A stretch of DNA of 62,995 nucleotides, the filler included, from Choristocarpus tenellus KU-1152 (lineage: Eukaryota; Protista; Phaeophyceae), in NCBI GenBank assembly GCA_964200185.2. It is 10 parts of 10 records of this genome, joined end to end, with 100 filler letters (N's around TTAATTAATTAA, not from the genome) between each part and the next. Parts side by side here need not be neighbours in the genome. Positions count along the whole stretch, not along the records: positions 38,821 to 52,647 come from CAXNAD020001356.1; 9 more parts are not named here. The stretch is one strand, 5' to 3'. The first letter of the stretch is position 1, and each line of letters opens with the position of its first letter. The notes below the pieces were generated by a model. It saw only the letters and a list, made by a program, of their open reading frames with translations. It was not told the origin of the DNA and ran no database searches. Both the position numbers and the translations under genes were made by a program. This document shows positions 1 to 62,995 of this stretch, piece by piece.

Positions 1-1612
1 GGTACCCCCTGGTGTGACCCCCCTCGTTTGTGGACCCCTCGCACTGGTCTACCCTTCGATGGAGGCGTTGACCGGCCCTGGTATGCCCTGAAAACCTCCA
101 GCTTTCGGTCTGCACTTAGCCTGCCCATGATTCGGAAAGCCCCAAAACGGTTACGACCCCGGCCGTCCACGTTCCATCCTCCAGATGAGTTCCGTGCAAA
201 CTCCAGCCGAAGATCTAGCTCCTTCACCTGCACCGGGGGTTTTGGCCGCTCCTGAACCAAGAAGTGACCTTCATATGATCCTGTGTGAGGGAATGATAAC
301 CCAACCTTCCTCCTCGAAGACCCCATTCCGTCACCATCACCCCCCTCATCATCTGGTGGAACTGCCTTGAATTCAAATGGGCTTGTAATGCCATCTTTTG
401 CATCCTTCTTGGACATGGCCCAAAAGCCAGTGCACTGGTGCTCTCCTGTGATTTCATCAACATTAAAGTGTCCAACCATGCATGGCATCGCCTGCTCTGG
501 GTCTCGGGTTGGTGATGGTAGGCTAACATCCTCATGATCCATTTCAACGTCTGCTGATCCCCTGCCCTCCGACACCCTGATAGGCTGACCTGATCCCATC
601 CCTATCACCCATTCTCCTGCCTTCTCCACGGAACTATCAGCATCCCACCCTGCCGGAAGAGATGAAGCACGAAATACCATAACCACAGGTCCCCTTGGCG
701 ACCTATTGGGAGATTTCTTACAATTTCCCCAGGTGTGCGCTGTAGCTGCATGCGTTGGCTCATCAGGATTTGCGGTGGCAGTTTCTTCTGTTGGCGTGGA
801 GAAGATAGGGGTAGGCATGGAAGCTGCGCCTGCTGGTGTTGGGGTTGAAGCAGCTGCAGCGGCCGCTGCGGCAGCGAGGGCCGCTGTGGCTGCAGCAGCA
901 CCATCAAATGACGGCTCAGTGGGCAAGTCCTCCATTTCCACCGCATCGTCCTGAGTTACGACTGCTGGTGCCTCTACCATAATCGCGTCCACCTTCTTCT
1001 CCTCCCATCGGCGATCCACTACCATCTCCTGTCCACCCTCTTGCCCATCCCACACTCGCTCCATATCCATCCCCTCATCATCGTCCGAACCAGAGCTCGT
1101 ACCCGAGTAGTCGTCCACTGTCGGACTACTCCTTGCACAGAGTGACGGTTTCGCCAATCCATTCCCAATCGGGACAGCCCCCCCCTGCTTAGTGCTATGT
1201 TCTGGCACTCCAGCATCAGGAATCTTGTTTTTGACCTGGCTCGACATTCTCGTCGACTCCTTGATGCCGTCCACAGCAGAGAACCTGAGGAAACGAGAGC
1301 ACCCACAGCGAAGGAATGGGAGTGTGGCTTTCGGCAATGCTTCCTAACGTGGAGAAATTTGAATTGAATCTCCACCTTCACACACATCCTCCACGCAGAC
1401 CAAAGATTAGATACTCATTTGTGTAGAGTCACTATCTACAAACGGCTCCTTGCGCGCACCAAGGTGATCTGGGCGAAAACTACGATTTTTCACCTCTTTG
1501 GTTTTGTTGGTGCCTCCGCCGAATTGGTGGTAACGGCTGGAGGGGAAGACAGATCCGCGGTCATCTTGTGTCCAGTAAGTCCCCAGCTCCCGTGTATGGG
1601 ATCTGCGGCCAT
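1..1612 (-). CDS. 5' part of a large protein of unknown function, truncated at the window edge; low-complexity N-terminus followed by a compact globular-looking domain
   Basis: Frame is open from 1284 to base 1 (absent from the ORF track, presumably because it has no stop). It splices in phase to 1612..1494 through a GT..CAG intron 1493-1285 (AG|G = Arg). It encodes ...FPHTGSYEGHFLVQERPKPPVQVKELDLRLEFARNSSGGWNVDGRGRNRFGAFRIMGRLSADRKLEVFRAY... ATG 1612 is tentative because the frame stays open to ~1960. Confidence 0.7.
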
Positions 1613-3712
1613 CGCCCGTGGAACTGATGGGGGATGGTGGACGGCACCGGCAAGGGATGAGACCGAAGCCGTGCCGTTGGTTCTCTTGGAAACGAAGTTT
1701 GTGATGTGGTTTCCAACCGAGGAGAAAGCGCAGCCTGTTAGCCTTCCCCCAATCGTTGAACGTGTCAAGGACGATGAAAGATCACTCACACGCCGCCAAC
1801 ACAAATTATTTATAGACTGGAAGACGTGTTTAAGTCCCCCACCGAGTCGGTTGGGTGAAATCCGAACAAACACCTCCCTTCTTCGGACGGTTCGAGCCCT
1901 CGACTTGGTCAAGGTAGGCCGAGGCGATCGCAGCGGGATGTCTGGGATGTCTTTTTTCACAGGTTAGTGTCCTCGAAAGGAGATGTGGACCTCGCCCTTG
2001 AGAATGGTATTTTTCCTCCTACCCCACGCTCACCCCCTCCCACTCAGACCTCCAATCGTTCGACTTTTGAAGAGGCGGAACTGTAGACTCCCCAAAAAAT
2101 AATAGGTCGACCTCCAAGGCACTCTCCCTACTCGACCCCCCCTTCCTGGAGCACTTCAGGCAGCCCGGGAGCTTGGGGAGCCCAAGGGCATCACCACATA
2201 CCTCGCCACACAGACACAAAAGGTACCTCGAACAAACCTTTCTTATCCACGCAAAATCCCACTTGATACAATTTTCCCCAGTCAAACTTCAAGTCAAACC
2301 TTGAGGTCGAAAAATAAATTAGGGGTTTGTGTCAAGTTTTTGGAAGTTGTCACAGACTGAACAACAATGAGAATAGAGGGGGGGGGAGTGATTTTGGAGT
2401 CAATATCTATTTTTCTTATTGTTTGTAGCCCCTCGCGCGAAAGTCGTATCTCTCAACATCTTACAGTTAATATACTTCCAAGTAGTGTTGAAATTACTTT
2501 TAATGAAACACGCGGAAGAGCGCGCCGTACCCCCATCCCGCCTCTGACTTTTGACACAATAATAATATGAAAACAATATATCAGAAAATAGAAAAAATAG
2601 AAAAGGACGGAGGGACTTCAAGAACAAAGACACACGCAAAATTGGAGAGATCAAAAACTGCCACTTTTACAAGAAAAAAAATGAAGACACGTGTCAGTAA
2701 TTTGTTTGATGGTATGTGGTTGGATCGTTGGTAATTTGTTTGGTGACTTACCTCTCTTAACTTAATACAATGCTATACCCTGTGATTGGTGCTTCACACC
2801 TTCCTAACAGCGCATTTACGTGGTCAACATAAGGGCTTTATTGACCCTTGCGTAACAAAGAGCTGCATGTACAAGGCAAAAAAATATTCAAACGCGTACC
2901 TTCTTCAACTTAAAATGCGAGATGCTGGAATAACTGTTGGCAGGTTGGGAGTATTGACAGCAGGAATTTGTTTTGCCAAGATCAGGTAGAGGAGGAGTGC
3001 ATTCTCCGTTTTTCTTGTTGTCGAAGGCAATTTAGTTCCCGAATCCAATGCCAGGTTCAAACAGATGTGAGTGTGGGTGCTAATATTTTTTCTGCTTCCT
3101 AGTTTATGAGGTCATGCTGTCCTGATGCTTTAAACCTACAAGATAACATATTACTATATGTTGAGTTGAGTACAGGCAGGCTAACGGCATTAGCAGCGAC
3201 AACTGACGCTCGGTTATCTTACAGCGTAAGCTGGAGAAGGTATCAGTAATCGCGGTCAGGATAGTTCATTATGGCGATCATAGACTTACATCGTGATTGA
3301 CGGGAATACACATCAAACTCATTCGTCGACAGGTTTATTCGTCCACACCCATTATCGCCCTTAGCGTCGTCCGAGGAGCTCAAAGTTTGAGCCAGGTCCC
3401 GTCTATCCAATACGTTTTTTTTTGTCTGGTGCAACTAGGTTAGTCGGCAACGTCCCAAATATAAATTGTCAGCAGTGATGGGGTGGGCGACAGGGCTACC
3501 GATTAGCTTGGAATGAATCAGCGGCCGCGTATAGTGCGCCGTGAACTAAAAATACCCCCCTGATGTTAGTGAGATCCATTGGAGGCAAAAAATTGGGGTG
3601 TCATTTCCTTGAGGTATGATTGTGTGTATGAAGTACCTGTTTTTTTTGTATTGGGGGTTGGAGACTGACTTTGACCTGAACTCGACACCAGAGTGCAGTC
3701 TCCACCCTCCAG

Positions 3713-3853
3713 TCTCAAAGTATCTGGGTGGGGTGGCGGCTGTCCATTCAGGGCACATTCTTCCATGTCGCGATTATTGGGTGATTTGGTTGTATGCGTC
3801 GGATGGATAATGTAAGTGCACTTCTCCTGGTCAGGGCCCAAATGGACACCTGG
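3713..3853 (+). mobile_element. MITE family B2, partial
   Basis: TCAAAGTATCTGGG... with an internal sequence shared with 56211-56383 (GGTGATTTGGTTG...CGTCGGATGGATAATG...CCAAATGGACACC). Confidence 0.75.
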
Positions 3854-6351
3854 TCGCCACCTTGTCTTAACTCCTGACGCTCGCTCTGTTGTGGCTTTTT
3901 TGGAAATCAACGTAAACCACGGTATCTACAGATTCACACTTTTTTTGTCCTCCAGTATTCCTATCCAAAAACTCCTCAGGTCTCCTAACGGGGGCTATCC
4001 CCTTTCCTTCGAAGTCTGATCATCTATATCAGCACCATCAGAAGTTTATAATCCTGTTAAAAGCAAGACCAGTAGTAGCGGTACGTTTATGGGCAGATCT
4101 CTTTATCACGAAAACACTAACAGGTTTACATATTTTTGCAGTGCCAAACCATCGTACTACTCTTATCCTTGACCAAGGAGCAATACTCATCACAGACCTC
4201 TTTCTTTTCCATCACCACCTACATGCCACGGGAACTCACCCAAAGCTTTACTAGCAACAACAGAGTATGAGGATGAGACCAGTCCGGAATACGTCAAGGG
4301 ACCAGTGGATTACGACATCAAACATGTCTGTAGGTTACTACCTAGGCTCTTACACAATAAATCCCAATCGCCCTTTTTGAGGATATAATGTATACTTCCC
4401 TACTGTTATTGTAGTACTAGGATTTCATGGTGCTCATATCGTGGGTTTTATTGCTCTTTGCAACCCTGGAGACTTTGCTGGTCATTTTCTCTATGTATTG
4501 TAACATATTGGTGACGATATTAACAATTGTAGGTCTTGATAAGATGAACTAGTACCAGTCTTAAAAAATCGTCCTTTCAAACAGGTGCTTCTACAACCGA
4601 AGAAAAAAAAAATTATGCATCAGATTTTCATCCGAGGAAATTGTTGTGTGCATACTTCACACGCAAATACGTATATTTAAAGCGGTTTTTAAAACAGTAG
4701 TTCGAGTAGAAATACTCCAGAGAATAAATTTTAAAAGCCGTGAAGTTTTCGTAGACACATCATTATGGTGGAGAAATAACCAGGCACAATAAGGCCACAC
4801 AATATATTATAACAGAACCTGTATTGCCTACAGCAAAGGCCTTCCCCCTACACAAAACAATAAGATTTGTTACTGCTAAGAAGCATAACTTATCCAGTTC
4901 CTGCAACCACCCTACTGTGGCTAAGTGCTGTGTCATTATAATTGTCCATAAAACAGTTGTTTGTCATCCCTTCATCATGCAGTGCTACTTCTCCAACTAA
5001 GAACATCATGAGCGATATCATGGTCAATTCCCATCACTTTCAGTAGCCGCCACTAATGCTCTAGATGATTGGCAGTACATGCTCTGGTTCCGGAAGGCCT
5101 TGTTGTGCATCGAATGGTCTCACCATATTTGCACGTGAACGATTACCCAAATCCTCGTGTCATCCGCATTCTGCTGCTGTACATTTTTTTATTGTTTTGC
5201 CAACCATGATATGACTAGAGGTAGCAGTTCACATTACTACTCAATACTTCAAAATAGAATTATCTTAGCATATGTCATACAAATCTGCCTGTCCTGGGCA
5301 GTACCTGTCTGCATGGTGGTCTCTACGTACCAAGTGCAAAAAACATTACACAACACATATATTCACAACTCTCCTAAGAAGTATACAAAAAACTCATCGA
5401 TGATGGAACTCAAGTATGCAGAATCCCTGGAAATGGAGCCTTACATCGTGAGTCACCCCCTTACAGATATAGTATCACAATACAAGTGAAGGAATCGCCT
5501 TGCTCATAGCTGCAGATTTATGATGCAGAAATCGTCTAACCAAAAAAAACATGAATTTTGTAGATTCTTACCTGTGTGCTCTACATTTTGTACCTGATAC
5601 TCTTTAAGATACTGCCTGTCATGTGCCGACACTACTACAGTAAGCAGTCAATCGAAAAAATGATGATGTCATTCCGGTAATAAACCACATGTCCACCCAC
5701 TTGGTGTCCTTCATAACGAAAAGAAGAGGGCACGCTAACCTATATCATGCATTAAGTGACCATAGTTAACCCCCTCAGCCGGCAGCATAAACATTGAAAT
5801 ATGCTAAGAGGGTCAATTGCAAGCCTGGGTCCCACCACATGACAACCAGTAGCCAATTCTATCAAGAACACCCATCACCTTGTCTGCGATGAAGTACACC
5901 TACTTCAATAAAGGGCTTGACACATTTCATACCAACATGCCGCAAACAATACATGAGACGCATGATGAACGTGCAACATCAACACAATAAATTGACAAAA
6001 AAATTCAAGCATCTCTGAAACATTACAACACAATGCCACAAATGCTATCACATCATTCTTCCACTAAACAATAGTGCAGAACTGAAGTGGTACATGGCAT
6101 CAGTACAACAGGCTGCAGTGGGCCAAACCGAACTACCAACAGAGCACTGACAAACAAAAACAGAAGAGGAAGGCATGCCAGTTGTACACTTACATTAACT
6201 GAAATAGGCAAAGAAGAATAAAACAGCCGTGGAGCAGCACGTGCTGTGGCATAAAGGGATGTGATAGTGTGACTGGAATATCCAAGTCATGGCAAAGCCA
6301 GTACCACTAACATCAAAGTGCATATTATACCAGCCCTCTTTTTCTTCAACA

Positions 6352-7161
6352 CTAGGCAATCTGAGCTCCAGCTAGGGAATCTGTGACACATGCTCCTCTC
6401 GAAGTGACCATTGGGCGCCCCTGGAAAGTTGCCACCCTGTCAGCATTCGTGCAGAGGTCTGGTGCCAGTGCTTCGAAGGCCTTCTTCTTTTTCACCTGTT
6501 CAAGGCGGGAGTAGGACAGGTAGAGCACCAACTATAGCTGGTTCACTTTGTTCTGAAGCAACAAAGTACTTCAAAGTGTATGCTTTTAGTAGTCATCACA
6601 CACAAGAACACTGAAGGAACTACAATCTTATCTCAATGTACCTTAATCCTTCAACAATCATGGGATACTTGCCTGGGGGGTGCAAGCTACAGGTGGTCTT
6701 ATGAACTCATAGTATTTGTTGTGACAACGGTGGTTTTTCAAAATATTCTAAATAGAACTTTCATCCAGACCACATATCTACTGATTCAAATCGCAAAATC
6801 TCCAAAAGTCAAATTTCTGTTAGGGTTTGATCAAGGTCAGAGCAGCCCCCTCCGAGGTCACAAGATCAGCCCAACAAGGTTGCAATAGCATACATCTCTG
6901 TGGTGGTATCTACATAAACCTTACATCAAATATCTACATTAACCTTACATCAAACCTCTAAAAACAAAAGACGAAGCTGGAAGAGGCTTCATCAAACATC
7001 AAGATATCACCACTTGACAGGCACTGTAGATGACAACTACCAAGCACTAAGTACTACTGTTCAACACCCACCTGAGCAGGCTTTAATGGTTCACCCTGGA
7101 GGCCTTCCACCATGACCCGCTCCCCAACAGTAGATCCTACTGGGGGACGAACTAGTTCCAC
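6352..7161 (-). CDS. Last two exons of an EMAP-II/Arc1p/Trbp-type OB-fold tRNA-binding domain protein (AIMP1-like, or the C-terminus of an aminoacyl-tRNA synthetase)
   Basis: Exon 7161..7072 (VELVRPPVGSTVGERVMVEGLQGEPLKPAQ) and exon 6495..6352 (VKKKKAFEALAPDLCTNADRVATFQGRPMVTSRGACVTDSLAGAQIA*). Both are phase 0 with CAG/GT borders and match the typical EMAP-II C-terminal pattern. Upstream exons are lost at the contig break. Confidence 0.85.
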
Positions 7162-7312
7162 CTGTACACCATTTTTGTGATATTCGAGTGGCGCATGGTG
7201 GGGATGAATAAGCCTTTGGGAAATAAATGAATTACTGAAAGAGCTACTATGAGAAGGTGGGCGGGGGGGAAGGGGAGGGGGGGGGTTATTAAAAAGATGA
7301 ACACTGGCAACA

Positions 7313-7412
7313 NNNNNNNNNNNNNNNNNNNNNNNNNNNNNNNNNNNNNNNNNNNNTTAATTAATTAANNNNNNNNNNNNNNNNNNNNNNNNNNNNNNNN
7401 NNNNNNNNNNNN
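7313..7412. other. Artificial contig linker (N44-TTAATTAATTAA-N44)
   Basis: Identical 100-bp linkers at 7313, 16155, 26019, 32386, 35170, 38721, 52648, 55900 and 59316. The 12-mer gives stops in all six frames. There is also a 10-N gap at 27702-27711. Confidence 0.98.
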
Positions 7413-7420
7413 CTCACAAA

Positions 7421-7468
<48 letters not shown>

Positions 7469-10400
7469 CCAGATACTTTGGCCCGGAACTTCAAAGACTT
7501 CTTGAAAGTCATTTGCCTAGCCCTAACCCAGTCATCCACATATCTCTAAAAGTATCCATGAAAACATGATCATCATCATACCCCTCCATTTTCTACAGCT
7601 CAGCCATTGGATTAACTTGAAAAAAAAATTCAATAAAATTTTCAATGGCAATTCAGGTGTGTTTTTGTTTGGTTCTGAGGTACACCTTTTGTTGACACAT
7701 GTGCAGCAAATTGCTTCATGTTGCAAGGTGTGAACGAGGTGTGAGCTAAAGACAAGATGCTGTTATAGGCCAATTCTTCTCTTTTTTTGTCGCCTGTGTC
7801 TATTCATACCCTCCACTACACTAATAAGCCACAACCCTATCTAACATCCCTGACATTGTGCTTGTGTATTTTTCAGTGAAGTTTTTTTTTAATGGTAATT
7901 TTAATCTACTCTCTTTTCTGTATTTTTTTGTTTATTCTTGAATGTGACCATCATGTCTAATATTCATCCACTCACTAGCATACATTGTACAATCCCTAAT
8001 CCCTAATCCACTTTTCTCTCTGTGCCTCTGCTTGTGTCCACCTTTCTCTTGGAATACACCCCCTTACAAATGATGCATCTGCATGTGTGTTTGTGTGTAT
8101 AGCCTTGTGAACAAGGTTGAGAACCTGGAGAATCTCCAAGAGCGTTGATATGTGCAGTAATGATAGGGTTGGGGAGGCAAGAGAGGAAACAAGGACTAGC
8201 ATTAGGGTTAGGGTTCAAAACCACACCCTGCGGTGACCCATTCACCAGTACCAGTACTTTAAAACATGCTCATGAGAGTGAGGGGGAGGAAGAGCAGGGG
8301 ATGAGAACCCACACAAATGACACTAGAGGCTGCCCCCAGACCATTCTCTTGAGTCGCACAAACTCGTACAGTCTCCGCGCACTCTAGTTCCCCTAACCCT
8401 AGGTAAGCAACGTAGGGTTAGGGTTAGGACAGGTATGTCACCATCTGTGACTGATGGTGACATATATTGTTTTTTCTCCTGGAAGTGTACATAGGAGTGC
8501 CATGATGACATAGAGGAGGAGTTTGTGTAGTCAAGCAGTGTGTCTTCTTGTTGGTCCAATCCCTACCTCCCTGCCCCCCCCCACTTCAATATGTGGATAA
8601 AGTACAAGAGTAGGTACTCACTCTTGTGCACCAGCTAGAGCTCTCTGTCATTTCCTTCTTTTTTCCTTTATTCTCAATTGGGTGTGCGTGTGTTTTTATG
8701 GACACGATGACTGAACAGTGACATCATTGTAATTTTTTTCTACATTTGTTACAGCTGATGGGAAAGGACCTACGTGCATAAAACCTATTCTTGAACAAAC
8801 AAAAATAAGATAAAATACTTTGATTTGTGACAGAATTGAAATGAGGCACCCATGTATGTGCTGCACATATATATTTTTTTCTTGGGTCTCTTTTTGGGGG
8901 TGTCCATACTCAAGAGAATGGTTTGGGACGTCACCATCTCCCTCCTACCCCTTTCTCAAGGGGGTAAGGAATCAAGTGTTCTCTCCTTATATACCCTCTT
9001 CCAAGATATGGAGGATTTGTTGTTAGTCTTTGGATCACTTTCAATTGTAGCTTAGATGAAGTGTAGTTTTTGTGTAGAGAACAAGAGTACCTTTTTTTAG
9101 GGAAAAAAGATAAAGATGTATTTCTTGTTGCTGGTATTATTAGGGTTAGGGTACTTGTGAGGAGGTATTTTTTAATCTGTAGTAGACACGATAGTATAGT
9201 TTAGAATGCACTCATCTTTATCATTGGGTTATCTGTAAGATGTTGTATGTATGAGGTACACCTTTTCACAGCAATGGCAGCACACTAGCACTGAAAAAGA
9301 GGTTTTGGTCGTCGATGACACGCGCCCAACCACCACAAGTTTTTATTCTCAGAAGATGGCCAACAAATATTTTGCTCCTAGTGTGTACATCTGCCGACTT
9401 ACTCAATCAATACAGATCGATACAATCTTCGTTTGGTCTGACCTGGAGCTTTGTCTACTAACAATACGGAAATTGATGTCACTTCAATAACGATGTATCA
9501 TGTTACACTACTACTGTTGGAACTTCTTGTACCAACAAAGGGAGAACAAAGTCTTCGGGTATATTCTTAATGCACACCCCTTTGTGTTTACATAGTTCAA
9601 AGGGGTTCTATTTTTGCACTGGTAGGCTTTACATTGGACAAAGCAAAGCAGCTAGCCTGCTGGTCAAAATGTTTTGGTAGAGATATGTGAACTGCTGGCT
9701 ACAGCACAGATGGAACCTTCCACAAGCTTATAGGACCACATTGAACTTTGTATCAAAACTAAATCTCACTGGGTGACCTCCTAGGATCAGACTGAACCCT
9801 TAAGAAATGTAACCCTATCCCTAACCCAGATAAAACAAACTGGGGGGACAAACCCTCTGCAAAGGCTAACCACACAAACAGGACTCTTGACTGCTACGTG
9901 GACAACACATAATTTATGGAATGCAATATTTACTTTGAAGAAGAACCTACAATACCACACCCACACTTGTGGATGAATTGAACCTCTTCAAGAATGTCAC
10001 ACACATAGTGATCATTACCAGCCCCAACACACCTGTTTGAACAGTGCATGCCTGCAAAACTGGTCCATTGGAATCATGCGTGCCAGGGGAATTACCAGGT
10101 CAAAGTTTGGATTGGATATTTCAGAAACATGCTGAACCGGACCTAAATCCAGGCTCGAATTTTCAGAAGCCTCATTCACACCAAAACACCGTCCAGACCA
10201 GACTTTCTGGATATCTTCACGTTTCAAGAGTGGGCCTTCCAGAAACATGCAAACCAGACCACGGTCTCGATTGAACATTTGACAAACCTTGTGACATGGA
10301 ACCAGAAGTATCACAAACTTGAGCATGTACATGGCGCGGTCTATGCAGTTGAACCTTGCTTTCATGAACATAGAAAAACTGCTAAATTGTAGAAGACCTG

Positions 10401-12018
10401 TTGTGAAAATGGATGGCCTCAAAAATATAACGTGTTGAGGAGTGAAAAGTCTGGGACAGGATTGTGTCCAAAAAGCTGCTTGTTAGTACCCGTTGTTCAT
10501 GGTCCTTTGCTTGCTCCATTCTTTTTCTTTTTCTTTTTGCAGCTAAGAAAAAAATATATATATATCCTATTTCAACATGTATAAACCTACGAAATTAAGG
10601 TATTAAGCTCATTTTCATACATGAGAGTACTGGCATGAGGTTTTAGAGCTTGAAGGATCAAATATTTTCTTCTACAGCTCACACTCAATGATTGTTGTTC
10701 TGTTCTAGCTATAGTGACTGCAGCGACAAGCAATACACACCGGCACAATTTGCTGCCAGCCTACCACAACAACCAAAAAAGGACTCCATCTTGACGATCA
10801 TTGTTGTCCTCTCCACGAGCAAAAAGAGAGTGGTTCACAATTAACAAGAAATGGTACTTCCAAATTGGAGTTGATTACAATGTTCCTCAAATTTAGGGTA
10901 TGTGGTGAAGTGGCAAAGCACCCCCTTCAAGAGTAAGGGTTAGGGTTAGGGCAATAGTGGCAAAGCACCCCCTTCAAGAGTAAATGTGATACGGCAATAG
11001 TGTACTGTAAGATAACTCATCAAGTTCATCCATCTGCTCTGTACTTGGTGTTTTGTACCAGGCCAACTTGTGTCAACTGTGCATAGAACATAGTCATTGT
11101 AGTGGAAGTAGTAACTATCACAAGACGCCAACCTACTGATTGCTATCTATCCTCCAAACAAAAAAATAAAAATACAACATAAATATGTGTACGTGCGTGT
11201 GACAAACATCACCCTATTTTTTTCTGCCAGCAGATCAAATTCAAGTGTTGAAAAGATAAATGTGAGGTATTGATACCAGCTAGCCAGATAGACAGTTGCC
11301 CAGGGGAAGGGGACATCAGTTGTTTCACCGGGACCCTGTAATTGTGGACTGTAATTGTGGACCAAGAAAGCGCAACTCAAGACATGTCATTCACACCTTA
11401 CAGAACTGATTAGCCTCAGAGAATTTAAAATAGATTCACCTTACTCTGCAATGATAACATATGTCACAACAGTAATGGGAAGATATTCCAACAAAGGAGT
11501 ACAGCACAGCACAGCAGAGTGAAAACAATTACACCACTGGAGGAGAACACCGGACACAAGGCGAGTTCCCTTCATCCATTGAGGAATGAATGTCCTGCTT
11601 TTGGGTCAAGACAAATGAACTGAGCAACAACGATAGGGAGAGAGGGACTACAGGACACACGCTGAACAAATGACTCAACTAAAGCTCCAGACTATGAACA
11701 GTAAATCACACAGACATGCAAATTTCAACTACAATAGAAAAATGGAGGTCACAATTTTTTCTTCTCTGCCTATAAAGCAGGGCCGAATAGTGCATCCAAC
11801 CATCATCCCTTCCTCACACTAAGCTATCAAAACCATTGTCACCCTTTAATTGTGACAAGAGCACGTAACACTCCTTCTTCCTACCTCACACTACTTCCTC
11901 ACTAAAAGTATCCATCACAACACATTGATTCCTTGTCACTTCTATACATGCTTCCAAAAACAGAGACAGAGATGTCTCACAACAAGAGCCCCAACAAGCC
12001 TACAAGGAAACTACACTG

Positions 12019-13821
12019 CTAATGTTTCTGTGCTTGCCACGAGACTTTATACTGTTTTGGACCCACTCTAACCCAAATCAATCCCTCAGGAAACAAAACT
12101 CGTCGTGAGATGCTATCCCCGCACTCTCTACCCTCATGTCCACTTGTCTTCCCCTTCCCAAATAGTAGCTCACCACGCTCACAGAATCTCCATCCGAATG
12201 TCAGGTGCAGTAGCCCCCTTGGCCAGGTCACCCCAACAATTTCCTGGTTGAAGTTACACCCAAAGATTATCTCAACAAGCCCATCCGGCCACTTAATTTT
12301 CTCTATCGGTCTGTCGAAGTTCCTCCCAAATTGTAGCTTTCTCAGACCCTTGGGCCAAACCACTTCAGACACCCGTCGATTAAAACTGTCTCCAAAAGAA
12401 AGTTCCTCTAGACTGATAGGAAATGATACTCCAGAAGATGGAGGCAATGCCTCCAATTCTTGATCAAAACTTGAGCCAAATGTCAGATGACGGAGCCTGC
12501 TGGGCCACACCACATCGTCCACTGGCTGGTTGAATCTACCTGCTAAAATAAGCACTTCCAAGCCAGGCGGCCATGATATCCCAGCTAGGGGCTGATCAAA
12601 GCAGTCACCGAATCTCAGCTCCTGAAGCCTTGCAGGCCAAGGTATTCGTGCCAAAGGCTGATTGAACTTTAATCCAAATGTTAATTTAGAAAGACCTGGT
12701 GGCCATACTAACCCTGCCAAAGGCTGATCAAACTGGTCACCAAAATGTAACTGTGTCAGGCCAAGTGGCAAGGCCAGCCCATCAATGCGCTGATTGAAGC
12801 TCTTACCTAGGTTAAGACGGCGAAGGCCGGGTAGAATTCCCGTCAGATCTTTTCTTCCACCAGCTCTGAAAGGTGAATTGAAGGCACCCCCCAAGTCAAG
12901 GAGCTCAAGACCATCAGGCCACATGACCCCCTCCACCGGTCTGTTGAACGCACGACCAAAAGTGAGCTTCCTCAGATTTGCTGGGAAGGCGGTACACATG
13001 ATGTTCTGATTGAATATCCCCTCAAGATTCAGCAATTCCAGTGACTCAGGCCATACCACGCCATCCAACGACTGGTTGAAAGAGGGACCCAAGCAAAGCG
13101 AAAGTAGCCCAGTCGGCCAGGACACCATCGTAATGTCTTGATCGAACTTCAAGCCGAAGGTAATATATCTGAGACCTTGTGGCCACATCACACCATCCAG
13201 AGGTTGATTGAACATGGCCCCAAAAGTTATCTTCTTGAGGTTCTTGGGCCACTTTACCCCGTCGATCTTCATGCTGAAGTTATAGCCCAACGAGATATGC
13301 TCAAGTCCCCTTGTGGGCCAGGCAATATTGTCCAAGATCTCATTGAATAGGGGGCCAAAAGATAGACAATTAATTTCGGCAGGCCATGGAATTACGTTCG
13401 CCTTGCTTCGCCTCTCACCCTCCTGATGGTCCTTGACGTAGAGGTCTTCAACAGTTTTGTGCCAGATTACGTGGATCACTCTTGGAGGAGGGATTCTACC
13501 CCGTCCTCGCACTTGGTATCCTGTCTCCACTTCTTCGACCTCAACACAGCCATCACCACCATCACCACCATCGTAACTTCCGGGGTTGTGTTCGTTCCGA
13601 GGTTGGTTCATAGGCCACACGTAATTTAGGTTCTCGTTAGTAACCCTCATTGTGCATGGAATTGCTCGGCATTGGGCACAAACTTCTACACACGTGGCTT
13701 GAAGGTTCCTCAGCTGGGGAAACTGGAGCCATCCGGAGGAGCCTACCACGCTCAGGGCTCTGAGCAAGCCCACACCCCTCTCGCGCTTCCAGTCTGCCCT
13801 TTTCTCCCTTCCAGTCTGCAT
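12019..13821 (-). CDS. FNIP-repeat (LRR-like) protein, 600 aa
   Basis: About 18 repeats of ~22 aa with consensus WPxxLxxLxFGxxFNQPLxxxx in one uninterrupted 1.8-kb ORF. A possible acceptor just upstream of the ATG means a small 5' exon cannot be excluded. Confidence 0.93.
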   Translation of the reverse strand: MQTGREKRADWKRERGVGLLRALSVVGSSGWLQFPQLRNLQATCVEVCAQCRAIPCTMRVTNENLNYVWPMNQPRNEHNPGSYDGGDGGDGCVEVEEVETGYQVRGRGRIPPPRVIHVIWHKTVEDLYVKDHQEGERRSKANVIPWPAEINCLSFGPLFNEILDNIAWPTRGLEHISLGYNFSMKIDGVKWPKNLKKITFGAMFNQPLDGVMWPQGLRYITFGLKFDQDITMVSWPTGLLSLCLGPSFNQSLDGVVWPESLELLNLEGIFNQNIMCTAFPANLRKLTFGRAFNRPVEGVMWPDGLELLDLGGAFNSPFRAGGRKDLTGILPGLRRLNLGKSFNQRIDGLALPLGLTQLHFGDQFDQPLAGLVWPPGLSKLTFGLKFNQPLARIPWPARLQELRFGDCFDQPLAGISWPPGLEVLILAGRFNQPVDDVVWPSRLRHLTFGSSFDQELEALPPSSGVSFPISLEELSFGDSFNRRVSEVVWPKGLRKLQFGRNFDRPIEKIKWPDGLVEIIFGCNFNQEIVGVTWPRGLLHLTFGWRFCERGELLFGKGKTSGHEGRECGDSISRRVLFPEGLIWVRVGPKQYKVSWQAQKH

Positions 13822-14991
13822 ACCGACCTTCGCAGAGGGGTGTACGTTAGCCCCGGATCAGAATGTTTAGCAAAGAGCAGGGAATAGAAAGTATACACCA
13901 ATGGCCTTCATGGTGACGATAGTGACGTGGGTCTGAACCTACATATGTGACATTGGTTACCTCTGTGTTGTGTTCAGTTTTGATGTTGTTGGTAGTGTGG
14001 AAAAGGACGGTAAGGAAATTAAGAGGATGCGAACATCTCCTGATTGCGGACGGACGGGGGTATTACATAAATATTGTATCAATAATAACATTATTTTGTT
14101 TGTGTTGATCTTTTCCAATATTTCAAGATGTTGTGTGTTACCTCCTTTTTTCAACAACACGAAATATCTTTACCCGACTTGAAAATCACAACAATAATTT
14201 GATCTACCCCAACGCGTTCTGTCCAGGACTAAGGTTGGTCTTGCCTCCGTCCCACACCCCATTCATAGCCTCTGCAGATTCTGCGCAGGAAGGAGTAAAG
14301 TAGAGAGACCGTGGCGATAGTGTAGACCATATCACTGACGATGATGATCCTTCTCGTGGAACGTCCAAACATAGCCTCTATACCACCGTATTCTCTCGAA
14401 TACTAAGGTGCGAACATTCGGGAATTGACAAAGGTCGTAGCTAGTTTCTTCATAATGTACATATATTATAGGTCTTACGACCAAATCAGTTATGTCATCA
14501 TTGTAGAGATACAGTCCATGTTAGAGATAGAGTTGGCGTCTGGAGAGAGCTCAGAGTCTGAATCATTTCGATTACCATGATAGGAATCCATTGTAAATTT
14601 CCCATACCTATAACCACGTGATTAGAAGAGAGTTATCGAAATATCTTGATATCTTTGCAGACTAGGAACCTTGGAAAATACTAATGGATTGAATGGTTTT
14701 CCTCTTTTTGACCACTCCTTCCGTCGTAGACCTTCCTCTACCCTTGCAGACACATTTTATACGTAAGGCACCTCGCTGGATTAAAGATCATCTGGACATA
14801 ATACCTCTACACAAACAAACCCCACACACATACCTGAGCGCCCCTTTCACTGCCAATTCACAATATCCATAATACCAAAGGTTTGATTTCCAAGAGCCAC
14901 GATATCTGTCAGCAGAAAATTCTATCCGCCAACCTGTGTAACACTTCGAGTTCAAGCAAAACAGTATGTATATACTCTCCTGTTGTGCACT

Positions 14992-15246
14992 GAGTGAAAG
15001 TATCTTAGAGAGTACGAGTTCGGCCCTGTTTGTCCGTTTGGGACTTGGCTTCCCATGGGTTTTTATGACATTTTCCTACTCCGAAACATTTCGAGTAGGT
15101 AAAATGTGTACGTTATCAAAAGGTGTGTCCGAAACAGGGATATTGACACTTCCTCACAAACATGATAATCAAATTGCATCAAAATTGTAACATTGGATTT
15201 TGGCCCCCAAACAGACATGGATCTACCCTTTAAGTTAGTTTGACTC
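14992..15246 (+). mobile_element. MITE family A (~258 bp), full-length copy
   Basis: Termini GAGTGAAAGTATCTTAGAG...TTTGACTC, a central inverted repeat, and flanking ACT/ACT 3-bp duplication. Confidence 0.85.
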
Positions 15247-17692
15247 ACTACTAGCATACATACTCTCGAATGATACAGTGCAATATCCCATTAATAAATA
15301 TAATGCAAATGTAGACTCAGAGATGGCACAGCCACAAGCTCATCGATGCAAGCAGCCCCAAAGGACTTGAGAAACAATAACTTGAGATCACAACAGCTGA
15401 CTCATATGGAGCTGAGCAGAAAGGCTTCATCTGTACATGCTGTGTACGGTCAATCACAGAACAATGGTTAGCCTTCATCTAACTTGACTCTGTGGGCTTT
15501 ATAATCCATTTAGCATATATGAATCTCAGACGGTTACCGAGCCAAAACAGAACAGACATGCCCGGACAACACAAAGAATTGCAGATATTCTTTGATCCAA
15601 ACCAATGGAGAGGTATGGTGGTTTGGACCGTTCTGCTTTCCAAGCCATCTTTCTTACCCTGTGCAGTATACTATTTTCATTACCTTTTGTGCATAATAGT
15701 AGACGTAAAAATTATATTTTCTCTTTCACACAAAAAGTAACACTGCAAGCAGGCTCTTTCTGGACTTGTACCTCACGTACAAAATTGTGTCTTTTTGACC
15801 TTTCTCGGGATCTTTAAATACAATACTGCGTACTACCAGTTGGTTTGACTTATTTAGGGTTGAGATATTGCGATATTATAACAACACAATAATTTAGGAC
15901 TGTGCACTGGCCAATACATATACCCATTGCTCCTCACTGATCACAAACTCAAAATTAGCCCTTCTCTCAGCAGGGTCTATAGTGGAGACTCTTCTCCTGA
16001 GAGCTTTTGCCTTACTTTACTGTCTCTCATGGATCAGAATCTACAACACTCCAGGAGTACGGACTTGCCAGCAGAACACCATCTTATTAAAAGAGTAAAG
16101 CAAAAGCGTCAGGGGGGAAACCAATGAAAACTATATACATATGTGTATATAAAANNNNNNNNNNNNNNNNNNNNNNNNNNNNNNNNNNNNNNNNNNNNTT
16201 AATTAATTAANNNNNNNNNNNNNNNNNNNNNNNNNNNNNNNNNNNNNNNNNNNNAACGGACGCCCCCTCACAAACCCCCCCCCCCCCTCAGATACTTTGA
16301 CCCATATCTCCGGACACAACTTTCATAGTCGTGTACGTTTTAGGTATCTGTGTTCACGCAGAAAACCAAAAAAGGTAAAAAAAAAAGATTGTGGGAAACT
16401 AAGCCCCAAACGGACAAACAGGGCAAAAATCCTACCCTCTTAAGTGATTGAGACTGATTAGAGAGATAGAAGAGACCTCAAATGTAAGAACGGTCTTCCT
16501 CGCTACACAAGGACGTTGAATCCATAGTGTTGTGCGGAGCACTGTGTAGATCAGGATTGTCAGCAATTACCCTCAACTCTGAAAAGAGCAGCCTACATAC
16601 AATGTAACTGACACAAGGGTATAGAATCATTGGTGTAACATGTCAATTTAAGAAAATATGATAATACCTGTGAGAAAAGATCATTTGGAGATCATTACTG
16701 CCAGAACGGGCTGTCCTCAAAGTCTGTACTTTGTCGGCTGCAACCTTTCCGCACTGCCCTTGCTCCACCTCATAAAGTGACTACTTGGTGCAGCTTGTCA
16801 TAGGATTAGGGTTAGAGTTAGTTGTCACATCGCCAGCTACTACGGTAAATAGTGAAGTGAGTGGTGCCTCTGACCATGAGACAGCAAAGTCCTCACACAA
16901 AAGTGAAGAAATAATAATATTGAGGATGACATGATAAAAACACGGATAATGTCAACGATACCTAGGGTTAGGGTTAGGGTTAACTATATAAATATAACAT
17001 CGACAATGTCGTAGACCTGCATAGAACCCCTATATTGGCGACTGCACTGGAACCCAACGTCCTCCGCCCAACAGGTTCCAAAAGCATAGAAAGTAGGTAT
17101 ATTTAAATTTAAAAAACCTCGAGCACATGTCAGCAGTGACAGTTTTGCATCCTCCGTTTAAATTCGACGTGCATTCCAGAGAGCTATGCATGAAGATGGA
17201 TATTCAATGTTTTCTTGTGTTCAATGGTGTACTTGGCTAAGTTGAAGGTTGTCTTGTTTATGAAAATACAAGTGAAACGATTGTCGCCACTGTATATTTC
17301 CCCTACCCCTAGACACTAACCCTAACCCGAATAGTGGACTACTGTTGCAGAAGCTTCAAGAATCTGCTTGGTGTATGCGTTGATAGTAACTAGTAAGATA
17401 TAACGCCTGTCAGCACAATATAACGCCTGCCATACGTGGTATGACCCGATGATACCAAGAGTAATAATTGCACCAATAAAAACAACCGACTAAAAACGTT
17501 AAAATATCAACAGTGCACACTCTGAAGCAAAGAAGGCAGTTACCTGACTTTCAACAGGTCGTGTATGCCAGTCTACTGGGCGAAGGGAGAGCAATGCTGA
17601 GAGTTGTTAGGGTTAGGGTTATGCCAGCTGGTAGTGGATTGCTCTTTCACATGCAGGAGCCCATGCTTGTCGAGTGCCATGGCCCCCTGAAA

Positions 17693-17875
17693 GGGTCAAA
17701 GTATCTGGGGGCGGGGGGGTGTCCGCGTCGGTTTTTCACCCTTTTTTCGATTTCCACTTTTTTGGTGTGATTTGATCGCATGTATCGGATTTGAAATGTC
17801 AGCAAAAAAAAGACCTTTTTGATCGAAACGGATGCCCCCTCACAAACCACCCCCCATCCCCAGATACTTTCACCC
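17693..17875 (+). mobile_element. MITE family B1 (~183 bp) with G/C-tract subterminal regions
   Basis: GGGTCAAAGTATCTGGGGG...CCCCAGATACTTTCACCC flanked by AAA/AAA. Partial copies of this or a related family sit at contig ends: 7413-7484, 16255-16303, 32314-32385, 32486-32554, 52576-52647, 59416-59500. Confidence 0.85.
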
Positions 17876-18604
17876 AAACTGCACATTCACATTCCACAGT
17901 ACTAGAGAGTGAGTGAGCTATACACGGATGCCACATACATATCTCATACCCAAAGATCTGTCTTCTTTATTTTTATGGGGGTTTTTTCATCTAGTATTGA
18001 TTGAAGAGGGTTTCCAATAGTAATGGTCCGAAACAGGGACAATAGGGGAATGTGAATGCAAAACCTCGCTGAAGGGCAGTCCAGGGTCTTGAAAGTGGTC
18101 ACTTGTCATCCTTAGGTCCTGAGTAGAACTTTAGATGGAAAATTAGTAGCATTACTTCCCCAGCAACGAACAGGGCTTGCTGCCTCTCTCACTGGATGCC
18201 TAAGGTGTTACAAAAACTCGCCCCTATCTAGAGCCCCTCTCCTTCTATTGATGGGGAAAAGAAATTTCCTCAACTTTCTCGGGCTCCTTTGGACTGTGTG
18301 GTGTTCACCAGATATCGATTTCAGCTATCATTGGTGGGATGATCACACAACCAGTATCAAAGAAGGTCATCATGTAGTAAAATTGTAGATATAGGTCATA
18401 TGAATTTGAGGCAGGGACAAACACTCTCAAATTTTTTGGGGGGGGGGACGAGATTCAATCATACTATCGAATAATTGATTTGATTATTACTGCAGTGTTC
18501 TCTTCTCAACCTTGGGTGCCACACGAAAATGACTAATTCTATAGTTATATTTCTGTTGTGGTAGTCGTACAGTCACGTTCTGGAAAAAAAAAAAAAGTTG
18601 AATT

Positions 18605-18884
18605 GAACCAAAGCATTTTACGAGGTTAGGAGTTTTGCCCTGTTTGTCCATTTGGGGCTTGCCTTCCCAAGTTGTTTTTTTTCGTTCCTGCTCCGAACCG
18701 TTTCGAAGTAGGTAATATGTACATGTTTTGGAGTAGGCACAATATATAAAACTATGATAAGGAGTCCGAAACAAGGATATTTACACTTCCTAACAAACAT
18801 GATAGCCAATCTTACATTAAAATCACAAAATTGGATTTTGGACCCCAAATGGACACTACTCTACGCTCTAAAATACTTTGACTC
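18605..18884 (+). mobile_element. MITE family A, copy with a degenerate left end
   Basis: Colinear with the other A copies and ends TACTTTGACTC. Confidence 0.75.
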
Positions 18885-19860
18885 ATTGACCCAGCGGCGA
18901 TACCTGCAGTGCCTCTTCCAGGAGGACAAAAATTCGTGGCTGCTTTGAACTTTCAAATATATTTCTTCCATTTTCTCAACACTTACAGCATTCAAGAATA
19001 GTGTAAGAAGTCCCCGCTCTCTACTATTGTATGATTATCCAAAGGACGCTGTCAAAATTGTCTCACATAGGCGATAGTGCCTGATTGAATTGTGTTCGCA
19101 CATAGGACTGCCATGCGGTACTGGTACTGTTGAGGAGGTTTTGGACAATAATGAGGCGTCAGAATATGCACATATTGTAGTCAGATTGTTTATGTAAGGC
19201 TTGTGGGCTTCTTGAAAGGAGGAGTGTGCATGACACCCCTCTTGAGCTAGACTCTTCAACAGGACCCATGCGATATACCCTTCTAGCAAAATAGTCTTCC
19301 TGAGTGAGTTTGAAATGGCGTTAAACCTAGATATAGGATTAGGGCGGGCTAAGGTGTCCATGTTGCTTTCCAGCCCTCTTTGAAATGAAAAATTATGTCT
19401 GTGATCTCAAGCAGACATCTGACAGGTTTTTTGTTAATATCTGTTGAAGGGGTTGATATTAAAATAAATTACTTCAACCGATGTCACTATTTCTTCCGAC
19501 ATATCTGTTGGACTGCATATATTCGTGGCATTTTCTATCTACTTTCATTGAGGTATATGTGTGTTTGTGTAGGCAAGTCCTTCCATCTCAATGGGATTTT
19601 TTTGTAAAACACAACTGACTGCAGGATACTTCTGAAGACATAAGTTTTCGTTGCAGTTGTTGTGAGCTTCCAAAGGAATGACTCTTGAAGATGACGAAAA
19701 AAAACTTAATGATATTGCACACTTCATTACCAAATTTCCTCTGATAACAGTGCAAGGGGGAGATTAACATCAAGGTAGTAGCACCTGCCATTGTACAAAG
19801 AACCAATTATCTTCTCTCAATGTGGCTCACGTCATCACCATGTCACCACTGTCCTACTAG

Positions 19861-20461
19861 ATTGATCAGAACGGTCGAGTAATTGACCTGGAGAAGCAGA
19901 AGAGCAAGCTACACATCATTGAGCAAGAGTTCAAACAGGCAGAAAAGATTGAGTACTGGAGGCAAAAGGAGGTGGGTAGGTATGGCACAACAGGAGGGAG
20001 TTGGAGAGACTGGAGAGGACGGTTGGCTGAGATAACAGAAGGGGAACAAGCACAATGCTGAAAGGCACAAAGTGCAAAACTACGGTTGAGATTGCAAAGC
20101 AAAACTAAACAGAAAGCAAAGTAACAGAGGGGACAAAGATGGATTACTTCATACCATAGATGCTAGCATACACATGCCACCTCCACCCACCCATCTGCAT
20201 CATGAACAACATGCATACAACACACACACACTCACACACCATTGTGATATGTTTGGCAACCACTACTAAGCTCCGCACATCCTAATTTCTCACTGCGGGA
20301 ATCATAGGAAGAGGAGATGCGACAGCGTGTGCAAAAGAAGAGGACCTTGGCATTAGAAAAGGCTAGGAAGGAGGATATGGTCGCCAGGTTACAGGAGGAC
20401 CGCAGGATCCGCCAAGAGGTGAAACCAAAATATATCGCAGCCCTGACCTAACTCATTTCTT

Positions 20462-20519
<58 letters not shown>

Positions 20520-23500
20520 AAACTCCCAATTTCTTCTTCTTTATTGCCCTGAACAGTAGAGCTCGTGCCTGACAAGTGGCGGTACGAAAAATACCTTACA
20601 GAGGGGAACCAATGTATACGGGATGTGCCCAGGTTTTTAGTCGTTTTGTATTTTTTTCCATTTTTGCACAATTTTTCTTGCCATCCGCCAACTAAGAAAT
20701 GAGGGGTCACCGACGACGGCATGAAATCGACTGCTGATGGTGTCAGGTCTACAAAAAAAATGATGTCAGCTTTTACTTGCATATAGTCAAACCACAACTT
20801 GGACCCATATTGAAACCCTTTTTACTTCACTGATACCTGCACCATATCAGCCACAAAGGTACTCTTTTGCTTCTGAGCAAAACGTATTCGGGTGCGGAAA
20901 GGGGGCCAAATTTTCAGGGCACTTTGTTTCGAAGAGCTACTGCCATTGCCATAGCCTTCTTGGCTTTGGGTACACGTCCAGGAACAGTAATGTCTACGAT
21001 CCAAGTATGCAATGTACATATTGCAGTAGGAACACCATTGCTAAGAATTGTCCGATACGTTTCTTGTGTGTAGCTGCAAAGGTTACGTTGGTGTGAAGTA
21101 AAGACACTGACCTAAGAGCCCAACATCTTGAAAACAAAAATGACTAAAGTGTGCATAGGACAGAAAATATAATACCTGTAAAAAAACATATGTATTTACG
21201 TATCGATATGTCATTGAGTGTAGACCACCTCACCTCTCGCATACAATCTACACTTCATGATGTGCCACACCATATACATAACGATCAAGATATAATTCAG
21301 CAAACCAGGAAACAACAAAAACTATCTGATACAATGAAAAAAAAATGTCTTACCGAACAGAAAGCCGCGTGAATATTGGCAAGGAGCTATTACAAAGGAA
21401 ACACTGTCTCAAAAATTGCACCCCAGAGAACTAAAGGGACCCCTAACCCTAGTCCTAGTACCATTAAGAGCTATAACACGCCCTTACTACTCAAAAGACT
21501 AAGCTCGCTTGTCGTATTGATCTAGCCGAAAAAATTTATCCCATACCCTAACCGTAACCCTTGATGTTAGAATAATCACTAGCACCTACCTCTCCACATT
21601 GAGTCAAAGTATCTTAGAGGGTAGAGCCGCGTCCATTTAGGGGCCAAAATCCAATGTTGTGATTTTGATGTAATTTTGGCTATCATGTTTGTTAGGAAGT
21701 GTCAATATCCTTGTTCCAGACACACCTATTAAAAACATATACATTTTACCGACTCCAAAACATTTCAGAGAAGGAAAATATCATTAAAAACACGTGGGAA
21801 TCCAAGCTCCAAATGAACAAATAGAGCAAAACTCGTACCCTCTAAGATACTTTCACTCATTGCCCGTTCAGATCGTACGCACTGCCCTCGAAGCCCAGAG
21901 GGAGGGGAGTGGAGGGGGGTTGGTTCTACCTCGAGGCACCTGCCAAGTCAAGGGCAGTTGTATTAGGAGAGGCAGCACCCGAAGAAAAAGAACACAGACC
22001 CACATGGGCAGCTCCACCTCAGATCGACCGGTACGTTGTTTCAGGCAAAATTCTGAGGCTAGAAGGGGGTAATATTAGGGATGCTTCGGGAGAGCTATGC
22101 ATCGTGTTGACTCCATTTGTAGCAATGTTATTCCTTCTGTTGTGTGAATATTTTTGATTGCATAAATCTTACGAGATTAGTCGCAGAGATATGAAGGTTT
22201 TGTGACTGCGCTTGTGGCTGTTCTTGTTTTTTGATGGCTGTGTCTATCTATCTAGCCATCTAGCCACCTCTCTATCTATCTACTACATATCTATGTGTGT
22301 ATATTTCTTGCTTCCTTCCATGCTCCTTATGCTCATCTAGGGGACATTTGTGCACTGCAAGTCTCGTGCTTTCTGAATTCAAATGAGGGGATCAATTCAA
22401 TATGAGAGGCAAATATCTGGGATTATGGAGCACAGTCAACAATCCTATTTGTAAGCTTCGACCCACTCCCTGGAATGCGAAAATAGCCCTCAGGGATATG
22501 GCATGATTATATTTCTCTGAAGCTAGAACTTGGTTCGGATCAGGTTCGGTCACCATAATGGTATACTTGCACATGTATTGATGACCTTCACAATAAGGAA
22601 AAACAAATTCAATTCGAGGTCATTGCGGGTTGTCTCCTCTCTACCATATGCATAGAGAGTATCGTGTTTGCATCACTACATGGTGGTACTAACTCCTAAA
22701 ATATGTTATGACAACCACAAAGTCTAGATTGTAAAGAGTGGAGTCATAAAACAGGCATATTTCCGCCAGGGCTAACTTCCTTAGGAAAAACAACTAAAAT
22801 GGAGATGCAAACACACACATACACATATACAGTCGTTAGGGGGAGTACGAGCTACAGCATTTGGAACCAGGGTGGAGTGCACAAGACTGTCTTTCACACC
22901 CATAACTTGCAACCATTAACATATTACGGAAAATGCAAAATGTCCTAAAACTGCTGCTGAGGGATGACGTTTTTTTCTATCAATGTCACGACATTATGCT
23001 TTCTATGTTGATCCCTGGTGCTGATTGACATTTCCCAACTATCTTCTGTTGACAACACTATTCACGGAATGGAGGGAAAGGGTAGCTATTTCAATATTTT
23101 CCGTAACTGATGGGAAAAAGAGGAGACATCGTCTTGATTGAGTGCCCCACTCTCCCTCCAACACACGTGCCACCCTCTGGACAGAACATGCCTGATGATT
23201 TGAATGTCTCCTACATTTTAATAACATACACTGTTCAGATTAGTGTAGCGACCATATGTAGCAATAGTTGTGTGTTTGTCAACTTCTGGTGTTGCTTACT
23301 GCTCATTAATATCTTCAGGTAGTCCATTATTTATCTCAAGAATGTGCCATGGAAAACGAGAGGTGACCAGGGTTGCATTTCAAAGATGCTGGCAAAAGTG
23401 CGAAATTCAGTTTTTTTACAAGTTATATATATGGACTACTCTGAACTCTGTCGAAGAGTTTCAAAGAATAACAGAAATCAAAGCTCTCAAGTCAAAGCTA

Positions 23501-23939
23501 GCAATTCATCCATAGAAGCGAGGGTGAATAGCGAAAGATTAACAAAATGCCTCCAAATGAAAAACGACCTATACCTGGGCACCTCTTTTTATTTTGGTTC
23601 AAAGTACTATACTATGGTTGCAGCTTCCCTTCACGGCATTTGGTCATGTGCGTCTCCCCCACTCCCACACCATTGCTACTCCCAACTGTACTCTAACAGC
23701 TCCAGGGAGACACATCACCTGCTAACAAGTCCGACTCCAAACAGATATCAGGGCAAACCTTTGTCACTGAAGGGGGCAGGCTTGATAGTGCAGGGTCTCA
23801 TATGGCACAGGAGGGCATGGCTGGGCCTGGGCAGGAGGAAGAGGATAGGCTAGGACTGAGGACAGATTTAGAAGACAGAGATGGTGGAGGGACTACATTC
23901 GAAATGAATGCCCTCGATCTTATTCAAAAGGAACTCTAA
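19861..23939 (+). CDS. Conserved coiled-coil protein resembling the ERICH3 N-terminal region (possibly ciliary); 5' exon(s) not found
   Basis: Phase-0 exons 19861-19971 (IDQNGRVIDLEKQKSKLHIIEQEFKQAEKIEYWRQKE), 20308-20418 (EEEMRQRVQKKRTLALEKARKEDMVARLQEDRRIRQE), 21872-22030, and 23700-23939 (stop TAA). All have AG/GT borders. The last exon is less certain. Confidence 0.7.
20462..20519 (+). repeat. (CAA)n microsatellite
   Basis: About 19 perfect units inside an intron. Confidence 0.95.
21601..21858 (-). mobile_element. MITE family A, full-length, reverse orientation
   Basis: GAGTCAAAGTATCTTAGAGGG...CCCTCTAAGATACTTTCACTC with ATT/ATT flanks. Confidence 0.9.
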
Positions 23940-24541
23940 TATCTCGTGCTGAGAGTAAATGTAGATAGTATTGGATCACCCTTGCAAGGGAAACAATGCA
24001 AATGAAAGAGCTTGTGTTATCTATACATACATTGCAGAAATAATGTTTATCATCCAGAATGGGGAGTGTGGGTCAAGGGACCCATCCACTAACCCTACTC
24101 AAATATGACGAGAAGGAATACCTCCTGTTCACTTGGTGAAATGAGAATAATAGTCTAGGGGGAGTTCCCCAGTATATATTTGTTAACAGTGTACAGCTTT
24201 GATGCCACGAACTTCTGCTCTATTTTCGAGATGAATCAGGGGTTGACATGGTCATGTGAAGATCTGGAAGGAATGTACACCTATGCAGTATGCAACAGTG
24301 TATATGTTTAACTATTCCAACAACAAAATACCAACAGCATTGCCAGTGTACAGGGTGCATGGAAACTTGAAGGCTGAGGATAGTTGAACAATTCAGATTG
24401 GACTATTTGAAATTGGGCACAGAGCTGTCGAGTATATTTGGTATCTCATATTCCACCCAGATAATTATATCAACAAGTTTACTCTTGCTGTGGTTGATAC
24501 AACCTTTGAGACTATTATGAGGAAGAGTACATGTATGCAAT

Positions 24542-25061
24542 ATGTGATAGTATCTTAGAGGGTACGAGTTTTGCCCTGTTTTCCATTTTGGGCCTGGCTT
24601 CCTACGGCTTCTTAATAACATTTCACCTACTCCAAAATGTTTTGGAGTAGGTAAAACGTGAGTGAAAGTATATTAGAGGGTACGAGTTTTGCCCTGTTTG
24701 TCCATCTGGGGTTTGGCTTCCCACGGGTTTTTCATGACATTTTACCTACTCCGAAATGTTTCGGAGTAGGTAAAATGTGTAAGTTATAAAAAGGAGTGTC
24801 CAGAACAAGGATATTGGCATCTCCTAACAAACACGGTAGCCAAAATAACATCAAAATTGCAGCATCGGATTTGGTTCCCAAATGGACGCGGCTCTACCCT
24901 CTAAGATACTTTGACTCACGTATACATTATGAAAAGGTGTGTCCGGAACAAGGATATTGGCATCTCCTAACAAACACGATAGCCAAAATTACATCAATAT
25001 TGCAACATTGGATTTTGACCCCTAAATGGACGCGGCTCTACCCTCTACGATAATTTGACTC
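24542..25061 (+). mobile_element. Nested MITE A: inner copy 24660-24917 inserted into an outer copy
   Basis: Removing 24660-24917 plus one ACGT restores a colinear A element. Confidence 0.88.
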
Positions 25062-25464
25062 ATGTCGCAATCCTTCTTCTTATAGTAAACCTTGAGACTA
25101 GTCAATCACAGAACGCTCAAGTGTTGGTGTATTTCATGCATAAATTTCCTGTTCAAGCAACTGGTTGATACCTGCCTAGTTGCCATGGGACTGTCGGACT
25201 TAAGACACAGGAACGTCCAGTACATCTGATCTAATTGACCCCTCCCAAAAGATATAACCTGCCAAATCACCCCCCAAATGCTTCCACTTAGAGGCAGTGC
25301 CAAGGTAGATACGGCAAGCGAGTAATGCAGATCATTCTGCTATATATGTATATGTGTGTGTGAGTGTGTGTGTTTTGTTTTGCTCGCAAATTCTGGATTA
25401 TCATCTTTTTCTACATTTGTATTCCTCCCTATTCCCTTTTCTCCCCACATTCTAAAAACCCTTG

Positions 25465-25835
25465 TGACCAACCAGTGTGACCTCTTCGCCACTGATTTCC
25501 AGCCACCGCCCACCTCTGATGACCAACCAGGGCGAACCCCTTTCGCAACTGATTTCCAGTCACCCCCTACATCTGATGACCAACCAGGGCAAACCCCCTT
25601 CTCCCCTGATTTCCAGTCACCCCTGCATCTGATGACCAACCAGGGCGAACCCCCTTCGCCCCTTATTTCCAGTCACCCCTACATCTGATGATCAATCAGG
25701 GCGAATCCCCTTCGTCACTGATTTTTCGTCACCCCCCCATCCGATGACCAACCAGGGCGACCCCTTCACCACTGATTTCCACTCACCCCACCTATCCGAT
25801 GACCAACCAGTGCGAACCCTTTCGCCACTGATTTC
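25465..25835 (+). repeat. Minisatellite, ~56-58-bp unit, about 6.5 copies
   Basis: Unit approximately GATGACCAACCAGGGCGAACCCCTTCGCCACTGATTTCCAGTCACCCCTACATCT, directly abutting with no spacers. Confidence 0.92.
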
Positions 25836-26630
25836 CGGTCTCTACTACCCCTTTCAACCCTATCAACCCCACTCAACCTCACACTAGTTACCACTCCAGT
25901 CAACCCCACCCCACATACCACTCCACCGCACCATTCAATACCACTCAACACACCACTCCACAATCATCCAAGAACCCCCCCCCCCCCCTCATCCCCTTCA
26001 TACTGTGCCTTCGAGCTANNNNNNNNNNNNNNNNNNNNNNNNNNNNNNNNNNNNNNNNNNNNTTAATTAATTAANNNNNNNNNNNNNNNNNNNNNNNNNN
26101 NNNNNNNNNNNNNNNNNNCCCCCCCCCCCCCCCCCCCCCCCCGTAAGGCTTGTGCGACTCCACCCCCTCGGGTTTCTCTCTAAGGTGCTGTCTGAGCTGT
26201 CTGAGCAAATCCGTCCGTTCTTTATGGTAGGCCTCCCTGAGACCTCATCTGAGGCTGCTGAAATCTATACCCCAGCATAATGCCTCCTTTGGGTAGGCGT
26301 TGTCACTCACCTCTCTCACGAGAGGGTGCTATCCTGCTAGAGCCAACAAGGCAGGTATGATATCGAGGAAAACGCCTCAGAAGTAGCTGCTGCCATCCCT
26401 TCAAATCAAAGGCACATTGGTTCACTCTAGCCCTTCGAAAGGTGTGCTTGATGGTCGCTCTTGCTGGTGCAGGGCTCTCCTGAGGGGTGGGTAAGGCGGA
26501 GGAGAGGGGGTCCTCTTCACGGACAAGGTTCTTGCCTGGCGGTGGCGGTGATCAATATTCGATGATAAGACGCTTTAACCCTCTTTCAAACCCGTACAGC
26601 ACATTCGATGCTCGCGTGTTGCGCCGTCAC

Positions 26631-26700
26631 TGTATTAAGGTTGAGGTTGTATTAAGGTTGAGGTTGTATTAAGGTTGAGGTTGTATTAAGGTTGAGGTTG
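26631..26700 (+). repeat. 17-bp tandem repeat x4 (TGTATTAAGGTTGAGGT); a 19-bp unit x2.3 follows at ~26794-26837
   Basis: Directly visible perfect units. Confidence 0.9.
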
Positions 26701-27318
26701 CATCCGCCTCTATGAGGAGAGTGAAGAGTTGAGTCATTGGTCAACGCGCAATCGCAGTCGCAGTCGATACCCCGATCTTTTGAAATGGACGACACTTTCG
26801 AAGTAGTACGATACTTTCGAAGTAGTACGATACTTTCCCGCCCAAACATAACTACAAAAAAAAAAAAATAGACTTAACTTAGGGTTGGGGAGGGGAGGGG
26901 AGGGAAGGGGAGGGGTCTTTTGGTCAGCTTGTGCGTTGCGATCTTCTCTTTTGTTACTCCCATATATTGGATATTTTTCAATCAGAGGGTTGCTATTGGT
27001 CAGCTTGTGACGTGGCGACACGTTGACAAACCGGCTTTCTGTTTGAAAAAAAAAGAAGTTCGACTTGGAACGTCGTTTGCATCCTAATCACTCCCATCCC
27101 TGAATCCCTGCATGCGTAAAGTCACTTCTTCCTCCCCATTGCTCCCCTGCCCAACTACCTGGTGTAGTGTGTCTCCGTAAGAATGCCTTCTACGCACACT
27201 TGAAAATGCTTAGGTGTATATATGTCTACCTTGAAATTTCAAGCCTAAAATGTTTGTTCGTTGATTTTTCCGTTCATGCCTTCCATTTTGTACCAAACCC
27301 GTTTTTGTTACATTCGTA

Positions 27319-27597
27319 ATGCAAGTCACCCTGGTGGCTTCAGAGGGGCCCCCCAAGCTCAGAAACCTGTACTATGAAGAAGATGGTTCAGCCAAGAACA
27401 CGCATGATGCTAATGCCAACCCTGTGGCAGCCGTGGCGCATGCAGCTGCACAAATCCAGGCTGTGGACCCCCATGCACATGTTGTGGTCACAGAGATGAA
27501 TGATGGGGAGGGAAGGGTAGGGGGAGACGGGTTAGATTCTTCAAACAATGACCGGCCCAAGTGGTTATTGGGCTGTAGCTCCTGCACAATATCGTGA
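27319..27597 (+). CDS. Short ORF or terminal exon ending in a CaaX motif (CSSCTIS*)
   Basis: 92-aa ORF with protein-like composition and a terminal C-T-I-S-stop. The 5' boundary is uncertain (possible acceptor at ~27325). Confidence 0.45.
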   Translation: MQVTLVASEGPPKLRNLYYEEDGSAKNTHDANANPVAAVAHAAAQIQAVDPHAHVVVTEMNDGEGRVGGDGLDSSNNDRPKWLLGCSSCTIS

Positions 27598-30224
27598 CCC
27601 AGGAGTGAGATGGTGTTTTTTAGGAGGGAGAGTTGGAAAGGATGTTTGGGGGGGGGGGGCGGCTGGGGGGGGTGTTGGCCATTTTTTTAGGGGGGTTGTT
27701 TNNNNNNNNNNGGGTGTGTGGGGGGGGGGGGGGGGGGGGGGGGTGGGGGGGGGGGGGGGGGGGGGGGGGGTATGTCGACCATTTTTTTAGTGTGATAGTT
27801 TTTTGTCTCCAGAGGCAGAAGATGTCATTGGGTTTGTTTTGTTTTTCGTGGTGGGTGGAAGGCAAGTGCAACAACAACCCACCTTGTTTTGTGGTCAAGT
27901 CACTGGTGCCTAGGAAATATGTTCTCGTTTGGTATGTCAAAGAAATGGTACTGCTCACTGCACTTGGAGGGGTTTGAAACGGTTTTGTCTTCATCGCTCG
28001 TTTGTACGGACATGAAAGAGAGAGTCTAAAGGTGACTCTCTTGTATGGGAAGCGGGGAGCAAGTGGATGATTTTTCGTTGTACTGTTTGGATTGGACTAG
28101 GGAAGACCAAGATGTAATGATTCACCTGGCATTCCAAAGCCCTCTGCCAGCACAAGACACCTACAATGTACATGACGAAGGCTGCTTCGCCTGAGTCTTT
28201 GTTAGGGTGGATATCTTGTTTGACAGCTGTGGAGGAGTTCCTGTGTTTTTGTTTTCTGTGATTTGGCAAAGCCTGGGGAGGTAGGGGGTGGGGGTGAGGG
28301 GAGAGGGATCCCCTTCCCATGGGGATTTTTTTGTGCTTTGGCTGCATGCAAAATTGTGGGACGGGATGGTGAATTTCTTTGATTGTCCTTGGGTGTGCAC
28401 GATTTTGTAGAGGTATGGGAGCATCTAGATTACTTGTGGCGTGTGGTTTGTGCTGCTATAGGCTTGCCCAGGCACAAGTTTTATGACATGCTAGCCAGGA
28501 AATGTGCTGTTTAGTGTAGCAGCCACGTCCTTGGAGTAGTGTGTAATATGTTGAGGGACGCTAGTCAGCACATGGTTCAGCTCACCTGTTGAGCATGAAG
28601 GGTGATTTATATGGGGAGGGAGATGGGGGGATAGGGGATGGGGGCTGTGTAGGAAGGAGGTGAAGCTAATAGTGCAAACAAGTAGTTTGGGGAGAAGGCA
28701 AACAGAAAGTCCTTGGAAGGAGAGCTGTGTACTGCTTACTCTTGCACTCAGCTCTTCTGACTGGTTCATCTTGTTCGTGAAATATCATTTGGACCCAACT
28801 GTTTGGCCTTGATGTGATGAGCCAAGGGTATGACAGAATGCCCACAAGACAGTGCGGTTGAATCAGATGGAGGGGAGGTTTCTGCCCATGATTGATGTAA
28901 GAATATGTTGTACTTTGGAATGGTGCGATGCGCTCATAGCGGGGAAAATGGTACGCTGTGTGTGTTTCTTGGTTATAAATGTTGGGTGATTTTGTGTGTC
29001 ACCTATCTGTGTTTGGTCGATCTTTCCTTGTTTTTCTGCCACACACCCACCTCCCCTACCGCCTTGCCCTGGTGCACCAACAAGTGACCACATTATTGGG
29101 ATGTACTCTAGGACTATATTTGGGGTCTGGAGAGTTCCACCTTGAATAAGTAGGAGGTCAGACAGGAGTTGATAGTTGATCGAAAGGAGTCATCGCCTCC
29201 ATTGTCACACCTTCTCGTGACCAAGTACAAGTACGGTGATGATGGCAAGTTCTACCTGACGTTAGTGATAGAGTGGAATTATCTCAGATTTTCCCCAGTG
29301 CTTTGAACACGCATGTTAAATTTTGTTGTAAATTAAACAAGACGTAATAATTTGGTGCGGAAACAAGTAATGTGCCTTACTTCTATGTTCTTCCCGAAAA
29401 TTAGTATTTTGTGAGTGTATACTCTTTTTTGTTTCTTCCGTAATTTTCCTGGAAAGGTGGAGCACATGGGGATATACAGGGGCGGGAGCAAGTTGGGCCA
29501 AGTGCATACAATACATACAAACACAAAGTGGGCACGCTGCTACCTACTTCTTGATTGAGGGAAGGTTCTTAATTGTGTCCTTGCGAGTAGCCTTCTTTGG
29601 TCTTGTAGTTTTGTCTTTCAAAACTTAGTAGTGGGATGCGTGCTGCATCATGTTTCAATGATGAGAAGTAGGAGGAAGATTAGCTTTGTGAGTGATGATG
29701 ATAGTAGATGATAATAGATTTATGTACTCAGGGCAAGAAGCAACCTATTGTATATATTAATAACTTCACAGCAGACAACTTATAGAATATGACGTGTTGA
29801 GCGTTTGAAAAGTAATATGATGCATGCTGCGTAATACTTCATTGTTTGTAGAGGGGAGGGGGAGGAAAGTGATATAAATAATGAATGAATGACTGAATAT
29901 CGGTTGCCTTTAGGGTGTATGTGTCACCACTTATTATACTACTTTCTACTATACGAAGAGTCCATCCATTGGAGCAATCACAAGGAACTGGATTTGTCTT
30001 TTTCATCTTGCTGAACCCTGCTCTGCGGTCCTCTCTTCATAATCAATAGTTTTACCAGGATCACCTTCCACTCGAAATTGAAAAGATATTTATCACATTA
30101 TTTTCTCGAAGCTGTTGGATGTTTTTTACCCGAGTTCGAGTCTATCTGACTCGGTATGAGCTGAAATCTGGTCTCCACCATAACCCCTTTTTAGCAAAGG
30201 CAAAATAATAATAGGAGAGATACT

Positions 30225-31757
30225 GTTCGTAGATGGAGTGCCTCTGATACACAAAGACACCACCGGTGGATTATGTAATAGGATGGAGAGCCAGTGACAG
30301 ATATATTATTTGTACTGACTCATAGTGTCCATTGATTTTTATGTCATATTCAAGATACACTTTCTATACTTAAAACAAGTTAATAAGTGAACCATAGTGA
30401 ATTAGTGTGGACGATTGCAAACCCCACACTCTAGAAATAATAATGATAGGTTAGGCTCGTCTTACCCACCAAATCAGTCAAAGGAATTGAGACCACAAGC
30501 CCCCTTGTATTATTAACATTGCACATCTACACCAAGCTATTCGCCGTCTTTCATCAAAGCACCAAAGCCGCGGGTCCAGCGTAGGATACTTCAGCAGTTA
30601 CCTCCTCACCCTGGCTGAGGTGCAAGAAGGAATAGGTTTGAGACACGGGAAGGCAGTAGTACGACATAGTAGTAAAATAGGAAATAGGAAATAGATTAAC
30701 ATTTTTCACTTTTGTGACAACTCTTACTTCCTTAAGGATTTTTCAGATATGTGAATAGTTTTCAGTAGTAGTAGTAGTTTTTCCTCTGGCACATCTACAA
30801 GATGTCAGACAGCATAATAACATAATAGGAGAAAGAGTAATGAAAAGGTTGCATCCCTTGCTTTATGATCTCTTCATTACCTGGTTCTTCTTCTATACCT
30901 CAAAATGATTGATTTCAAGGTTCAAACCAATTCAAGATTTTCTTGGGATTTATCCTCTTCAAAATCTTGTAACGTGGTACAAGTAGCTTCGCCCTCTCTG
31001 CCAATCCTGGTTTTTTTCACTGGAACGCCACAACAGTTATACAACAATGTATATATATTAAATGAAAGTGTATGACAAGAGCCTTTGAAGGTTTGTATCC
31101 AAGAATGTCCAGGCTTCAGGGAACGGGAGCTATGCCCCGATCAAAGCATGGAAAAAAAACGGGGGGGAATATCCCCGGGGCAATTTTGAAGGTCACGACT
31201 TCAAAACGGACAAAAATGAAGTTGTTGGCTGAACTCTTGCAAAAACCTGATCCGGGGTACGTTGCTGCCCAAGTTTGGGCAGTGTGGCGATACCAAGAAC
31301 AAAAGAAATATTTCCGAACATTTTTTTTACGCCTTTTGCAGACTTCCTGTGAGCACACACATACATGTGTGACTTACATAGCATCATGTGTTCCTAGATA
31401 GTGCTGCTGATACACTAGACATCACCGGTGGATTATGTAATAGGATGGAGAGCCAGTGACAGATGTATTATATGTACTGACTCATAGTGTCCATTGATTT
31501 TTATGTCGTGTTCAAGATACACTTTCTATACATAAAACAAGTTTTAAAGTGAATCATAGTGAATTAGTGTGGACGATTGCAAACCCCACACCATAGAAAT
31601 GACAATGATAGTTCAGGCTTGTCTCGCCCACCTATTCAGTCAACGGAATTGAGACCACAAGCCCCTTGTAATATTAACATTACATATCTACATCAAGCTA
31701 TTCATTGTCTTTCATCAAAGCACCAAGGTCGCGGGTCCAGTATGGAATATTTCAACA
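30225..31757 (+). repeat. Diverged ~370-bp direct duplication (30225-30596 and ~31390-31757)
   Basis: Shared long words such as CACCGGTGGATTATGTAATAGGATGGAGAGCCAGTGACAGAT and GTCTTTCATCAAAGCACCAA. Confidence 0.9.
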
Positions 31758-33602
31758 ACATGAACCACGATGGTGTGATAAGGTGAGCCACCACCACTCT
31801 GCTCCCTAGGTCTATCCTTGACCCTTCTCTGTGGAGAGGCAACGGAAAAGTAGGTACCGTGTGACACTCTGTGCAATCTTAGGTGATGAGAAAGTGCCGA
31901 GTATTGTGGCGCAGCAGCATGATCAAATCGCGAAATGAATCACGGGGCGGCGACACTGACGCTGAGAGAAGATGCATTGAAAATATTACCACACAAACGC
32001 GGTTGGATCTCCAACCACGTCAGAGCACTGCCCTGCAGTCTCTGCCACCACGGGAAAGCAGGAAGAGAGCGGCAAGTCCATCACCAGGTGTAGTACAGTG
32101 ACGAAGTCTGTGGGAAGCCTGGTCAAGGCGAGCGAAGAAGGGAGAACTGGGGTGGCCACCTGAAGGGAATATTGGGGAGGAGAGCAGTGCAACTGTATTC
32201 CATTGCACTCAGGAAATACCTAAGTGAAAACCCGGGTGTAGAATATCTTAGTAGTCGACAGTCGCAGGAGGCCCTAGCTGTTTGGAAGCTGTGCGAGTCA
32301 GAGTGGCTTAAGAAGGGTCAATGTATCTGGGGGGGGGGGGGGGGGGGTGGGGGGGGGGGTCCGTTTGGGTCAAACAACTTTTTTTNNNNNNNNNNNNNNN
32401 NNNNNNNNNNNNNNNNNNNNNNNNNNNNNTTAATTAATTAANNNNNNNNNNNNNNNNNNNNNNNNNNNNNNNNNNNNNNNNNNNNCAAAAAAGTGAAAAT
32501 CGAAAAAAGGGTGAAAAACGGACGCCGACACCCTCCCCCAGAAAATTTGACCCCAAGATGAACCATAACCGAGAGTACAAGGTTAAGGTTGGACAAATAC
32601 TGGACTGCAAGGACTTATAGATAAAATTGCGGAGTGATGAGCATCTTCAGAGAGGGGGATTCATCACCACAAGTCAAGACGTGAGAACAAAGTGAATCTT
32701 TCATGTTTGACAACTCTGAATGAGGAGCAGTCCCATTTCTGTGGAACTGGTCTCTTGAAGAGATTCCATGGTTTCATTCTGACGGAAGATCTGCCAGTGG
32801 AATCATGGATGCTTGACAAGGGGCCTCAATCAGTACAAATGTACACCAGTCCACCGGTATAACGGTATATCAACAAACAAACATGCCTTCCACATCACCC
32901 CCCCTTTTGATCGGCCTTGAAGCCATGTAAACATTATTCAATTTCAACCAAAAGGTGAGCTCTGGGAGCGAAATGGGAAACATGTGTAGCTGTTAGTATA
33001 CAATTGCACCATTTTACTACACTACTCCATAAATACAAAATGAAGTGTAATATATAGACAAGGCACATAATGAATATATGATCAGGATAACATTAGCTTA
33101 AGGTTGATGGTGTGTGGTCAGCACACCAATCAAGCTTACGAGGTCTGAGAGTATGGGATCAGCATATCAATCAGCCTAAAGACGAGGCAAGACATATATG
33201 TGGTCAGCATATAGGGTCTCAATTATCTTGTATAAAACAGAGGATATACTCAGAATGGAGATACGAGGAGCAAACACTATACACGATGTCACAAAACGGT
33301 TTGACTAGTGTTTGTGATTCGACATTGCTATACGAGTGTTATATGATGATTTGATCACCACTCCGATGCATGAGAATAACATCGCATGTTACATGACCAA
33401 ATCAGCACAGCAAACGACGAAATCAAACGTGTGCACCCATTCCCCTTCCTCAATTCAGACATGGATATTGCTCACGACAACAATATTCCAAGTGGACAAC
33501 TCGGATGTAAGATATTTGTGGCTCAACTCTCCTAAAACAATACGAGGTGACTGTACAGTCATTACATCATGTCGGGGGGATCATGCCATTCGAAAAAATA
33601 TA

Positions 33603-33829
33603 GAGTGAAAGTATCTCAGAGGGTAGGAGTTTTGCCCTGTTTGTCCATTTGGGGCGTGACTCCGAAACGTTTCCGAGTAGGTAAAATGCATACGTTATGA
33701 AAAGCTGTGTCTGGAACAAGGATGTTGACACTTCCTAATAAACACGATAGCAAAAATTACATCAAAATTTTAACATTGGATTTTGGTCGCCAAACGGACG
33801 CGGCTCTACCCTCCAAGATACTTTGAATC
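33603..33829 (+). mobile_element. MITE family A, internally deleted
   Basis: Both termini present with ~30 bp missing internally. Further derivatives at ~35069-35169 and ~16390-16445. Confidence 0.82.
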
Positions 33830-35591
33830 AAAATAAATAACATGTATGAATCACCTGAAGCCTCCTTCTCTTACCTAGTGGTAGACTTGAATCTTATTTT
33901 TTGTTTAGGATGGGGTTAGTCAGTTCATGATGATCAATAAATCCATGTCATGAAAGCGTGACATGATGTAATGAACAGTCACTTATAGCACACAAGTGCT
34001 AATGTGTTAATGTGCCCAGTGATGCAGTCTCTTCACCACCGCATGTGTCCACTCATGCGAACGAGGAGAGTTGAAAGATAACATTAATTGTATTACTAAC
34101 TAAATCCACCAATATTTATGTAGCCTATTAGCAAAGATTGATAAACCTGGTAAACACGAGATGCCAATTCAGACCTGGTCGTGAACAGGTTAATTGACAT
34201 CTGTTACCAGTTATCCCATCTCTTCACAAAATGATAGCCATTGGTTTCCCCCCTGACACATCTGCAAAATGTCAGAGGGCATAATAATAATAATAATAGT
34301 AGACTATACCCATCTATGACAAAATGACACACAAACGATTTGCCTAAACTAGATGGTCAACCTATGCAAAGGATTACGGTATGTGGGTACCAAGAGATCC
34401 AGCCAAGACACAGAAGTCATAAAAAGAAAATTTATTAAAAATCAAATAAAAGAAATAAAAAATTGGCAGGGATCTGTACTGCAAATATATACAATAATAT
34501 CTTTACTGAAGCGATAGGTTACAACATTACGGCAATGCATGGAATATAGACTAAATACGACATATGTATAGTTTTCATTGGTTTCCCCCCTGACGCATCT
34601 GCAAAATGTCAGAGGGCATAATAATAATATATACAGACTATGTAAAGGAGTATGATAACAGTTAATACGATTTCTCAAGTCGATAGATAACATTAGTGGA
34701 CGAACAACGATCAGGACCAGGTCTATGTCCAACAATGCTATCAATAGTGTATTGGTCAATAATAGGTTGAGAGATTTGATGGTCTACATAACAGTGGATT
34801 TTAATAATTGAGGATGGAGCGTACTTTTGAGGATGGTTTTGACCGAAAATGCTGCGGAAAAAGTGCCGATACGTTTTTTTTGTAAACGTTGCAGCACTTT
34901 TTAAGCGCCACTTTTTGAATGGGAATCCATGCCGAAGGTGGTAGTAGGACATACTTAATTGATCTTGTACGTTTCCAATGTCCAGAAACCAAAAGGTCAA
35001 AAAAAAAATGGCACCCTCCAATTTTTTGAGATTCAAAATCTGAAATTGTTGGACATTTGTATTCTTAAAGAGTAAAACTATCTTAGAGGGTACACGATAG
35101 CCAAAATTACATCAAAATCACAACATTTTATTTTGACCCCCAAATGGACACGGCTCTGCCCTCTAAGATNNNNNNNNNNNNNNNNNNNNNNNNNNNNNNN
35201 NNNNNNNNNNNNNTTAATTAATTAANNNNNNNNNNNNNNNNNNNNNNNNNNNNNNNNNNNNNNNNNNNNGGGGCCTAGTAGGTCTCCCTGTTGGACCCCA
35301 GATCTCGATGGTAGAATCTTCGTCCCTCCATCTAAGGGGAAAAGAAGATTCCTTGTATTCCCATATACCTAGTATTAATAGTGCATGGTTTATTGGAAGT
35401 GTGTTGCAAGATCGCATATTTGTTATTAACAAAAATATATATATATATATATATATTATTATTTATACATAAAATATCAACTTGAAGGAAGAACCATACC
35501 GTTGTCACATATTTACCGTTAGCTTAATGTTAAGGGGGGGGGGAGTGGGACGATCGACAACAGGGTAAACGACGATTTCACTGTGAGCACG

Positions 35592-36173
35592 ATGGAGGCG
35601 CTCCTAGCTAGAGATTTTGGTGACGTACAGAACGACCCTAAACTTAAGGTGAGTTTCTAGGATTGATACGGCAGTTGCAGGAGCCGTGCGACTGAGGTGA
35701 GGATATCAATTTTATCATTGGCAAATTCTGAAACCACAACTACAGACACCATGCTTGTCTCCATCTCGCAATGTTATTTTTCCCCTATAAAGGGGGAAAG
35801 TCAGGTTGATGGATATGGTCGCATCCCTTTCTTTTTGTGTTGTCTCCTGTTGTGTCAAAACAGTTGATATTCTGCGCCAGCCCATGACCGTCTTTCCCAT
35901 CCCTTCCACCAACAGACAGCAAAACCTAAGCTTAAAGACAGTAGCTTCTTCACTTGGGTATTTAGCGCACCCGGGGGAAAGGGAACGAGTTGGGAGGGCC
36001 TAGTGTACGATGTAGAAATAAGGTTCAGCCGACGGCACCCATTCGAACCACCTGTGGTGAGCTTCCCACGTACGCGAAGGAACGTCGCCAACCCTGGACA
36101 CCCAGATGTTGACATGACTGGGCGTCTACGTTTGCAAAAGCTGAGCTTTGACAAGTGGTTTCCGACAGTGAAG
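35592..36173 (+). CDS. Ubiquitin-conjugating (E2) fold protein, UBE2U-like, lacking the catalytic Cys; first two exons
   Basis: Exon 35592-35648 (MEALLARDFGDVQNDPKLK, donor GTGAGT) joins phase 0 to 35916-36173 (TAKPKLKDSSFFTWVFSAPGGKGTSWEGLVYDVEIRFSRRHPFEPPVVSF...HPDVDMTGRLRLQKLSFDKWFPTVK, donor GTAGGC). Downstream exons were not identified. Confidence 0.8.
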
Positions 36174-38127
36174 GTAGGCAGCGGTGGCGATTTGGTAGGA
36201 CGTTGACATGGTGAAAATGAGTCTCTGCTTCAGCGTTTAAATTGGTTGTTACCCCCTAAATGTCTCCCCATCTGTATATAGCTCCTTCAGGGGGAGGTCT
36301 TCATTCCTTCATTTTTGCCGCATTAAGAAGATGCAGGGGCTTAAGTAGCACGTAATTCAGTATTCCTTTACAAGTGGAGGCGACTGACACTATCCTGCCA
36401 GACGAGCTCCGGCAAGTGAGTTATTTGCAGAGGTCAATCCTCACCTATGTCGTTTGGTGTAAGGTCGATTTGTGCATACACGAAACAGCATGACATACAG
36501 TGGGTAACTCCTGCTCATAAGTAGAACGGTTGGGTGGGTGAGGTTTATGGCCTATCAAACATTTTTTATGTTCAAATTGCTCGTGTGGATTCCACCCATC
36601 TTTGAAGGTGTGTAAGTGCATGAAGCCAGTCCTTTTCCTCAGTGGGGAGGCAAGAGGTGTCTCAGTGATAAACCGCTGGTTTATGCCACCCACCGTTGAT
36701 GTTTCTATCAGGCTTCCACTGTGGTTGGTTGGGTGTTCCAGCTATTTGAGACGGAGCCCCCTAGCATCACAAGCGGTAGCAGTTGCCCTTTCACGAGCCT
36801 GTCCTCACAATGCATAACACAGGTGGGTGCTGTGAAGCACATATGCACGTATAACAAGTCTGCAGCATACTTTCGTGTGTAGTTTGTGTGACTCCTTCAA
36901 AAGCATTTTTATAGGAATGAATTTGTATTGCCAAGTATCATACGAATGATCTGTGTTGCTTTCGAGGCTTCTATAGGTGCATGAAGGTGTTGTATGCCTC
37001 ACAACTGGTAATGCTAACAATGGTTTTAGAGTCATAGTGGCCTTAAGAGCTGAATACGCACTGGTGTGAAGGCCAACACCAAGTGTGCTGCATGGTCTGT
37101 GATGATTGTCAAGATATAGATGCAGTTGGTGTGACAAGGTAGAGACTATAGTTTGGAATCTGACATGCTCAACAAAGTTCACATATCAGTTTCTGGCTTC
37201 TGGCCACAGGTCCTTGGCTTCCTTGATGCTGGAAACCTATGCAGGATGTCTACAACAGGAAAACATATGCTCTCCCTCTGCTTCGAGGAGGTGTGGTGAG
37301 GGGGGCAAGGAAGGGAAGGTCAAGGGTAGTTTCTGTGATTTTGGCAATGAATCTCCAATGGAAACCCACACAGTTCAGGACCATTTTTAAAACACAGTTG
37401 TTCCTGCAGTTGTTGTCTTAGCTAAGAGAAGGGGTGTAATGTTTATACGTCACTTAGACATCGGAGTAGATTTTGCCCTCAGTCTCTCTTGAGGCAAAGG
37501 CGCAGGTGCCTCTTTTGTCCCCTCAATCTATTGAGACTGTAAGGTCTCCCCCCACTGCCTCACCTACTTCTCTTGATGCAATGCTGTTTCTATGTACAAA
37601 TAATGTTTGTGCTTGGTTGTGTAAAGAGGTGAATGGAATGGAATAAATTTGACGTCGCACGCAGCAGTAAACGCTCGTTTGTAAATTTGAACTTCCCTTT
37701 CCTTGCACCATCTCCTACCTGGTACTAGCTTTTTTGTTGTTAATTGTGGCATGTGTGATGGTTGCATGCAGCACTATTATGAGTCAGGTTTCTGACATTA
37801 TGGCCAACTTATGATCTGCCCCGTTCCTCCCACCTATCTGTCCCCGCCAACCCAAACATTGTTTTAGTCAATATGGGCAAACCTATACTACCAATGTGGC
37901 ATATTTCCTGCTTCGTTGCTGGGGCAGGGTGGACCTAAGGGGGGATGCTATCCTCTCAGAGTGATGAGCCTAACAGGAAAGTGGTTCTGGAAAGGGGCTA
38001 GGGAGGTGTTTATCAGGTGTGTCTTTATTTTAATAGGACTAAATAAGACATGCGTCAGACAGTAGTATTGTTGTTAAAATCCTGCTGCTCAATAGACATT
38101 GGGTGCTCACCTTCATAAGCGTATTCC

Positions 38128-38168
<41 letters not shown>

Positions 38169-38820
38169 TTTGTGTGGGTATTGATTCGAAAACAGGGCCC
38201 ATGAGATGAAGCGAGCATTTTCTGGGAAACACTGTGCTCCATACTTGACCCAGGAGGCGTTTGCTTCCAGAGAGATAAACAGTCTAATGCTGTCTGCATC
38301 AAGATTGCTAGCTGATATACACAGGTGATGTCTCACCCGTCTTTTCTGCCATTCATGACTGTACATATAGCACTACTCTACTTTTAACAGGTTTGCATCA
38401 CTCATTCCAATTGAAGTGATTTGATGCGACTAACCCTTTCACTGAGCTGCTTGCTTTCTTGTGGATTGCTCGAGGCAGGCTTAGGGTTACGATTTGTTTG
38501 TTTTTTTAGTGGCAGCAGCAACCTTGCTCCCGGAAGTGTTATTAGAGTCAGAATCTCAACGATTGTTTCGGGCTTAGGGTTAGGGATAAGGTTATGTTCG
38601 TTTTTTTTATTAAGCGGCACGTTTTTCCGGTGTGTGTTGGGGATGGAGCTGTGACTGAGTCCCCTCCCCCCTGACGTGTGCAACCTTATCCCATTCTCCT
38701 CTTGTTCTACCCCCCCCCCCNNNNNNNNNNNNNNNNNNNNNNNNNNNNNNNNNNNNNNNNNNNNTTAATTAATTAANNNNNNNNNNNNNNNNNNNNNNNN
38801 NNNNNNNNNNNNNNNNNNNN

Positions 38821-38955
38821 ATTTGGACAAAAATCAGGAAAAGTGCACTTACAATTTCCATCCGACGTATTGCAACCAAATCACCCAAAAATCGCGACAT
38901 GAATAAATGGACATCAAATCGACAGCCACCACTCCCCCCCCGGATACTTTGATTC
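38821..38955 (-). mobile_element. MITE family B2 fragment
   Basis: Reverse complement of the elements at 3713-3853 and 56211-56383; ends CCCCCCGGATACTTTGATTC. Confidence 0.75.
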
Positions 38956-41900
38956 TGTGGGGTATCCTGAGGTTCGATCGAGCCCAGTAATTGTACGAGA
39001 CTCGAGTGTTGGATACTTAGTTGTGACGGGTTATGCTTGTCATGCAATTACACACATACATCGAATGACTGTCAACACCGTTCCGTTCTGTTCTGTCCCT
39101 TTTGTTTCTCATCACAATTACCTGGAGCTATTGCCACCTTGCAAGCATCAGAAACCCACATATAACTCTGCGACCTGCACATTTACGCCTAACGCTACCC
39201 TTCTCACAAAAAAACTTGACTGTTTCAAAGATAGGGAGAGGAGAATGACAAGAATATAACAAAAGCAATACTCCAAAACTGACTCTACAATAGCAAGAAT
39301 TATGAGAAGAACCCATGAATGTCAAGCGCCTCTCCTGTCCTATTGGCTTGAACTCCTCTAATTGATACATAGCGCAAAGCTCTTCTGGATATTACCCCCC
39401 ACTTGAGCAGTTTCTGACATAATCAATCTACCTTACCATGATTTTACAAGCCCCTTTCTCCTGAAACTCTTAAGTGGTAATAAAATAGTGTACCTATATT
39501 CATATTTTTATATTTTTCAGAATAAAGATTCATTCAAGACCTTCGCAGGCAATGTATTCTATGATTTCAAGAATGCCTTCCCAGGTATACGATCTCGTAT
39601 ATCCACCCCCAATCTCAGATTTCCAGAAAGTCTTCCATGATTTACATACGATACTGTATATTTGGTGGTAGTTGGTATTTCGAGAAGAACAACCTATGAC
39701 AGCCATCGAGATACCTGAATCCATAACAACCTTCTTTCTCACCAGTTTAGGTCTGACTCAAGCTCTCTTCGCGCCTCACCCACCATATCTGCATATTAAG
39801 GTATTAGATCTGCTCTGCAATCCCTGGGGGGGTATAAATCCATTTGAAGCTCTCCGCCTGAAGTCAAGCAACAGTTTAGACGGGTGGAGTGGAAGGCTTT
39901 CGTCGCTATGTCGGCACTTCCTTGCGTCTTGACAGGTTCAGAAATCGTGCTGGTCAGGAGAGGAGTAGTTTTCCTCCTCGTTTCTCCATTGTTAAACTCC
40001 TAGTCTATGTCTAGTTCTTTCCACGTCGCTTTTTCTGTTGGGGAAGAGCGGTGATATTGGAACAACGTATTGTCACGGACGGATCTGTTCTCACCATTGG
40101 ACCTCGAGTATCCGACGTTTCCCTTATTATTCTACGGTATTTGCTAGCTGCGTCGGAGGAGATTGTCACTTTGACGATTTTTGCAACTCTGAGGTTGCAA
40201 TTGTGCACGTAAGCGTAACTTTGTACAACGTGTCTCTTCTGTTGATACTAGCCTTGCTAGAGGTCAAGCAATAGTATATCTGGGCTGTTTAATTTTGTGT
40301 ATTCATCTTAGCCCCTGAGCCTATCTTTTTTTATTGTTTTATCCAGAGGGCTAGTGTGCAGTTAGGATCCATGGCGGATTGATAACCCTGCAAAGCATTA
40401 GGGTGCTTAGGTACGTCAATTTGAGGACCTGTTATTCTACCGCATTAATTGCAGTATACCTAGGAAAACTTGCTTGCAGGACCAAAGCTACTTCATGGTA
40501 TCATGATGCATGGTACAGATCACGTTCTTTTTGGTGTTCTTCGTTTCTTTGTGGTAACTGTGACCAATGGTTAAGAGAATGCGACGATGCAGTGATGGAG
40601 AGGTCGTTCACTTCGTGCATAGCACTGTTATACCTCGGTCTCGCTAGCTTAGTTTATCACCTCGATTCTGAATAGGTTTTGATGGGATCCTTTTGCCTTC
40701 TTAAGCGGCCATTTCATAACCGCCACTTTCAACAGACCTTTTGACCGTGTAGCTATAAGCAAATCCCATCAAATAACTAATAGAAGATGAGCAGGTCGAA
40801 ATGACTTCAGAGCTGCCGGATATATTTTCCTAAAAACTACATATATTGCAGCACACCATGCAATGTTTTCCATGAAATGAAATCAGGTCAGGCAATCTGG
40901 TGCTCTGCTATCGTATACCATTTCCTGCTGATCTGGAGGCATATTTCCGCACCTTAGAAATGTAAAGCTTGACACCAGTGCTACCCTAGATGGATTAGCC
41001 ATATTTGGCAGGAACGTCTGTCATAGATGACTGTAATGGGTCGTCTTGCTTGACATCATCCAGTGTCATGACAATATTGTCTTCTATAAATGAAATCTTT
41101 GCTCCACACTGTCCAATGTCTAGCAAGACTTTGGCCTGGCATCCATTTTGAAGGAAACTAGTGTTGCTGGTTTTCTAACATCTGTTCTCCATCAAATACA
41201 ACCCATTGGCCCTGTAGCATCCATTGTCCAGAAGCACTCCTATGATGGCCTTCTGCTAAATTAATATTGTAATCGTTAGTTTGATTTTTCAAATCAGAGG
41301 TCAGCAGTTGCAAAGCAGAGGAAGAACTAGATGAAAGATATGTTGCAGAAGAAATATTGCTAAATGGAATTAAGCAATTCCTCAGCAATTGCTCACATGG
41401 TCCATCGCCCAGCAAGCGCTCTAACTCATTTGCTTTATAATACCTGTTGTTCGCGTCAGTGCTCAGGGTCATCTGGTTCCAATATCTGATGCCAGAACAC
41501 GACTTTGCTGATTGTACGATAATTTTATACTGTGTACATGAGTGTGTTTTTCATAGTGTTGTGAACCATAGGATTGTTAAGTCAATTGATCGTTTCCTCA
41601 TGTGTGTGTGTACTCTCCTTGCGGATCTCACTGCTTGATGCTCCTCACCGAGTGTGCTTTGTGCACAATTTGATTATATTTGAGTACACGAGTTTTAAAC
41701 CAAACGAACCAATACAATTTGTATACAATTTGTAAAGTGTGCATATATCCGAATATTTTCGATTGTCGTTGGTTCAGCCTCAGGTCCTTCACGATAATTT
41801 AATGTTTGGTGCCCCTGACTTGCATCTCCTACACCTAAATTTCTTGCCATCCTCCAGTCCCCATGATGATGACTGTTTGTACGTGCCCCTCATAATATGG

Positions 41901-42166
41901 CTTTCTGCTCAATTATTCCATGATCTAGCTGTTGATTAGAGTTACCCCTGATACGTGCTTCTATCGCACTCTCAATTCTTTGCTCCCTCTTTTCTGCCAC
42001 TGATTGATGTTTACCTGTGGTTGTCCTTGATCCCAAAAACATGTGTGTACACCTTGATTTTAAAGACTTAACCTAGGGTATCTTCAACAGTCAGAGCGGG
42101 AAGTTTGGACAACAAAAGGAATTAAAGAGCATAGCAAGTTGGCTCAAACAGGTATCAGGTGTCATA

Positions 42167-45100
42167 ATGTCTGTCATTGGGGTGGACCTCGGAAATGACA
42201 CCTGCGTCATCGGTATTGCAGCTCGAGGTGGTATTGATATCATCCTTAATGAAAACTCCAACAGGAAGAACCCTTGTTTGGTGAGAGGACTTGAATATCT
42301 TGCCGCATCATGTAAATAAACACCTCTGCCTCTTACTCATATGCTGCTGCTGTTGGCATGAATTGGCTGATAAGGTGTTTTTGGTATTGTTGTATGGTGG
42401 TCAAGGAAAGATCCTTGACTGTGGGGACACTTGTGGTACGGTTTTGTGAGGTAGTTTTGTACCTAATGATCTATTGAAATGAAGTAACTGCTCTTCTTGT
42501 TTCTGTTCAGTCTATCTCCATTAAAACAAGTCCGTTGGGGAGATGTATTAATCTTGCAGGAAGGGACTGTTCTGGGGTTTCCACTTTGGATTAGTGACAG
42601 GCATGTTCAAGTTGGTTGAAAGTACTTTCATCTAATCACTTGAAGTTGTGTTTTATAAATTGGGGTTGGACTATGGAGAAGTAGATCTAGGCAGCTTGTG
42701 GATCTTGGGTTTTCCATGGCAACCTCAGCACTTGATTCTGAATCTCCTTGGATGGTTGTTGTAGTGGGATGTAGTAGTAATATCCACAAAGCTAGAGATT
42801 TGAAAGTCAGGTGATGAATGTGACCCTCCCCACCTTCTCCCTCTGTTCACCTGTGCGGTCTGTGGATCTCGAGAATTGTTAGTTCCATCCAAGTCTCTTC
42901 ATATGTTACACGTATTTTATGAAGTAGGCTTGAAATAGTGAATGCACAGGAGCTTAGGGAGAGATAGGAATGTTACAAGTGAAAGTATTGCTAAACAAGT
43001 TGTTGGTTTGAGAAACATGTTTTGTCAGTTACTTGAAGGTAGTCCTGTTTTTTGTTATGATTGCACATTTACTTTGATAGAGTTTTGTGCATTTTTCTTT
43101 ATCGGAATGCAATGCCTCCGTTGTCGTCTCATCAACTATTGGACATTGTGGGTGACGTAAACCTGCTGGGTTTGGGGTCATTAACATTGATGTTCAGGTT
43201 TCGTTCCAAGCAAAGGAAAGGCTGATGGGGGAAGCAGCCCTGAGTATTGCTAGGAGCAACTTTAAAAACACTGTACGAGAAGTAAAACGCCTTGTGGGGA
43301 GGAAATGGTCTGAGCCTGACCTTCAGGTGGACTGTGCTCGCCTCCCCTACAAAACCATGTGGGTCTACATCTTTTCCTCACCTCCCTATCAGCGTTTTTG
43401 TAACCCCTTTACTGCTATTATTGTACTTACGTCATGTAATGCCTCATTTTTATTCTCTTTTATTAGTTTAGTAGCTCCATGGTCAGCTGTTCAGTGTAGG
43501 CTGTAGATTTTTCTTGGTAGGCAGTAAACCTTTTCTGTAGAATATCTCCACCTCCAATGACCCTAATATACAGAGAACAGTAAGGTTTCCTTTTCAAATT
43601 TTAGCTGCTGAAATGTGAGAAATGACTGTTCTCTTTCCATTTCAAGCATGCTTCTGCTTCAGGGATTTGGTAGTGAAGATCGTTTATATATCACTTCTCA
43701 TTTCTGCAGAGGATGAACATCCAGTGAAAATGTACTAGTGTTTCTCTTGTATGAGTTATTATTTACCATGTCTATGCTTTCGTCTTACATGGCATATCCG
43801 AAGCCTCTCACCATCGCCACTTTTCCACCTCCAGCATCCATATTTATATAAGTTGCCCAAATCAGCATACTATTTTCTGGGTAACCACCTAGCTACAATA
43901 TATTTACACGGTATCTGATTCACCCACTAGTCTATCTCTTTAAAATGCCTTCTTTTTCACAATCTACCATCTACTCCCCAGTGCACACTTCGACCCCTCC
44001 TCATGAAGAGACAGCTCAGTACACATGCATAGATAAACATACACCCATCCAATGTGTGACGCTTGGTTGTTTGGCTATGCACACCAGGGTCTGTTGACTA
44101 TAGGACCGTAGCAACAATCTCTCTCTTCTGCTTTGAATGTGTCATTTTTCAGTGTTTATTATCCATTTAATTTTACAGTGAATGAAATAAAGGTAATATT
44201 TCTTCTCTATCGTCCATACTGACCATATTTCGTGTTATACTTGTTGCTGCTGATTCTCTTTTTGGAACTACACTTGTGACCATTGATAAAGGGAGCACCC
44301 TGAATCTGGGGGTGTGGCCATCAAAGTGATGTACGATGATGAGGAGAAGATCTTTACTCCAGAGCAGATCATTGCTATGATGCTCACAAAGGTAAAAAGG
44401 CCGGACCGTGGTAATCTCAGTTGTGTTGCCTGCCTGCATATTCTCACTTGGCTATTTCCATCCTTGTTATCCTAAATATAGACCAATGTAATGATTATAG
44501 AGGGCAGCCCCCAGTTGACACTGCTTTCTTGTCTTCTCGTCTCTTTGTTTCAAGTACATACAGAGTAAATATTACAGTAGGGACTTCCTAGTGAATGGAA
44601 ATTCATGATAAGGCTGCTCGACACCCCCCCCATGAACCTGTATATTTGCTGAGAAGACTGAAAACGTTTTAAAATTCAACTTGATGCTTTCCTAGGCAAT
44701 TGATGCAGGGCTGTGCAACACGCGAAGATGTTCCAATGGGTTCTTTTGTTCTTTTCTTGTTTTTCAACAAGACAATCGCTATTTGATCCATTTTGTGTGC
44801 TAATCCTCCCACTTGCCTCATACTTTGCCACCCCTCGTGTTAACTTGTCCTTTGTTTTCATAATGTACACCTCTTTTTGTATTTTTTTATTAGTGTAAGA
44901 CGAGACAACTTTTAGTTGATGCTAAATCGGCTGGGAAAACTTACATAATTCGATTGAAGTGTTGGTTCACAAAGCTACGACGTGTTCAGGTCACCAAGTG
45001 GTGCGTAGTGCTTCAAGGCTAATATCACTCAACGGATTGAAAAGGAGACTTGAAATTTTGTCTTGCAACTCTGGTACTCCTTCTCATATATTGTGTTTAA

Positions 45101-48100
45101 GATGAGCAATTGCTGATTTGTTTCTTGTTCTAAGGAAGGCCGAAGAATTTGTGTCTGAGGGGTTGGCCCATGGATCTTCAAACTTTTCATGCGCAAAGCG
45201 TCCGTGGGTCTCGGGAAGATTCAAAGCTGTGAAGTGTTGTGGTTTGTGGGTATCGAAACCTTGTGATGAATGTAATAGGTTGTGATGAATGTAATAGGTT
45301 GTCCGCATGGCTCCGTGACTTCTGAGATGTTGGTTGCAATAGTTCTGCTTGTATTGCGGTTGGAAAAACAACTTAATTTATTGTCTTTTTTCAGTTGAGT
45401 TATTCAGACTTTTCAATTGATTGAACTGAGGTCAATGTTTCTGTTGCAGTGCACAAAACTTTCTTTTAATTGCATGTTTATTTTTTGTTCACCTTGATCT
45501 TCCATGTAATATGATTTTTTTCTAAACTTCTTTTCAATGCTCAGTTGGTGGCCATTGCCAAGGCGGCAAACGCTAACATTGATGTTGCTGACACTGTGCT
45601 GGCCATCCCTGGGTGGTACACTGATTCCATGAGGCAAGCTATGCTGGTGAGTGGACATCTCTTGCATTCTGTAGTTTTGGATTGTGGGAACCGGTGCCTA
45701 CTTTGCACGGAATGGGGTGGGAGGAAACTGCTTCCTTCTTATAATAGTTGACAGATGGGGACTGTTTCCTTGTCATATTTGGTTTAATTCTTAGTGATAT
45801 ATGTTTGCATGGGCCAAAACAAAAAGGAGCGCTTCTCTTCTTAGTAAGGCCTTACTTCCAAAGCTACTCCTCTAGAAGCTCAAACCTTTCCTGGTTGCTG
45901 TGGTTTAGTTAGATAAATGCTACAGCCCTTTTTGCAATATTTACATTTTTTGCAAGTCCTGTGCATGTGTTTTGATGGTATCCAAAATACTTTCCTTGTT
46001 TTCTTTGCTCAGATCTAAAAAATGGAATCTTTGATGTAAGCAGTGAATAGATAGTGATCCATTGTTTGTGTTTGTGCCAGAAAGTGGTGGTAAGGGTTGA
46101 TCTCACGTAGTATTATTACTATTCTTGTATGCAACATGAATTGTAGGCATCGCTGTGTAAATTGCAAAAACAGTTGAAGCTAGAATGAGGTGTGCTTTGG
46201 TCTAAAATATGGGAATGTTGGAAAAGTAAAGGTTCTGATAGTGGCGATGGCCACTGATTTACACTGTGGTTACAAGCAATTTGTAGGAATGTTGATGGCA
46301 GGGTGAACTGAGGCTTAACTTAGGAAAGCACAGCTTAGTATTTTCAGTAATAAATAAAGTCATTGCCACAACTAATTTCACCAACGAATCACGAGCACAC
46401 ACACCCAACCTGGCAGGATGCTTGCACTGTTGGTGGGGTGAACTGCCTTCGTCTTATGCATGAGCACACAGCAACTGCCCTGGCGTATGGTATCTACAAG
46501 TCTGCAAAGGGTCTTTTTCACGCGACGGTGAGTTGTCTTGGTTAAGAAAAACTGCTTTGTTTTAGCTAATTTTTTTTGTAAGCACTCTACATGTAGATGT
46601 TACTGAGAATACGATTGTATTTCATCGGGTGCAAATCATATTATTTATCTTGCATGGCTGTTGCCTCTTTGTGTTTAGATAGAAGTGTGGCTGTGTTTGT
46701 CTCTGTAACTGATTTTTCGCAAATGGGATCTTGTACTGGCAAGCTTTTTATCACCACAACGATAGTTACTTCTTCAGGTAGTGAACACTTCAAGAATTAC
46801 TTAAGAGTACAATGTGCACTTCACAAATGGCATGGTTCTGCATGAAAGAAGAGTGTACAATTGAGTGTATATCTTGACCTCTCTCTTATCAACAAATGCA
46901 GTGGATAGAACATTTTTGCCCATATTCTCCTATGTTTTGTTAAACCTGCCGCTTCCTATCTTAATCAGTGTTAAAAGCTCACTACAGTACATTCAAGTGC
47001 TTGCTTCAAAATATTATCTTTAGAAGAAATGCACCCTTCAGGTGTGCAACACAGTTTCTATTTAAGACTTTGGAGGGGGGAGTAAAGTAGTCAGATCCTT
47101 GGTTTTCATTTTCTGCATCCCGATTTGCTTTGAAGTCGTATAATTAGAGAGTGGCACAATTTTGTGCCATTTTTATGATCCTCAACAGATTGTAAGTGGA
47201 TTGTTTTGTCCAAGTGATTATTATTTTAACAATCACATGCAGTCACCCTTTTACTACGTGGTTGTCTTCACTGTCGGGCAAGGTTAAGGATCAACCCCAG
47301 CGTACAGGTTGCAAAAATGACAGATGATATCCTTGAGGGAGGACCGGAGGTCAACAGGTGCAATAAAGTAGTACATCATGTCTACACCAAGATATTATAT
47401 ATATATGGAATGCATTAGGTGTATTTTGCTCTTTTCACCGAAATGGTTGTGTCTATTATCCAGGTTTGGAACCTGCTGACCTGTGCTGGTCCTAAAACCA
47501 TACCTGAGTTGTAAAGATGGAATTGTGTTTTAGATGGAATGGTTGTCATGCTCTTGGTTTGTACCAAGTAGAAAGAAAATAAATTTGCTAACTCTTTTCA
47601 AAATGCTTTCGCTTGCCAACTCCTCCTAAGTTTCCATTGCCCTGCTGCTGATACATGTTTAACGTTTGTGGGGTATGCAGGAGCCAGAACATGTGTTGTT
47701 CTTGGACCTGGGACACTCGAGCTTTAGCGCTTGTGTGGTGAAGTTTATACAGGTGTGTTTCGCACATCATAGCTGTCACTATGTGTACCGTGGTGAAAAA
47801 CAATCCCTGCTTATTTGATATGGTCTCTCTATTGGAATATTACCATAGTTGATGAATATGTGCTTGCAGTGTATATTTTTTTATGTAACACCCAGCAAAA
47901 GGATGTGTGATTGTGAGTTAAGTTGCCCTTTAGGTTACCAACAGTTTTAACCTGTCTTCACGCTCACACGCACCATGTTCCTCTTGTTCACCCTACAGGG
48001 CTCTCTCTCAGTGAAGTCAGCGGCATTTGACCGCAGTCTGGGAGGCCGGGACATGGATTGGGCGATTGTGGTCAAATGTGCAAATGATTTTAAAGCAAAG

Positions 48101-50304
48101 ACCGGAAAGGTAACGATGTATCCATGGTTGTTTGGTGTTTGGAGTACTGGTGCATGCTACTGTATTAGTGACATTGAGCCCGTGGTCGGGAATTTTGTGC
48201 CTATTTAATATAAGAACATTTCATTGTGGTGCTTATAGAGACTAGCCCTTAGAAAGTTCAATTGTCAATTTCCTTGGCAGTTGATATTTTCGCGGCTTCC
48301 ATTGGTGGTAACACATAGTCTTCGCCCTGCCCATTCCTCAAACCGTGACTTTGCCTACCAGGATGTGTTTTCCCAACCAAAAGCCTTGCTTAAGCTGATG
48401 GATGCAGCGGAGAAGGCGAAAAAGATCCTGTCTCCTATTGGGGTCAAGGACTCTGCTGTGAATATTGAATGCCTTTACGATGAGGTGAGCATGATGATAC
48501 AACGCTTTGTAGTAGTTGGGGATCCATCAAGACAAAATCTGATTCGGTACTTGCCTGTAAGTAAGGTATGGTACTATTTGCTATCATGGGGAATTGTACA
48601 GAATCTTCTGGTACTGTCCTGCGGCGTATGGTACTATACGCTCTATTACAGCCCTTGCCTAACTTTTCATAGAGAAGATGCACGATCTAGAAGTTGCACC
48701 TGCTCTTTGGTTCAGGTTCTTTCAGGCTTTGTTTAGTTTTGAATTGCATGATTATGTTAAGATATGACCAACCTTGATGACATCTCCACATCTCTTGTGC
48801 TTTTGAAGATGATCTCTAGTATTGTATTCAATTCATTGATGAAAGCCACAACAAGCCATTGCCTGTTCTCGATAGATGTTGAAGGATAGAATATCTCTAT
48901 TCTCAACAATAAAAAGCACACAAATCCTGCTTTGAATCCTCCCCTTAAACCTCTTGTCACCCCCATCCCCCTTCCCGAACGTTCTTTTCTTCTAAATTCC
49001 TATTCTAGCTTGACTACATTGGACGTTTGGAGCGGGGGGAGTTTGAGGATTTGATCAGGCCTCTAGTGGAGCGCATGAAGGCACCTGTTACACAGGCACT
49101 TGAAGAGGCAGGGGTTACCAAGGAACAGCTCTCTGCAGTTGAGATTGTTGGTGGTGCTACAAGGTAGGGAAGGGAGCATGGACCAAGTGCTTATACTTGT
49201 GCAGCATACTTCATGCGCAGTGGTGTAATACACAACTCATTGGGTGTTTCAACACACAGGAGCCCCCACTATCAATGCTCATCCCTACCATGACTCTTTC
49301 AGGTCATGTTCTGTTGACTCCTGCTGTAGTTGCAGGGAGGGTAACACAATAGGTCCCAACCTTTCTTGCCACTGTGATCGCAACTTGTGTATGTCCAGCA
49401 ATGACCTTTCAACACAAAAATGTGCAGGGTACCGCTTGTGAAGGACTTCCTTGCAACTCTCTTGGGCCGTGATAAGTCAGCCATTAACTTTGGTCTCAGC
49501 TGCACTCTTAATGCCGATGAAAGCGTAGCGCGTGGTTGCGCCCTACAATGTGCGATGCTCTCGAGCAGGTTGGTGGAGTGAGGTGTTTCTCTTGGTTGTT
49601 TTTTTCAGCTAAATGTGTATGTTATGTGTAACTCTTACGCACTGTGGTCGATCTTGTTTATCTATCGTGACACCTTGAAAAATGTTTTTCAGTGTTGTGG
49701 AATGTGCCTTCCCCCCCACCTATACATTATGTCCCAGTTTGATTTCTCTTGTAATGCCTTGAAACCCAGCTTGTGATGTACGTGTCCCTCCTTCTCTAAG
49801 ATATTTAAACTCTCAACTGGGTGTACCGTGCTTAGTTTTTTTGAGCTCAATACCTGCTACAGATTTGTATATTTGCTTCACTATGTGCACAGTAACATGG
49901 AGGGTGAACCACACCATAGATGTATCACCTGAAAAATATTTTATGGCTCAGAGGTGATAGGTACGTAAGAGTGTTTGCATTGAACAAAACATTTTTGTAA
50001 GGTACTTGCTCATAACTTGAAGCTCAAGGTGTGAATCAATCATCTTTCTGAAGTAACACCCTGCAATGGTGCCCAGTTTGATGTTGCTTGTGTTCTTTGT
50101 TAATGGAATATGCACTTCGATCCTGGTTCTAGTAGCCCTCACACTCTTTCACACATAAGACTGAAAGATATGACGATATTCTTTCTTATTATGAACAACA
50201 CGCATAAAGATTCAAGGTGAAAGAGTTTTCCATTGTGGAGGCGGTGCCCTACCCCATTCAGCTAGGCTGGGAGAATGATGATGGGGTACAGGCGGTGGAA
50301 GGAG
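42167..50304 (+). CDS. HSP110: Hsp110/HSPA4/Sse1-type Hsp70-family chaperone, coding exons 1-11 (whole nucleotide-binding domain); 3' part beyond the contig break
   Basis: Phase-consistent GT-AG exons: 42167-42280, 43198-43358, 44292-44391, 45545-45646, 46417-46527, 47681-47752, 47999-48109, 48362-48484, 49009-49163, 49428-49568, 50210-50304. Motifs [66 protein letters not shown] and [20 protein letters not shown] are typical of the Hsp110 subfamily. Confidence 0.96.
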
Positions 50305-50619
50305 GTGAGAGTATGGAATATATCTTCACTAGCTGAAAGATTGATTGATCTAAACATTTGTTATTATGTAGCTCTGAAGCTTAGACCTTGAAATGAACAA
50401 CTACTATTGCCAATGTAGTTGTTTCACCTACATTGAAACTGGTTGGGTATACTTGTAGGCCTGTGGTTAAGTGTACCTCATTTTATCCACAGCCTATGGG
50501 TATTCACCCTCACCCTTAGAGTGCCTTGTCGAAGGATTGGTAACTGTGGGTTGTGACTTGGTCAAATCTCACTGTAGGGATGTTTTGTGGTATGTGCAAG
50601 GAGGGGGGGAGTGTAGGTA

Positions 50620-50756
50620 TGTGGAAGTGATGACATGAGGCACAGGTGTGTGAGGCAGTCTGTTTGTCACGGGTACTTGAACCCACTCGTGAGCACGTGT
50701 CTGCACTGCTCCAAAGCTGCGGCCAAAACATTAGAGCCAGCTGTCTGATCCTTACA
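50620..50756 (+). ncRNA. Intronic box C/D snoRNA-like RNA, copy 1
   Basis: Box C GTGATGA 50627-50633, box D CTGA 50745-50748, terminal stem TGTGGA/TCCTTACA; sense to the Hsp110 host. Confidence 0.8.
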
Positions 50757-51239
50757 TTGTATTGCTTCATTTTTTTTCACTAGTATTTCCCCAGACTCAG
50801 TGTAACTGCTCAGTACAGGTTCCTAGGTAGTGATATCTGGTTTGGTTTATCATAGAATATCTCACATATATAGAAGACTATCTTATTTTTGTGAAATGCA
50901 TGCATTCATATCTTTTGTTGTATTTTCACAACTATTTTTAGGATTGCGATTGATTACTCCATTGGAATATACTTGTCCTTGTATTTATTTGTACAAGATA
51001 CAATACTTCAAATATTTTATCGTGTTCATTGGTTGGTAGTCAACTAATCCAGTAGTCATTTCTGTTAACCCCTATTTGTTGAGTTTATATAAAAAGAACT
51101 CTTTAGGAATTTCCAAGTTCATTCTGCATCTCGCCAATGATATGCCTAGTTTTCAGTAAGTTTTCGGTGTGTGTTTGTGTGTGTGTGTGACAAGAGAAGT
51201 GAAGTGAGCTTTAGTTTTGTCAATAGTGTGGTCAATTAT

Positions 51240-51378
51240 TGTGGAGGAAGTGATGACAAAAGGCAGGTGTGTGAAGCGACACATTTGTCACGGGTACTTG
51301 AACCCACTCGTGAACATGTGTCTGCAGTGCTCTGAAGTCGCGGTCAAAAGATAAAGAGCCAGCTGTCTGATCCCTACA
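51240..51378 (+). ncRNA. Intronic box C/D snoRNA-like RNA, copy 2
   Basis: Box C 51250-51256, box D 51367-51370, terminal stem TGTGGAGGA/TCCCTACA. Confidence 0.8.
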
Positions 51379-51620
51379 TGCTGTTGCTTTATATTTCAGC
51401 ACTGTTATTATTGGTGATGTTCTGCTGTTAAAAATATAATTGTAATTGAGATTGTGCTCTTCTGTGTTGTAGGGAAGTATAATGCTCTTTATGTACTCGT
51501 ATCCATTTACTGAGTATGAATATACCATTGATCAGGTTTTTATGGTGTTTGCTTTCAACACAAGGGCTCATATATAGCCCGTTGTTGGTGTTTTGGAATT
51601 GTTACTGTGCTATGCTAGTG

Positions 51621-51760
51621 TGAGATGGAAGTGATGACAAAAGGCATATGCATGTGAGGCGGTATGTTTGTCGTGAGTACTTGAACCCACTCGTGAGCAC
51701 ATGATCGCACTGCCTTAAAGCCGCAGCTGATATTCAGAGCTAGCTGTCTGATCCTTCTCA
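51621..51760 (+). ncRNA. Intronic box C/D snoRNA-like RNA, copy 3
   Basis: Box C 51631-51637, box D 51748-51751, terminal stem TGAGATGGA/TCCTTCTCA. Confidence 0.8.
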
Positions 51761-52090
51761 AGGATGTTGTGTTCTAGTCTACCGGTGGTTGTAACTTTGT
51801 TGAAAATAGGGGTGCATGAGGAACTCTGTAATCCGATATCTATATATAAAAGATTTTGCAGTGTTTTTGCATGTGTGTTTTTCTGCTGTACTCAACAAAA
51901 AGAGCATTAATAGATCGGTGCGGTGTTGGCAATCCCTGTACTTGTTTTGTTTGATGTACCTCCGTGGTGTAAATAGCTGTGTTAAGGGGCCGCAGGAAAG
52001 CAGTTTGTATAGTTGGAAGATACATAAGTGTTATTGACCGTATGTCAACTTGCCCAAAGGTTAAGGGGTGGTGCTATTTTGTTTGTTGTG

Positions 52091-52229
52091 AGGTGGAAGT
52101 GATGATGCAAGGCACAAATGTTTGAGGCAGCATGTTTGTCATGGGTAATTGAACCCACTCGTGAGCACATGCTTGCACTGATCTTATGCCGCAAGCAAAG
52201 AATTTATGGCTTGCAGTCTTATCCAACCT
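52091..52229 (+). ncRNA. Intronic box C/D snoRNA-like RNA, copy 4 (box D degenerate, CTTA)
   Basis: Box C 52099-52105, terminal stem AGGTGGA/TCCAACCT, central hairpin retained. Confidence 0.6.
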
Positions 52230-52764
52230 TTTTTCACTCTCTCCCTACCCCCTTTTTAAACCTTACAAGCCCTACGATACAAGTAACCTAGTTGCTACTT
52301 TTCCAAAAGCTCTTTCTCCAGCAGCAGTCTGGTTCCCTAGTACCATGCCTTATCCATGCCATGTGCTTGAGTGTACCGCGCTGTGGATTTGATGTTTCCG
52401 CTTTTGCCGGTGTTCTTGAGGGAACCTTTTATGCACTTGTTGTTTGCTGTGCAATGTATTTGATTTCATCATAGCAGAGATTGAATGTGTATTTGGGTGT
52501 ATCTTGGGGGTTGTTCTGTACTGCTGTTGTTTTATAATTAGTTGTTGAACAGGCAATACATTAGTTTGGTGTGTTGGGTCAAAGTATCTGGGGGGGGGGG
52601 GGGGGGGGGGGGGGCCGTTTTTACCCTTTTTTTGATTTTTCCTTTTTNNNNNNNNNNNNNNNNNNNNNNNNNNNNNNNNNNNNNNNNNNNNTTAATTAAT
52701 TAANNNNNNNNNNNNNNNNNNNNNNNNNNNNNNNNNNNNNNNNNNNNATGTATATATTATTATT

Positions 52765-52804
52765 AAAGCTGAGGGCCCGGGTTCGAGCCCTGGCGTGAGC
52801 ACCA
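52765..52804 (+). pseudogene. tRNA 3'-half-like fragment with encoded CCA (SINE head or tRNA retrocopy)
   Basis: CCGGG-TTCGAGC-CCTGG T-arm with a B box, followed by CGTGAGC-ACCA. No D-arm or 5' acceptor strand. Confidence 0.55.
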
Positions 52805-53839
52805 CTGTGTGAGGCAGGGTCCAATCAGTCGTGGGGGGGGGGTGTCCAGAATCACCAGTTGTGTCATGGTTGGGTGCTTCCAGCAAACCCAAAGCTCCCT
52901 CGGTTATCAAATCTTAGGAAACGTTTAGATGGGGTCTCAGATCCGACGGTGATATCACATCTTTGTGAATGTTCAACAGTAAGTGGTCTGAGGGTCCTCA
53001 AACTTTCTGTGTTTGATATTGGTGGGAAAGTCACCAATGACAAAGAAATGTGCTTGCGATGCACTTGTGTGCACGTGCGGATGTGTATCTGGACTGAGAT
53101 CAGCTCTGAAAGGGACCTGTCCGTCAAAATGGTATGATTTGCTGTATTGTCCTACTGAATTGTACGCACTATATACCACTCATGAAGCGCTGAATGTACC
53201 CCTTTGTCATTGAGCTTGTTTGATATATATCTCAATGTTATGGCCCTTCTTTGGTGTGAACAGCTCCATGTTTGCCTTGCAGGATGAAAAAAACTCATCT
53301 GTCTTAGAGGGAGGTGTTGTTTGAGTATTTTTTTGCCCCTGTGACTGCCTAGTAGTAAAGAAGCTTTCTTGTGGCACATTTGGAGGCCGATTTCGCACCT
53401 AAATGAAAGAACGTTTGTTTCCAATTCTGAAGCCTCAGCCAGCCAGCTAAGAGGGGTCAGCTTCATTTCAGGCATGGGAAATGGGGTCCCAGGCAGAAGA
53501 TGTTAGAAACCCCTTCAGTGCTGGAAAGGGACCTAAAAAAGATCTCCAAGATAGATTGACTCGCAGTTGCAATTCACGTATATTCAATATATGTTGAATA
53601 TAAATATATTGAATCTATTTATTTGATCCCCCTCAGAGCAATATCTAGAAGTTGAAACTTTATTGGAGTTATTTTGTTTGTTCGCTCAGTGTTTGTTCGA
53701 TTTTGATTGATACTGTAATAGGCGATTGATATTGACCCCTTTCCCAAAAGCGCATCTGCTACCATTTGTAATCCTAAAGTCTTATCTGGTTATCGTTTGT
53801 CATGTTGCTGTTTCTTCTACTTCATTGTGCGCTTTGTTT

Positions 53840-54400
53840 TCAGAATAGGAAGTTTTCTGACTATTGTACCATTTCATTTTCATTTTATACTATTAGAATG
53901 CTTCCTATTTGATTTATATTAATACTTGAGACTGTATTATTGTTATTAATACTACCATTAAATAGTAAACACCATTTGTTAGTATTAATACTTCTTATTT
54001 GGTAATATCTTCATTCTCTTTATTGTTTGTACTATTAGTAGTAATACTAACTACCAATAATTTGTATTTATACTTCCTATTGTTTAATATGAATGGTTGC
54101 TATTTGTTTGTTGTAGTTACTATATATTAGTATTTATACTTGCGATTTGTTAGTACTTCAATAATTTTGTTTGTAGTCCAATGTATTAGCATTAATAGTA
54201 AATGCTAATAATTTTCTACTCATTTGTGTTAATACTTACTATTGTGATGTATAATGGTATCATCTATTAGTATTTATACTTGCTACTCATTAACTCTTAC
54301 TACTGTTATACATTGTATAAATTTGTACTTAATATTAGAAGTATTAATGCTTACTACTGTTATAAATAGTATTAATTAGTACCTGTTAATAGAAGCATTC
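53840..54400. repeat. AT-rich low-complexity tract
   Basis: Recurrent TAGTATTAATA / TATTTATACTT words and very low GC. Confidence 0.7.
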
Positions 54401-56210
54401 GTTTCCTGTCTGTTTTAACCGTCCGATAGTATGGGTTGGCAGGAGACAAACAGATGATTAACACACAAGGTGATCCACATTCTTGTATTTTCAAATGTAA
54501 AATTAAGAAAAGATAGGATCCAAGACCGTTTTTTGGTACTACTGCGTTAAAGACTATTGTCTCGATCAGCGTTACAAAACAGAATGGAGATCGGTTTAGT
54601 CGGTGTTACCGCATGATAAGAAAAAAGAGAATGGCGGTAAATATATATTATATGCTAGCTCCTCGCCCACTCATAGGGCTAAGGTAGGTTGGAGGCATAG
54701 CAGTGGTGTACACATAGTGTTGAAATTACAAGCTTTTAAGGGAGTGTTTGGAGTATAGATGGTATTCAAATAATAAAATGATTTTGGAGAGATATCTTCC
54801 GTTTACAACTCTTGTAGATATTTTCGGGGATCCTTGTGATATTGGTTTGGCCTTTTCCCTGACACATCTGCAAAACTTTAAGAGGGCTTTACAATAAAAA
54901 CATTTAATACTTTGTATTTATTTATTTATGGAAAGGGTTTTGCCGGTCGGGGTATTAGAAAAAAAGCATAGTATGACACTGCTATGTCAAGTGTCAATGT
55001 CTGTCCCAAGGGAACGGAAAATGATAATTTAAATGATAATTTGTTGGATTTGTTGGCGACCAGGCTGTGAAAATTCGTTCGTTTAATACAGTGGTCTCAA
55101 CGCAACAGGCCATTGGCTGCGTTGGTGATTTGGGTGGGAAGGTGAGGGAGTTGGTGATGAGGAAGAAATCGATGTTTGTGGAGGCTCTTCTTCCAAGGGG
55201 GGGTGGGAGATGAGATGGCTGACTGTTGTAGATGTTTAGATGGTTACAATTGTACTGGTAGTGATGGTGTTCCTAGGTGGTAGGGGCAGGGAAGTGATGA
55301 TTGTTGTGTTGTTTGATTGGTGCCCTTGGGCGCGGAGTGGTTGTTGGCTGGTGGTGGTGGTTAATGTTCATGTGGTTAATCAGTGCTGTATGGTGTGAAT
55401 CACTGCTGTAGTGTGTTTAATCTCTCTCTCTTTTGCTTGTTTGCTGAAGCAGGTGGTTAATGAACACATTGGTATCGATATGCTTAGGTATTGATATTGG
55501 CGGGTGTGCCCCCCCTATATAATTGTGTGCTAGAAAGAGTTGGAGCAACTGGGAGAGGCCGGGGGTGGGTGGGGGTTGTCTTGGGCTTTTCGATTTTTTT
55601 TAAAAATCAAAGGGGGGTTTTTCAAGTTTTTTTTTTAATGAGATTGAGATTTTTATAATATGGCGATCGCAAAGGGATTAGTTATTTGGTTCTGAGAACC
55701 GAATGTATTAATAGTGATAATAGTAATAAGAATTTGAGTTTCACTGCGCAGCTTATGGTGCAAAAAGAAAAATTATCCAGGTGGGAAGTGAGAAGGCGCT
55801 TGAGAAAAAACTAACCTGGTGGCACCCCCCCCCCCCCTTTGGTTATGTTTATGGTTCTTTTGATTGAAAGGAAAAAATTAAATTTTTTTGTCAGAGAAAN
55901 NNNNNNNNNNNNNNNNNNNNNNNNNNNNNNNNNNNNNNNNNNNTTAATTAATTAANNNNNNNNNNNNNNNNNNNNNNNNNNNNNNNNNNNNNNNNNNNNT
56001 ATTGTCCTATTTTGCACACTCCCCCATGAGAGTGCAGGCAATGAAAGAGTTGCTGGAACTCTCAAACCTAAAACATCTTATTGTGTACACTCCCATTCTG
56101 CGCACTTTCCATGGAAGTAAAAGACGTCAGATTGGTTGAATTTTCACACACATCACATTTATCTTGTCAGCGCAATAAAAGAACACTGATTGCTTGCACT
56201 CGACACCCGT

Positions 56211-56383
56211 TGTATCTGGGAGGGGGTGGCGGCTGTCCATTTGGGGTCAATTTTTTCATATCGTAATTTGGGGTGATTTGGTTGCCATACGTCGGATGGA
56301 TAATGCAAATGCACTTTTCCCGATTTTGGTCCAAATGGACACCCTCCTGTAGATCCCCCCCACCCCCCCAGATACTTTGGGTC
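56211..56383 (+). mobile_element. MITE family B2, near full-length
   Basis: GTATCTGGGAGGGGG...CCCCCCCAGATACTTTG inverted termini. Confidence 0.8.
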
Positions 56384-56581
56384 TCAAACATATATCATTC
56401 ATCTAGTCAACACAGTGTCTACGAAGTCTTGTACTTGCTTCTTTAGATGCACCAACACAGTGATGTACAATCGTGTCCCATGATGACCCCTCGCTTAGTT
56501 TATGGTCAAAAATTTGAACCAACCCCCTTTTGCTGTTTCTCTTGTTGGACGTAGCACTCACTCCCCCAGGCTTGAAGCCTA

Positions 56582-56830
56582 TCATACTTGAATGTCTTGT
56601 ACATCCTCTTGTTGAGTGAAGTCCTGTGCCACCAACCTGGCCTTGACTAAACGCACAATCTTTCCAGACCATATACTACATCCATCACATAAACGAACAA
56701 AGATCTCTTCACTAATGTCTGCTCGGATAAAAGCTTGCTTCACATCCCAATGCTTTAATTCCCAATCCTTGTCTGCAGCTAATGCTAAAACCATTTTCAA
56801 GACGCAGGGGACGGTGTTGGTAAGGCAATT
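56582..56830 (-). mobile_element. Ty1/copia reverse transcriptase relic (degenerate, rearranged)
   Basis: LKMVLALAADKDWELKHWDVKQAFIRADISEEIFVRL and KARLVAQDFTQ are copia RT motifs. No YVDD, LTRs or intact ORF. Confidence 0.85.
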
Positions 56831-57440
56831 GTGCATTTGCACATAACTAAGTCTCCTCGCTAGGCTCATCCTCAATCGACCTTATCTTCTTCACTACCTT
56901 GTCCATCAGCATAATATGAAGGGTGAGATTATACGAGTAGGCAAATAAAGAGAATTAACTTGGACCACACAATTGCTCTTTCTGTAATCCCTTTAGGAGC
57001 AAAATGATTCCTAAGTGCCTCAAACGCTTCAGACGGACAATCATGGCTGTCAGCTATTTTTGTGCAAGTTCACCTAAACACGTCATCAGAGCTGCCATAG
57101 GCATGCTGGCTTCTTGGGCTTCTCTCTTAGTCCATCTCGCTGCATCAAACTTAACACAGTTCACTCTTATGTGGTGCTTGGTCAAAGAACATCCTTCCGT
57201 CCACCCATAGAAGCACACGTGAAAAAGTTTCTCTCGAAAGTTGGAAACCTTCCCCATCATTCATCACTGTTGTATATTGCAAACTTTGCAGGAAGTGGGA
57301 TGAGTCGGTGTCGGCCCTCTCCTACAGTCCTCGTACCGTGTACGGTTCTGCTAACTGCCTCCTTGTCTTCATCCTCAGAGTCGGACTCAACTTTCTCTTC
57401 ACCATCTTCAACAGCTGTGATTGGTGTCGTTCCTTTGTAC

Positions 57441-59225
57441 TCAGGTGACTTGATGAGCCATGTTTCGAACTATATATCCTAAGTATCAGTTCCACATCGC
57501 TTGGATTAATCCAAAACCCATGTTTGACTGTCACTACCTCCCTAAATATACGACCTATCAGTGGAGATTTGATTCGCAACGTTTTCAACTGCACGTACTA
57601 AGTATTAATTGCACATCGCTTGGATGCATCCAAAACCGTTGCTTGACCGTTACTACCACCCTACATTCCTCACATAGCAGTGGTGACTTGAGGGGCAACT
57701 TTCGAACCATATATACCAAGTATCAGCTACCCATCGTTTGTATGTATCCATAACTGTTGTTTAACCGTTTCGACCGACCCCACTCACCATATACCAGTGG
57801 TGACTTTAGGAGCAACAGTTGAACTATATATCCCAAGTATAGGTTACACGCTGCTTGCATGGATGTAAAATTATTAACTATGTATCTGTTGCACATCGCT
57901 TAGATACATCCAAAACTGTTGTTCAACCGTTACTACGGCCCAACATTCACCACATACTAGTGATGACTTGAGGGTCAAATTTTTAAATCTATATACTGTT
58001 GTGTTAAGCATCAGTTACAGGTCGACCTATCAGTTACTCCAGTCCTCCATTCACCACATACCAATAATGACTTGATGGACAACGTTTACAACTATATATC
58101 CTAAGTATCGGTTACACATCGCTTGATTGTGTCGAAAACTGAGGTTTGATCGTTACTACCGCCCAAACCTCACCACATACCAATAGTGACTTGTCGGGCA
58201 TCATTTTGAACTCATACATAAGATATAAGTTACACATCGCTTGGACCTTTTAAAAAATGTTGTTTGATCGTTACTACCGACCTGGATCCCGCACATGCCA
58301 ATGGTGACTTAAGGGGAAACATTTTGGACTGTATATCCATCCAAGCGATGCGTAACCTATACTTCAGATGTATAGTTTTAAAAATTGTACTCAGGTCACA
58401 ACTGTTATGTGGTCGGTGTAGGGCGATAGTAATGTCACACACCAGTTTTATATCCATCCAAGCGATATGTAAAAGATATTTGGAATATTTCAATCAAAAC
58501 GTCGCCCGTCAAATCTTCACCGCTATGTTGTGAATGTAGGGCGAAAGAAACGGTCAAACAACAGTTTTGGATACACCCAAGCAATGTGTCCCTGATGCTT
58601 TTAAGATATCTAGTTCAAAGTGTTGCCCTTCAAGTAACCAGTGGTATACGGTGAGTGTAGGACGGTAGTAACAACCAAACAAAAGTATTGGATGCATCTC
58701 AACGATGTGTATCTGATACTTAGGATATAAAGTTCAAAAGGTTGGCCATCAAGTCACTACTGGTATGTGACAAGCGTTGGGTGCTAGTAACAGTCAAACA
58801 ACAGTTCTGATGTATCCCAGCGATATGTATCCTATACTTAGGAAATATTGTTCAGAACGTTGCTTTCCAAGTCGCCTCCGGTAAGTGGTGAGTGTCTTGC
58901 TGGAATAATTGTCAGGCAGCAGCTTTGGATACATCCAAGCGATGTGCAACGGATACTTAATGTGTCTTGTTCAAAATGTTCCCCTCTCAAATCACCACTG
59001 GTATTTGGTGAGTGCATGGCGTCAGTAATTGTCAAACAACAGTCTGGGATACATCCAAGCGACGTGTAACTGAACTTAGATTATAGATTTAAAGTGTTGA
59101 CTCTCAAGTCTCCACCATATTTATGTTGGCGAAGAGTCGTAGAAAGAGGTAAACAGCAGTTTGCGATGTGTAACTAACTGATAGTTAGGACATATAGATC
59201 AAAATATTGCCCCGCAAGTCTCCAC
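57441..59225. repeat. ~120-bp tandem repeat arranged as two head-to-head inverted arrays
   Basis: About 8 forward units (GGTGACTTG...AAGTATCAGTTACACATCGCTTGGAT...) up to ~58335, then about 8 reverse-complement units (ATCCAAGCGATGTG...ATACTT...CAAGTCAC). Confidence 0.9.
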
Positions 59226-60169
59226 ATTTTGCGAAGGGGAATCGTGTGAGGCTCATAACCTGTTGAAACCTGAATCAAATGCATCGTACATGTAGGTAAA
59301 ATGCGTAGACTATTANNNNNNNNNNNNNNNNNNNNNNNNNNNNNNNNNNNNNNNNNNNNTTAATTAATTAANNNNNNNNNNNNNNNNNNNNNNNNNNNNN
59401 NNNNNNNNNNNNNNNAATTTAAATTATATTTTCTTTTTTTACCCCCCAAAGGACACCCCGGTGGAACCCCCCCCCCCCCCCCCCCCAGATACTTTAGGTC
59501 TGAGCAACTACAGTTCACTGAATATCCACGAGAGGCAGGGGGAGCAATAAGAGGAAGAGACACTTAGCATAGAGAAATACGTATTAAGTGGAAGCACAGT
59601 TGTCAAAGTAGGACATCAGCCCAAGCAAGTATAGTAGCAAGAAAATTCCATGAGGACCGTGATTGCTTGCAGACTTCGTTGAAGGTGCTTTCTTGCATAG
59701 GACATGAGTTGTCATGCATGGAGCTCTAGAAGTAGAATGGCAAAGTTAAAATACTATATGACCATCCAACATCTCATGACATTCTTGGGTTGGGAACTGC
59801 ATAACAATAGTTGGGTTTCTCGCTTGAGCTCTACAGCACTTTATCTCTATCTTCAGCTCAATATCTATATTTTTGTTTTTATTTTCATTGAAGAATAAGT
59901 TTCTTCGTAGATATTGAGCTGAAGACTGAAGGTGTCAACCTACAGGAACCCTACCAACATCGTCTAATGAGCAGGACCGCCTGCACACTTCTCTGTTCTA
60001 TCAAGCCTTCCCAAGCATTCATCGTCCCACTTTCACCACGCCATGACCTATAAAAGCTCTGAAAAAATTATTTAACAGAGTGTGATCATAATTCACTCTA
60101 CTGTACACATTTGATCCCTTCAGCAACTCTATTTACACCAGTGATGATCCGTAACTTTATTTACAACAG

Positions 60170-62995
60170 ATTGCGCATCCTGTGTGAATGCGGTTTGCAA
60201 TCTGATGACACTGCAAATGCTGTAGACTTCCATGATAAGAAGATACATGAGGGAAGTCGACCCCACAACAGTGGGTACAAAGCAAACCACCAGGGGGAAC
60301 GGAATTACAGTCGTGAAAGGAGCAAGGGAGGGACACCGTGGACCAGGACTTCAGCAGCAAGACGGAAGGGTTGCCGGTTACTACTTGCGGTGGACGATGA
60401 GGACAAGGAACAGATTGCAGAAGTGTGGGAACAGAATGCTGTCTTCTTGCAGAGAGTAAGTAAAAAGTGCAAGGAGTTAGAATTTTAGGGTTTTGCACTC
60501 GAGGTGCACTTGCGACTCTGTTGTACTCTAATCCTTTTCTGTACACCTAGATATTCAGTTCATTTGGATTGTAGATGAGTTGCACACTTTACTGCATATG
60601 ATGAGGGATGATGAGATCAGCTGCAATGAAATTCACTAGTACAAGTGGCAATGGGCATGCATGTCCTGGGTGTACTTGCAACGTTGTTTGGATATGCAGG
60701 GGGGTTCATGAAATGCTTTCGAGATTTGCATTTTATGCTGAGCAGATCTTGTGCTCAAAGAGTATCTCGCCAAAGAGTCCCCAACCAGTGTAGCAACCAT
60801 GGAAAAGACATGCTTGCCATCAAATAGAAAACCCGAGAACCCCAACATCTTGCACAGCACACCCTACACAAGACCCCAACCAGCTTTTCCAGAAGATCGT
60901 TTGACTGTTCCTTCCATCATGTTGCTTCTGTCTCTGGTGGTGTCAACTCATCTTTCTTCAACATGCGGTACCTGGGTATTAAGGTGATCAGGGGCTGGAT
61001 TGGACGCTGTGCAGCTAAGGAAAGGAGAGAAGGGCGAGTACGGGATGTACAAGCTGCAATAGAGGCAGCATGGTACACAGGAATATTGGGCCCAATGGAG
61101 AGAAGCATTGCACGGTTTGTAAAGGCAAGTAAAAACATATTTTTGGGGGACTAAGAGTAGGCACGGATTTGGGTATTTTATGGGAAATGGAGGGATGTAG
61201 TGTGACAGCACGGATGTGATGGGATGATGATACTGGTAGCACACTGATGGTTTTGGCCTCTCTGTACTTGAACGGTTGTAAGAGAAAAACTTTCACTAAT
61301 CTTATCTGTTCAGAGTGAAGATATCTTACTGTTTTTTGTGTTGAATGGAGGCAGACTAGTGTTGCTGTGGACCTCGTTACTACACAGGTAACAGATCAAG
61401 CTTGAATAATAAGCCATCCTGGAGCAGTACTGGTACAAGGGTTGATCTACGACCCTTCGCACCCCTGCACCCAACAATCCAAACTTTGATTTTCACTTTC
61501 ATGCCTTTCCCACCAACTTTTGGTACCATCAGGACAAGGAGAGGGAGCGCGACCGAGCGGGAATGGAAGCTGCAGATCAGGAGTCGAAATTCTACCGATA
61601 CTACTGCAAGCTCCAGGTCTGTATCTTAGCTATTGCACACCAGAAGGAGTCAATACGGCAGTTCTCGACAATGTGAGCACTTACTACGAAACGATTTAGT
61701 AGATTCGCTTCGCTCAAGTCATCGACAGCTCATGATGGTAGAAGACGATCCGTGTGTCTAATAGGATGATATGGGTCACTGATTGATACCAACTGTGCTG
61801 CTGGCAATACAAGATAGAAAGTTTATAGGTCGTTTCTCATACCATTGCAGGTTTGCTAAGTCATTCCAGGACATGTCATATCTTGCTGCCGTATACACTT
61901 CGTTTATGTGGCAATTGAGTTCATGGGAGATTATAGTAACTGTTTGGATCTTGCTAGAGCTACCTGTCTCTTAACATATTGGTTGAACACAAATGTGCTC
62001 CTGGTTGAGTGGAAGTATCTTAGAGGGTAGGAGTTCTGCCTTATTTGTCTGTTTGCGACTTGGCTTCCCACAGGTTTTTCATGACACTTTACCTACTCTA
62101 AATTGTTTCAAAGTAGGTAAAATGTAAACCTTATGCAAAGGTGTGTCCGGAACAAGGATATTGAAACTTAATAACAAACACAATAGCCAAAAAATTAAAT
62201 CAAAATTGCAACTCTGGATTTGGCCCCAAACTGACAAGGTTCTACCCAGTAGGATACATTTACTCATTGGGGTCTCATATTGCTCAGAGCTTCAACCTGT
62301 AACACAGTGACATAGTGTAAGAGTCTGGCTATGGACAAACTGACTATTTTTGCAATGCCGTATCATATATTTCATGGTGGTCGTAGGGAAGGTGTTGCAG
62401 GGGAAGGGAGGGTAGGCATAGTACAGATGATGCAGGTGTCAATCCTCCCTGGTCAAGGTAAAAATATTATCTGAGTTGAAGAGTAAGACCTGGGCAGAAG
62501 ACAAAGAGCTCCGCACAGAAGAGTTTTGTTTCCAACATTATCTAGTAATAGTTCTACAATATAGATACAGCTCAAGGTGTCCTACACAGCACTTATTGGG
62601 ACTGTTATTGCACCAACTGTCATGTTCTCATCCCCACCCCAAACGTTTTACTGTTGTATGCACCAATACACGCCTCACCTCCCATATGACTCTCATCCTT
62701 ATGTCCTTGTGATCCCTTAACACATCGGCATTGACCAAAGGGGGGGAGTGACTCTGCGGACAAGTGCCTCCATAATTAATCCACCTTGCTCTCAGAGTCG
62801 TTTACCACCTAAGACCATTACACTCTGGAGCCGTAGGGCTGTTAGGCAGCTTCAGAGGCAGCTTCCCCCCACTAAAAGGCTCAAGGACGATGCCCTCATT
62901 TTCCTCACCAAAGGGCTCCCTGCTGGAGGCAGGGGCGGTGGTGGAGGTAGTAGCGGTGAATCAGGTGGTGGAGGTGTTGGTCAGGGGCTAGGGGG
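60170..62995 (+). CDS. IQ calmodulin-binding-motif protein, internal exons, truncated at the window edge
   Basis: Phase-consistent exons 60170-60455, 60984-61124 (GC donor), 61533-61616, 62387-62457 and 62741->62995. The first junction creates NAVFLQR|VIRGWIGR, an IQxxxRGxxxR motif. Confidence 0.62.
62007..62265 (+). mobile_element. MITE family A, diverged intronic copy
   Basis: GAGTGGAAGTATCTTAGAGGG...ATACATTTACTC, 259 bp, GTT/ATT flanks. Confidence 0.82.

What the first reader, a model, noticed from the sequence alone, without database searches (positions are those of the whole stretch)
50670..50748. Invariant TTGAACCCAC motif plus terminal CTGTCTGA: candidate U22-like / U14 Y-domain-like pre-rRNA processing RNA in a stramenopile
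Seen: TTGAACCCACTCGTGA is identical in all four copies while the opposite stem strand varies, and GAACCC is exposed in the apical loop. Copies 1-3 end GCTGTCTGA. From memory (unverified): vertebrate U22/SNORD22, needed for 18S maturation, has TGAACCCACT at a hairpin top and ends CTGTCTGA, and the yeast U14 Y-domain loop carries GAACCC. The canonical U14 domain A and B antisense elements are absent here, so this is not a standard U14. Inference: a deep homologue or analogue of U22 (which I know only from animals), or a stand-alone Y-domain RNA.
Basis: inference. Interest (0 to 1): 0.78.

Follow-up and report, generated by a model that had tools for sequence, protein, structure and literature searches.

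The report
Brown algal U22-like processing snoRNA
Four copies of a small nucleolar RNA gene in a brown-algal chaperone-gene intron carry the same seven-letter motif as animal U22, a likely essential ciliate RNA (TtnuCD32) and the yeast U14 Y-domain, which likely makes these one ancient family, predicted to grip ribosomal RNA while it matures.

Summary
Real. Four 128-130 nt box C/D RNA genes (72-85% alike, flanks mostly unalike) lie in one intron of a brown-algal Hsp110-type gene. Each folds into a covarying rod topped by a 7-bp stem and the loop UA(C/A)UU-GAACCCA. Rfam gives no family. The recalled motifs hold: vertebrate U22 has UGAACCCACU, yeast U14 has UAC-GAACCCA. U14 domains A and B are absent. 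Against: covariance models score the copies no higher than chance motif matches, the small apical hairpin of U22 is missing, the terminal CTGTCTGA is weak evidence, expression is unshown, and the predicted 18S partner (GGGUUCGA hairpin loop near nt 360) is not statistically significant (15% of shuffles). Best reading: a stand-alone GAACCCA-loop processing snoRNA, homologous to TtnuCD32 and U22 (about 0.7), whose loop pairs with pre-18S rRNA (about 0.5). If true, U22 is not vertebrate-specific, and U22, TtnuCD32 and the Y-domain share one testable mechanism.

The parts
50623..50751 (+). copy 1, box C/D RNA gene (box C 50627-50633, box D 50745-50748, 3-bp terminal stem)
51246..51373 (+). copy 2 (box C 51250-51256, box D 51367-51370)
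51627..51754 (+). copy 3 (box C 51631-51637, box D 51748-51751)
52095..52224 (+). copy 4 (box C 52099-52105; terminal box D degenerate CTTA 52218-52221; an internal CTGA at 52178-52181 could close a shorter RNA of about 90 nt)
50667..50692 (+). apical 7-bp stem (50667-50673 with 50686-50692) and 12-nt loop UACUU-GAACCCA (50674-50685) of copy 1; same loop at 51295-51306, 51678-51689, 52146-52157
50210..50304 (+). exon of the Hsp70-family (Hsp110-type) host gene just before the snoRNA intron; joined to the exon ending at 49568 in a contig of run X3
50305..52647 (+). host intron holding all four copies; begins GT at 50305, runs into an assembly gap at 52648; its 3' end and the next exon were not found in the window
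42168..49568 (+). upstream exons of the host gene (Pfam HSP70 in 5 of 7 pieces scanned; best named relatives are brown algae, 85-90% identical over one exon)

Best explanation
The four copies are intron-encoded box C/D RNA genes that carry a stem-closed GAACCCA loop, likely homologous to ciliate TtnuCD32 and animal U22, and predicted to act in pre-rRNA processing, not methylation, by pairing that loop with pre-18S rRNA. Shown: copies, boxes, host intron, covarying rod, shared motif. Inferred: release from the spliced intron and assembly with C/D core proteins (by analogy); homology (about 0.7); loop-rRNA pairing (about 0.5 overall). Preferred partner: the conserved 18S hairpin whose loop carries GGGUUC, about nt 358-373 (helix 12 by my recalled numbering), near the U14 sites; second candidate UGGGUUC near nt 1090-1100. 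In yeasts the same loop would be carried on U14 as the Y-domain; animals, ciliates and brown algae would supply it on a separate RNA, which would explain why vertebrate U14 lacks a Y-domain.
For: TtnuCD32 and its T. pyriformis homologue have a 7-bp stem closing UACU-GAACCCA, against a 7-bp stem closing UACUU-GAACCCA here (read by eye from PMC6315972 Fig. S5; full sequence). I met this after the motif was fixed. GAACCCA is in 4 of the 30 rows of that alignment (two yeast U14, two CD32), once in the one Tetrahymena supplement file that gave a hit (38 C/D RNAs in the catalogue), and in 1 of 164 mouse snoRNAs, Snord22. A stem of 7 bp or more at that register occurs at 247 of 61435 window positions and in 0 of 19 chance viral matches of the loop. 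U22-like RNAs keep the same G-C closing pair and a 6-10 bp stem (18 of 18 distinct, partly selected on this), against 10 of 120 chance matches. A model of the four copies scores one U22-like RNA (L085) at 20.2 bits, E 0.008, without using the loop, all else in 139 loci at most 10.8. Motif-free 5' arms of 7 of 23 U22-like elements (two lineages) beat all 129 chance matches. The loop pairs 8-10 nt with the 18S site in 7 of 7 distinct organisms, 10 of 12 copies. TtnuCD32 is likely essential, guides no methylation found, and affects ITS cleavages. Mouse DDX10 binds U22 but is not needed for U14 release, while yeast Dbp4 releases U14.
Against: No Rfam hit to SNORD22 or SNORD14 even at E 10. A model of 17 U22-like RNAs scores copies 1-3 at 16.6-18.7 bits (E 0.08-0.21) and does not list copy 4, while chance motif matches reach 21.9. 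The small apical hairpin, present in all 17 aligned U22-like RNAs, is absent. 3' arms show no similarity (mean 12.4 against 13.7 for chance); 20 of 21 U22-like loci score under 11 bits with the window model. The 18S pairing is not significant: 451 of 3000 shuffled loops also find a conserved 8-nt site, 21.6% of 500 shuffles bind as well; this alga's own rRNA was not available. TtnuCD32 knock-down accumulates 5.8S/ITS intermediates with no robust large-rRNA defect, and its authors proposed a 26S partner. Plant, fly and vertebrate U14 and TtnuCD25 lack GAACCCA, and no plant or fly carrier was found. No homologue from another stramenopile was obtained.
Confidence: 0.5

Rival explanations
1. Same family as TtnuCD32 and U22, but the loop binds a protein (for example as a box D'-like NUGA element or a helicase/assembly-factor site) or an rRNA or spacer site other than the two proposed.
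For: TtnuCD32's authors read the CUGA in its loop as box D'; the letters before ACCCA are UUGA here and CUGA, UUGA or GUGA in U22-like RNAs. The 18S sites do not beat shuffles. Snord22 appears only in the annotation file among the 4 supplements of a chimeric eCLIP study, not in the others. DDX10 crosslinks to U22.
Against: No conserved box C' partner is seen in the four copies. Yeast U14 has ACGA there, which keeps pairing with the 18S site but is a poor D'.
Confidence: 0.25
2. A brown-algal orphan C/D snoRNA whose loop resembles U22, TtnuCD32 and the Y-domain by chance or by convergence on the same rRNA site, without common descent.
For: Model scores lie in the chance range; only 11-12 letters and a stem are shared; apical architecture differs from U22; lengths differ from TtnuCD32 (98 nt).
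Against: Three independently described processing RNAs, and no other RNA of the mouse or Tetrahymena tables searched, carry the motif; my rough arithmetic for the TtnuCD32 loop plus stem among 38 RNAs is of order 1e-5.
Confidence: 0.15
3. An ordinary 2'-O-methylation guide: the GTGA ending the invariant 16-mer is box D' and TTGAACCCACTC the guide, or the guide lies before box D.
For: An invariant stretch ending in NUGA is what a D' guide looks like; multi-copy intronic C/D RNAs are usually guides (general knowledge). snRNA targets and this alga's own rRNA were not tested.
Against: The putative D' guide pairs at most 8-9 nt with 6 rRNA sequences and the D guide has no site shared by the copies, whereas the same test finds a 13-nt 18S guide in another C/D RNA of this window in 3 of 3 18S. 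Half of the guide is locked in a stem kept in 4 of 4 copies. TtnuCD32 showed no methylation at predicted sites.
Confidence: 0.1

Closest known systems
TtnuCD32 (Tetrahymena thermophila; PMC6315972, PMC3273799)
   Same: Long box C/D RNA folded as one rod with internal loops; 7-bp apical stem closing UACU(U)-GAACCCA; ends GUCUGA; no U14 domain B; no Rfam family.
   Different: 98 nt against 128-130 nt; independently transcribed single gene against four intronic copies; one U fewer in the loop; no 3' side hairpin or clear terminal stem; function tested there, untested here.
U22 / SNORD22 (Rfam RF00099)
   Same: Length about 125 nt, intronic C/D RNA, UGAACCCACU, G-C pair closing on the motif, long rod, box C to motif 43-45 nt here against 46-64 nt in 17 U22-like RNAs, 3' UGUCUGA.
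   Different: U22 carries a 4-5 bp apical hairpin so that GAACCCA is a bulge; here five unpaired letters replace it. No Rfam score; 3' arm unrelated; different host gene.
U14 / SNORD14 (RF00016), yeast Y-domain
   Same: UAC-GAACCCA in a stem-loop in S. cerevisiae and S. pombe (published consensus AMGAACCY-AU); 3' UGUCUGA; vertebrate U14 lies in an Hsp70-family intron (recalled).
   Different: Domains A and B absent, so not a U14; plant Y-domain loops are different.

Membership tests
box C/D snoRNA | box C near the 5' end, box D near the 3' end, terminal stem | tested here: met
   GTGATGA and GGA/TCC in 4 of 4, CTGA in 3 of 4
box C/D snoRNA | stable nucleolar RNA bound by fibrillarin, Nop56/58, Snu13 | not testable with these tools
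   no small-RNA or pull-down data
U22 / SNORD22 | Rfam RF00099 score at or above 50 bits | tested here: not met
   no hit at E up to 10; the model also finds only 3 of 15 U22-like loci sent
U22 / SNORD22 | UGAACCCAC core with G-C closing pair on a stem of 6 bp or more | tested here: met
   4 of 4 copies, 7 bp; Rfam consensus
U22 / SNORD22 | small apical hairpin AG(A/G)C..G(Y)U before the motif | tested here: not met
   13-16 nt spacer in U22-like RNAs, 5 nt here
U22 / SNORD22 | significant score with a broadened U22 model | tested here: inconclusive
   16.6-18.7 bits, inside the chance range; reverse search finds 1 of 21 U22-like loci at E 0.008
U22 / SNORD22 | required for 18S maturation | not testable with these tools
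   needs depletion
U14 / SNORD14 | domain A antisense to the 5' region of 18S | tested here: not met
   longest run 7-8 nt with G-U allowed, five 18S; domain A letters absent
U14 / SNORD14 | domain B guide before box D | tested here: not met
   longest run 5-7 nt anywhere in the copies, four 18S
U14 / SNORD14 | yeast Y-domain loop consensus AMGAACCY-AU on a stem of about 8 bp | tested here: inconclusive
   GAACCCA and a 7-8 bp stem match; flanking letters differ (UU before, C after)
TtnuCD32 | rod with 7-bp apical stem closing UACU-GAACCCA, kept in two Tetrahymena species | tested here: met
   by eye; one extra U; no model score was computed
TtnuCD32 | 15-of-16 nt pairing with 26S across box D; 5.8S processing phenotype | not tested
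   no LSU site of 11 nt or more shared by the copies in two LSU sequences, but the site was not examined specifically

The most novel reading that the evidence does not exclude
U22, TtnuCD32, the yeast U14 Y-domain and this brown-algal RNA are one module older than the split of opisthokonts and SAR: a GAACCCA loop that kisses a conserved 18S hairpin loop during early small-subunit assembly, fused to U14 in yeasts and free-standing elsewhere. This would give U22 the target it has lacked since 1994.
Probability: 0.4. Interest if true: 0.88.

Novelty: new variant of a known kind. Interest (0 to 1): 0.7.

Why it matters
Papers read here call U22 vertebrate- or mammal-specific and its mechanism undescribed, call the Y-domain essential in yeast yet absent in vertebrates, and found no homologue for TtnuCD32. 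One shared loop ties three separate open questions together and yields a mutant-rescue test that can be run in yeast, Tetrahymena or human cells. The 21 U22-like loci, most of them missed by Rfam where tested, also widen that family.

Tried and rejected
Rfam scans of the window, the cluster and one copy: no relevant family. No whole genome held. No RNA holder listed; low-depth intron contigs in run X3 say nothing on the mature RNA. This alga's own 18S was not obtained, so targets rest on other eukaryotes' rRNA. Viral-contig scans gave only chance matches (74, 10 and 9 loci) and no 18S. The metagenome scan required UGAACCCAC and UGUCUGA, so it could not return TtnuCD32-type RNAs (GAACCCAG) and inflates these motifs among its hits; it gave no stramenopile relative. 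L151 looked like a short-loop relative but lies in a bacterial-type reading frame (read by eye). A tRNA T-arm on the minus strand was rejected by eye (the stem does not close). A bulged pairing to the 18S segment GAGUGUU was dropped because that segment varies among the 18S. The 9-nt match of copy 3 to 18S near nt 1160 is equally explained by internal stems. PDB search with one exon: nothing. Earlier findings: three look-ups, nothing. Samarsky 1996 not held; Martin 2014 supplements unreadable; diatom supplements hold no motif, 3 of 11 files unreadable; the last paper search was uninformative.

Full report
Observation. The 16-mer is identical at 50677, 51298, 51681 and 52149. Each lies in a 128-130 nt copy with box C GTGATGA, a 3-bp terminal stem and box D CTGA (CTTA in copy 4). 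Copies are 72-85% identical, their 60-nt flanks 17-50%, and the 16-column invariant run has P 0.0005 in column shuffles. A model of the copies finds no fifth copy in the window, though the intron runs into an assembly gap at 52648. One contig of run X1 spans all four copies with two letter differences; X1 may be the source sample, so this only argues against a local mis-assembly.

Setting. The copies share one intron of an Hsp70-family gene: Pfam HSP70 in 5 of 7 exon pieces; one exon is 85-90% identical to proteins named from brown algae, and further hits are named heat shock protein 4, hence Hsp110-type (subfamily label inferred). A deep contig of run X3 joins the exon ending at 49568 to the exon at 50210-50304 and leaves the window after it, so the gene is spliced there; the next exon is not in the window. 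Expression of the small RNA itself is not shown.

Structure. The consensus fold is a rod: lower stem, an internal loop, a 7-bp apical stem and a 12-nt loop UA(C/A)UU-GAACCCA, whose first U and last A can close one more pair. Of 19 pairs that I named, 97.4% of 76 cells pair and 4 pairs change on both sides; 17 of 500 shuffles reach this, slid controls pair 29-55%. With four paralogues this is modest support, and single-copy folding z-scores are unremarkable.

U22. Rfam gives nothing relevant. A pattern scan of metagenomes (box C, UGAACCCAC, UGUCUGA) returned 103 loci. I picked 21 by eye as U22-like (23 elements); the other 82 served as chance controls. Of 15 U22-like loci sent to Rfam with 5 controls, two pass the SNORD22 threshold and lie among SNORD29/30/31, one scores E 0.0003, twelve are missed. 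No call fixed the hosts of the rest; they are presumably animals, and L121 lies in an intron of a poly(A)-binding-protein-like gene (by eye). The Rfam consensus and mouse Snord22 confirm UGAACCCACU and CUGUCUGA. In 17 aligned elements GAACCCA is a 7-nt bulge between a long stem and a small apical hairpin. The algal copies keep the closing G-C pair and the stem but replace the hairpin by five letters. A stem of 6 bp or more there is found in 18 of 18 distinct U22-like elements (partly circular), 7 of 62 metagenome controls (all one gene family) and 3 of 58 viral controls. Against membership: a model from these 17 scores copies 1-3 at 16.6-18.7 bits and not copy 4, while controls reach 21.9 (100 of 103 loci scanned). 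In reverse, the four-copy model scores L085 at 20.2 bits (E 0.008) and nothing else above 10.8 in 139 loci. Motif-free 5' arms of 7 of 23 elements, from two lineages, exceed all 129 controls, a test made after I had seen the likeness; 3' arms do not. The terminal CTGTCTGA adds little: terminal in 4 of 164 mouse snoRNAs, present in 6 of 17 U22-like elements. GAACCCA is in 1 of the 164.

U14 and TtnuCD32. Domains A and B are absent. The U14 alignment in the supplement of PMC6315972 shows UAC-GAACCCA in S. cerevisiae and S. pombe U14, agreeing with the published yeast consensus, and none in vertebrate, fly or plant U14 or TtnuCD25. Two further rows carry it: TtnuCD32 and TpnuCD32, each with a 7-bp stem closing UACU-GAACCCA (read by eye; full sequence). 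This is the algal apex less one U. Such a stem at that register has a background of 247 of 61435; the motif occurs once in the Tetrahymena supplement file that gave a hit (one file not searchable), in a catalogue of 38 C/D RNAs. TtnuCD32 is abundant, could not be knocked out, guides no methylation found, and its half knock-down accumulates ITS1/5.8S/ITS2 intermediates. Its authors found no family and no homologue and concluded it is not U14; U22 is mentioned only in passing. I computed no model score against TtnuCD32.

Target. Eukaryotic rRNA came from 23 contaminant contigs; this alga's own was not obtained. Two 18S sites complement the loop. Site 1, GGGUUCGA near nt 358-373, pairs 8-10 nt with the copies and 7-10 nt with ten U22-like elements in 10 of 12 sequences, 7 of 7 distinct records; two carry a C-to-U change that leaves a G-U pair; folded alone, the GGG lies in a hairpin loop in 5 of 7. 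The yeast C before GAACCC would pair with the same G. Yeast U14 chimeras were reported at H9 and H11, which by my recalled numbering adjoin this hairpin; which part of U14 was involved I could not see. Site 2, UGGGUUC near nt 1090-1100, gives 7 bp in 7 of 9; 506 of 16384 7-mers are that widely shared. Neither is established: 451 of 3000 shuffled loops find an equally conserved 8-nt site and 21.6% of shuffles bind as strongly. As a guide RNA it fails: no site of 11 nt or more is shared by all copies, while a neighbouring C/D RNA of this window gives 13 nt in 3 of 3 18S.

Reading. Most likely a processing-type C/D snoRNA of one family with TtnuCD32 and U22 (about 0.7), the yeast Y-domain being the same loop carried on U14. 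That the loop pairs with pre-18S is inferred (about 0.5 overall). Circumstantially, mouse DDX10 binds U22 and is dispensable for U14 release, while yeast Dbp4 releases U14. The different knock-down phenotype of TtnuCD32 and the missing plant and fly carriers weigh against a single simple story.

Literature seen. Ten searches showed no paper linking these RNAs or describing U22 outside animals. PMC6315972: abstract, parts 1 and 3-5 of 8, section 3.1, whole supplement. PMC3273799: passages, one section, one supplement hit. PMC11863803: passages, supplement file 3 (hits and part 5 of 5). PMC4247016: supplement search only. PMC7277114, PMC4105744, PMC11603299, PMC4914119, PMC3511168, PMC8351944, PMC13736004, PMC9104705, PMC2978370, PMC6411936 and bioRxiv 10.1101/2024.10.08.617225: passages only. 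Not seen: Samarsky 1996, Tycowski 1994, the original U14 crosslinking work and the Ectocarpus non-coding RNA catalogue (the last two recalled); these, the figure of fungal U14 alignments in the preprint and unread supplements may already list this RNA or name a Y-loop target.

Verdict. Real feature; not a U14; not fileable as SNORD22 by Rfam criteria; best described as a new variant bridging U22 and TtnuCD32. Interest 0.7.

Noticed in passing
window 30468-30563 (-) and 31630-31724 (-): A second pair of box C/D-like repeats with no Rfam hit at gathering level; the first has a 13-nt guide before box D complementary to 18S near nt 1105-1147 in 3 of 3 18S tested, the region 3' of helix 27 by my recalled numbering; the second copy has one change in that guide. 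A further C/D-like element lies at 30799-30883 (-).
   Followed up: partly
window 52178-52181: Copy 4 has lost its terminal box D (CTTA) but has a CTGA where copies 1-3 have CTGC or GTGC, which could close an RNA of about 90 nt, near the size of TtnuCD32.
   Followed up: partly
window 50627: In run X2 a contig leaves the window sequence at the start of copy 1 and 50636-50959 has no cover; X2 also has an 11-nt insertion at 51876. Copy 1 may be interrupted or absent in that sample; one contig only.
   Followed up: no
L121 1501-1625 (-): U22-like RNA in an intron of a poly(A)-binding-protein-like gene of an unassigned eukaryote; L077, L079 and L091 carry two U22-like copies about 560 nt apart. 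U22-like RNAs thus occur in hosts other than the vertebrate cluster.
   Followed up: partly
L194 18S, near nt 1053: This eukaryote has UGGGCCC at candidate site 2 but an intact site 1; its U22/CD32-type RNA would discriminate the two targets.
   Followed up: no
window 52880-53134 (+): After the assembly gap an 85-residue open stretch has no Pfam hit and is not the next host exon, so the scaffold may join another gene here.
   Followed up: partly
window 56585-56881 (-) and 57450-59300: A reverse-transcriptase-like remnant (frame seen, read by eye) and a degenerate tandem repeat region downstream.
   Followed up: no

Follow-up and report, generated by a model that had tools for sequence, protein, structure and literature searches.

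The window (the whole stretch of 62,995 nucleotides of Choristocarpus tenellus KU-1152 DNA that was analysed) contains exons of a chaperone gene, one intron of which holds four copies of a structured RNA element (Table 1). When the open stretches of this gene were searched one at a time, rather than as a joined spliced protein, eight of them matched Pfam HSP70; the last of these has Hsp105 and Sse1 as its best solved relatives, so we assign the host as an Hsp110-type chaperone that is read from the + strand. The original prediction placed the cluster in a single Hsp110 intron. That much is correct, but an exon that encodes the start of the substrate-binding domain had been overlooked, and the intron follows this exon instead of opening at ~49575.

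Table 1. Positions of the host gene segments and RNA copies in the window, and covariance-model matches in contigs of other samples
Feature	Position	Strand	Basis
Upstream host exons, nucleotide-binding domain	42167..49575	+	Pfam HSP70 matches exon by exon; eight open stretches, 42167 to ~49572-49575
Hsp110 exon, start of substrate-binding domain (RFKVKEF...)	~50208..50304	+	open frame; spliced contig; orthologous exon peptides P0004-P0020
Host intron, at least 2.3 kb, runs past the end of the piece	50305..52647	+	spliced contig; canonical GT donor at 50305
Copy 1, including extended terminal stem	50617..50757	+	
Copy 1, GGA...UCC	50623-50751	+	
Copy 1, box C	50627-50633	+	
Copy 1, invariant core	50663-50696	+	
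Copy 1, apical stem	50667-50674/50685-50692	+	
Copy 1, apical loop	50675-50684	+	
Copy 1, box D	50745-50748	+	
Copy 2	51240..51379	+	
Copy 2, GGA...UCC	51246-51373	+	
Copy 2, core	51284-51317	+	
Copy 3	51621..51760	+	
Copy 3, GGA...UCC	51627-51754	+	
Copy 3, core	51667-51700	+	
Copy 4	52089..52230	+	
Copy 4, GGA...UCC	52095-52224	+	
Copy 4, core	52135-52168	+	
5' part of RNA, contig L009			covariance model, 37 bits
5' part of RNA, contigs L144 and L145			covariance model, 30 bits
5' part of RNA, contig L146			covariance model, 15.6 bits
5' part of RNA, contig L147			covariance model, 10.7 bits
5' part of RNA, contig L148			covariance model, 12.9 bits
5' part of RNA, contig L149			covariance model, 51.6 bits

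The extent of this intron emerges from contigs of three public runs of the same organism (X1, X2 and X3) that we compared with 50150-52647. Over the compared stretch, a 13.7-kb contig of run X1 differs from the window in two places. In X3, apparently a cDNA-like run and the only RNA run on record to include the locus, one contig, at a depth of ~1390, matches the compared stretch only at 50208-50309; on one side it continues into the preceding exon, and on the other into sequence that is absent from the window. This contig is a spliced transcript. Since it skips the cluster, and since the next exon lies outside the piece of genome represented here, all four copies reside in one intron; we found no Hsp110-like open frame in the intron segment that could serve as an exon between the copies. 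Some X3 contigs of low depth (2-9) fall within the intron as well; their coverage is not restricted to the RNA bodies, and they are uninformative on the mature RNA or its ends. Open frames in the minus frames across the RNA had no match in a set of 5.8 billion proteins; a single exon peptide used as query was likewise blank despite the existence of relatives, so this blank reflects the word index. A run of ~25 G residues lies at 52593-52617, just before the end of the piece; it is probably the reason that the source contig ends there, and hence that neither the 3' part of the intron nor the next exon is present.

Reading of 50400-52647 together with the output of a repeat finder describes one direct-repeat family with four members, all on the + strand, i.e., sense to the host, as was originally proposed. 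The sequence GGAAGUGAUGA occurs exactly four times; the same is true of the 3' motif GUCUKAUCC (GUCUGAUCC; in the last copy, GUCUUAUCC), which in each case lies 128-130 nt beyond GGAAGUGAUGA. Each unit measures 128-130 nt from GGA to UCC, and ~140 nt with its extended end stems. The spacers are 494, 253 and 340 nt when counted between the GGA...UCC limits, and ~480, 240 and 330 nt when counted between the extended stems; these latter values match the 240-480 bp that had been claimed. The RNA bodies show a pairwise identity of 71-85%, as compared to 50-61% for their 100-nt flanks when processed by the same aligner, which is the level obtained with random 100-mers of the piece (mean 55%). Flanks that have been randomised around bodies that have been kept indicate that the duplications are old. 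A likeness of ~35 nt extends past the 3' ends of copies 1 and 2 (50750-50787 versus 51372-51409; 80% over a 55-nt repeat), which would fit with these two being the most recent duplicates; identity between the two bodies is 85%. The spacer between them contains a (TG)n microsatellite (51166-51192), which was passed over as a repeat in the contig comparison. The public runs differ by single bases at 50463, 51916 and 52384, and by an 11-nt insertion at 51876; all four differences fall in spacers or flanks and none in an RNA body, a distribution that is not significant on its own.

The positions of the conserved motifs bear out the boxes that were predicted to open and close each unit: box C (GUGAUGA) is located near the 5' end of 4/4 copies, and box D is CUGA in copies 1-3 but a degenerate CUUA in copy 4. 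With this box D, copy 4 may be impaired, or assemble poorly. When RNAalifold was applied to the four copies, it returned a closing stem (GGA/UCC), a long central hairpin with an apex that comprises an 8-bp stem and a 10-nt loop, and a short 3' hairpin just before box D. There are 35 pairs in this consensus structure, and 97.1% of its 139 cells are paired, whereas only 30-44% are paired if the partners are slid by 1-3 columns. Furthermore, seven pairs are changed on both sides (shuffled mean 3.1; 2/500 shuffles as high), and the covariation score is above that of 500/500 shuffles. These tests, in which 0-2 of 500 shuffles reach the observed values, agree with the earlier proposal of a co-varying central hairpin, although four paralogues make a small sample for such statistics. 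Six of the double changes are in the middle stem of the central hairpin; the other is in the 3' hairpin, which copy 4 has rebuilt as GCAAGC/GCUUGC. The fold also identifies the strand: the + strand pairs 135/139 cells, with 26 G-U cells, as compared to 110/139 on the minus strand, and so the RNA corresponds to the + strand, sense to the host. The single-sequence folding energies of the copies are unexceptional, as is usual for snoRNAs.

The terminal stem consists of the invariant GGA/UCC plus 4-5 copy-specific pairs. It had been claimed that the flanks differ between copies yet stay complementary. This holds for copies 2-4, in each of which the extension is better than 93-97% of random flank pairs (P ~0.03-0.07 each), but not for copy 1, where flank complementarity is no better than random; the combined P for all four copies is ~0.013 versus random intron flanks. 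We consider the copy-specific extension of the terminal stem to be real but modest. As for C' and D' boxes, the four-copy alignment contains no conserved interior UGAUGA-like or CUGA-like motif, which is in keeping with the long RNA without obvious C'/D' boxes that was initially described. Such boxes are often degenerate in eukaryotes, and their absence is not disqualifying for the class. We obtained no further C/D candidates by C/D scanning of the piece, or of distant Hsp110 loci.

The most constrained part of the RNA is a 22-nt stretch (ACUUGAACCCACUCGUGAGCAC) that comprises the apical loop and the 3' strand of its stem. Of the copies that reach this stretch, 4/5 keep it unchanged; copy 4 has one substitution, in the loop. 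Variation in the apical stem is confined to its 5' strand (UCACGGGU, UCGUGAGU and UCAUGGGU in the window; UCGCGGGU in relatives), and pairing is kept through G-U pairs: in copy 3, for example, it is the 5' strand that is altered to give G-U pairs, and the 3' strand is unchanged. Apart from the copy 4 substitution, the sequence that runs through the loop and the 3' strand to the GCAC that follows is unchanged wherever it is reached. Such one-sided constraint would follow if the loop and the 3' strand had a second job, either pairing in trans or protein binding; in that event the 5' strand need merely cover the element. The core returned little from wider searches. A 30-nt version had no match in the metagenome scan; a 16-mer gave seven matches in viral contigs that had no further resemblance to the RNA, and we rate these as chance. 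The reverse complement of the loop and 3' strand (GUGGGUUCAAGU..., 50675-50696 and equivalents) is like a Pol III B box or a tRNA T stem-loop. A strict B-box pattern does not fit, and no tRNA-like fold was found; the likeness could point to a tRNA partner, or be coincidental.

The exon just upstream of the cluster served as a handle for the recovery of homologues. An exhaustive HMMER search with a 42-residue peptide, followed by a profile search with the aligned exon peptides, yielded matches in short open frames in assemblies of other public runs. The surrounding contigs were fetched and scanned with a covariance model built from the four window copies. Seven contigs, from at least six other sequenced samples, contain the 5' part of the RNA (10.7-51.6 bits; E down to 1e-11), and a pattern search agrees. 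In 7/7 of these contigs the match shares the strand of this same Hsp110 exon and lies 0.2-1.5 kb downstream of it. The box C of the orthologous loci reads AUGAUGA, GUGAUGA or UUGAUGA. Alignment of the window copies with these orthologues highlights a nearly invariant GGCAC that lies 5-7 nt after box C, and an invariant UUUG that precedes the apical stem; where present, this stem and its loop are conserved too. The same RNA after the same exon in other samples argues that it is real and under selection. Conservation in relatives, upon which the original prediction had staked its case, is therefore present in orthologous Hsp110 introns; in conjunction with the covariation, and with bodies that are conserved between flanks at the random level, it sustains the idea of a selected, multi-copy family.

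All seven contigs (7/7) break inside the conserved core, so that recovery of the orthologues stops at their 5' halves. De Bruijn assembly ends contigs at a (k-1)-mer that is common to several copies, and contigs of run X2 break likewise inside the window's own copies. We take the breaks as indirect evidence that the RNA is multi-copy in the genomes of the other samples too. Within the DNA at hand, the RNA was not found in more distant Hsp110 orthologues (L132, L134, L135 and L136-L143), and no Rfam family was found in any related locus that we examined. Three of these distant loci (L132, L134 and L135) are long metagenome contigs that carry intron-rich Hsp110 genes of uncultured eukaryotes; in these, the exons that flank the 49576-50207 intron of the window are fused.

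To which family might such an RNA belong? An Rfam 15 cmscan, one of the checks that was originally suggested, gave no match on any copy at E<=10, either for the whole piece or, with permissive filters, for the 1.65 kb that holds the copies; the library used contains U14, U3, U8, U13, U22 and all of the plant snoR families. Literature searches returned no description of the RNA or of its core sequence, and there is no match in the Ectocarpus miRNA supplements. We consider it likely, though well short of certain, that the four elements are paralogues of a hitherto undescribed box C/D snoRNA of ~130 nt, conserved within its clade and transcribed as part of one Hsp110 intron, and we predict that they are not guides.

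Several known systems resemble this arrangement in part. U14 (SNORD14) is found in introns of hsc70/HSPA8 in vertebrates; in addition to serving as a guide, it has a non-methylation function in the processing of pre-rRNA, and in yeast and plants it is ~120-130 nt long, with a central stem-loop. Like U14, the RNA described here is a multi-copy box C/D candidate inside a gene of the Hsp70 superfamily. On the other hand, it does not match the Rfam U14 model at E<=10, it lacks any complement of >=10 nt to 18S, including the sites to which domains A and B of U14 pair, and its copies share one common intron, whereas those of U14 occupy separate introns. There is also a likeness to U8, U13, U22 and U3, which are long and highly structured, have conserved internal elements outside D/D'-adjacent guides, and act by base-pairing or chaperoning rather than (only) by methylation. 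Nevertheless, there is no sequence or profile similarity to these RNAs, and box C is here at the very 5' end, so that the 5' extension of U3, U8 and U13 is absent. The intronic and polycistronic box C/D clusters of plants, of which intronic snoRNA gene clusters in rice are reportedly an example, offer a further parallel: several snoRNA genes in one intron or precursor, in the sense orientation and with unrelated spacers, that need endonucleolytic release rather than simple debranching and trimming. The predicted copies likewise place more than one snoRNA gene, sense to the host, in a single spliced intron. They differ from the plant clusters in that all four units are paralogues of one family without an Rfam relative, in their length (~130 nt, as compared to 70-100 nt), in the lack of a visible guide element, and in a host that is not a land plant.

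Among the alternatives to a non-guide RNA, an ordinary 2'-O-methylation guide was pursued against a metagenomic set of 119 eukaryotic rDNA loci (L013-L131). The 11-nt sequence GAGCYAGCUGU, which precedes box D in copies 1-3 (50737-50748, 51359-51370 and 51740-51751), can pair with the universally conserved 28S segment GUAGCUGGUUC; with G-U pairs allowed, this 11-mer matches 63/119 loci, mostly at one conserved site ~0.8-1.3 kb into 28S. The methylated C would be that opposite the fifth guide nucleotide upstream of box D, in the 28S segment GUAGCUGG, and the long hairpin would be a lineage-specific decoration. Copies 1-3 conserve the candidate guide directly against box D, where the rule places it. 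However, three of its 11 bp are G-U pairs (four in copy 3), G-U-tolerant rDNA matches are no more numerous than for shuffled sequences, and no Watson-Crick 10-mer complement of any copy occurs at a site common to >=5 of the 119 loci. Moreover, the segment is locked in a co-varying hairpin that copy 4 has kept with a different sequence, thereby losing the fit to the 28S site. We therefore regard a guide of this type as unlikely. Other searches of rDNA were also negative: the 34-nt core has no complement in the 119 loci at up to 2-3 mismatches, and an energy-based duplex scan of three full rDNA units was dominated by GC-rich spacers; the one site common to all copies was a weak 4+5-bp split match in 28S, which we rate as chance. 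As a separate matter, a search of viral contigs with an 18S pattern had a single return, an odd and truncated eukaryotic SSU match at the end of an IMG/VR viral contig (L008, 3632-4543) that spans the whole model in only 912 nt; it represents either a reduced or odd SSU, or contamination.

It is also improbable, in our estimation, that these RNAs belong to a specialised box C/D class: a Cajal-body scaRNA that acts on snRNAs, an acetylation-type RNA (snR4/snR45/U13), or a tRNA guide. Their length, their structure and the lack of C'/D' boxes would suit such a class, as would two tandem U-G/G-U pairs that are invariant in all copies, and the T-arm likeness considered above might suit a tRNA guide. 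Yet, set against the long UG-repeat stems that C/D scaRNAs have in vertebrates, two wobble pairs are very little. The acetylation guides snR4, snR45 and U13 use two antisense stretches that flank a CCG in helix 34 or 45 of 18S; no bipartite or simple 18S complement was seen in the rDNA set, as scanned for Watson-Crick 10-mers and for G-U-tolerant matches.

We give still less weight to a repeated cis-element of the Hsp110 intron, such as a splicing or heat-responsive structure, or a set of hairpins that yield small RNAs, in place of a trans-acting RNA. The constant location in the same intron of a stress-chaperone gene, in the sense orientation, would be accounted for, and the central hairpin is long enough for dicing; however, a cis-element gives no reason for a perfect box C to recur in every species, together with box D and a terminal stem wherever the 3' end is available, no match emerged from the Ectocarpus miRNA supplements, and the core has no complement elsewhere in the host gene. 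It is very improbable that the elements are a mobile or satellite-like repeat (SINE, MITE or tandem repeat) in which C/D-like motifs arose by chance: they are multi-copy, and the relatives' assemblies do break inside the RNA, but 1.4 million X1 contigs of the same species (349 Mb) contain no extra contigs >=80% alike on the copies, target-site duplications are lacking (longest common flank word 4-5 nt), A/B boxes and T-runs are absent from both strands, ARAGORN finds nothing and there is no tRNA-like fold, each copy has an end complementarity of its own whereas terminal inverted repeats would be identical, random-level flanks adjoin conserved bodies with compensatory changes, and 11/11 copies seen are sense to the same host gene.

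Returning to the non-guide box C/D snoRNAs that we favour, we infer their RNP assembly, processing route and mode of action as follows. Where there is one snoRNA per intron, release can proceed by debranching and exonucleolytic trimming; polycistronic snoRNA precursors of plants and yeast are instead opened by endonucleolytic cuts. With four units in one intron, endonucleolytic cuts in the spacers are needed. Snu13, Nop56, Nop58 and fibrillarin would assemble on the kink-turn that boxes C and D make with the terminal stem. Cuts in the spacers would separate the units, in the style of plant clusters, and trimming would then proceed back to the protected stems. The terminal stems (8-9 bp) would have two roles: holding boxes C and D together for assembly, and stopping the exonucleases.

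The working element in this scheme would be the 22-nt stretch of the loop and 3' strand, as a masked antisense or as a protein-binding module, and it would act on a lineage-specific target, for example a pre-rRNA spacer; the RNA would thus be part of a guide-less, chaperone-type snoRNP, with a mode of action closer to that of U8, U14 or U22 than to that of a guide. The RNA is not a classical methylation guide if judged by the locking of the pre-box-D region in a hairpin, by the absence of C'/D' boxes, and by the lack of a good complement in conserved rRNA; as far as the sequences can indicate, it probably acts through the invariant 22-nt element instead. We tentatively extend this hypothesis, to a degree that we consider speculative, as follows: the RNA would be a clade-wide, essential, non-guide snoRNA, an independent counterpart of U8/U14/U22 in this algal lineage. 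Its 22-nt element, kept covered by a 5' strand that drifts, would find its partner in a pre-rRNA spacer specific to the lineage, or outside rRNA, for example in the T-arm of a tRNA, and the supply of the RNA would be tied to Hsp110 transcription, such that ribosome assembly responds to proteotoxic stress. The coupling of chaperone expression to RNA processing that was originally proposed would follow only from co-transcription, which is itself predicted.

Inventories of snoRNAs are thin outside animals, fungi and land plants, where annotation proceeds by means of generic predictors. An orphan, guide-less snoRNA would, if it were only that, be useful but not surprising. What we describe is a new candidate family with an unusual build, i.e., long, fully structured, devoid of C'/D' boxes and without a visible guide, that has a fixed genomic address: the same Hsp110 intron across several organisms. 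The four copies provide a ready covariance-model seed with which related genomes can be annotated, and they would exemplify the plant-style, multi-snoRNA intron in another eukaryotic lineage. Finally, this RNA is a concrete candidate for a lineage-specific ribosome-biogenesis factor, the expression of which would be tied to a stress-chaperone gene.
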